64,000 nt of DNA from Harriotta raleighana (taxonomy: Eukaryota). The notes below the pieces were generated by a model that was given only the letters and a program-made list of their open reading frames with translations, was not told the DNA's origin and made no database searches. Below are positions 1 to 64,000 of this stretch, in pieces. The DNA is taken from contig JBNZDD010013726.1 of assembly GCA_050575255.1 (NCBI GenBank), forward strand, positions 6,270,465 through 6,334,464. Reading direction: 5' to 3'. Numbering within the stretch: position 1 is the first letter of the stretch; each line of letters starts with the position of its first letter. The position numbers were made by a program, and so were the translations under genes.

Positions 1-434
1 GAAAGGACCTATTTTGCGTGTTTATTGTATGTTATCAATGTTTTAATTTCCTGCATAATATATAAGATTTATTTAATGAACACTTGAAGTGTTGCACAAA
101 GGGTGTACATTGCAAATTTGCATCTGAATACACTTAGATTTTCTTTAACAAAATCACTAGGTTTAACAGGAGGTAACCGCATTTTATATATAAATGTGTG
201 ACTACAGTAGGGTTTTTCCAACATGCACTTTTGAGCCAGTCAATTTCCCCTGTCCAGTTCTTCACAGCAGAGGACGGGGGCGCAATTGGCCAGAGCTTTA
301 TCGGCACTAAGTGTACACATACTGGCGCAGGTACATTCCCCCAAATAGTTCCACATGTTTTAAAACCTAGGCCTGTGACTGGAGAAGCCCCACATATCAG
401 GATCCCAGTTTGATGCCAACACCAGAGTTTGTTT

Positions 435-1058
435 GGTCTGGGCTGAGCTGGGATTTGAGCTGAGGTCTGAGATGAGCCTGAGTTGAGGTGAGTATGGGCT
501 GGGGTTAACCGGGTCTGAGCCAGACTCTGGCCAGAGACGAATCTGGTTTGAGTCTGGCTCATTTACTAAGGTGGGAAGTGTTTGAGCCTGCCTCTGGATG
601 GAGCTAGGTTCTAGGCTGAGGTGAGTCTAGGGTGAGCTGGGCTCTGGCGAAGTGGGCTCACATGTGACCCTGGCTAAAGTCTGAAGTGAGTCAGGTTTGA
701 GCCTCGTTCGGGGCTGAGGTGAGTGGGATTGGAGTGTGTCTCAGGGCTGAGATGAATGGGGTTTGAGCCGGGCTTAGGGCTGAGATGAGCAGGGTTTCAG
801 TCTACCCCAGAGCTGGGCTGGGCTCTGGGGTGAGGTGAGCCGGGATGAGGTGAGTCGAGTTTGAGCCAGGCTTTGGGATGGGGGTGAGCGGGGTTGTGGG
901 CTGAGGTGAGCCGGGCTCTGGGATGAGGGTGGTGGGGGGGAATGTGGTGAGCTGGGTTTGAGCCTGGGATGGAGGTGAGCGCGGTTTGAGCCTGGTTCCG
1001 GGCTGTAGTGAGCCGGGCTCTGGGATGAGGTTGGGGTTTTGAGTCTGGGCTGAGCTGG
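435..1058. repeat. Degenerate G/T-rich tandem array built from GGGCT/GAGCT/GAGGTGAG/GTTTGAGCC units
   Basis: Recurrent GGGCTGAGGTGAG and GGGTTTGAGCC units. At least seven GAGGTGAG copies. Exact repeat GTGAGCCGGGCTCTGGGATGAGG at ~906 and ~1008. Strong G-over-C skew on the + strand. Confidence 0.8.
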
Positions 1059-1060
1059 AT

Positions 1061-1070
1061 GTCACGTGAC
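1061..1070. promoter_or_regulatory. Palindromic extended E-box / CLEAR motif GTCACGTGAC (USF or MiT-TFE class)
   Basis: Perfect 10-bp palindrome at the 5' edge of the CpG-rich region upstream of PTEN. Confidence 0.6.
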
Positions 1071-1340
1071 CCGCCTGGGATCCAAAAGTAGCGCCGCCCT
1101 GTCAGCAGCGCGTCAATCCGCCGCCGGATAACCACCGCAACCAGTGTTGTAATATCTCATTTTTTTAAAAGCGCACTTAAAAGAAACGCCTTCGCCGAGA
1201 CGCGAAACTTGCTTCAAAAGCAAGAGAGCGGCGGCTGTGTAGACTTCATTTGAGGGGAAGGAGGTTTGCTGAAAGGGGAGGGCGCTTTCTTGCGCCGGCG
1301 GAAGGTTACGGTGCGCTGCGCTGTCTTTTCCCGGGAAGCC

Positions 1341-1355
1341 ATGATGGAAGTTTGA
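1341..1355 (+). promoter_or_regulatory. Micro-uORF ATG ATG GAA GTT TGA (M-M-E-V-stop) in the PTEN leader
   Basis: Read directly: gaagcc ATG ATG GAA GTT TGA. First ATG has G at -3; second has A at -3 and G at +4. Confidence 0.65.
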
Positions 1356-2286
1356 GAATCGGAGCGGCGGCCGGAGCCGGGGCTGGAGTCGGGAGCCGGG
1401 CCGCAGCTGGAGCCGGAGCCGGACCCAGACCCAGAGCGAGTGAGGGAACGGGTGGGCAGGCAGGAAGGCGGGTGAGGGAGCGAGCGAACAAGCATCACCC
1501 CCCCCCCCCCTCACACACCCCCTTTCTGCTCTCAACCCCCAGAAAGAGCTCCATCTCGTCCCCTTTTTATTATTTGGCTGTAAAGAGGAAGAAGAGCCTG
1601 GATTCGGGAGCGTGGATTAATGCTGTGTTTGCTGCACGAACGAAGACTCACTCACTGACTCAGTGAAAAAAAGGGAGCCCCGGAGCCGGGTTTTTTTTTA
1701 CCCCCCCCCCCCCCGCCGAAAAATAAACTTTTTATAGATAAATATAAAAAAAAGAAACGTCTCAGTTTTATACCTGTTTGAATCACGGACGAAGATTCCC
1801 CCCCCCCCCTTTTTTTTCCCCCCTTTTTCCCCCCTTTTTCCCCCTTTCCTACCCCCTCCCTCCCTCCCTCCCACCCCCTCTCCTCTTCCCCTTCCTCCTC
1901 CTCCTCCTTCCCCGACCCGGCGGCAGCGGAGGACGAGGAATCGGAGACGGAGCCTGTGATTGTGGGACGGCCTCAGCACGCAATTTGGATCATTCTCACC
2001 TACTGTTCTCCCATGGTGATTTTATTTATACATATTATACATCTGTACACACACAAACTCACACACACACATCAAGGCCTCCGAAAAGCATCCCCCCCCA
2101 CCACCGCAGAGATTATTGACGGAGCTGACTGAGGAGGTGTGTGAGAGAGCGAGAGTTGCTCGGTGGTGTAGGCCCTGTGTGTGACAGCAGCCATAATCAG
2201 CGAACAGCCCAGAGCCCATTTCCACATCCTCCACCACCACCACCACCACCTCCTCCTCCGCTGGAGCCGGGATCGCACGCACAGAC

Positions 2287-2365
2287 ATGGCTTCGAGAAT
2301 TAAAGAACTTGTCAGCAGAAACAAGAGGAGATTCCAGGAAGATGGATTCGACTTGGACTTGACGT
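2287..2365 (+). CDS. PTEN: PTEN coding exon 1 ([26 protein letters not shown]; PIP2-binding motif)
   Basis: cagacATGG start; 79 nt as in human exon 1; followed by the U12-type donor GTATCCATTT. Confidence 0.98.
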
Positions 2366-2470
2366 GTATCCATTTGAAAATCGCCTGTGATGGGTTGCTA
2401 ACCGAAGGCAAATGGGGTTTGGTTTGAATGGAGGAGAACACATCCATGCAGTGTTTCATTTTTTTTCTAG

Positions 2471-2506
<36 letters not shown>

Positions 2507-5500
2507 NGGGGGGGGGGGGGGGAGGGGGAGGGGAGAGTGGAGGGTGAAACAAGATGTGGTTCCTCCCTTTTTTTTTAAAAAACTGGGATTTGCACAATTT
2601 CAAGGTTACTATGTTCACATTTTTCTTGACTTGGTCATTAGGGCTGCAGAAGAACATTTGAGATTGACCTTTTTGTGTTCATAGAAACCCAAATTAGAAA
2701 TGTGGCGTGGGAATGTAACTTGGTTCTGTAAATTACATTTGTAAAGTCATTATGCATTGCATTGTTGTACTGAAACAACGATTGTGCAGATCTTGACATG
2801 CCTTGCGTTGTGTCTGCAGGGATCGAAGATACTTAATGTGTGATTAGGCATTGGCCTAGATGGGAAAGGATGAGGTTAGATGTCAAATATTTGGAGATAG
2901 TCATGATATCGCCCACAAATATACAGTCAATTTTTCCTACTTTCCTTCCTCCGACCCCTCCTCCCCCTGCTCTGATCCCTACTTGACTGCACAGCGCCTT
3001 GGGACGTTCTCCTGACGTGAAAGGCTCTATATAAATGTAATTTGGATTGATTGAATGATAGATATGTAATGGTGTTTGGATAGTGAGAGATAGTGTTTCG
3101 TTTGCAATTATTATTAATAATAATCCTTCCATTTGATATAACGCTTTTCACATCTGGATCTCTGAAGTTTTTTCTTTATTTTTTCATGTGAGAAGTTCTT
3201 TCTTTAAGGTATTTACTTTAGTGGGAGATCAAGGTCTTATTTTAGTTTTTTTAAAGCAATGTTGCAAAAGTAGTTTTAATTGTGTTCGGTGTTGTTATAC
3301 CTAGTGATGGACAAATGTTTTTATTTTCAATGAGTGATTGTTCTGCATGATGAAATGGGGTGTGGATCGTAACTGGTATAACACAGGTCAGACCACAGAT
3401 CATAATCACTAGAAGATAGCTAATGCTCTGACTTTAGGAATTTCTTTTCGCATTACAGCAATTTAATATTCTGCTCTTATTTCCAGTGTGAAAAAATATA
3501 TCGCGTCGGTCTTTGCCTGTTTTGAAAACTATTGAGCCTTTGAAACTCGTTTCACGTTCAGTGTTTGACAGTCGGGAAATATATTTAAAAAACCTGCAAT
3601 AAGCAGGTTATGGAAGTGGTGCCATGACCACCAGTTGACATTAACAAACCCTGCTGTATAAAGTTGTTCATGTTACTGTAATTTTTGAACCCTGTGTGGG
3701 ATATTCGTCACCAGAAAATGTCCATCTTATTAGAAATAGCTACATTTCAATTTGGGTTATTCTGTTTTAGGAATCCTTGGAAATGGGTTATTTAAAAAAA
3801 AATGGAAACCTTCTGTCAAGGGTCAAAGTAATAACTGCATGCTTGAATGCTTGTTGTGCATGTAAGCAAAGGTTGGGTATACCCAATCCTGTTGAATTGC
3901 ACTTTTTTGGTCCAGACTCAGTACATCATTCAAATTCGTACTATTTAACTATTCGATTGTGACAAGAGGTAGGTAGGTTCATTTGTGTAGGTGCGTATTT
4001 GATTAATGTAGACGTATTTTTTGCAGAGTTTTATCAGTTTTAAAACTTAAATATTCCAGGTTCACAACATTTTGCCTGGCTAAATTTAGAAACAGTATTG
4101 TGAAATGCTAACTTGAATTCTCTAAATGAAGTAAGTGTGACAATGTGGAGCTTTTTAATTTTTTAATGTAATGCATGGTTTTAGGATCACACAATGTAAC
4201 ATTTTGTCTGAAACAAATACTGTCGAGCGCCTTGGGACGTCCTCCTGACGTGATACGCACTATAACTAGTGAAATTTTGTGGTTGTAACATGGTTTTTAC
4301 ACTTTCTGTATGGCTAGCATAAAGTTTAACACCGTATTAGACAAGGCATCTTATTTTGCCTTTAGTGCAATGCTTATTGCTGTTTTGTGACTGCTCGGTT
4401 TTCGTTGTGCATTGTTTTGGTTAATCTTTTAAGACTGTTCCCGGTATTAATTAGCAATAAGATAGATCTTTGGGTAGGTTCTAAGGCATTTTGTTGTTCA
4501 ATATTGTGAGTACTGTTTAGCAATACAGATTTTTATATACATGTTTTATGATTAAAGCTTTTGAATATTAATTCCTAATTATATTTCAGCATGTTGCTTT
4601 GTATGACTTGTTCTTGATGGTATTTGACATTATGATTGGATTAAAATAGTAGTGTCTGGGTTAAAAGGCAACTAGAAATTGGTAGTGTTGGTGGTTCAGG
4701 TTGATTGTGGGAACAGCAATGAGTTGTGTAGAAAGCATTGCAAATGCCAGGGGATTAACTTGTCTTATAAATGTTTATAAGTAGGAATGCCCTGTAGATA
4801 TACCAGGTTTGTGTGTATATGTGTGTGTGTATATATTCAAACTTTGCTATATTTTATTAATATACTGTAAACTAAAACACTTGCCTCATTTAAACTGCAG
4901 TGTAGCAGCATTTCAGTTGTACATCAGGTCCCTCTTTTGGGGGCATTGTGGAACTCAATACTGTAGAAATAGAATACATTCACAAAATCCACCTGTAAAT
5001 TAAGGAATAAAATATATTATCTTTTTGGTTTCTAGACTGATATGTTGAGGGGCCCAGCTATGTGTATGGTGATTTATTCTTGTTTTAGTCTCTTTCTGTC
5101 TTATTCCGATCTGTATGTTGTGCACAAACCATGTAATATAGTAGATGTATTTGTGCATAATATTCGTTCTATGGTATGTGGATATTTTGGAAGGTAATAG
5201 AAAGGGTTTAAAAAGTAAAATATTGCAAACCAAACAAAGCTTATGCAGTCTCCTCAACATCTCTAAACTGAGATATGTTACTGTTTTGGAATGTGCTCCA
5301 GTTTGCTAATCCATAAATATACAGAATAATATTACAAGTCTATTTTGCAGTCTTTCATGATTATTTTTAATTCAAGTACTGTAAAAAGTTACTGGGTAAT
5401 TTAAGCATTACCAATTTGAAATTGAAAAAATTCATATTTAGAGTATTTTAATTTTAGGTAACTTCTTTAGTTGCTGTAGTGCATATATTGTAAAGTTTGC

Positions 5501-8310
5501 ATTTTATAGTAATTATATAATTATACAGTGTGACATTGCTGATGTTAAAGTTACACACCACAAATTGAAAGAAGAAAGTATCTTTCTGTCCAGGTTAATA
5601 ATTTCCCAGCTAAGATAGGTCATTAATTTCATGTCCGTTTATGGGACATTGCTGTTGTGTTCAACTGCAAAAATATAGAGTCGCCGAATCCTGTGAAATG
5701 CTTTGAGACATCTTCCCAGTGTGAAAGACAGCATACCAAATACAATTACTTTATTTTGGCTAACTTTTTACTGTTTTGAGAGGGTTTTTTTTGTTAGATG
5801 GATTGATATATGACTCCTGCTTTATTGTTTTAAATTGGGCTGTTTTTCATGATGATTCACCCCTTATAATGTGGGTGGAGGTCGGACTGACTGCCACTTC
5901 AATGGGTTGCTGCCTTCTGTAGTTAGAATGAACTCAATATTTGAGGTTTGAGTCTGAATCGAAATTGCTTTCACAGAAAACAGTAAAGCCTCATCTTCAT
6001 CTTACTGGACACCAGGTTTCCAGAATTCGAACGTAGCCAGAATGGGCCGAAAACCCCAAGAATTTTATATATAGGCCTCTTAGTGCATTATTTGTCTTCA
6101 CGGTGGCCAGGGATATTGACTCAGATTGTTTAAATCTCGTGAACAGAAAATAGCTTATCACTGTCTTCTGCTTGCAGGGCTCAAACAATTAAACACTAAG
6201 CAGGAAATTCTGGCTTGCCAGACTGGATTTCTTGCCACCATTCGTCTAGCTAGATGGGGTTTAAGTGTGTGGCTTGTAGCAATTTCATAACTGGTTTCGG
6301 GGTACAATTGTCAAGATTCAGATGGCGATCCTTTTCTTAATTGGTATCAGTTGGTAATGTGATCTTGGCTTTGTACAAGCTTCTTGCTTCGGGGTCAGAA
6401 AATTATGGGTCAAGCCCCCACTTTGTGACCTTGAGCTCCCAGTCGATTCCTCCAGTAGAGTACTTGGGAGTATTGCATTGACAGAAACTTCAAATGAGAT
6501 AATAGATAAATAATAATGATCCTTGCATTCGATATAGCACTTTTCATGTCTTCTAGACGTTTCAAAGTGCTTCACAGAATACACTGTAAAATGAATTGAC
6601 TGTATATTTGTGGGTAAAATATGTCAATCAGATGTCCTGTCTGCCTTTCCAGTAGCCATTAAGGATCTATGATGCTATTCAAAAATAGGCGGTAGTTTTT
6701 CTATTCTGGCCAACATTCCTCCAGATGAATTGGTCATTCACTTCATGGTTGCTTATGTGAAAAATGCCTGTCTTGTTTGTTGAAAAATATGCAGTCACTT
6801 CGCTTTATAAGTGATTATTGTGAAGCATAATGAGACATTGCAACATTTCAGGATCTATATCAAATTTAAAGATGTTTGTATTGGAACAGAATTGCACTTC
6901 ACTCTTGATGTTTTACATATCAACTTGTCTGTTGCCATTGCTGTTCCTAAAACCATATAAAGAGGTTTTCTGACACCTGTGGATGTGTAGTCCAGTAGCT
7001 GAGGAATTATAGCCCAGGCTTTGGAGGTTATTGATTAATGATAAAGAATTCAAACCAGCAGGTTTTCTGACAGTCCAATTCTTGTAGAAGAGAAGAATGG
7101 CAATATGATTTTTTGGGGAATGCTGCAGTTTAATGGGATGAATTAGAACATCAATCTTGCTGTGATAGCACATTTTATTATTGGTGATTACCATCAAGGC
7201 AATCTCCAGAGTCAAATGAGCAATATCAAGAATGACAGTTTTTAGCACCTTCCATGGCATCACCACCTGAAATGTGTGCCCATAAATATGCTGCTGCTGG
7301 AGGCAAAGGCATGTGTGTTTTTTTAAATGCTGAAGGGAGTCTTGAGTTGTTGAAGCAATACCAGCCTTGCTGTACCAGCATGTGAAGTGGTTTATTGGCC
7401 TCCATTGTGGAAGGTATTGCCCAATGAAACTTCTGTTTGTGACTTTTTTTTAAAAATGTGCATGTGCAAGGTTGAAAAGTGGATCCAGCTGTGATAGAAA
7501 TTGCCCTGTAATATAAATGGGTGTTTTCCAGCAGTGGGAATGGCATACGGTTATAAATGAAGTAATAACTGGCCTTTGGAGAACAAACGTTTAAGGGTGG
7601 TGCGAACAGTCAGGTGTTTAACTATATTACAGTGCTTTATTTGCTTCGAATATAAATATCTGTTGCATCAGTGGCTGAAATATATGTGGGACTCTTCCAT
7701 TTAAATTGCAGACCAGATTTACATCAGATGGCAGCAAGCAAATTCCATATTTCAAACTCCTGAATTAAACAATTTTCTGGTTATTGACCCTGTCGAGACC
7801 AGTGAAGTAAAAACTGTAATACCAACTTGAATGGGCACTCGCTGCCCACAGCCAGAAACAAAACAATGGCTTGTCCAACATCACTGAATGGCAATTAGTC
7901 TTGTTTGGCAGGAAGAAAACACGCCCATGAATAGGTGGTCGGTGCCTCTAGAAGTAGTACTCTTGCCATTTTTTTTGCTTGCTGATTTATAAATGCAGCA
8001 TTATGCAGTACTGTGTATGTTTGGTATTTCTTCATATTGTGGGCATAAATGGCCATTCATTTCTAAATAATGCCAGGAAGGAGAAAGTATTTAGTTCACT
8101 AACAGGTTTCATTTAATAGTTTTGGTGAGTGTTTGAAACGTTCTAAAGTGTTAACTTCAGCTGCAAGGGACATTTCAAAAAATAGATTGTTTTTAAAAAA
8201 GTATCTAGTGAAACTATACAATGAATAGGCAGTTCTTTTAGGAATCCAATGCAGAAAGCAAGCAAAGAATATACTATTGGAATTTGCATGTCTTTTTTCC
8301 TCTCCATAAA

Positions 8311-8597
8311 TAATAATAATTCTTGCTTATGATATAGCGCTTTACACATCTTCTAGGTGTCTCAAAGAGCTTCAGTGAAAAGTGAAATGACTGTACATTT
8401 GTGGGCAAAGCATGGCAGCTAATTCCGCACTGCAGTGTTCCACAAACAATCGTGAATTAAAGTGACCAATTTATTGTTGGTATTTTTTGAGGGATTATCA
8501 TCAGGCAACTTAAGAAAACTTGTGCAAGGTTTTGCCCTGCTGGGAATCAAACCCAGATCTCTCACTTGTGAGGCAAATGCTCTAGCCACTGAGCTAA
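8311..8597 (-). mobile_element. tRNA-headed DeuSINE-type SINE, near full length
   Basis: Reverse complement of the 52410 copy: TAGCTCAGTGG A-box, Deu-like core, L2-type tail ending in (ATT)n. Confidence 0.8.
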
Positions 8598-10234
8598 CGG
8601 TCTCCACAACCAGCAAGATTTGAAATGATTCAGGAATGTTGGCTGAGAGGCTGCAGCACAAGAAATGTAGCTCTTTGACTTTACTTTTGATCATGTACCC
8701 CTAATATAACTAGTTGAAAGTTGAAATTGCCTTAATATTATGCACAGGTGCAAACTTAGAAATATTTTTTGAATAAAATGTCATCACTTGAAATTTTGTG
8801 CTGCCTGGGAAATGGAGCACTCTTTTACTTTGGACATCCTTGCTATCTGCAAAACAGTCCCAAAGCAGCCAGAGCTGATGTCCAAAACACCCCATTAAAA
8901 ACAAAATTGATGCAACTTGCTTTGAGACACTTTCAGCAGAACCATTTTGCTCTTGACAGATGCCTCTTCTACTATTGCCCATTTTTCCCATTTCCTCTTT
9001 GTTTATAAATACAATAGTATCACACATACAGACATTCTTTTATGTGATGTTTACATTTATTTGAAGCTTACTCTTGTTATTAGTTACTATGGTTGGCACT
9101 AGTCAGAAAATTGAGTGTCACATGCAGTTTTCAAGCATATATAAAATCTAATTTTTTTTAAGGTAAAGATGGAACTGCAATGAGCAACGCGAAAGTGAGT
9201 GACATCAGTTAAGAATCATTCTGTGTTTGGGAAATATTATATTGGAATTCAAAATGATACCACAGTTACAAGAATTTTTTTATCTTGGCATCGAGATCCT
9301 GCTGTGCTGTTGAAGTGGGGTTGTGAGTTGCTGAAGAGTGGTGGGATGTAGATTTTGACTTGTAATTCTTGTATCGCTGAATTCTGAACTCTGGTGTCTT
9401 ACTGCAGAGTTTAATAAGAGTTTGGATGGAGAGGAGAGGCAAGTTGGCAGGAGATATGAAGCCTGATTACTTTGAAATCTAATGTGTAAATTTCAGAGTG
9501 CGGGAGTGGGCTTGGAGCAGTGAGAAGATGGGTTCATAATTTCAATACTTGTATTTTGTAATGTATCCCTCAAAATAATATCCAACTCACAGAGTATGTT
9601 CTACTGGGGCCTGTATTGGAATAGTTTTACCAGTGCTTTTATGTCACTGCTTTGGCTGTATTTCATGTGAGGATATACAGCGTAAAAGGGCCTTAAACTG
9701 GCTTAAAGATCTGATCTTTTCATATGTTCAGTAATGATCAATGATGGGAGCTTCAAATCAGCTTGCTATAATGGTATCATTGGATTCTGTTCTGCAGCAG
9801 TGTATCTTTATATGACATTACACCTCTGTTCTTCAGTTAATCCAATTAAATTATGTATTGCTAAAGCATTCAGAGACTTGCTGAACAGGAAAATGATCTG
9901 CCAACTTCAATCATAGTTATGCCTAGGTTATTTCTTATGTAGTTTGGTTTTATTATAGTATTTCACAGTTGACTCAAAAGCCAATTGCTACTGTAAGCAT
10001 GCTTTCGATTTGTAACCAAAAACTTCTGATGAGTAAATGTGTTTCAAAATTTAAGTTGTCTTTAACAGGATTGAACTGGCATTAAGATGATTATTATAAG
10101 TATAAGTGTAGCTAGTGAATGCATCTTTTTGGAATAAGAGAGATGACAACATCTCAAGAAAACACAATGGTAAAATTGTTTATTTTGACCATATGCTTTT
10201 GGGAGTGCTTTTTTCTTGAAAATACACTTTTTAC

Positions 10235-11313
10235 TTTATTAATAAACATGTCAGGAGGACCTCCCAAGGTGCTCAATAACACACAAATTACACACAGGCT
10301 GTGGGAAGAAACATGCCAGTATAATTTGTGTATTATTCAGTGCCTTGGGACATCGTCCTGATGTGAAAGGCGCTAAACAAGTGTAATTTTGTTGTTGTTA
10401 TTAGACATAGTCGGTAATTATGATTGCCACACGATATCTAAACTAGGAACCTTTGACTTGTATTTTATTTATGAAAGCCAATCTTAACTGAAGTTTTTAA
10501 TGTACTTTATAGATGTTAAACAAAGAGCTAGGCAGGTACATAATGAAGGATAATAAGACACAGCCCAGATGTGAAATGTGCTGGATAAATGCAATTTTCT
10601 TCCTTAGAATTACATTTATTGTCTCTTCAGATCATTTCTCCAGGTATGTAAAATTAGTTGGACCATCAGTTAGTTTTCCTTGTCTTTCAAATTTTTATAA
10701 TTGAAATACCTAGTTTAAATTTTTTTTAGTACGGTCTTTGTCAGGTTCGTTATCACTTTTTCACAACTCTGGTATAACAAAAATGAGGTGAACTTGAGAG
10801 CTTGATTCATTAGTGTCTAAAGGAGCTCAATAAATGTCTGTCAACTGTCTGGGAGCTGCAGTGTGAGTTCCAATTTTAAAGAGGAAGCATAATGTAAGGC
10901 TGTTGTTTAAACCAGAATCCGATGTTATATTGAGCAAGCAATGATCTGTTTCAGGTGAAACAAGATTGGATGCTCATTACATTTCATTTAAGAGTTGTGC
11001 TTTTGTTTCAGTTGGAAAGAAAAATTTTAATAGACATTACTCAACCATCCTAATCTGTGACATTACTCTTAAATGTACATTAGTAAAAATTGTCATTCTC
11101 TGTGCCTATTTTCAGCCTGCTTAGAAAGAAATTCACCCTGCGGTCTAATAACAACAACAAAATTACACTTGTATAGTGCCTTTCATGTCAGGACGATGAC
11201 CCAAGGCACTGAATAACTCATACGTTACACTAGCATGTTTCTTCCCACATTCTGGTGTAATTTGTGTGTTATTGAGTGCCTTGAGAGGTTCTCCTGATGT
11301 GTTTATTAATAAA
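10235..11313. repeat. Inverted repeat pair 10235-10406 / 11143-11313
   Basis: The two ~170-bp segments are recognisably reverse complements, including shared non-consensus internal sequence. Confidence 0.85.
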
Positions 11314-11452
11314 CTGTGTGGAAAATTAATATCACAGTAGGTAGGTGTTAAGCATGTGAAAGTTTCTATTATTGTGATATATAAATCTTGCATTTGATAT
11401 ATATCATATCTTGGAGATGTCTCAAATCACTTCACAGAATATATTGTGAAGC

Positions 11453-11701
11453 GAAACAAAAACAGAAGTCTCTTGGAAAAACTCAGCAGGTCAGGAAGCA
11501 TCTATGGAGAAAGGAAAAGTAATTCAACATTTCGGATCCACGACCCTTCATCAGAACTGTTCGTGTTCTGACAAAGGGTCGTGGATGCGAAACGTTGACT
11601 TACTTTTCCTTTCTCCATAGATGCTGCCTGACCTGTTGAGTGTTCCCAGCGACTTCTATTTTTGTTTCAGATTTACAGCTTCTGCAGTATTTTGCGTGTT
11701 T
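11453..11701. mobile_element. Palindromic Penelope-like-derived hairpin element nested in a DeuSINE (11385-11830)
   Basis: Arms 11453-11557 and 11565-11668 are inverted around a 7-nt loop. Hammerhead-like CTGATGA..GAAA cores. SINE sequence resumes on both sides. Confidence 0.75.
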
Positions 11702-14084
11702 GATATTATAAAATGAATTGACTGTATACTTTGTGGGCTAAACTCGGCAGCTAATTGTACACAGCAATGTCCCACAAACAGTCATGAATTCAGTAACCAT
11801 TTTTTAAAATCATTTTTTTAAATGGATTATTATGACCAGAAAAGCAATCCACGCATCCACTAATAACCGGGTTCCTACTTACTGCTAGCTAAACTGGCAT
11901 GTGGAATAATAAAACTTACCCAATGTTTCGCCCTGTTATGTTTGTGTTTAACGTGTATGGTAGAACAGAATGAATACAAGCACATAATTCTAATTGGAGA
12001 ATCATAAACTTACCTAAGAGCATTGGACTAATGCTTGTGTTTTCCATCTGTCATCAGATCTTTTCAGCTTCATCGTTTGGGACTAATTGGTTTGAGAGTT
12101 TTCTCAGCACACTTGGAAGTTACATCACTGTTTGAATTATGACCTGCAGTGTTTTTGATGCATTGTGATTAGATATCTAAAATCCTGGAAGTGGTGTGTA
12201 GAAATAACTCTACACGTGCAAGATGAGCCCACATAGATTTTGTGTTGCATTTTATAATTCTTTTACATTTGTATTTTAATACTTATTTAATTGCAAACTG
12301 TTCTATTTTAAAGGCTGGTTTTATGTTCCTAATTGCTGCAATCACATTTACTTTGTGGTACTTCTGACAAAATTGAGGCTATATTGCTGTAAGTTAAATG
12401 TGTGTAAGTTATTATTTTGAGTCATCTTGTTGTGCAGGACTGGCAATGACTGACTATAATTCATCTTTGCACATGACGTAGTAATTTAGTTTATAATGAC
12501 AATAGATGACAGCTAAGAATCTGAAGCTATTTACAATGCAGTGGTGGGTAGATGATGTCTGTCGGTGCTTAATTCCCACTGGAGCTTTTCATTCCACAAG
12601 TTAAAAAATTTGACTTCTTGGTGGAGGGGAAGTCTTGGTGTACTACTGCCATTAACTCCAATCAGAGAACTAGGGGTGTGACTCAATAATGATGCTTGTA
12701 TACATCATACAATAAATGATGATCATCAAGATGGTGATTAATTTTTAAAGTATCTTACTCTGAGGTGATTCTTTCCCCTAGAAATGTTTACTTGTGGCAG
12801 TATGTTTCCCTTTTTAGAAATTTCTGCCATCTTGTTTGGGCTGGCAACGTCAGGTTTATTTTTGGAGCTTATCTACGCTTGCTTCAGATCTTACCCCTGC
12901 CTGTATGGAAGACCTTGATGTTGCAATCTCAGTATTTCTCTTGTCATATACACACAGGATTAAAAAAAATTCTCCTGTGTTTCAGTAAGGTTTAGATACG
13001 TATTTGGTATTTCTGTATCAACATATCGAGGCTACGAAAAATAACTAATACTACTAAACAATTAGTAGTTGTTGCCTATATTGCAAGACCTGAGGAATAC
13101 CATAGATTCCTTTGCCAGTATCTGATTTTTTTAAAAAACACAGCAAATTGTTTCTTTTAATTTTTTGCTCAAGAGCTTGCTGCCTGCAAGCCAAAAATAT
13201 ATTAGGGTAGGAGCTTTCAGGTCCAGGCTAAAAAGAATGCATTCTTCATGCAGGATATTATATGGAGTAAAAGTTTCTTTGCATCCCATTACATCTGAAT
13301 TACCTTTTGCAGCTCCATATTTAAAACTATTTTCAGTCAGAAGGCTTTTAAATTGGTTACCAACCCGTTATGAATTCAAATGTTAACTAAAACATTTGAC
13401 CATGCATGTAACACTACCTTCAATACATATATTGAGTACTGAGATGGTTGCCCACACTTTTGAGTCCAATTGAGATACCATCCCAATTAACAAAGATACA
13501 GATAATATTTATACAGAAAGAGGAACTTATCTACCATTCAGTTGTTATCATTTTACCTTTATTTAGATTTGAACTGATCATCTCATTCATTTGATTATTT
13601 CTGGTCCATTGTTCACAGATAAATTGCTTTTGTAGGGTCAGTAGTTGATTAGCAGTTTAAACTTTGTATTTTACTGTTGTCAAATAAGTTCAAGTACATT
13701 TTGTATTCTGGAAATTTTAAGAAAAAGCAAGATAATTAAGATCCAAGCTCAAATAAATAAGAATTTCCTAACATTGAGAGTATAATGTACAGTTTTATTT
13801 TATCAGAGCAACTAGCATCTAATTAGTTTGTAATGAATCCCAAATTTTCATGTTTTGGGGAGTATTCTTTTCTAATCTGGTGTCAGCCATACTCAAGAAT
13901 TACTTGGTGTGCTCAGCCATTGGTTATTTGTTTACTTTTTGCAAATTTGTTTGCTTCAGTTTTCATTGCTTGAATAAAAGTAGCTTTCAGGAAAAGGGTT
14001 GCAAGTGGAGTTGTGCATTAGGGTGGCTATTGTTCGTGATCTGGTTGTTGAATCGAGTTTTGGGTTTGCATGTTCAGCGAGTTT

Positions 14085-14300
14085 TTTTTTTCTACGTTCT
14101 ATATCTTGGACCCTCCTCGCCATCAGTGGCTGTGGTTTCAGCCACTACGCACCAAAGTTGTGGAGTAGTCCCTCAAACCGTTCTCAATGCTCCGTTCTCT
14201 CCCCAGAGAATTTAAAGCCCTGCCTCTTCAAACGTGCCTACAGTCACCTACCCTCCCCCTAGTTCCACATCAATTAAGTTTTCCGAAATGCTTGTTGTCG
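14085..14300 (+). mobile_element. Old L2 LINE 3' fragment
   Basis: TTCAGCCACTACGCACCAAAGTTGTGGAGTAGTCCCT...CTCTTCAAACGTGCCT resembles the L2 copy at 16540-16660. Confidence 0.55.
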
Positions 14301-16133
14301 TTGTTACAATAAAGGAATGATTTTTAATTATCAGGAAACCAGAAGTGTAGGATTTTCCTTCTAACATTTACAAAGTATTATTTCTAGTACTAGTACCAAT
14401 TGTGGCTTACTGAACATTTAACCATGTGTGGGAAAATTTTACTTCATGAATCTTTATGAAACTGATTGCGCCAATTAAGATAGTCTCAGTATGAGTGTGC
14501 CTGATATGGTTTCAAGAGTGTGGAATGCAAATACATATCTGGAACACCAAGGGAATGATTATGCCCCAAATTAAATACAATAGCTTTTTTTTGCAATGCT
14601 GTATTAGATAATATGAATTGTTTGAGCAGGTACAAGTTTGATAACTGGGAATCAATTAATGTTGGTGATGCTAATTAAGTTTTTTTAATGAGTACCAAAA
14701 CTTAGAAAGTGGATAATTATATGGCTAGCTTTTCAAAAGCAATACTTGCATGATGCTGTAAAATAGTTTTTTTTAAGTTAGAATATCAAATAACAGATTA
14801 ACATTCTTTTATTTAATGTTTTGCTTATCAATTCAAAAAGTCAACATATTTTCTCTCAATGTAGTTGCATAAACAATGAAGATTTTGTAGCAGTGTAATG
14901 TATGGCTCATTTCCTGATATATGTGGGTTTAAGAAAAGTCTTAATGTCTGTTATGTAAATGCTTGCTTTATGGTTGAGGTGGCAACTGTGGTAAATCCTA
15001 TTTATGCTTCACAGTATAGCCTTCAGATGAGGGGTTTTCTTTTTAGATTGCAGCTGTCACAGTGATTTATAACAGGAAGCAAGTCTTATCGTGTGCAACC
15101 AGAAGTATGGATTGTAGTTTTGAGTAGTGTACTTGGTCTCTAAAATTGGTCTGTGTTTTAACTGTTGCACGTTGCAATCAACAAATAATCAATGACTGTT
15201 CTGTAAAATGTACAAATTAGATAATTTAAATATTTTAGATCAATTTTTTCCAATGGTGTAAGCAAGAAATAGTCCAGCGGACATGAGCAAATATGATAAA
15301 ATAATACTGCAGAAACACAAAATGTATACTGTAAATGAGCTTGGTATACCTTTTTGTATATACTGTACTGACTAAGGCATGGTTGACTTGAGTCTGTACA
15401 GTATCCTGTAAGTAATGCATGCAACACTGTAAGCCTTTGTATAATTATATATCAAATGCAAGGATTGTTATTATTTACTGCCTTTACTGTGTTTAATGCA
15501 ATAAATATACAATATATTCTGATAATTCAGTTTATCAGAAGAAATTGTATATCTGCATGGCTGCCTCCAATTAATGCACATACCTGTATAAAACACATCT
15601 AGAATAGTGCTGGCATTAATCAATAAAACATGAAGCTCAATCCTTCAAGCTGAAATGGGTGGGGCACATTTATTTGGAGAGGTACAATACTGTGTTGACA
15701 TTTCTATGAGTATTACACAGAATTTATAATTGGGCAGCTCACGATCAAATTATCCTTGAGTTACAAAGGTCATCTTGACTAAAATAATTCTATATTTCCT
15801 TAATATTATAAAGGGTAGTCGTGTGCATCTGTACAGTAGTGTTTATATATTAAAACATTGCACACTATATAAAACAGGTGCAACAATCTCATACTTTCTA
15901 CTGTGTACGTTGTTAGGTTTCTATTTAATTATTTTTATTATCATAGAATTGTGCATTATTACAATTCAAATAGTGATTGATTTCACTTTTGACTAACAAC
16001 TTGTTTTAAATACACAGTAAAGTAAAATATTTTTAACAGTAAATACATTTGATTGGTTCTATTGATTGGGCACTGTGCAGTGGAATACATTTTGTATATT
16101 TGCATTTAAAGTATTAGTATTTCACTAATAATA

Positions 16134-16771
16134 ATCCGTCGGATCCACCTCCGCCAATACCTCACCCCAAAAGCCGCTGAAACCCTGGTCCACGCCTTTG
16201 TCACCTCTCAGCTNGACTATTGCAATGCTCCCCACTCCGGTCTCCCCACCTCCATAATCCACGGAGTCCAGTTTATCCAAAACTCTGCCGCTCGCGTTCT
16301 CAAGGGGACATGGGCACCAAACGTCACTCCCCCATTATCCCAGTCGTTGCCAGGCTTCACTGGCTCCCTATCCCAGAGAGGATTGATTTCAAGATCCTCA
16401 CCCTCATCTTCAAATCCCTCCATTCCTCTGCACCCCCCTACCTCTCTGACCTCTCTCCTCAACCCAGCACCTGTTGCCTTTGCTCCATCGGGTCTGGCCT
16501 CCTCCATGTCCCCTGAATGCTCCACTCCACCCTCGGCGGCCATGCCTTCAGCCACTATGCCCTGCGGCTCTGGAATTCCCTTCCTCACTCTCTACGTCTC
16601 GCTCCGTCTTTTTCCAATTTCAGGTCCCAGCTGAAGACCTTTCTCTTCGACCACGCCTTTGGTCACCTTTCTAGCACTACACCTGGCTCGGTCCCAGGAT
16701 CTGCTATTGTGAAGCACTCTTAAGACGCCGTCTGGCATGGAGGGCGCTATATAAATCGAAGTTGTTGTTGT
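16134..16771 (+). mobile_element. L2-clade LINE 3' end (degenerate ORF2 C-terminus plus tail)
   Basis: Translates to YLTPKAAETLVHAFVTSQLDYCNA..LHWLPIPERIDFKILTLIFKSLH..APPYLSDL..AFSHYALRLWNSLP; ends GGCGCTATATAAAT..(GTT)n. Confidence 0.92.
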
Positions 16772-17755
16772 ATTTCAGGGGGAAATAATGACCAGTATAA
16801 TGATAAATTGCAAATGTGCCCCACAATTAAACTGTTGAGTTACTTTGACCTGGGGTTAGAGAGATAGAAATTGTTTTAACATTTTCTTAAATAAGTCATC
16901 TTGGACACTGTGGATCTGGCTCTTTGTTTAAGTTATGGCACTTTTCTTCATCAGGCTTGTTGTTGGTCAAAGCAGGCTTCATCTGCTAGATCCAGGTGAA
17001 CTATTGACAAAGCCCATATATTTGAATATGATACCAACCATTTATTTTATTAGCACTGAAATTAAACATGAAACATTATGGAGTGTATGCCTTGGTACTG
17101 CACTAAGCCATACCTTTTATCTACTAAGCTAGCTGAAGAGCTGGAATGTACCTTTTAATAACAACTGACCTACAGTACTGATGTCAGTTCTGGATTTGCT
17201 AGTACAGAAATGCAGAACCACTTGAAATGGTTCGCCATTAAAGGTAATTCAGCACTGTGCTGATCTATTTTTGGTCTACAGTTTAATTGAGCAATCAAAA
17301 CTGAATAGGATTATATACATTTGATGTAGCCGTTATGTCTATTGCACAAAATTGTTTTTTACTCATAGAAGCATGGCAAACAAAGTGGAGGAGAATTAAA
17401 ATTGCTGTAGTTTTTTGTTCCTGTTCTTGATTGAAATATTGGTGTTTTGTCGATATTGCATAATTCTAGAACTTATTGAGTCTGAAATCCAAATTTCAGG
17501 CCTAGAGCAGGAAACAAACTGGTGACTATAATTAGTTTGCAGGAATATGTTTCTAAAAGGATGGTGGCAAAGACTTCCTCCTCATTGGAGTTAAATATGT
17601 CTGCTTCAGATAATAGGATGACTACTACAGAGTAACTAGAAAGAAACTAATCTCCACAGTTTACCGATAGTATCTCTTGGATTTGACTACTCACTTGGTT
17701 TCTATTAATTAAATACTGATGTACAGGATTCTTTGTTGTTCTTAACCTTTTGTAA

Positions 17756-17845
<90 letters not shown>

Positions 17846-19841
17846 TAAGTCCTTTTATTTATACTTAATTTTCATTATTTTAATCCTATGAACATTCTGC
17901 TGTCTATTCAAGTAAATTTGTTTTTTGGGGATACTAATTATAGTATAGAAGTTGGTAGAAGTGTTACAAAACATGTGTGCAATCATTTGGGACAACCCAT
18001 GCCCCTCTTTCAGAGTTCACTTTTTCACATTTTTATCTTCATACCAAGCTATGGATTCTGCTTTCTCCAAGATTAATTCTGTCCTACAGCTTGGATTAGC
18101 AAAATTTAATTGCTGCTTAAAATCAACCTGAACTAAAAAATGTAATGTTTGTGGGAAGTCTAAAAATTCCAATAGAAGTTGTAAATTTTTCATTTGGCAT
18201 TTTGAAAGAATTCTAATATGTCTTGGTTGGCCAGTTTTCTAATGGTGCAGCTAAGGCTTTGATGCTTTATTTTCCGGAAAGGTTTTTGTTGGCTACAGAC
18301 AGGTTACCAATATTTTTAAATAGCTTGAACTATAGAAAATAACTACACCTCATTTTATTCATGCACCATGTATCTGTCTGTTTATCCGCATAAATCACTA
18401 AAACAAAAATTAGAAACAGTGCATGCGAGATGCCAGTAAAAATACTGTTGGGTGAAGTTTCTAAGGGATAAGAAGTAGAGATATTGAAGAAGTGGAAAGT
18501 TATAGGGAGATGAGGAAACAGAAGTGATGAAAAGGAAAGGTTGTTGGTCCCGATTAGCTGTTTACTGTTTTATCTTATCCCGGAACCCCCAATGGTTTAG
18601 TATCACAACCTATTTAGTATAAAATCAAATGGTTTGAATCCTATTTAGGAGATATAGTTAACTTTGAACTAATTTTATCATTCAGAACAATGAGTCAGAT
18701 TTGGATCTCTGTTTTATTAATTATCCACTGGAGCTATCAACAGCTAAAATAAATTGCATTTGTAAACAGCCTTTCATTTGGGACAATCTACCTGGAGTGC
18801 TCTTCAGTTAACAATATCCTACACTAATCCCATTTTTCTGCATTGTGTTCACTACTTTTGTCAATGAAAGGTTACTTTGAACTGAACTAGGAAGTGCAGT
18901 GGTTCTGGTAGTACAGTAATTAATGAAGTTTAAGCAGTTTCTAATCAACAAGACATTCAAATTGAATCCATAAATATTCTACCTAGTTTCTTTAAAATGT
19001 ACAAAATACAGTTTCTAAAGCACTTAGGATGTTTCGTAAAACCCCAACCTGTGTCACAACAGCATGTGATCTTATTCACTACGTACAAAGTACTCACAAT
19101 AAGACAGTGGCAACTCATTGGCCTAGAAGTTCGCCATTTAGCGCACAGGAAGCCTTGGGTCCACAGGGCACCCATTTTATTAACAAGCAACCGTTCTAAA
19201 GAGGTGGGTTATCCTGTATGTTCTGTAAGCAAGATCATGCAGATAACACCATAGTACAGTAATAGGTTAGAATTTAACTTGTGTGACTAGGCTTACCAAT
19301 ATCGAAATAACTATCTGGAAAAAAACCATATGCAGTATGTTTTTAAAGAATATATCAGGATTTTAAAATATTGCCCAATCCATATTTGAAATATAAAAAA
19401 GAAACTGTTGTAAAATGTCTGCAGTTTCCATGGATGCCAATCAGGAAATGGTTTGATGGGATAATTCAGTTTGAGCTGAGTATTAAATTTCTGCATTGGC
19501 AGTATTCCAATCTGTAGGATTCCCTATGAAGCTACTCATTGATGCTTCTCTTGTTTATGCAGAGCTCCCTGTGGAAAGGTGTGGGGGAGAAAACTAAAAC
19601 TAAAGAGCTCCCTCAGGATTGATCATAGTTTTGGATTGATTTTGTTGAATTATTCAATGGTGCAGAAAATTTGGTGTATACCACAGTATTGAATTTGGGT
19701 TTCTTCAATGTTTCTTGATCAGCATTCAGAACCAGAAAACGAATTCTGATGGTGTTGCTTATTACAAAAATGATCACTTATTTCCTATCGTTCTAAGAGA
19801 CCTTAATGGCATGGCTCTATGGAGATGGAGCTAACAACATA

Positions 19842-20650
19842 CAGTAAAACCTCGTTTATCCAGCACCCACGGGACCTGGCCAGTGGCGGTTAAACGGTTT
19901 TTCCGGTTGAATTGATTTTTTTTTCAAAATTCAAAATTATTTTAACACATACCATATTAATAACAGACTAAATAATAACAGAATATTCTATTAGTACATT
20001 ATTATTTATACTTAACTGCGCAATCACAGTACTGGTTCGACATAAGTAAAAAAAACGCAACTTTAAAAAGCAAACGAGTTTAAACCTAACGGCCAGCGCG
20101 CACGCGTCCACACACACCCACACACACACATAGACACACACACACCCTCAAAGATATTCAGTCTGAAACCATCATATAAATTCTGTCCCACTTCTCCTTT
20201 TCCTCTCTCCCTCCCTCTCTCTGTATCAACCTTCTCGTATCACTCTCGCTCTCTCTCGCTCCATTTTGCTTTCCTTCAACTCAGTCTCAGAGAGAGAGAC
20301 TGAGAGAGAGAGACAGCGAGAGATACTGTGATTGGGGGAAAGAGAGAGAGACTGTGGTTGGGGGAGAGTGAGTGTGAGAGAGACTGTGATTGGGGGAGAG
20401 AGTGTATGAGAGAGAGAGAGACTGTGATTGGGGGAAAGAGGGAGAGAGAGAGACACGCCCCCTTTGGAGCCCATGCTCCAAGCGAACGAGGTAAAACCGC
20501 AACTTTTAAAAGGACCCGGAACGAGTTTAGATCCGACATTAAACGCGTCACCGGATCACTTCTGGTTAATCGAATCGGGACCTTTTTTTTGAGATGGCGG
20601 TTGAACGGGTTTTCTGATCATTCGAGTCACAGATAAACAAGCTTTTACTG
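19842..20650. mobile_element. Tigger/pogo-like (Tc1-mariner) non-autonomous element with internal simple repeats
   Basis: TA|CAGTAAAACCTCGTTTATC ... GATAAACAAGCTTTTACTG|TA: imperfect TIRs with TA target duplication. Internal (CA)n, (CT)n and GAGAGAGACTGTGATTGGGG repeats. Confidence 0.85.
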
Positions 20651-23600
20651 TATATTTAAAATATCTTCCAAGAGAGCTAAAAACTTTTTCCTAATTCGTC
20701 TGGATAGAAGTCTTTTTTTCTTGTTGCGTTTGTTTAATATCAACAATATCAATGTGTGTGTAGGCTCCACCATCCTTCCTGGTAACCATTCCAGTCACTG
20801 ATAATCCTTTGTTTGGTATAAGGAAATATTTCCTGATTTCTATCCTAAAATTTCTTAACCACCCTGTATGTATGTCCTCTTAATCCTGCTGCTTTGGAGT
20901 TTCTGAACTTATTGTTGCATTTTACTTTATACTGCCTGGTGCATTGAAGCAGGGCTGCTCTGATACCAGCCAGTTAATTGTATGACTTGATATTTGCAAC
21001 TTCTTTAAGAATCATATTACATAATCATATTTTAAGACCCAATTTTCTAAAATTTTGTTGCCCTTTATCACAGGTGAGGTATCTTATCCAGTTGGGTCAC
21101 TGCTCTGGCCACCTGTCTGCTTAAGCAATTTCAGAGGGAACCTTTTAACCTTCCCTTGTAAACGTATTTCACTGTGTGTCCATTCTACTGGCATCTGTTG
21201 AATTGCTTTAGTTTCTGCACCAGAAAACATCATCCAACCAGCATGTGCTAAATTTACTTATACAGCCTCATAAAGAAATTAAGTCTCGCGATTTGGAAAA
21301 GACATCTCCTAACATTCGTCAATGTGTGTACTTTCTGCAACGTAATCCATTTGACCTTATTCACCATTGATTAGCTACTTACTTTGAAAAGCTTCCATTC
21401 CCGGTAGCTCAAGCACCAATGTTCTCTACAGAACGTTTGATTTTTTTTTATTGGTGCTTATTTATCCTCTTTATTGCCAGAGTCCCATGCTTTAGTCCTA
21501 TCTTTATCAAAGTATTCATCCAGATTTTATTTCAGAAAGAATTAATTGATGCTGCTTTAACTGATTTTATGCACAAACTTACTACTGTAATTGGGGGAGA
21601 GGATGGGAAATCTTGCTCCCAGAAAGAAAAATACAGCAGAAGTTGGTTCAGGTAATATTGTACTACCTGTGTATAGATTTTTTTTTAAATTAAAACCTTT
21701 TAATTATGCAAATGTAGTTCAGGTCTGTACAAATGATCTATTTATGTCCTGTTTATACTGCTAGGAAACAAACAATATTGCTTCTAACAGTACAGTAATG
21801 TAGTGTGGTTTAAAATTCTGTTCATAGCATGTTGGTCAGGGAACTTTTGTTGGTGATGTATGCAACTTGCACAAAATCTTAAGATATTTTAAAAATCATA
21901 TCAAAGAGCAGTTGCAAGTCATTACATTTTAAAATGGTTTGTTAGAAGTTATTGGAATGTTTTTAAGCATCTATTAGGAGCAGAATCTGAATTACTTTTC
22001 ACCAACTACGTTTAGACTCCAAAACGGCTCCTTTAGGTGTTCGTAGCAGCTGGGCTCCAGTGCGGAATCACACCTCACAAAACTGATTTATACTGCATCT
22101 CCAATTGTTGCAGCATTTTAATTCTAATGCACAATGATGTTTACTTTAGAATGGTACGATTAGACTTCAGTAGACTGAAAATTAACTCTAGCCTTTCATA
22201 AAATTGGTAATTGTCAGACATCACTGATTAATTGGAACCTCAATTGTATTTGGATTTTGGTGCATCTATACAGTATTGCTAATTTCTGGTTCTACAGTAT
22301 TGAACTCAGATTTACAGCTTGAATCTCTGTAAGAGGTTTTTATACCAGTGAAATTTACACTGCTAATGGTATGAAGCCAAAAACAATACTAAAGCAGCTT
22401 AGGTTGGGGGCTTCTTACCATACACCAGCAGTGTGCTTTTGCCAGTATTGTGCAAGTAATTTTGCAGCAATAATTTGAATTGCTTTATGCAGATCATAAC
22501 CTATCTTTCTTTGAATTTTTTGTGTGGAAAGGGGAACTCTATAGATCAACTGAGAAACTTGTTTTATAGTTTAAACTCGAGCTTTTCAAATTAACAGACT
22601 TGAATGGTTAAATAAGTTAGCTGTATTTGAACTTGATTTGACCCTTGTGTTGCATTGTCCAAATAACTTCCTCCTGTTTTCAAACAGGACATGTGTCATA
22701 GAGACATACAATGGTGCAGCCATGTTATTAGCAGGATTCTGTTAACAGAAAAGATTAGAGATGCTGAAAAAAAGTTTTTAATTTGAATGGAAAAGCTAAA
22801 AAATGAAAGGGAAAACAAATGTATCATTAAAAATGTATTTTGTGGGAGTTTTTTATACAAATCTGACCAGGAAACCTGGGCACTTTTTTGTGGAATAACA
22901 CAGTTTTTTCTGTGTGTTTCTACACATTAGTTGGGAAATTGTTTGAAAACGAGAATTAGATATGTAATAACAGGGTAGATTTCCAGCTCTCCTTATTTTT
23001 GGATAGACCAACAGTTCTTGCATCCCTCAAGTTGTTGCAAATACAGTATATCTCTATGTATATATTTAAAACAAAACTGACTATTCAAATCAGGTGTTAC
23101 TTAAACATATGATCAACAAATAATTCCCTTAATCCTAATCATAAAATACCTTTGATTTCTGAAATACTCTGAAAGAGTTTACATCTTCCATTAGGCCAAA
23201 CTTATTTTAGAAAATAATCCTACCCAGTTCATAGGTATAAGTGCCTGTGCCAAATAGCACTGTTAAATGAACAAAGTACTGTTATAAGGTAGGATTAAAG
23301 AAAATACAGTATCTACATATCTATAGTTTGATATTGTGTGCAAATTGACTACCACATTCACCTGCATAATTCAGTTACACCAATTTACAGTGTGTCCTGT
23401 GAAGGGTTTTAAGACATTTTGGCGACTGAATAGGTTGGGAGGGAGGAGAGGTAGAATCTGACAATCTAGAGCCTCAGTTGCCGGTGGAAGCAGTAAATAA
23501 CAGCCCTGTGAATTGCATTGTATGTTGGTCAGACCACAGGTTTCATATGACCTCAAGATTATTGAATCTACAAACAGTAACCATGCCTAGGAAAGGAATA

Positions 23601-24146
23601 AGATTTGCTTTGAATATTAATATTCTGCTAAATAACCCACGGATTACCTTCTTATATGGCATTTGGGGGCTAATTCAGTTTGAATTGCTTATGGAGCAAA
23701 TATGGAGATTGCATTTGCGTTTGAAATCTACTTCTCATTATCTCTGACGAATGATGCCATTCACTGTTTTTTTGCTAGAGCCCTGCATCTATGATTTTGA
23801 TTGGTGTATTTTTAAAAAAAATTAGGACTACACGGAAAATATGGCCACAATGGCATCCCAGAGATCTTAAAAGTCCCATAGATATCTGAGCAAATCATGA
23901 TTCCAAGAGGTGAATTGTTGATAGAAAGGAACATTGAATGTTTTATGATTAGGATAATCTCTTCAGTGATGGTGTCACCAGCAGCTGTTCAATTTAATCC
24001 AAACATCCCTAGTTTTAAAAGGAAGCATGCATGTTGTCTTTTTATGAAGTTGTCTAAATTTAACTTATCTACTATTAAACTGGTAACAAAAAGAAGAAGG
24101 AATGGCTATGGGGCTATGTAGCCCATTAAAAGCAATTTGACTACTA

Positions 24147-24450
24147 CAGTAAAAGCCCGTTTATCTGTGACTCAATGAACCAGAAAACCCATTGAACCAA
24201 CACCTCAAAAAAGTCCCGATTCGGAAGTTATCCGGCAGAATAGCGATGACGCATTTAATGAATCGATTGTCGCACACAAGTACTGTGCCCGTATATTGGC
24301 TGGCCACTAGTCGGCCTAAAGTCGCGCTACTGCCGTTTTGTTTTCCTCCCGGGATGGCCATTGTAGAAGTTAAGTATAAATAATAAAGTACTAATACAAT
24401 ATTCTGTTATTATGGTATCTGTTGTTAGTGTATTTAGACTTATTTATATA
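24147..24450. mobile_element. Truncated copy of the same Tigger-like MITE family
   Basis: TA|CAGTAAAAGCCCGTTTATCTGTGACTC matches the reverse complement of the right end of the 19842 element. Confidence 0.75.
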
Positions 24451-24605
24451 GTATTGTTTGACATTTACAATATTTCTGACACAATTAATCACTTTGTTGA
24501 TAAATAGTTTTCTAATGATTTACAAATGATGGTCCAATGTTTACTTCTAAATATTTCATTTGAAACTTTAGAAAGAATTAGATTAACTATTTTTGTTTGA
24601 CCTAG

Positions 24606-24650
24606 GTTCCTGGATGCAAAACATAAAAACCATTACAAGATATACAACCT
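24606..24650 (+). CDS. PTEN: PTEN coding exon 3 (FLDAKHKNHYKIYNL)
   Basis: tag|...|gtaagt; 45 nt. Confidence 0.98.
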
Positions 24651-25809
24651 GTAAGTATTTCTTTACATTATTATGACCTCCCTTGTTTGAAGATGTTACT
24701 AGATCAACTCAAAACAATTATATAATTAAAATATACTGTTTTTGAAAGTGGAAATATGTTTAACATATGTTCAATGTAAATGTTAAGGCTGATGTGAACT
24801 CTTTGATTGGAATATTTTTTTTCGTTTGTTTTGCTTTTGTGAACAATCACTGGAATTATTCTATATACGAATCTGAATTTAAACCTGGGTATCCAAATCT
24901 AGTAATAATGAGATGTAATGGCATGAACCAAGGTGTAAAACATTAATTAAATAGAATTGGAGTGAAAAGCAATAGTTCAAATGCTGGTAGTTGGGTAATG
25001 CAGAATTTGGCACTGAAATGCCTGGAGGAGAAAGGGTTGATTGAGGGAGGTTGGGAGTTCCACGGTCTTGACGTTTGAGTAACAAACAATGCAGTGTTTT
25101 CGTCTTAATCTATGTGTGCATATTTAGAGCTGAACAAGAGGAAAGTAGGGACATTTGAAGAAGCAATAAACATAATATAGTAGTTTCGAAAAAGAGGAAA
25201 GTGTTCTGATAAAAGATTGAAGGGTAACAACAAAATTACATTCATGTAATGCCTTTCATAGAGGGGATACTAGGATCCTCTGTAATTTTAATGGAACCTC
25301 ATCTGACATGGAAGCTGTATTTAAGTCTCGGAGTGACTGAAACTTTATAGCACGGTAACAGTTGTCAAAAGAAAAATAATTTAGTATGAAAGTAGAATAA
25401 TTTACTATGAAAGTAGAGCTTCTAGAAGGCAACTTAAGTGGTGGAGCAAATGTGGAAGTCTTATTCAGATCTGCAGACATGGGCCAGGAATGTGAATAGA
25501 TGAAGAATTTCTACAGTAGGAGTCACCAAATGTAAATGTATTGTGAGATCCTTGATTGATTGCCCTGCTAGAAGGACTTCTAGAATACCGTCAAAGGGAC
25601 TTTGGTTATATTTTTCTTGAGACAAGGGAGTATCTTTAGCAAAATGTGTCCTACCAAATCCCGAGTTTGTTTAAAAACAACACAAGATCAGGCCTGTTTC
25701 CAGGGATCAGCTGCCAAATTTGGGAAGTAGTGATGGTTACTGGCAGAGGCCTTATTTGCTCCGTACCAGCCCATACAGCACACCTCTACTCATTTGGGCA
25801 TGTTTTGTA

Positions 25810-26110
25810 AAGCTCAGTCATGAAGCAGTGTTAGGGAGGGAAGTTTGTCCATCTTCTCTCTCTCCCCAAATTTACTGAATTCTTGAACATTTTAAAATAA
25901 AATGATTTGCTCCAGGGCCCAGCTTTAAATGTAGCCCTAGCATCTTCCACTGAACCCATCTGGAAAAGATACAGGAACCTCGGAAGTGCATTTATTTTCA
26001 CAACATAAGTTGGGAAATGCGTAATATAGCCCATCAGCTAAATTCTCCCAGATGTGCCTAATAGTAACTGCGAAATTCGGTTTATAGCTGAGAGAGGTTC
26101 ACTTGGGATT
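25810..26110 (-). mobile_element. Decayed L1-clade ORF2 fragment
   Basis: VVKINALPRFLYLFQ resembles the L1 ORF2 motif VKMNILPRFLYLFQ. Confidence 0.6.
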
Positions 26111-27373
26111 TTTTGGGCCCTCAAATTCTTAAAACGCTGTAACATCAGGGTAGACATTTTTAACTGTTCATTTGCAATATATTATGTCATTAGAACAGTA
26201 TGTCTACCTTAGTTATTTGGTTTATACACAAGACAATTGTTAAAAAAAACATAATTTGCATACCAGATAACAATTTGCAACAGAAGAATATCATACTAAG
26301 AATATTTAGTTTCAAATATTCTTAATGCATGTGTATATCTAGTAGCTGAATGTTATGGGGCACCTACTTTATTTTAATTAACAGCAGGATTTTTACTTCC
26401 GTGTTTCTGAATCTAATAAATGTACAATACAGTTTGTTAAGAGAAGAGCTATCAATGCCCTATGGGTGACAGTTCTTCTCCCAAGAATTGTGGGAAAGAG
26501 CTGACATTGAAGAGGTAAAGGATAGGCACCGTATGTGGAAAGTGAAGTTGGGATTGTGAAGGAGAACTGAGAGAGAAAGGAAAGCTGGCATTGTGCGGGT
26601 GGGTGAAGAAAACCAGTACGGTGTGATACTATAGTGACAACATAATCAGATGGTTTTTGGTTGGTGCTGTACAATGGATTTTGTGTGATAGGCTATACTT
26701 TATTTTTATCCACAATGAGACCTGGTCTCTATTCATGTGGTTATTGAGCACATCAGGGAGGATTTAGCTGATGGGCTGCATTTATCCATTTTCCCAGCTT
26801 CTGTTGTGAAAATAAATACACTTCTGCGTTTCCTGTATCCAGCTGTCCAGTGGGCAACTTACATTTGACATTTGAAATGAATCAAGGCATCATTCTATAT
26901 TCTAAGATAGTGACAGCATTGATACTGTGTTTGTGTGTGTGTCACTGCACATTTACAAACTGCGCTGAGGATCTTTATTTTGGAACGCTTTTATTCCTGA
27001 TTACTTAAATAAAATGATGATTTTTAGATAGTTGATTCTTATGATAAATTTTAGATTTAAAAGCAGTTTATAATAAAAGGAAGGGTTTCATCTTGATGGG
27101 CAGTTATTGGACGAGTTTAATGTGGTGTTAAGTATGTTTAAATATCTTCAAAAAGATTAGTTTAAATTCAATTTATCGTTAAGAACTGTTTTGAAGGATG
27201 TCATTTCTAGGTGGTTGAATCCCACATTGAAAGCTTTAATTTGTATTTTTTTAAATATGTACAAGCTGTTTGCACAGCTACCAAAAAACTTTTTTTTAAA
27301 AACAAAAAACACATTTATGTGGTAATTTACAATTCAATTATTAGGATAAACTTTTATTTTTCTTTCTTTTCAG

Positions 27374-27417
27374 ATGTGCGGAAAGACATTATGATGCTAC
27401 TAAATTTAATTGCCGAG
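27374..27417 (+). CDS. PTEN: PTEN coding exon 4 (CAERHYDATKFNCRV; includes Cys71)
   Basis: Polypyrimidine tract + cag|...|gtgagt; 44 nt. Confidence 0.98.
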
Positions 27418-27674
27418 GTGAGTTAATTGTTTGCGGAACTTGCTTTATGAGATTAATTCATAGAAAGAGGGCCAAATTCTGTAGTACTAAATTAATCTGT
27501 TTGCATTTTCATTTGAAACCATTAATAATGAATCTTACATTAGTGTTTTGTATGCTGGCGATATATGTAGCAGAAGTTTTTGAAAAGGCAGAACAAACAT
27601 CAACCAATGGTGAAGACGCCTTTAATAAAATCTTTATTCAGTATCAGCTAACATATTTCTACCACAAGATTTAG

Positions 27675-27977
<303 letters not shown>

Positions 27978-28595
27978 TAAAACATGTGAAAAAATATTTA
28001 CTAACAATTACTAAAGGAAAAGTGCTTATATAGATGCTTTTTTAAAAAAAAAGACCTTTTCTGAGTCAGGATTTTAGAATGTGCAGCCATCCCAGGGAAT
28101 AAATCAACTGAAAGCACCAGCTTTTAAGTATTATCTTTCTTGACAACTGGGTGAATGGTTTTTTTAAGTCATTCTGAGGCCTCTTTATGGACTGCCATAT
28201 GGATTGCATTTGAAAGCATCTGAAACTCCCACACATTTGAAACTGATGGTGACACATCCAAACTCCCCAATGAGAGTAAAATAGGCCAAAGAGCCTTTAA
28301 TCGTGAGTTTTCACTATGTTTAGATATTCACTATATCTAGGGGAATAACAATTTTTTTGAATTTAGAATTCTAGAGTTATCAATATCTAAAATAAGCCCT
28401 CATTTACACATTCCTGGGCAGAATGAAAAGGAAGAGCTAGTATTCCAATGTTTCTGTGTAAATGTTTCAGGAATTGATAAACTATGCATAATTTGTTTTA
28501 AAGTGTGCACGGAGCATGGTAACACATGGGTTTTAAGATTTGGAATGAAAATTCTCCTTAGTAATAGTAAAAACTTAAAAGTATTCACTTAATAA

Positions 28596-28760
<165 letters not shown>

Positions 28761-28934
28761 TGACCTTTTTAAAAAATAAATAATCTTGTATGGGGGGGGC
28801 GTGGGGGGGAAAGACTGTAAGGCTGCAGTCAATGCTGTGAAAAGTAAATAGCAATATAAAAATCCAATGAAAAGTGCTAAATTGTGCAAAAGCTAAGGCA
28901 AACATTTTCAGTTAATACTTCAGCAGAATGCTAT

Positions 28935-29230
28935 GGCACGCTGCATTGTCAGAGAAGCTGGCTTCGGATGCAATGTTAAATCAATGTTCCGTTTATCTGT
29001 TCAAGGGTGAATGATAAAGATCCATTAAATCTATTCAAAACAAGAGGCAGTGGGGCCAACAAAGCCCTAGGAAAAATTGGTTGTTCAGTTCATGGCCGTT
29101 TGTGGGACATTGCTACATGCAAATTGGTTGCCATATTTTCCAACAAATGCAGTCACTATAAAATAAATCCTGTGAAGCATTTGAGATGTTTCACCAAGGT
29201 GTTATGTCAAATGCAAGGATTAGTATTCCT
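28935..29230 (+). mobile_element. Older AmnSINE1-like DeuSINE relic in PTEN intron 6
   Basis: GCTGCATTGTCAGAG..TTCGGATG..GTTAAA..AAAGATCCAT..GTTTGTGGGACATTGCT..GCAAATTGGTTGCC follows the Deu-domain order as recalled. Confidence 0.6.
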
Positions 29231-29315
29231 GTTTGTTTCATAAAAATAATTTCCTAAACAAATGTATTTATCAAACAACCTCTGGCAATAGCTCTTGGGG
29301 GCATTTCTATGATAA

Positions 29316-29648
<333 letters not shown>

Positions 29649-30067
29649 TAGTTGAGTGTATAAATCTTTGATATACAATGAGGCATTTAGCAAGTTTATT
29701 CTGATTATGCTAAGGGAATTTTGATATCCATGCCCCTTTTCAAAAGGAAAGTATAAATTTCACCTATTAGTGATGTCCGCATTATACTGCCATTACAATA
29801 TTGCTGATTAATTGGTGAAAACAACAATCTTAAACAATAACAATAAAATTACATTTATAAAGCACCTTTCACCTCGGAAGATATAAATAGATATAATGAC
29901 CACATCAATTATATGAAAACCTTCTGAGGATCATAGTTAGCTAATGAAAGAGTTTAAAGGTATTTCTAACAAGAGAAAACATTAAGTTTTACTTAGATAA
30001 TCTAACTTGTTCACTTTTGTATTAATTTAAACTCAATTCTAATTTAAAATATTCTGTGATCTATATA

Positions 30068-30570
30068 CAGTAAAAGCTTGTTTATCCGGCATCTTCAGGA
30101 ACTGACCGGTACCGATTAATTAAATATTCTGGATATTCGAGCGGCAAGTTATCGAAAAACCTACACAAAAAATTACTTTTTAAAAAATATACCATATTAA
30201 TAATAGACTAAATAGTAACGGAATATTGTACGGATATTTACCAATAAAGCATTACAGCATACTTCGTAAAATGTTCGGTAAAATAAAAATTCCAGCGTTC
30301 TTTAAGTTTAATAAGTGGGCATGCACACAAATATACAGTCAGTATTTTCCTGCTTTTCTTCCCCCGACCCCTCCCCCCACTTGACTGTACAGCGCCTTGG
30401 GACGTCCTCCTGACGTGAAAGGCGCTATATAAATACAATAAATAAATAATAAATAAATACTCGCTAGTGTCCCAGATGGCTTCAGTATGAGATCTGTTTG
30501 CTGGAATGGTGAATTGTATTGGGAGATACCGGCTGGTTGAGCGTTCCGGTTGGTTGGGTGCCGGTTAAAC
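30068..30570. mobile_element. Tigger-like MITE copy interrupted by an L2/SINE tail (~30325-30460)
   Basis: TA|CAGTAAAAGCTTGTTTATCCGGCA start; shares TACCATATTAATAA.AGACTAAATA with the 19842 element. Confidence 0.7.
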
Positions 30571-31777
30571 TAGTAGTTGAAGCAGGGAATCTACTTTTTG
30601 ATGTTTAAGCGAAATTACATGGCCTTTGGGAAAGAAAGTGATTGATTAAACTATTGATCTGCAGGGTAATTTAAAAAAAAGTTTGTACCTACCTTTGTTT
30701 ATTTATTAGGGAAACAAATGATGTTTTTTATAATAATCTTTGCAATTGAAATAGTACCTTTCAAAGTGCTTCACATGATTTACTGCAAAGCGTAGTGATT
30801 TTTATAGATGAACTCAACAGCCAATTTGCCTGCAGAAATGTCCCACAAGTAGCTGTGGAATGAAATCTCTGTTTTATTTGGGAGATTTTTGGGCAGGACA
30901 CTGGGACAAACTCACTTAAAATAAACTTTTGGTGAATTAAGTATTTCCCATTATAACAATTTTCCTATTTCATAAGAAGCCAGTTGAAAAATATCACTTT
31001 GTAACTTTTGTACTTTCCCCTCTCCTTGTGCTTTTCCTGGATGCATACCATCAGCAGTTATCTTTTCACAGTTTTTGTACTGCTTGTTCAAATATTCAAA
31101 CATTTTTAGTGAGTACTTCAGGAAAGTCTATCCAGTATTACGTTATTTATTCTAATAGCCATAGATATCTTCCTCTTGTCGCTCTTCCTAAAGCAAGCTC
31201 ATGTAGGATCCTTCAAACTTGTGGAATCAGCAAAACAAAATGCTTTTACAACCATGAGTTTCAAAGTTTCATCTCGTTCTTCTGGAAGCATGGCCTACCC
31301 TGGAGAAAATTTTGAATAAGATATTGTAATCTACTTCAGCACAACAGACAAAGCAACTATTACTCCACTACTTTTTTGACATGTATTGTATTCCACATGA
31401 AACCTAATAAATGGTTGGAAGGTATAAAGTACCGACACTCTTAAAGCTCCACATTTCAGATTCAATGGGTTGCATATTCTTTTGTTTACCCAGATTTGTT
31501 AGGAGCAAAAGTTATAATTGTATTAGTTGAGCGTTAGTAACTAACTGCAGTGCAATATTTCTGTTCCAATATCATGCTTCAGGAGTTGACAATCTCATGG
31601 TTGTCTGGCCACCACCGACCAAGAGAAGTATTAAATTGCCATTTTGTTTAAGTTTAAAGAATAAAAATTTCAAGTACACTCAAGGGAGTTAAGATCACCA
31701 GAGCTTTATTTTGCATCATGTCAATCATTGGTTTTAAAATGTGATTCATAACTTTCATGCTGTATTAAATGATATAA

Positions 31778-32086
<309 letters not shown>

Positions 32087-32190
32087 TAATATTTTGCAAA
32101 GCTTAAACCTTGCTACGTGCTTTTGTATTAATTAATGCTACTGTTTCTTCACTATTCATTTTTATTGTAATTCTGGAATGGTCTTTTTGA

Positions 32191-32499
32191 GTAATAATAA
32201 TAATCCTTGCATTTAATATAGCGCTTTTACGTCTCAAAGTGCTTCACAGAATATACTGTAAAATGAATTGACTATATTTGTGGGCCAAATAAGGCAGCCA
32301 ATTGTACACAGCAGTATCCCACAAACAGTCGTGGATTGAAATGACCAATTTATTATAGTTTTTTTGGGGATCGATTATTATTAGGCGTGTGGAGTAAGGA
32401 AACTTGCCCAAGGTTTCGGCTTGACCTGCCTGGATTCAAAACACAGGTCTCACGTTTGTCAGGCGAGTGCTCTAACTAACCACTGAGCTACAGGACTCC
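32191..32499 (-). mobile_element. tRNA-headed DeuSINE-type SINE, full length, in PTEN intron 8
   Basis: Reverse complement matches the 52410 copy from head to (ATT)n tail. Confidence 0.88.
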
Positions 32500-34321
32500 A
32501 ATGTACCTTGGAGTAGATCCCTCCAAGATATCTGGCTGAATATTTTATCATCTTGGTGTCTTTTGAAGGAGTCAATTAAGAAGGAATCATTTTGCTTGCA
32601 TTGTACAGCTATTATGGTCCTTATCTTTCTCTTGTCTCCCTTTCTAATGTGTTTTTTTCTGTGTGCCGTGTGAATTGGTGCTGTAATCCTTGCATTTTTA
32701 AAAAAAAATTGTTGAGCTTCCAAAAAAGTTAATTTTGAATGGTTTCGTTTTTACATTTTCATGCTTTATTCAGTTTTTGGCCTACTTTGAGCTGGTCAAT
32801 TTCAAAAGTGAAACTTTCAAAACTGAAGAAAGCTTAGATTTATTTCCCTATATGCTGCGTAGGCTATGATGTGGATGAGAATGACCAAGTTAAGTTTTTT
32901 TCCAATGCACTAGCCTACAGTTGAATCAATTCGGAGAATGACAAATTACAATTACTCTTTCGCTCAATATACAAATTTATGATTCTCTGAAACATTCCAG
33001 AAAAGATGAACTACACAAACAGTATTCCACGCTACTTCATATGTTTAGGGAGACGGTATTGGGATCTTCAGAGACTCCAACAAATTTGAATGTAACTACC
33101 TTGAGGCACCCAATTTCAATTTGTTTTAAGCCTGATTGACCCTGATGCATAACAAAAGAATACAACTAACCTCATGATAAACAGTTCTTGCAAATAGAAA
33201 ATTCATTGGTCACATGGAACCTATTAAGAGACAATAGTTTATTTAGTCTAAAGTCATCTACTATAGTGAGCAGTGTTTTTCACAACAAATGCCAAATTAT
33301 GATTACTCTTTCAATCTTCGCACCAATTTATGATACCAGCTCTGCATACATCAGCACCAATCCAGTCCCTAGCACTAAACGTGTAGGTGGTAGTCATCCA
33401 CACTGTTTCATTGGGTTTTTCCAAGTGCGGTGGGTAATCATCCAACCTTTAAAGAGGAAGATGAATAGATTGCAGTCTTCATGCATCAGCCATGAGCTCA
33501 AAACTATTCTTAGGGTACCAGCTGCATCTCCTGATGATTATTAGACATGGCTGGTTGGGACCCTATTCTAGAAGACAAGGAAATTATTTTCAGAACCAGT
33601 GGAGGTATGCCCAACCTAATGCTTTACCAAGTTACCAGGTGTTTTAGTTCTCTCAGAAACCACTAGTTATTTCTGAGATTGCTGACCTCTTTACAAGCCT
33701 GTGACACATCTCCTATTTGGCATTTTAGTTTTCAACAGTAACAATTCTTCACCAAATGCCATGGTGTACCTGGACAAAAACATTTGAGTATTCTAGTTAT
33801 TGGTCTGTTTTTCTGCTGTCTGTTATCCAGTTCACACTAGCTTGGTATCCGCATTCTAGAGCTCAATTCACCTCTGAGGATGTCCTATTCTACTGAACTT
33901 GTCACCTAAAAATCTGGACGTAGTATTACGTAGTGTTCCTGTATGTGACGCATGTGATTACATAATTTTTATGTGTAACTGTTGAATGCTGGATATGCTG
34001 CCTGGATGCTATTTTACACGTAGGTAAAAAGTTTTAATTAGTCAGCAATTTATTTTGTCATGCATGCATGATTTATTGCGCCGAAATAGTTAATGTTACT
34101 GCGATACTATCAGAAGCTTTTTTCATAAATATGGCATTTTCAGCGCTTTGGGACGTCCTCCCGATGTGAAAGGCGCTATACAAGTGTAATTTGTTGTTGT
34201 AGTGCTTTCTGGAAAAATTTATCTGTTTTATGAATCATAGCAAGTGCCTTTTAACTTTGAAATGCAAATTAGTTGCTCCAGAATGTGAGAATAATTGAAA
34301 ATCGATGAGTAACCTGCCTAA

Positions 34322-34543
<222 letters not shown>

Positions 34544-37500
34544 AATATTTTTATGGGAAATTAAAACTATGAGAGAAAAAGGAAACAAACTTGAAGAAAC
34601 TGAAAGCAAGTACCTTTTTTAATGGCAATAGGACAATGTGTCAAGTAAAATGCTACACCGACTATAGGAACAATGATCTTTTCCTGACCAATGTTGTTTA
34701 GCCCCATACATACATCCACGAGGTTTTGACACTGTTGTCCAATGGAAAAGATTGCGTAGATATGTTATGTATATACATTTTTTTGTGTCAAATGACATAT
34801 AAAAGCGCAATCAGGAAAAAGGAGGCACTTTCCCATTTAATTCCAGTTTTATAAAAAGTGGAGACAGATCTGGTGTGTATGTAGGAAAATTTTTCCTTTT
34901 GTGTTATGTTGCCAACATTAGGTGCTAACTTATCTGTACAAAGGGTTTATGCCCTGCCCCCCCCCCCCCCCCCCCCCCCCCACCCAAAAAAAAAAACAGA
35001 TCAGTCTGTTAACGGCAAGGAGGATTTTGGAAAAGGTTTGCATAAAATGCATGTTTGGGGTAAAGGGATTAGAAAGGATGCACAGAAAGGAAAAAGATTG
35101 GTTGCAGTACCACCTAAAGTACAATGTTTGCACCTTTCGCTAAGGTGTTAAGCCTAGCAGGTTGTGGAATCGGCTGCTACTGCTGCTTGCTTTTTGTGCT
35201 TTCAAAGCACAGTGGTGCTAGAAGAGGCAGCTGCATGGAGCAATTCTTTCTGGGAAGAGGCTTGAACCTTGGACAAAATAAAAAAAATCTTGCAGGTCTA
35301 CACATTGTGGAGTCCAAATAGGGTAATTTTCAAGCTTTTCCTTCCTTTCTTGGGGTGTCGCAAGCTGGAGTCCCTTGGTAAAAATTGACTCAACCTTCGA
35401 AATGTGGCAGTATGTCAGCTCAAAGTTATGACAGTTTATGTGATAAAGGAGAATTTTACAATGATTTAATAAGTTAGCTAGAGTTATTTTAATTGGTGCT
35501 GCTCCACTATGTCCTGTGTAACCAAGGCCAGTGCTCGAAGTTGATCATTCTTTAGATATTACTGTTTTGGACTTTAAGTCAGTTAGTATCTATATAAACT
35601 TTGTTACGTTTTGAGTAGTTACTAGTTGCTTTATTTCTTATTTCTAATGGCAAGTTGCCTTTTTTCCTCCAGATCTAGTATTGGCATATGAAATGTAGTA
35701 AGGGAAAATATGGATTGGGAGTATGCAGCATATTTAGGTGACGAATGTTCCATGTGTAGTTTGTGTTACATGTGAGTAAACCGGCAAAACTGTTGTAACT
35801 GATGTTGCAACAGATTTTAACAAGAGGTAATTGTATACACACAGGATTTTAACATTAGAAATGAGGATTCTTGTATTCATGTTCTAGCAAACTGTGTATA
35901 CCTTGATCATTAGTAGCAGCATGAAATGAAATTCTGTTGTGCTCTGTTGGTTAATGTATTAAACTGGTAGCTGTTGTCATTTCCTGTAATTGTAAGAAAA
36001 TAGAACTGCATACTCCCATAGGGGCCAGCCAAATGGAGTTGCCCAGACTACAGAAAAGGTAGTCTGATGTGAGCCATTTAACAGCCCAGAATATGTCCTC
36101 TTTCGAAGAGATAATAACAATGTTTTAGTTGGAAAAACGGTATTTTGCTGGAGGTTATTGCATTAAATTTTATCTGTTAGTTTCACTACTTCAGCACAGA
36201 GATTAATATACTTGGCCGATTGGTGATGGACAACCAACATTACGTCCAGTTAGGCCTGGAAGTAATTCCCCCCAAACATTTAGTGTTGGCTAGTGTCTAG
36301 ATGTTTCAGTTCAGGTGTCTGTTCTTACTATAAACTGAGTCTTTTAGATCTTTCTTTGTAGTGGTGCTTCAAAACTGTCCAAAAGCTAATGTGCAGAGCA
36401 TGAGTTGTGCAGCGAAAGAGGATTGGACAAATGTAGCTCAAGAGGGAAGGAAATATAGGTTCCTAGATGAAATTAGAAGCTTCTATTGACAGTTTTCTTT
36501 TATTGATGGAACCTTGTTTTTTTAATTTTCATTCATTCCCCCCTCCCTTTCAGAATTCATTCACTTCTGTTAATTACAACTGAACATTTGAGACATGCCA
36601 CTTGTGAAGAGTTTCCTTATGTATATCATCTTTCATAAAGACGTTTACCACTAAATCTTATTTTTATATTGATAATAAAAGGAAATTTTGAGAACCAGGA
36701 GCAGGCAATAAAAGCCAGTTTGTAAAAGGTGCATAAAAACAAGTGAAGGAAACCTTTCCTGCCTTACATGCCTTGGAAATACTTAGCTTGTGCTTCAGGC
36801 GAAGTATTTATACAGCTTTATTTTCCCTTTCACATTATGGGAAAAGAGACGGCCCTTTCATCTTTAGAACACTGATTATAAAAATCACAGTGTCACGTAA
36901 AACGCTAAGGGGCCGGGTAAGAGCAGCTGCATATTGTACTGGGCTTTTGCACTGTAAGAGTTTTTTTCATTTTCTGTTAAAAATCGAGGGTGTATTGGGG
37001 TCCATAAACAACTTTTCCAAACCTTCCAAAGGCTTTGCATGCTGAAGGTGGAAAAATTGGCATTAGTATGTTTTCATATTCTTGTATTGATACCATCCCT
37101 GTCGAGCCAGATCATGCGTTACTTTGACTGAAAAAGTTGTCCAGTCTTTTTTTTAATTTATGACAGTATTCATAATTAGTCCGGGAAAATACATTCTGTA
37201 GGTTATCACTTGAGTTTCCAGACTATATGCTTAATAAAAATTATTTGGATGTGCAGCGGCTTAATGTCTGAAATTGTTTGTTGACGGCATCACTGTAAAA
37301 GAATTTACCTGGCCATCCTTAATCATCTGTAGCCCCACTGAAATATATTTGCCACAGTAAATCAGAAATGGCAGTTGCATGGGTAGCCTCAGGGGTCCTG
37401 CACTGTGGCACAAGGTATAGGCTGAATGGATTTCACAGGCAGCATCAAATATCCAAGTTTCAGCTTTAAAATATTCATAAGGTGCCAGTGTGAGAGTCCA

Positions 37501-37980
37501 TGTCATTAGTAATACCAGATTTGTGCAATATGTTTAACAAAGCCTGTGGTTGCCACAAAGTGCCTCTTGTTTACTTAAAATACTGTTAAATTCTGTCATC
37601 ATGCATGCAGATGGAAAGGGTGGAACTGTGCACTATAAAGGGGCTTCACTGCAGTGTAGGACAAAGCTGCCTGCTGCTCTGCCTGTCAGATTTGGATTTC
37701 ATTTCATATAGAATATGTATACAAAATATATTTTCAGCCTGTAAAACAGCCTTATTGCAATTCAGCCTGTTAAAGATACTATTGTGCTGTGCAGCTATTT
37801 GCTCTGTGTGTAATGCTATGCACTGAGAATACACAAAAAGTAAACCAACAAATGTAAGAATTGTACAGGTAATTGCTCATAAAATCAGATCTCCATTGTT
37901 ATTGTATGTGTTGTTTAACTACCCTTTATCTTACTGTTATAAACTCCACATAAAACTGATTAAAGTCTCATTCTTGTCAC
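34544..37980 (+). promoter_or_regulatory. PTEN: PTEN 3'UTR with conserved blocks and miRNA seed matches
   Basis: No interspersed repeats seen over 3.4 kb. Blocks resemble the human UTR as recalled (e.g. TTCCAGTTTTATAAAAAGTGGAGACAGA). Seeds: ACTTGAA 34589 (miR-26), GCACTTT 34825 (miR-17/20), TGGTGCTA 35213 (miR-29), GGCAGCT 35226 (miR-22), TTTGCAC 35127 and 36946 (miR-19), GTGCAATA 37523 (miR-25/92). Confidence 0.85.
37959..37964 (+). terminator. PTEN: Distal PTEN polyadenylation signal ATTAAA
   Basis: Sits in AAAACTGATTAAAGTCTCATTCTTGTCA, resembling the recalled end of the human 3.3-kb UTR. TGTA motifs upstream, GT-rich sequence downstream. Confidence 0.7.
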
Positions 37981-40900
37981 TGTGCATTGGTCATATGATC
38001 TCAGTTGTTCTGTCTTGAATAATTCTTCAAAATGTGTAATTTTGCTAAATTAATGTAATTTATGTGGCAATACTAAAGGCAAAAAAATCCTAACATAATT
38101 AAAGGTTGTGTGAATAAGTATTTTTGAAGGGAAAATAAGGTTCTGGTGACGTTTAAAGTACCTCTTTACTTTGATGGCATTATTAACAACAATCTGTTTT
38201 GCTAACAGATTCTTTGGAGCCATTCCGGTGAAGACAGTCTACATTTGATTGGCTAATTTAATTTCCTTTTTTTTTCCAGATCACGTAATTTGACGTGTTT
38301 TAAAGAATAAACCAGAGATAAGTTTCCTTTTGTATTTTTCCCACAGCCTTCACAATTTTATCAGATATAAATTTTTTAAAAATCAACTCAACACAAAATA
38401 GAATTAGCCCATTATGTGTTTGCGACTGTGTTGCAAGCAAGACATAATGCTTTCAAGTGGCCATATGACTGTGCAACAGCTGTGTAATTCCTACTTCATG
38501 TTTTCCTCCTGTCAGCATTTTATTTTATTTTCATTTAAAGTTTGTCCAGCAACCACTTCTTTTAAACGACAATCTTATGGATTAATTTTTGCCTCTTTTG
38601 TAGTGTTCTATTTGGTATTCTTGCTTTCTGGAATGTTATTTCTTGTTCTACCAACAGAAGATTTTCAGTCGTTGGTTTCAAGTAATTGAAGTGTTTGTTG
38701 TGGTCTGAAGCTTGCATCTTTCATGCTTGAATTAAAAAGATGCACATCTTCGATATCTTCAGCTAAATCACGATACAGCTTATTACGTGCATTCTTACAA
38801 GTCCATCCCTTGAAGGTTTTTATTTTGGGTGAATAGTGTTTGGATATTTGAAAAAATATTTGTTCTATGGTCCCAACTTGGTATGTTAGATCTTAATGTT
38901 ATCATCTCAAGTTTCTTGACTGACACAATTATTTTTACTTGCTATCCCTTTGTTGCGTTAACTTCCACCAAATCTGGTGGGAATCCTATTAAAGAGTTTT
39001 TATTTCTTCACATATCACTTTTTGGGGCCATAAAGCATCATCAATTGAAAAGAGTTGTTGATATCATTCAGTTTACTGAGATATTTGTTAATCTTTGAAA
39101 ACATTACAAAGATGATATTCAACAGTGATTGGGGCAGATGAATTTTAGTGTCCTCATTCAAGAGGGGACTCTCTTTGTGGTTTCCTCAATGATATTCTAT
39201 AAACAAGTGAAACATGGTTAAAGTTTTGACCGTTAGCGGTTAAAGTTTTGACTGTTAGCAGTCAAAGTTATACGCAACTGGGTGAAGTCTATAAACACTC
39301 AGAACATTTTGTGTTTCAGTAGAAATAATCATATTGATGATTTGGGTGTAGAAATAAGTCTATTAGTGCTATTGTTTCTGAAGATATAGTTCTTTATCGA
39401 GGAGCCTTTTTAATCTCAAAAGTGGTTGTACCTTGTACTTTTTTTCTCTCTGACTCAGAACATTGAAATTGACAAGGAAGTATCTAAAACCTTAAAATGA
39501 TGCGGTTGAAATGTACCCGTTAAGTGGTACCCAAAGCAGTCATCTTCATATATAAAAATAATGCATTCTTCACAAGATGGATTGCAGAATCCTGGATCCA
39601 CAGACTCGTGCACCAATTTATATAAAGTCAAACTGAATGTGCAGTCTTGACTATTTCTCCCAGGAACAACTCTTGTGTAAAGTTGGTATTCCCCTGGCAC
39701 TCAACATTAGATGCATGAAGGAGAAAGAAGGTTTACTTACATTTGTAAATAGTAGTCTTCAGAAATTGGCATTAAATTTGAAATGAGAACAGTTTCAATG
39801 TCCTGACCAAGTGTTGTAAGGACTTCTTCAATTAATCTTGGAGATGGTGATCAAATAATTACTGCAGAGTTTAGGCTTCTTTGAGTGTGGGGGTGGAGAA
39901 AATGGAATTAGATAATGGAGAGGTGCAAATTTGCAGAGGCCAATGCATATGTATTTGTTTTCCTTCCTCTTTCCTACCCTCCCCCATCCCCTCTAATTCG
40001 AAAAGTATTGAATCAATCCCAAATTAATGGAAACCTTACAATTGTTAGAACATGTCTGCACGTGGAGTGTGACATGCCAGTGTCACTGATAAATCGCAGT
40101 ACGATGACTTGTGCATAGATTACCGGACACACCCATCCCATTAGGGCTGCAGAACTCAGATGGTGAGATAGCTACATTAACATTATGTGCATTACTTTTT
40201 ATTTTCTTTAGTTGTTAAATGTTTGCAATTAAAGGAAAGTGCACAGATTCTTTGGATTTATTGTTGGATCATCAATTGGGAAGCCCAATGTCATGGAGTC
40301 TCTTGAGCTCAGAAAGTTTGGGAGCTCCTGGGATCAAGTTGTTGCTGTTTGTTTGAGGGATTTGTTTGCAAATATCTCCAGACCCTGCAGCCAACTTCAG
40401 ATTCGGAGGCCTCTGGCATATGTGTGGTATGATGAATTGAACATTTTGATTAGGAAATTGTTTAAACCTTCCGGTTTTCAATGTCTCTAGCATGTTTAGC
40501 ATTCAAGACAAATGGAATGTCTGCTTCTAGATGCTATATATATTCAATCTTCACAGGGTTAATTACAATGTCAGTTAGCTGAGCAGTGATATTTTAGTAT
40601 CATTGGCGTTGTGAAAAGAGGAACTTTAGTCATAAGAGGAAGCTGTTGCACTTAGTGCAATGTCTGCAAGTACCGCTGAATGCGTCACTGAAATTGCATA
40701 CAAAGCACAGCAGATTTCCTGAAAATATCATACAAATAACCATGACATAATTTAGTTAAAATTTAGGGTAGTTCAATGTGTTTTACAGAATTGCAGAACC
40801 CAAAATACACAGATGTAAATAAAATAATCATTGCATTTCATACAGGACCTATAAAATATTCCCAATGAACTTCACAGGTAATTACTGTAAGTGTAATGAC

Positions 40901-41116
40901 TGTGTTGGGGAGTGTCAATTTGCGCATTGGTCTATCTCACAAGCTGCTACAAAGTGAATGACAAGATGACAGAAACAAGCTTAACACCTCATCTGGCTTG
41001 GAAAAAATCTTTGAAGGAAGTAGAACAACAAACCAAGATTAAATAAAAGAATAGCATCTAAACTCAGCAAGGCAGATTTCCAACAATTAAATACATTAAG
41101 TCTATTGAAGTTACAA

Positions 41117-41620
41117 TACAACAACAAGATTGCATTTGTAGAGCGCGTTTCACGTCGGGAGGACGTCCCAAGGCGCTAGACAGTTGGTTTAGGACCCGAG
41201 CAGGGGGAAATGATCAGGGCGAGGGGAGGGAGGGAGCGAGGAGGGGGTAGAGAGTCGAGAGGGGAGCTGAAGGCACGGTCGAAGAGAAAGGTCTTGAGAC
41301 CGACCTTGAAAGAGGAAAGGGAGGAAGCGAGGCGAAGGCACAGGGGGATGGAGTTCCAGAGCCTGGGGGCTGAGCGGATAAAAGCCCGGCCGCCGATGGT
41401 AGGACGGTTAGGGCAGGGGACGTGGAGCAGACCAGAGCCAGAGGAACGGGCAGGTAGATAGGGGCATAGTAGGTCGGAGAGGTAGGAGGGAGCAAGGCCG
41501 TGAATGGCCTTGTAGGTAAGGATGAGGATCTTGAATTCGATCCTCTGGGGGATGGGGAGCCAGTGGAGACGGGCGAGGGTGGGAGTGATGTGGTCATGAA
41601 GCCTGGTGCGGGAGAGAATA
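41117..41620 (-). mobile_element. L2 LINE 3' fragment, relatively young (CpG-rich)
   Basis: Minus strand gives HITPTLARLHWLPIPQRIEFKILILTYKAIHGLAPSYLSDL..; tail GCGCCTTGGGACGTCCTCCCGACGTGAAA..(TTG)n. Confidence 0.92.
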
Positions 41621-42299
41621 CTACTTAAGGTTAGAATGGAAAATGTACATAAAAATCCTAACTGATGACCATTAGACGTTCAATTGCTAAACTAATTTTT
41701 TATGGTTAAAGCCATTTGTAAAAGATTAATTCTGCCTGAATTAGGTTCATTGTCCACTAGATATATTAATTTATCCTACTGGATAGTGTACCAATTCTAA
41801 CATTTTATTTAATTATTTTGCTTAATTCTTCCACTTTTTATATTAGTTCTCTTAATTAATCTAGTATGAAAGAATTCCAACAATGTTCTTTTAAAAGGAA
41901 ATATGTATCAGTGTCTTCTCACTTATCTATCTTCTCTCAATCACTTACGGAGACCAATTAGGTGTTTGCCACTGCACTGTTAATGCAAGGGAGGTTACTT
42001 TCGTGTAAGTTGATAGTTTGTCAGGCCCCGAAGCCATGACAAGAATCACAACTGATCACCCAGAATTAACAGTCTCCAGGATGCATTATTGCAACAAGAT
42101 AGATTTGTGGTAAGCTATTGGTTTTTAAAAAAAAGAGATTTGAGTAGTATTTTGCAGAGGAAATGTTCTCATGGCCTTGCCTTCCTCTAGCAGGGGTATT
42201 GACTTAATGTACAATTGATTCTCTTTGCTTATACTGTCGGTGTCTTCACACAGGGCTGCTAGTTTATGCACACAAGTTAATCTTAACCTATGTAACTAA

Positions 42300-42525
42300 T
42301 TGGATTAGTCCTTGTTGATATAAGAGAAGAAATTATACAGGTTTTAATTATTTTCCGAAGGTCAACAGATTCAGAAATTGTTCCAGAGGATTGACAGACA
42401 GCAGATGTACTTCCAATTTTCAAGAGGGGAGAAATTAAGGAAGTGAAGGACTGAGTTTTATCAACAGTGGGCGGATGGGAGCCTAGATTACTGAAAACTA
42501 TCATCGGATAAGGAAATAACTAAGA
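42300..42525 (+). mobile_element. CR1 LINE ORF2 relic
   Basis: IIFRRSTDSEIVPED*QTADVLPIFKRG resembles the CR1 motif VPEDWKxANVxPIFKKG. Confidence 0.65.
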
Positions 42526-43944
42526 TCCTTTTTTGTCATTTCTATGTACCTATGAAAGAAACAAGTATTACATCAAGTACTTTATCCAATGCTAGTTTAT
42601 ATCCTAACACACTTTTACTTTAGTAAAGTCTAATGCACAGTTTGCCGTAGATTGTGTTTGCATTTTTGTTGCAGATCTATTCATTAATAGATTACAACAG
42701 CCAGCCCTCAGGAATACTGCCTTAATCAATTCTATTACAGTTGTGATGAGTCATTGTTAGCCTTTCTGCCTGCTTCTGCTTTCAAATCTTTCAAAGAGAG
42801 TTACAGTTAGACCATGTAAATATGATGCCTAAACCCACCAGCCCCTCTCCAGGTCATGTTCTTTTTTTTAATAGTTTTTTTTAATATAGTTTATTGTAGT
42901 TAATTCATTAATTATCCCCATAACGGATAAAGATATAAGCCATGTCGCATTAGATGCTTCGTGAACTGACAAACTGAATTGGCCCTAATCTTTACTACTG
43001 TACAACACAACTACACCTAAGTAACTCAAGTTTCTTCCATAATCCTGAGCCAAAGTTTCACTTTGTGAAAATAAATGGCTTTAATGTGTAAGACCTGTTT
43101 AGGAGCTTATCATAGTTCAGTAAAAAGGAATTTTACACAAATTATGGTAAGATATGCATATTGCAATCTGCTGTTGCCATCCTTTTGAGTGCCTTGCTGA
43201 CAGTCACTCTCAAGCTTCATCCATAAAACAATAACCACTTGGACAGAATACTGGAGGGCAACCAAAACCTATTCAACTGTACCCCAATATAAAATATAAG
43301 GAGACAATTAGAAAGGGGAAACAATTATTAAAAAAATGTATTTAGTAACTCGTGATTTAACACAGGATTATACTGTTCCACGTGTTCAAGTTTAACTAAT
43401 TGCTATTTTGCTTCATTCGATAAGTTTTGCAAATTTGTCGTTGTGATCAAATGTACAGGTGATGGCTATTGTTTTAGAATTAATAGAAATACGATTCTAT
43501 ATGTAATTCAATTTTACATTCAGAACGCAATACTATTTCTATGTTAAGATTCCATTATCGTGATTTGAAGCGTAGGCACAATTTTGTAATTTAATGGAGC
43601 ACATTTGTACTTCCCCCCCCCCCNACCCCACTAATCAATTCTGTGGCTGGAGCAGAGCAGAATAACACGCAATATCCTGCATAACAACTCCCATCATTCA
43701 ATGTAGAATAATCCAGTTTATAATCTCTATACATGGGTAAACATTCCAATGTGCTTTTTTTTAAATGTACGTCTGTAGTCACAATATTAAAAACTTGAAA
43801 ACTCCGCAACTTACCCTATAGTTTCAGAGGTAAATGCATTGTGGGGTGCAATCTTTAATCACAAAAATTCTGAAAGTTCCAGGTTCAATTGCTGTATTGT
43901 GCTGAGTTGTTTTTGCAAGAACAGCACAAAATAATAGTTATTAA

Positions 43945-44215
43945 CAAACCTTGCATTTGATATAGCGCTTGGTGCGTCTTCTATACGTATCAAAACGCTT
44001 CACAGAATATACTGTAAAGTGAATTAACTACATGGGTGGAATGTGGCAGCCAATTGAACACGGAAGTGTTCCACAAACAGTCGTGGATTGAAATGACCAT
44101 TTTTTATAGGGATAATTATCAGACATGGAGTAAGGAAACTTGCCCAAGGTTTCACCCTACCTGGGTTTGAACCCAGGTCTCTCGCTTGTAAGCGAGTTCT
44201 CTAACATTGAGTTAC
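43945..44215 (-). mobile_element. DeuSINE-type SINE
   Basis: Same family as the 52410 copy, reverse orientation. Confidence 0.8.
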
Positions 44216-44579
44216 AATGGTTAGAGAACTCTGACTCTGCACCAGCCCTCATTGTCAATGAGAAAGAGAGAGAGAAAATCAGACTCCTCACTAAAAAGCA
44301 TCATTATCAGCCTTGGGGAAATCTGCACAGTCACATACTTGCTCCCAGTGTTGAATTGGTAATTCAGTAAGTAGGAACCCAGTTGTTAGTAGATTGGCGG
44401 ATCACTTTACAGGGGTAATAATCCCTCCATTTAAAAATTTATCACTCAATCCACGACTGTTTGTGGAAAACAGCTCAATTGGCTGCCTTACAGGTGGAGC
44501 ACAGAGGTCTAGGAGAACTTTTGGGGATTCCATTACTAGAACACTGACTTTTATTTGAAACCAGGCAGTGTATTTCATT

Positions 44580-44826
44580 GAAACAAAAATGCAAAATACT
44601 GCGGATGCTGAAAATCTAAAACAGAAATCACTGAGCAGGTCAGGCAGCGTCCAAGCAGAAAGGAAAAGTGAGTCGATGTTTCGGGTCCANTGCAGAAAGG
44701 AAAAGTGAGTCAATGTTTCGGGTCCACGACCCTTTGTCAGAACNAGCAGAAAGGAAAAGTGAGTCGATGTTTCGGGTCCACGACCCTTTGTCAGAACTCG
44801 AGTGAGTTCTGATGAAGGAACGTGTA
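44580..44826. mobile_element. Second, partial copy of the palindromic Penelope-like hairpin element
   Basis: CAGCAGGTCAGGCAGC-like and GAAAGGAAAAGT..TTTCGGGTCCACGACCCTTTGTCAGAAC arm, then GTTCTGATGAAGG. Internal triplication coincides with N junctions. Confidence 0.7.
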
Positions 44827-45094
44827 CTCCATTGCTTTGTTTTGATTATTTGTGAAGCATGAGGAACACATTCTCTCTCTGGCGAAATAGTAGATGTTCC
44901 AAAAGATGATGTTGCTGCTTGTGAACAGCAAGCAATGTCTGAAGTATAATGACAAAACTGTAAAATCTTCAGTACTTGACCTGTTGATTGTAAATGTTGT
45001 TGATCCAGGATGGCTGTGCTTTGCTTATTAATAACAATTTCCTTGGTTACTGTTAAGTTATAGTAGTTTTTGCTTCTTAACAGCCCAAGCTAAG

Positions 45095-45340
45095 CAGCGA
45101 GAGACCTGTGTTTGATTCCAGGCAGTGTGAAACACTGGGCAAGTTTCCTTACTCCATATGCCTGATAATAATCCCTCAACAAACCCAGTAATAAATTGGT
45201 CATTTTTGAATCCACAACTGTTTGTGGAACACTGCAATTAGCTGCTGCATTTCGCCCACAAATATACAGTCAATTCACTTTATAGCGTTTTTCTGTGAAG
45301 TGCTTTGAGGTAACTAGGAGACGTGATAAGGTGCTACGTC
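45095..45340 (+). mobile_element. DeuSINE-type SINE, 5'-truncated
   Basis: GAGACCTGTGTTTGATTCCAGGCAG..TTTCCTTACTCCA..CCCACAAATATACAGTCAATTCACTTT. Confidence 0.8.
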
Positions 45341-45920
45341 ATTGTCAATCGGTTTTAGTCTACGTTTGTAATTAGTTGTATGTAAAAGTTGGTTTAAAGT
45401 CTCGTATAAAGGACATCAGATACAATAATTAGAGCACCCCAACTGGATTGTTAACCTAGGCCAGGGTGGTCAAACCTTTCTGATGCCCAGTTTGAGCAAT
45501 GTACTTGGTCCGCTTCTTTTTGTGTATCTTTTCCAGAAACATAGTATAATGTTTACACAGTGCTTTTTTCACATAGGAAGGACATCTTCCAGCTGTTGCC
45601 CTGCTGGCACCCGGGCTGGGAGGGAGAGCCGAGAGCAGAGAGGGGAAAAGATAACTAAATATGCTTTCAAAGAGTGCAGCCTGGATGTGTTTTGATAGAG
45701 GGGAGGGAGGTGGAGGGAATCCAGGAATGGGGATCCAGGTGGCAGAGATGGGGGCAAAATACCGACCAAAGGAGTCTCAGATTGTCTGTCCTGATGTGAC
45801 TCATGAAATGCTATCCTTTCTCTTTCTCCCTCACTGATTTTCTCTTACGCCTCTCCTTCATGCTCTTTCTCCTTCCTCTTCTGTCAATCAATCATGTTCT
45901 CTCTCTCTCAATCTCTCTTT

Positions 45921-45955
<35 letters not shown>

Positions 45956-48900
45956 TGCAGCTATGACCTCAACTTCCCAGGCTTATCTCTCAGACTCACT
46001 GAACTGGTGTACCTTCTAGACCCACAGATGTCCTCCTACCCCACATCCGGTCACTAACCTGGACCGCTTTTCTCCACCTCCGCCAATTGCTTTCAGATAT
46101 ATGCTAATACTCAATGTTGGTAAGTGTGAAAATAGTTTCATCTCTTTTCACTGCATTTGGTTCTGTAGACAAATGTAAATGTTCGAATTCCAGAAATTTT
46201 CAGATTGTTATACAGTTGAATAGTAAGTATAGATGAATTAATCAGCTGTTTTCTTATCAAAATATCAATGTATATACAGTACTATATATTCCACAAACTT
46301 TACAGTTTGGGGAACAAGTTTAATTGATTATTTTCAACAGATTGCAAGTTGTTCTACCAAGCAAGCAAAGTGGTTTGATAAAAATTCTGAATGTGCTTAA
46401 GACTTTGTTCAAACTGTTCTATTTACATTCAGTATCGCATAAATAAGCATTTAAGCAGGTTATGGATATTAAATTGTAGGGATTTTAATTACGGCCTACA
46501 TATCAATACTTCAATACTCTACTGCAATTCATCTTGTAGCAGAGAAATCGGTTTTGTGTAGCACTTTTCTGTTTTGTAATCAGATTTTCTAACATGCATC
46601 TCAATGCCCCATTTAGGATCTTTTTCTCCAACGAATTGAACCTTGGAATAGTATTAGTGTAACTTTATAACACCCTCAATTTTGGAAATTAAATTATGTC
46701 AGTGCTATCTTTTGCTATCTAATCCATTTGCTTTCAGTTAAGTGGAGTAAATATGTTATTATCAAGACTGTGTGCAGGAACAAAAGAAGTCGACTATGTA
46801 TGGGTCTACATATGGAAGCAATTATTTAAAAACTATTGAACTACCGTCCAAATTCCCATTTTCAGAAAGACAGGCAGTTGTACTACATTGTGCAGCAAAG
46901 GATATGTACAGCATGTTGTAATTTGGATTGGAATCCAATTTGAACTTTTGCACTCACATCCCTAAATATTAGTAAATTCTAGCAGATGTTTTTTTCCAGT
47001 CTGTATTATCTACAATTTGGTTTCCATACTTGGCTTGGAGTTAGAAAGTGAGCGCATTGGAATGAGCTTTACTGTTTACTAATTGAAGTCTTTCAAAATA
47101 CATCTCAGAAGAAGTCATTTGATAAGCTCAGGTATCCTATCAAAAATGAGTCACCATCTCAAAATACATCCGGGATCTCTACAGAAATGGAACAAGTGTC
47201 CAACATGAATGAGGTAAAAACAATCTTTGTTCTGTATAAGTGAACATTATTTTCTAGCAAAAAAAAAGCAATTAATTTCAATTCCTTCAAAAAAAATTAT
47301 TTGTATTCACCACATAGGTGTACAACGAACAGATAACTTGTTTTGGTAATATCTATTCTACTGCGTCACTGATGAATTATTTACGTTGGCCTACCTACAT
47401 AATTTGTGTGTTGAAGTCAAAACAGTTACATACTACAGTGCAAAAAAAAACAGGAAAAAATTGGAAGAACAGAAATAGATTGTTTAAAACTTTTATCCAA
47501 GTGTTTTTCTATTAGTGTAAGGTTACAGGAAAAAAAAGCTGTTCCTGTTATCTGAATAATGTTGTTGCTTCGATACTGCATTAGGATTTGTTTTAGTGTC
47601 TTAGTGCACAAGCTGAAATCTGAGAAAAAGGCTCAGTCCAGAGAGACTACAATTTCCTGGAGCCGCTAATGCTTAAGTGGTAAAAAAAAGTGTATTTTGG
47701 AATTGATACTCCTTTTAAATAAATTGCTGCATGTTGAAAACATCATTTTCCTTCATTATTTGTCTTTTTTTTTCAAAAAAGAGTTTTGTTTAAAGTCATA
47801 GTGAGAAATTCCTCAGGTCACTAATCATGGTATCACAAAAGTTTCCAACACAGACAATGACCATTCAACCCATGGTATCTGTGATAGGCTCAGTTTCATT
47901 CATCTCATTTAAGATCTTCTTTTCCTATATCTTTTAATATATTTCCTCGTATTTATTTAAAATGCTGATCGACTCGATTTCCAAAACCACTGTTAAAGCA
48001 TCCTTTTTGTTGTGATGCATAAAGTGATGCTGAATACTCAGTGTATATACTGGAATTAAGTTACTTACCTAGATCTGACAGCCAATACCTGTGGAGGCGA
48101 AGAATGAGCAGAAATGCTAGTGTGGAACTCTGTATTCTATTGTAAGTGAGACCTGCCTTGCAGATAGTCTACAGTAAGTAATTAAATCATATTTCATCAA
48201 ACTTTCAAACCAATGAAAGCTAGACACTCATGGTGGGAGTTAGGTAAGAGATACTAAGGGAGTTGACCATATGATATTAATGTTAATTGACACTTCCATA
48301 CCTTTAAAATTGTAAAGTTTGCGAGCCAATGGATCAACAGAACTTGGACTGAAAATAGCAGGGAGGTAGGAGGGCTAAGGGGTAAGAGTATAGCCAGTTT
48401 ATATTAGGTGTATGTTGTATTATTTATACAGCTGCATGCCGTGGCACACAAGACAATAACTCCTTTGTAGCCGGGTGGCTTTTATGGCTCAGAAATCTAT
48501 ATGTGGCTTTCCACCACTACATTTCCTTCACCAGAACATGGTAATCTGGGCACACTGTGGACTTCATTCTAACCACTATCAATACCTCACTGTGTGATCC
48601 TGACAGGAAGTTGGAGATTGCTGTGCTCCAACAAGCAAGAACTGATCAAATCTGCTCAACGCCAGCAACTTTGAAGTCGAGAAGGGCTCAAATTTGAATG
48701 TTGAAATCAAAAAAATTTTGTTTGTTAATTAGTGCTTCAAGTGTTATCAGAGAGAAATAAATCTCTTCCTACAAACTGCCATCATACATTGCTTTGCTAT
48801 CCTGAAAGCAGGAGGAAGTGGTCACTGATGGGTTAACCACACTTAGCTATAAAGCTGGCTCTTCCGAGCCGTTTTACTTAAATATGTTTTTTTGTCCTCA

Positions 48901-50597
48901 TTTCCCAGTGCATCTTGTTTAAATGTTATAGTCTAATTTTCTAACTTGGCCTTTTTCTTTTCTTTGGCACATATGTAGAATGCATGAGCTGTGAGTGTTG
49001 ACATCAAAATTATACACTACTGAAGTTGTGCAATACCAATCCGAACTTGTTTTGAAAAATTATCTGTAATCCAGTTAGTGGAGGCAGTACATAGTGCTCT
49101 TTCTAATTTCCTTTTGTTAGGTCCAAGTATATATTTGTACGATGTCTTGTTCTCAATGTCTTCTATGCTGACTTCTCCTGTTTGAAGCTGTATGTCATAC
49201 CTCTCTCTTTACTGAGGAGTAAGTAAGAACCCAGTTGTTAATTGATTGGCGGACCACTTTTCTGGGGGTAATAATCCCTTAAAAAAAATGTGGTCATGTT
49301 TCTGGGGGAAACAAGTTGTGAACGGAGTGACCAAATTGTTGCTATTATTATTTCAGACACTACTATATGCAATTGGCTGCCATGTTTCACCCACAAAAAT
49401 TTTATATACGGTAAATTCGCATTGAGATATCTCGATTTGTTGTATGGCGCTATATCAAATGCAAGGATTATTAGATTATTAATGCTGTACAATAAAATGC
49501 ATCTATATCATGTAGACTTCTTACTTGCCTTTCAAATCTGCAAAGTTCTCTAATACAGCATGCATTGTTTACTACAACAAGGATTGTTTAAGGATTTCTT
49601 ACTAACACTGAAACCATATAAAACAGTCCTTTTAAATCACAGATGTTCAATGACTCCCAAAATAGTACAATAGGAGTTTACTGTATAAGTTTTACTGCAA
49701 AAACGGATACGCATTCACTTTGAGTACTAAGTCAGAACCTAGTCAATCTTTGATTCAATGATCTTTGTTCATTCAATTGATGGCTAGAGGTCTTTTAATG
49801 AATGCTGAATCAGCTCAATTGTCTACAGTACTTTACTATATTTTACTTTTTCCTTTCACTTTGATTACTCTTGCATACCTGCATGGAGGTCGAGTCCTAT
49901 GTTCCAGTCAGTGGATACAGTTTGGTTTGAATTCAGAGTAAACCCACTTTATCACTGACTAACCATTTACCTAATAAATAAAATAATCTTTACAGTGGAT
50001 AATCAGGTGGATAAAGCACTTCACAGGATATGACAGTAAAGTGTAATGACACCTTTTTGAAGGTGAACATAGCAGCCAGTTTGCATACAGCAATGTCCCT
50101 CAAATAGCTATCAAGTGAATGATCCATTTTATCTGGAGGATTTTTGGCAAGGGTTGAAACCTGGATTGGATTTTTAACATTCCCTGTGACAGGCAGACTG
50201 GTCTTTGGATTAGCATCTCCTCCGAAAGGTATATTTGGAAAAAAAAGATGCTTCTCCTGGTGTCCTGGACACCATCTTCAGATTCATTTGATGGCTGTTT
50301 GTGGCACCTTATTAGTGTGAAAGGTATCAAATAACTGTTGTTGCACTTTAACTCTGAAGTATTGAAAAATGTCAATACAAAAAGGTACTATAAAAGTGCA
50401 ATTTGACTTCTGCTATGACTGATATCAACTAACTCATCACAGATCAGTGGCTCAGTTTCAATACTGGGTTCAGGTTTTGCCTAGTTCAACTTATGGTTTC
50501 TTTACATATTAAAAAAAACACATGAAAGACTGATCCAACAGATAAGACAAATTATGTTACAAAAGTAATTTCAACCTTTTTAATGTCAATACATTTC

Positions 50598-51010
50598 ATT
50601 ACCCTTGCCCGACTTCACTGGCTCCCCATCCCTCAGAGGATCGAGTTCAAAAACCCTCCTCCTCACATTCAAGGCTCCCCGGGGACTTGCTCCCGCCTAT
50701 CTCTTCAACCTGACCACTCACTTAGCAGACTCTGACATGCTCCATGTCCCCTTGACGTATCGGGCCTTCAGCTTTTCTACCTCCACCCTCTGGAACTCCA
50801 TTCTGAATTCCCTACCCCTCATTCCCACCTTTGCTTTCTTCAAGGCATGCCTCAAGACCCTCCTCTTCGATGGTGCCCTCGGCTACGGTTTGTTCTCTTC
50901 ATCCTCCACGGTTCCGACTCCCACCTTGGGTCTGAAACGCTGACTGTCCAGTGCCTTAGGACCTCCTACCGACATGAAAGACACTTTACAAATGTAATAG
51001 TGTTGTGGTT
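50598..51010 (+). mobile_element. L2 LINE 3' fragment
   Basis: TLARLHWLPIPQRIEFK..LLLTFKA..GLAPAYL..STLWNS..LKTLLFD plus L2 tail. Confidence 0.85.
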
Positions 51011-52407
51011 CCTTACTCAGCCTGGAGGGAGCAGAATCTTAGAGGGTTTTTTTTCCCAGATCAAATAGAATGAGGAAGTAGAACACAAGGACTGACTGGG
51101 ACCAGGCAGACAGAGTTGGAGGTTTTTTTTTAAAAAGCACCAAACATAAATAGGTCCCTTGAGAATCAGACAGGAAGCAAAGGAGGTGGGAGGGAGGAGA
51201 ATAAATCCTGCTTAAAGTAAATAAGGTCTAAAGTACAAAGGAGTAATGACATCTGTATGACATAATACTTTCATGCACTGCTCCATTGAATGATGGAATG
51301 TGGGTTTGTATTACACAACAAATGTCTTGACAATTAGAGGAGACACAAAACAAAGGTTGCTTCACCACACAGAGACAAGAGAAATCGATGGGTGAGTCAA
51401 CCAATCTACGGCTTACTTCCTAGTGGCCAGAAAAAAGAAGAGCATTGGCAGAAGCCCGTGAGTCGCTCTGTCGGGGCATGTTGGGTGATGGCGGGGAACC
51501 TAATAAGGGAAAAAAAAAGGGCCAATACAGTAGATAATTTCAGAAGCATGAATATTCATTAATTGATATTCAATGGTAATTTTCTGAAATGCAAAAGCAA
51601 ATTCTTGTACACTATAAAGAATATGCAAATCAATTATTGACCTAAAATAGCTCCTAACAAAGAGGGCGATGCAATGAATTGAGTGCATGCAGAATAGCTC
51701 CACGTTAAAAGCTGATAAAAGCTGGCCACTAGGATGCCATCAGCTTGGGAGACCATGCCGCAAATTTATTCTTACTCCATTTATGTTTCATCTCCTTCTT
51801 TTGGGTGAATGCATAATTCTGCCTTTTTTTTCCAGAAGAGCTGGAATATCTGGCTAGACGTTTGAGCTGCTTTTATTAGTAGTACTTCAGCCGTAACATT
51901 ATTCCAACCCCCTCAGCTGTGATTCCCAGACAGAAATTTTAAGCAAAACACAAAATATAAAATTTTAAGCACTTTGGGATGTCCTCCTGAGATGAGTGTT
52001 ACATAAGTGTAAAATGTGGTATTGTATAACCCTTTCCTACTGAAAATCGTACGAACTCCAATTGAGTTTTCTACATTTTTCTTATTTTATTTTCTCTTCT
52101 CCCCACCACACAACATTGCTTAATTCTCAGGTAAAGTAACCGCTTGCTCGCAGGTCTCTGCCAATATCACTCCAGAGCCAGTTGTTACATGCAGCGTATT
52201 CCAGGATTAGGTGCTCCTGGATTCTCCTTCCTGCCCTCTGTTCAGTGGCTCCCCCTGATGGCATGAGTGAGATAAAGACTTGGCACTTGGGAGAATTTTG
52301 GTCACAAGGCCACATGGCACAACCCAAGGAAACTATGTCACTTATAGTTTAAAAATTACCAAATAGTGTCAGAATCCGACGCCAAACCAAGGGAAGAGGG
52401 AGGGTGT

Positions 52408-52743
52408 GGAACTCCTGTGGCTCAGTGGTTAGAGCACTCGCCTTACATGCCTTACAAGCATGAGACCTGTGTTCGAATCCAGGCAGATCAGGGCGAAACC
52501 TTGGGCACGTTTCCTTACTCCACATGCCTAATAATAATCCCTCCAAAAAAACCACAATAATAAAATTGGTCATTTCAATCTATGACTGTTTGTGGGACGC
52601 TGCTGTGCGCAATTGGCTGCCGCGTTCCGCCCACAAATATACAGTCAATTCACTTTACAGTATATTCTGTGAAGCGCTTTGGGACGTTGATAAGATGTGA
52701 AAAGCGCTATATCAAATGCAAGGATTATTATTATTATTACTAT
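52408..52743 (+). mobile_element. Full-length tRNA-derived DeuSINE-type SINE
   Basis: A-box TGGCTCAGTGG, B-box GTTCGAATCC, core TGTTTGTGGGACGCTGCTGTGCGCAATTGGCTGCCGCGTT, L2-type tail AGCGCTATATCAAATGCAAGG(ATT)n. Confidence 0.92.
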
Positions 52744-54550
52744 AAGCACAATGTAAAAAAAGGTTAGGTCTTTAGACAGGATTTGAAGATGGGGAGGGAT
52801 GTGGCAAGGCGGAGGGATTGAGGGGGAGTTTCAGGGTACAGTNCACAATTTTTAAAAAAAAGTTAGGTCTTTAGACAGGATTTGAAGATGTGGAGGGATG
52901 TGGCAAGGCGGAGGGATTGAGGGGGAGTTTCAGGGTACAGTGGCTGAAGGTACAGTCACCAATGGTGGATCCCTCCGGAGGGCCTGAGGAAGGAACAGGA
53001 AGCTGGAGCCAACCGAGCAGCAATGTATTCATCCCTCTAAAACTGAGGATCAGCTTCTTTACACGTCTCTCGGCCCAGATGCCCTGTTTGTGTCATGGTG
53101 ACCAGCACTGATGTTAGTATATAAAGAAGTCTCTTATGTGGTACATCTTCTGCCTTTGGAAGTTCTAGATGCAACATGTTATGACTTTCAATCCTCACTT
53201 CTTCAAAAAGGTTCAGACAAGACCAAACTTGGCTTTTAAATTTTGATTCTTTTCAAAAAAGATAGTTGCTTCTGATCATTGACTCGAAGAGGATTGAGAT
53301 CGGTGCTGACTCTTTCAAGATGGGTGCTGGTTAAGTTATTCACAGATCTCCTCCATTGTCTTTCTGGTGGTTTCCATCAGTGGATTCAACTAGTTTTCAG
53401 CCGCTTCACTCCAACTGGAACCTCTGTCTTCAAATGTCAAAGTTTTGGAGGTCGTGTGACTTAATCAATTAGTGCATTTATTATCTCCCATTCACTGTCT
53501 TTTTTTTGAATTGCATTCTCTCTGTTATAATATCGGACACATTTTTCTGTTATGTTTTCCATCTGCTGTTATGTCGTTTCTAGTTCTCTCTTGGCTCCCT
53601 TCATTTTTTTTTTTCAAAACTGCTCCGATATAGACTTGCACTTGGCTGGCCCAGTGGGGCCAAGGGCTGGGAGTTGATTAATCGTTCTCCGTGTACTAGT
53701 TTGATGCAGCGATGAATAATTCTTTTAATCAAATTTTACATATGTAATTTCTTGGAGTAACAGTAACAAGTTTGCTTGTTTTATCCACTACTATGTGAAA
53801 CATTTCAACATTATTTTAAAAAATGAATCCTAAAATAACTATGCCATAAATTATTTTCCTGAATCAATGTTAAACTGACTATCATATATCAATAGTATAT
53901 TTATAAGTTTTGTACATAACCTTTCCAAAAGGGTTTCTCTCGTACCAATTTTTTATGCTTTTTTCTTTAATACAGTAAATTAACTACTGAGGTTTGAACA
54001 TAACCCCATTTCTTAGTTAAGGTAAGAAAATCTACATGACATTGTGCTCTTTGTTCCCATTGCTTTTTTTGGTGTAGGATATGCCAAGATGCCTTGTTGC
54101 ACAATAAATTGGAGCCATGTTGAAAACTGCTGTTTTGACATAATTCCATATTTCATTTCTATTAGGTTCAGAAATTCCAGCTCATCTGTGCTGCTGACAA
54201 GCTTTTCCTTGTTTGTAATGCTTTTTGAAAGGTACCAGTTGATTGACTCTTTTGGCAGTAACATGTCTGTGGATAAGGTTCTTGTGGTTTCAAACCTGAG
54301 AGATAGGCTTGTTTAATCATTGGCTGATAAAGCTACCAATGTACAAACCACAGACAAATTCTCTAACTCGCAAATAACACTGGGAGACATTGACCATATA
54401 ACTGGGAAGCAGATTCTTAAGACCACCCCGGATTCCTCCCATTCAGCACAGTTTGTAATTTCAGGCAATACAAGTTGAGAATTATGCTAGAATAAATATC
54501 TCAAAAACTGCTGTAAATATACAACTCCTATCTGCCCTTTAAGTCATGTA

Positions 54551-54871
54551 TTATTATAATAATAATAATCCTTGCATTTGATATAGCGCTGTTCACATCT
54601 TATCGACTTTTCAAAGCACTTCACAGAATATACTGTAAAGTGAATTGACTATATTTGTGGGCAAGACGCGGCAGCCAATTGCGCACAGCAATGTCCCACA
54701 AACAGTTGTGGATTGAAACGACCAATTATTGTGGGGTTTTTTGGATGTATTATTATTAGGCATGTCGAGTAAGGAAAGTTGCCCAAGGTTTTGCCCTGAT
54801 CTGCCTGGATTCGAACATAGGTCTCACGCTTGTAAGGCAAGTGCTCTAACCACTGATCTATAGGAGCTCCA
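54551..54871 (-). mobile_element. Full-length DeuSINE-type SINE, inverted relative to the 52408 copy
   Basis: Near-identical reverse complement of 52408-52743. Confidence 0.92.

Positions 54872-64000: not shown

What the first reader, a model, noticed from the sequence alone, without database searches (positions are those of the whole stretch)
1270..1360. MMEV micro-uORF appears conserved from this fish to human, while the overlapping MP31 start codon does not
Seen: GCC ATG ATG GAA GTT TGA GA at 1338-1357. As recalled, the human PTEN leader has the same 20 nt. There the ATGA is also the stop of the 31-aa MP31 uORF (…CAG CCA TGA). Here the equivalent frame (…GGG AAG CCA TGA, stop 1342-1344) runs back only to an in-frame TGA at 1270-1272 with no ATG, although nucleotide similarity persists (GGAGGGCGCTTTCTTGCGCCGGCGGAAGGTTACG). 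Inference: the ancestral constrained element is the 4-codon tandem-AUG uORF (a re-initiation or dosage control, like ATF4 uORF1) and MP31 arose later on top of it. I am not aware that this tiny uORF has been characterised.
Basis: partly seen in the sequence, partly recalled or inferred. Interest (0 to 1): 0.7.

Follow-up and report, generated by a model that had tools for sequence, protein, structure and literature searches.

The report
Ancient PTEN micro-uORF in a chimaera
This is a cartilaginous-fish copy of a four-codon upstream reading frame already characterised in the human tumour-suppressor gene PTEN; 21 bases match the human sequence exactly, so this likely translation-control element is far older than mammals, but the element itself is not new.

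Summary
The window carries an intact single-copy PTEN, closest to Callorhinchus milii PTEN. Its leader has a tandem-AUG four-codon ORF (MMEV-stop, 1341-1355). Bases 1337-1357 match a printed human PTEN siRNA at 21 of 21. Tzani et al. 2016 (PMC4892431) characterised this element as PTEN uORF1: heavy ribosome footprints, under 10% reporter effect of AUG loss, severe loss on stop removal, no arsenite response. That argues against a simple ATF4-like stress switch. A relative's RNA contig begins about 30 nt before the AUG (weak hint, one study). If so, the MP31-equivalent frame is mostly promoter; it has no AUG and is frameshifted in two relatives. Not found in my searches: uORF1 reaches cartilaginous fish (Tzani aligned 52 mammals), while uORF2 and the PTEN-L/M extensions are absent here, so its described human role is probably not the ancestral one. 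Identity at wobble and flanking bases is unexplained; a downstream-promoter DNA role is not excluded.

The parts
1341..1355 (+). uORF1 orthologue: tandem AUG, four codons (MMEV), TGA; G at -3 of AUG1, A at -3 and G at +4 of AUG2
   Evidence: fits the description of human uORF1 in PMC4892431
1337..1357 (+). 21-nt block identical to human PTEN mRNA
   Evidence: printed human PTEN siRNA, PMC5004029, compared by eye; chance estimate
1310..1312 (+). inferred main transcription start (weak hint), about 31 nt before AUG1
   Evidence: RNA contig of organism D (run X10, record 1) aligns from its 3rd base at 1312, while a contig of run X11 (same organism, covers the intron) has 33 more upstream letters; one study only
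1313..1394 (+). block with no listed substitution in 4 of 4 runs of three related organisms (table truncated)
1270..1344 (+). stop-to-stop frame that would correspond to MP31 (correspondence recalled); 23 codons, no AUG; largely upstream of the inferred start; +1 and +6 insertions in organisms B and C
1620..1658 (+). 12-codon uORF private to this species (AUG reads ATT in organisms B, C, D)
2013..2132 (+). 39-codon uORF, C at -3 and G at +4, ends 155 nt before the main AUG; candidate inhibitory uORF, not at the place of human uORF2
2194..2196 (+). in-frame stop 30 codons before the main AUG: no PTEN-L/M/N/O-type extension is possible here
   Evidence: human extensions are 72-173 aa
2287..34543 (+). 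PTEN coding region, nine exons, intact catalytic motif; exon 1 ends at 2365
   Evidence: single locus in the genome

Best explanation
1341-1355 is a four-codon, tandem-AUG upstream ORF in the PTEN leader with 21 bases identical to human, likely the orthologue of human PTEN uORF1 and likely translated here as it is in human cells. Inferred mechanism: about 30 nt from the cap, two AUGs in good context catch most scanning ribosomes; because the ORF is only four codons long the 40S subunit keeps scanning, reloads initiator tRNA and re-initiates downstream (39-codon uORF after 658 nt, main AUG after 932 nt). PTEN is thus made mostly by re-initiation, and the early stop codon is the part that must not be lost. 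MP31, uORF2 and the PTEN-L/M extensions would be later additions in the lineage to mammals.
For: Shown here: the ORF and its contexts; 21 of 21 identity to human; intact single PTEN; no listed change at 1313-1394 in four runs against 15 listed in each of X4 and X9 over 1161-1312; in X4 no A or G of the uORF is changed and at most one T could be. The overlapping-frame peptide SHDGSL of the window recurs in a sauropsid-type PTEN model (P0049, XP_054030595.1) and SHDG in a mammalian one (P0032). Shown in human (PMC4892431, passages): many footprints on uORF1; removing its stop (161 codons) severely cuts reporter output; re-initiation after it is efficient. The identity block spans -4 of the AUG to +2 after the stop, about the extent of a uORF with its context; proteins P0049/P0032 imply a two-codon indel just upstream.
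Against: No ribosome data for any fish. Loss of both AUGs changes the human reporter by under 10% and arsenite has little effect, so the selective benefit is not shown. Identity includes wobble and flanking bases, more than 'any short uORF' needs. The start-site hint rests on one contig of one study, and contigs cannot fix a start. Substitution tables were cut: up to 1 (X4), 3 (X9), 6 (X10) and 6 (X11) unlisted changes are of kinds that could fall in the uORF, and 23 indel rows were not shown. In P0049 the residue after SHDGSL is Ala, which does not fit a TGA stop (it would fit TAG, a splice in the model, or loss of the stop). Only 2 of 21 long-extension models showed the motif, though most do not translate that frame.
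Confidence: 0.75

Rival explanations
1. The block is kept mainly as DNA: a downstream core-promoter or transcription-factor site at about +28 to +48; the uORF is translated but tolerated rather than selected.
For: Full nucleotide identity with wobble bases; the invariant-looking block in relatives starts at the inferred start site (1313-1394); 1339-1347 is an odd palindrome (sequence); AUG loss is nearly neutral in reporters that did not test the native promoter; many hyperconserved leaders overlap promoter elements (PMC9456764, passages).
Against: YY1-type core has 2 mismatches on + and 3 on - to a recalled 9-mer consensus; block edges match start context and stop; strong human footprints; steady-state mRNA little changed when both uORFs were disabled in reporters.
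Confidence: 0.17
2. ATF4-like delayed re-initiation: under eIF2-alpha phosphorylation ribosomes leaving uORF1 skip a downstream inhibitory uORF and PTEN rises.
For: Short cap-proximal uORF followed by a long one in both species (45 codons in human, 39 codons at 2013 here).
Against: Arsenite made little difference in the human reporter; human uORF2 has no AUG counterpart here (none between 1345 and 1619); the fish's long uORF lies 658 nt downstream and does not overlap the main ORF.
Confidence: 0.08
3. The identity is a chance match or a product of mis-assembly or contamination.
For: The block is only 21 nt; the generic ORF shape occurs once more in the window.
Against: Expected chance about 5e-7; same gene and same place near the cap; contigs of three other organisms align continuously across it; the PTEN is Callorhinchus-like, not mammalian.
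Confidence: 0.01

Closest known systems
Human PTEN uORF1 (Tzani et al. 2016, PMC4892431)
   Same: Four codons, tandem AUG in good context, most 5' uORF, close to the cap, same gene; 21 identical bases by way of the siRNA in PMC5004029 (that this siRNA sits on uORF1 is my inference).
   Different: Reported only for 52 mammals. The fish leader lacks uORF2 at the corresponding place and cannot make N-terminally extended PTEN, the two things uORF1 was shown to act on.
MP31 (31-aa PTEN uORF microprotein; Huang et al. 2021, seen only through reviews PMC11837024 and PMC11106035)
   Same: By recall its stop overlaps uORF1's first AUG; the same overlapping TGA exists here.
   Different: No start codon, frame closed after 23 codons, frameshifted in two relatives, mostly upstream of the inferred start. 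A review says MP31 comes from 'a specific PTEN isoform', and Tzani's CAGE-based leader has uORF1 as the most 5' uORF.
ATF4 uORF1 / GCN4 uORF1 (recalled)
   Same: Very short, cap-proximal, re-initiation-permissive uORF ahead of a longer uORF.
   Different: No main-ORF-overlapping inhibitory uORF; no stress induction in the one published test.
Hyperconserved vertebrate 5'UTRs (Byeon et al., bioRxiv 10.1101/2020.06.29.165878)
   Same: Pten is named among the h5UTRs (passage), so deep conservation of this leader is on record.
   Different: The passages seen do not tie Pten's conservation to uORF1 or to cartilaginous fish; supplements were closed.

Membership tests
PTEN uORF1 orthologue | In the leader of an orthologous PTEN | tested here: met
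   Nine exons, PTEN structures best hit (E 1.6e-46 against 2.7e-17 for VSP), one locus in the genome
PTEN uORF1 orthologue | Four codons, tandem AUG, good context | tested here: met
PTEN uORF1 orthologue | Sequence homology to the human element | tested here: met
   21 of 21 bases to a human PTEN siRNA; chance about 5e-7
PTEN uORF1 orthologue | Most 5' uORF, near the cap | tested here: inconclusive
   One RNA contig of a relative starts about 30 nt upstream; no second study, no CAGE
PTEN uORF1 orthologue | Translated, followed by re-initiation | not testable with these tools
   Shown for human only
Mammalian PTEN leader architecture | 45-codon uORF2 shortly after uORF1 | tested here: not met
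   No AUG 1345-1619; AUG 1620 is species-private
Mammalian PTEN leader architecture | Open in-frame extension of 72-173 codons (PTEN-O to PTEN-L) | tested here: not met
   In-frame stop at 2194-2196
MP31 orthologue | AUG-initiated 31-codon ORF ending at the overlapping TGA | tested here: not met
   23 codons, no AUG; frame shifted in organisms B and C; position of MP31 itself is recalled
ATF4-type stress switch | Main-ORF output rises on eIF2-alpha phosphorylation | not testable with these tools
   Negative in the human reporter with arsenite (PMC4892431)
YY1 site | Match to the YY1 core consensus (recalled) | tested here: not met
   2 and 3 mismatches in 8 specified bases; binding not tested

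The most novel reading that the evidence does not exclude
The 21 bases are a sequence-specific translation sensor, not just a short uORF: the exact codons and stop context make re-initiation on PTEN mRNA depend on a signal not yet found (for example mTOR/S6K- or recycling-factor-dependent re-initiation), giving all jawed vertebrates a conserved PTEN dosage switch that predates uORF2, PTEN-L/M and MP31.
Probability: 0.15. Interest if true: 0.6.

Novelty: new member of a known kind. Interest (0 to 1): 0.25.

Why it matters
PTEN is dosage-sensitive (established knowledge), and its uORF1 has almost no effect in standard reporters. Finding it unchanged in a cartilaginous fish (roughly 450 million years of separation, recalled), in a leader that lacks uORF2 and the extended proteoforms, says that the reason for its conservation has not been found and marks these 21 bases as a place to look for non-coding PTEN variants. 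It also dates MP31 as younger than uORF1. This is a useful footnote to a 2016 paper, not a new system.

Tried and rejected
No RNA holder was on record for the window's own species; this says nothing on expression. A second read-laying meant to list all differences around the uORF and add a second RNA study gave no result, so strict invariance in relatives and the start site stay open. The MP31 paper was not held; a homologue search with the MP31-like part of a mammalian PTEN model found 0 of 19 candidates; a paper search for a 7-residue motif from that model found 0. Tzani's supplementary alignment starts downstream of uORF1 and does not print it. RNA structure: 1310-1400 and 1310-1460 fold less stably than shuffles (z +1.7, +1.5), so no support for a hairpin. 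Searches for a published fish or shark report of this uORF listed none; I read listings plus passages of PMC11260288, PMC10659439, PMC9456764 and two preprints; subscription papers and bioRxiv supplements were not searchable, so absence is not proven. A function for the tetrapeptide itself was considered and set aside for lack of any evidence. Earlier scan notes held nothing on PTEN.

Full report
The gene. The + strand holds a complete PTEN: start at 2287, exon 1 ending at 2365, eight further exons to the stop at 34541-34543. Exon 5 hits solved PTEN structures at E 1.6e-46, far ahead of VSP and TPTE2. A search of the 1.1-Gb own genome with that exon gave one match among 12 candidates scored. 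Of 140 stored PTEN proteins laid on the window, the named Callorhinchus milii protein matched at 399 of 440 aligned residues (90.7%; an unnamed partial protein, P0001, gave 91.0%), the other listed members of that cluster at 86-88% and bony vertebrates at about 73-82%, apart from one contaminated sturgeon model with duplicated pieces. The organism is therefore likely a chimaera-type cartilaginous fish (inference).

The observation. AUGs at 1341 and 1344 open Met-Met-Glu-Val-stop (1341-1355). The overlapping frame ends at TGA 1342-1344 and is closed upstream by TGA 1270-1272, with no AUG; no + strand AUG lies between 1060 and 1340. A paper search for the motif found one paper: a PTEN siRNA used in human LX-2 cells, whose strands match 1337-1357 at 21 of 21 bases and which lowered PTEN protein (PMC5004029, passages). 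So the human mRNA carries the same bases. Any shared 21-mer between two 1-kb leaders is expected about 5e-7 times; the generic ORF shape, however, appears once per strand in the window.

It is already described. Tzani et al. [quoted passage not shown] Changing both AUGs lowered reporter output by under 10%; changing its stop (161 codons) cut it severely; removing the 45-codon uORF2 raised it more than twofold; removing both raised PTEN-L about 5.3-fold and the main form about 1.6-fold; arsenite made little difference. The human start site by CAGE is 187 nt inside the RefSeq 5' end, and in that leader uORF1 is the most 5' uORF. The paper does not print uORF1's sequence in the text I could read; equating it with the siRNA site is my inference from the matching description. 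Pten is also named among hyperconserved vertebrate 5'UTRs (preprint passage).

Relatives. Twenty runs from 7 studies hold part of 1100-2370. I laid 4 of the 23 listed, from organisms B, C and D. Contigs of B and C run continuously across 1050-1688 or further. No substitution is listed at 1313-1394 in any of the four runs, against 15 each for B and C at 1161-1312. The tables were cut (22 substitution and 23 indel rows hidden). Counting by kind of change, at most 1, 3, 6 and 6 unlisted changes (X4, X9, X10, X11) could fall in the uORF; in B every A and G of it is unchanged. Strict invariance is thus likely but not shown. B and C have a 1-nt insertion after 1274 and a 6-nt insertion after 1312, so the MP31-equivalent frame is not kept even among close relatives, and no listed change creates an AUG there.

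Start site. Run X10 (organism D) is RNA by behaviour: one contig continues from exon 1 into exon-2 sequence and it has no cover at 2384-2400 in the intron, which X11 covers. Its leader contig aligns from its third base at 1312, while a contig of X11 has 33 further upstream letters. This puts the 5' end near 1310, 31 nt before the first AUG. It is a weak hint: one study, separate contigs, and contigs cannot fix a start. A review states MP31 comes from 'a specific PTEN isoform' (PMC11106035, passage).

Intermediate lineages. Some database PTEN models have over-long predicted N-termini that translate leader DNA. Of 153 stored proteins, 21 have extensions of 200 residues or more; two show the overlapping-frame peptide of the window: SHDGSL in P0049 (98% to a turtle PTEN, grouped with sauropsid-type rows) and SHDG in mammalian P0032. 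Both read G-S-C-S-H where the window reads G-S-H, implying an indel just upstream of the identity block. This is indirect, and in P0049 the next residue does not fit a TGA stop. Two mammalian models (P0016, P0143) contain an M-W-R-N-S-L-C stretch that by my recall resembles the MP31 start; this was not tested against MP31 (searches found nothing).

What the fish leader lacks. There is no AUG between 1345 and 1619, so no uORF2 at the mammalian place. The AUG at 1620 is ATT in B, C and D. A 39-codon uORF at 2013-2132 ends 155 nt before the main AUG. The main frame is closed at 2194-2196, so the 72-173 residue extensions cannot be made. By eye, short islands in the last 110 nt of the leader still resemble the human row printed in the supplement. 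uORF1 is therefore likely older than uORF2, the extended proteoforms and MP31, or these were lost in this lineage; one lineage cannot tell gain from loss.

Mechanism. Best reading (0.75): a cap-proximal, re-initiation-permissive uORF through which most ribosomes pass, with the early stop as the critical feature. Translation and re-initiation are shown for human and inferred here. Rival (0.17): a DNA element just downstream of the start; identity at wobble and flanking bases and the near-neutral AUG mutant favour it, a poor YY1 match (2 and 3 mismatches) and block edges that fit an ORF speak against it; the two roles can coexist. An ATF4-like switch (0.08) failed its one published test. No stable RNA fold was found.

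Verdict. Real, conserved, and already characterised in human. The extension to cartilaginous fish and the absence there of the elements uORF1 is known to act on were not found in ten paper searches, which cover open-licence papers only. Interest 0.25.

Noticed in passing
window 1061-1070: Perfect 10-bp palindromic E-box (USF/TFEB CLEAR-type by recall) about 240 nt upstream of the inferred start, inside the CpG island; no listed difference in runs X4, X9, X11 (truncated table).
   Followed up: partly
window 2013-2132: 39-codon uORF in the fish leader, not at the place of human uORF2; a possible independent inhibitory uORF. Its start is covered in organism B with A and G unchanged.
   Followed up: partly
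window 1620-1622: AUG private to this species (ATT in three relatives), creating a 12-codon uORF.
   Followed up: yes
window 440-1050: G-rich degenerate repeat region with strong GC skew upstream of the promoter; TRF finds a 22-nt unit at 862-931.
   Followed up: no
window 34536-34543: The main ORF ends with the same last eight bases as uORF1 (both end Val-TGA); probably chance.
   Followed up: no
window 16110-16631 (+) and 41179-41679 (-): Open stretches that read like LINE retroelement remnants (by recall), in PTEN intron 1 and downstream.
   Followed up: no
P0016, P0032, P0049, P0143, P0145, P0146: Database PTEN models with mis-predicted N-termini that translate promoter and leader DNA; useful as indirect witnesses of leader sequence, not real proteoforms.
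   Followed up: partly
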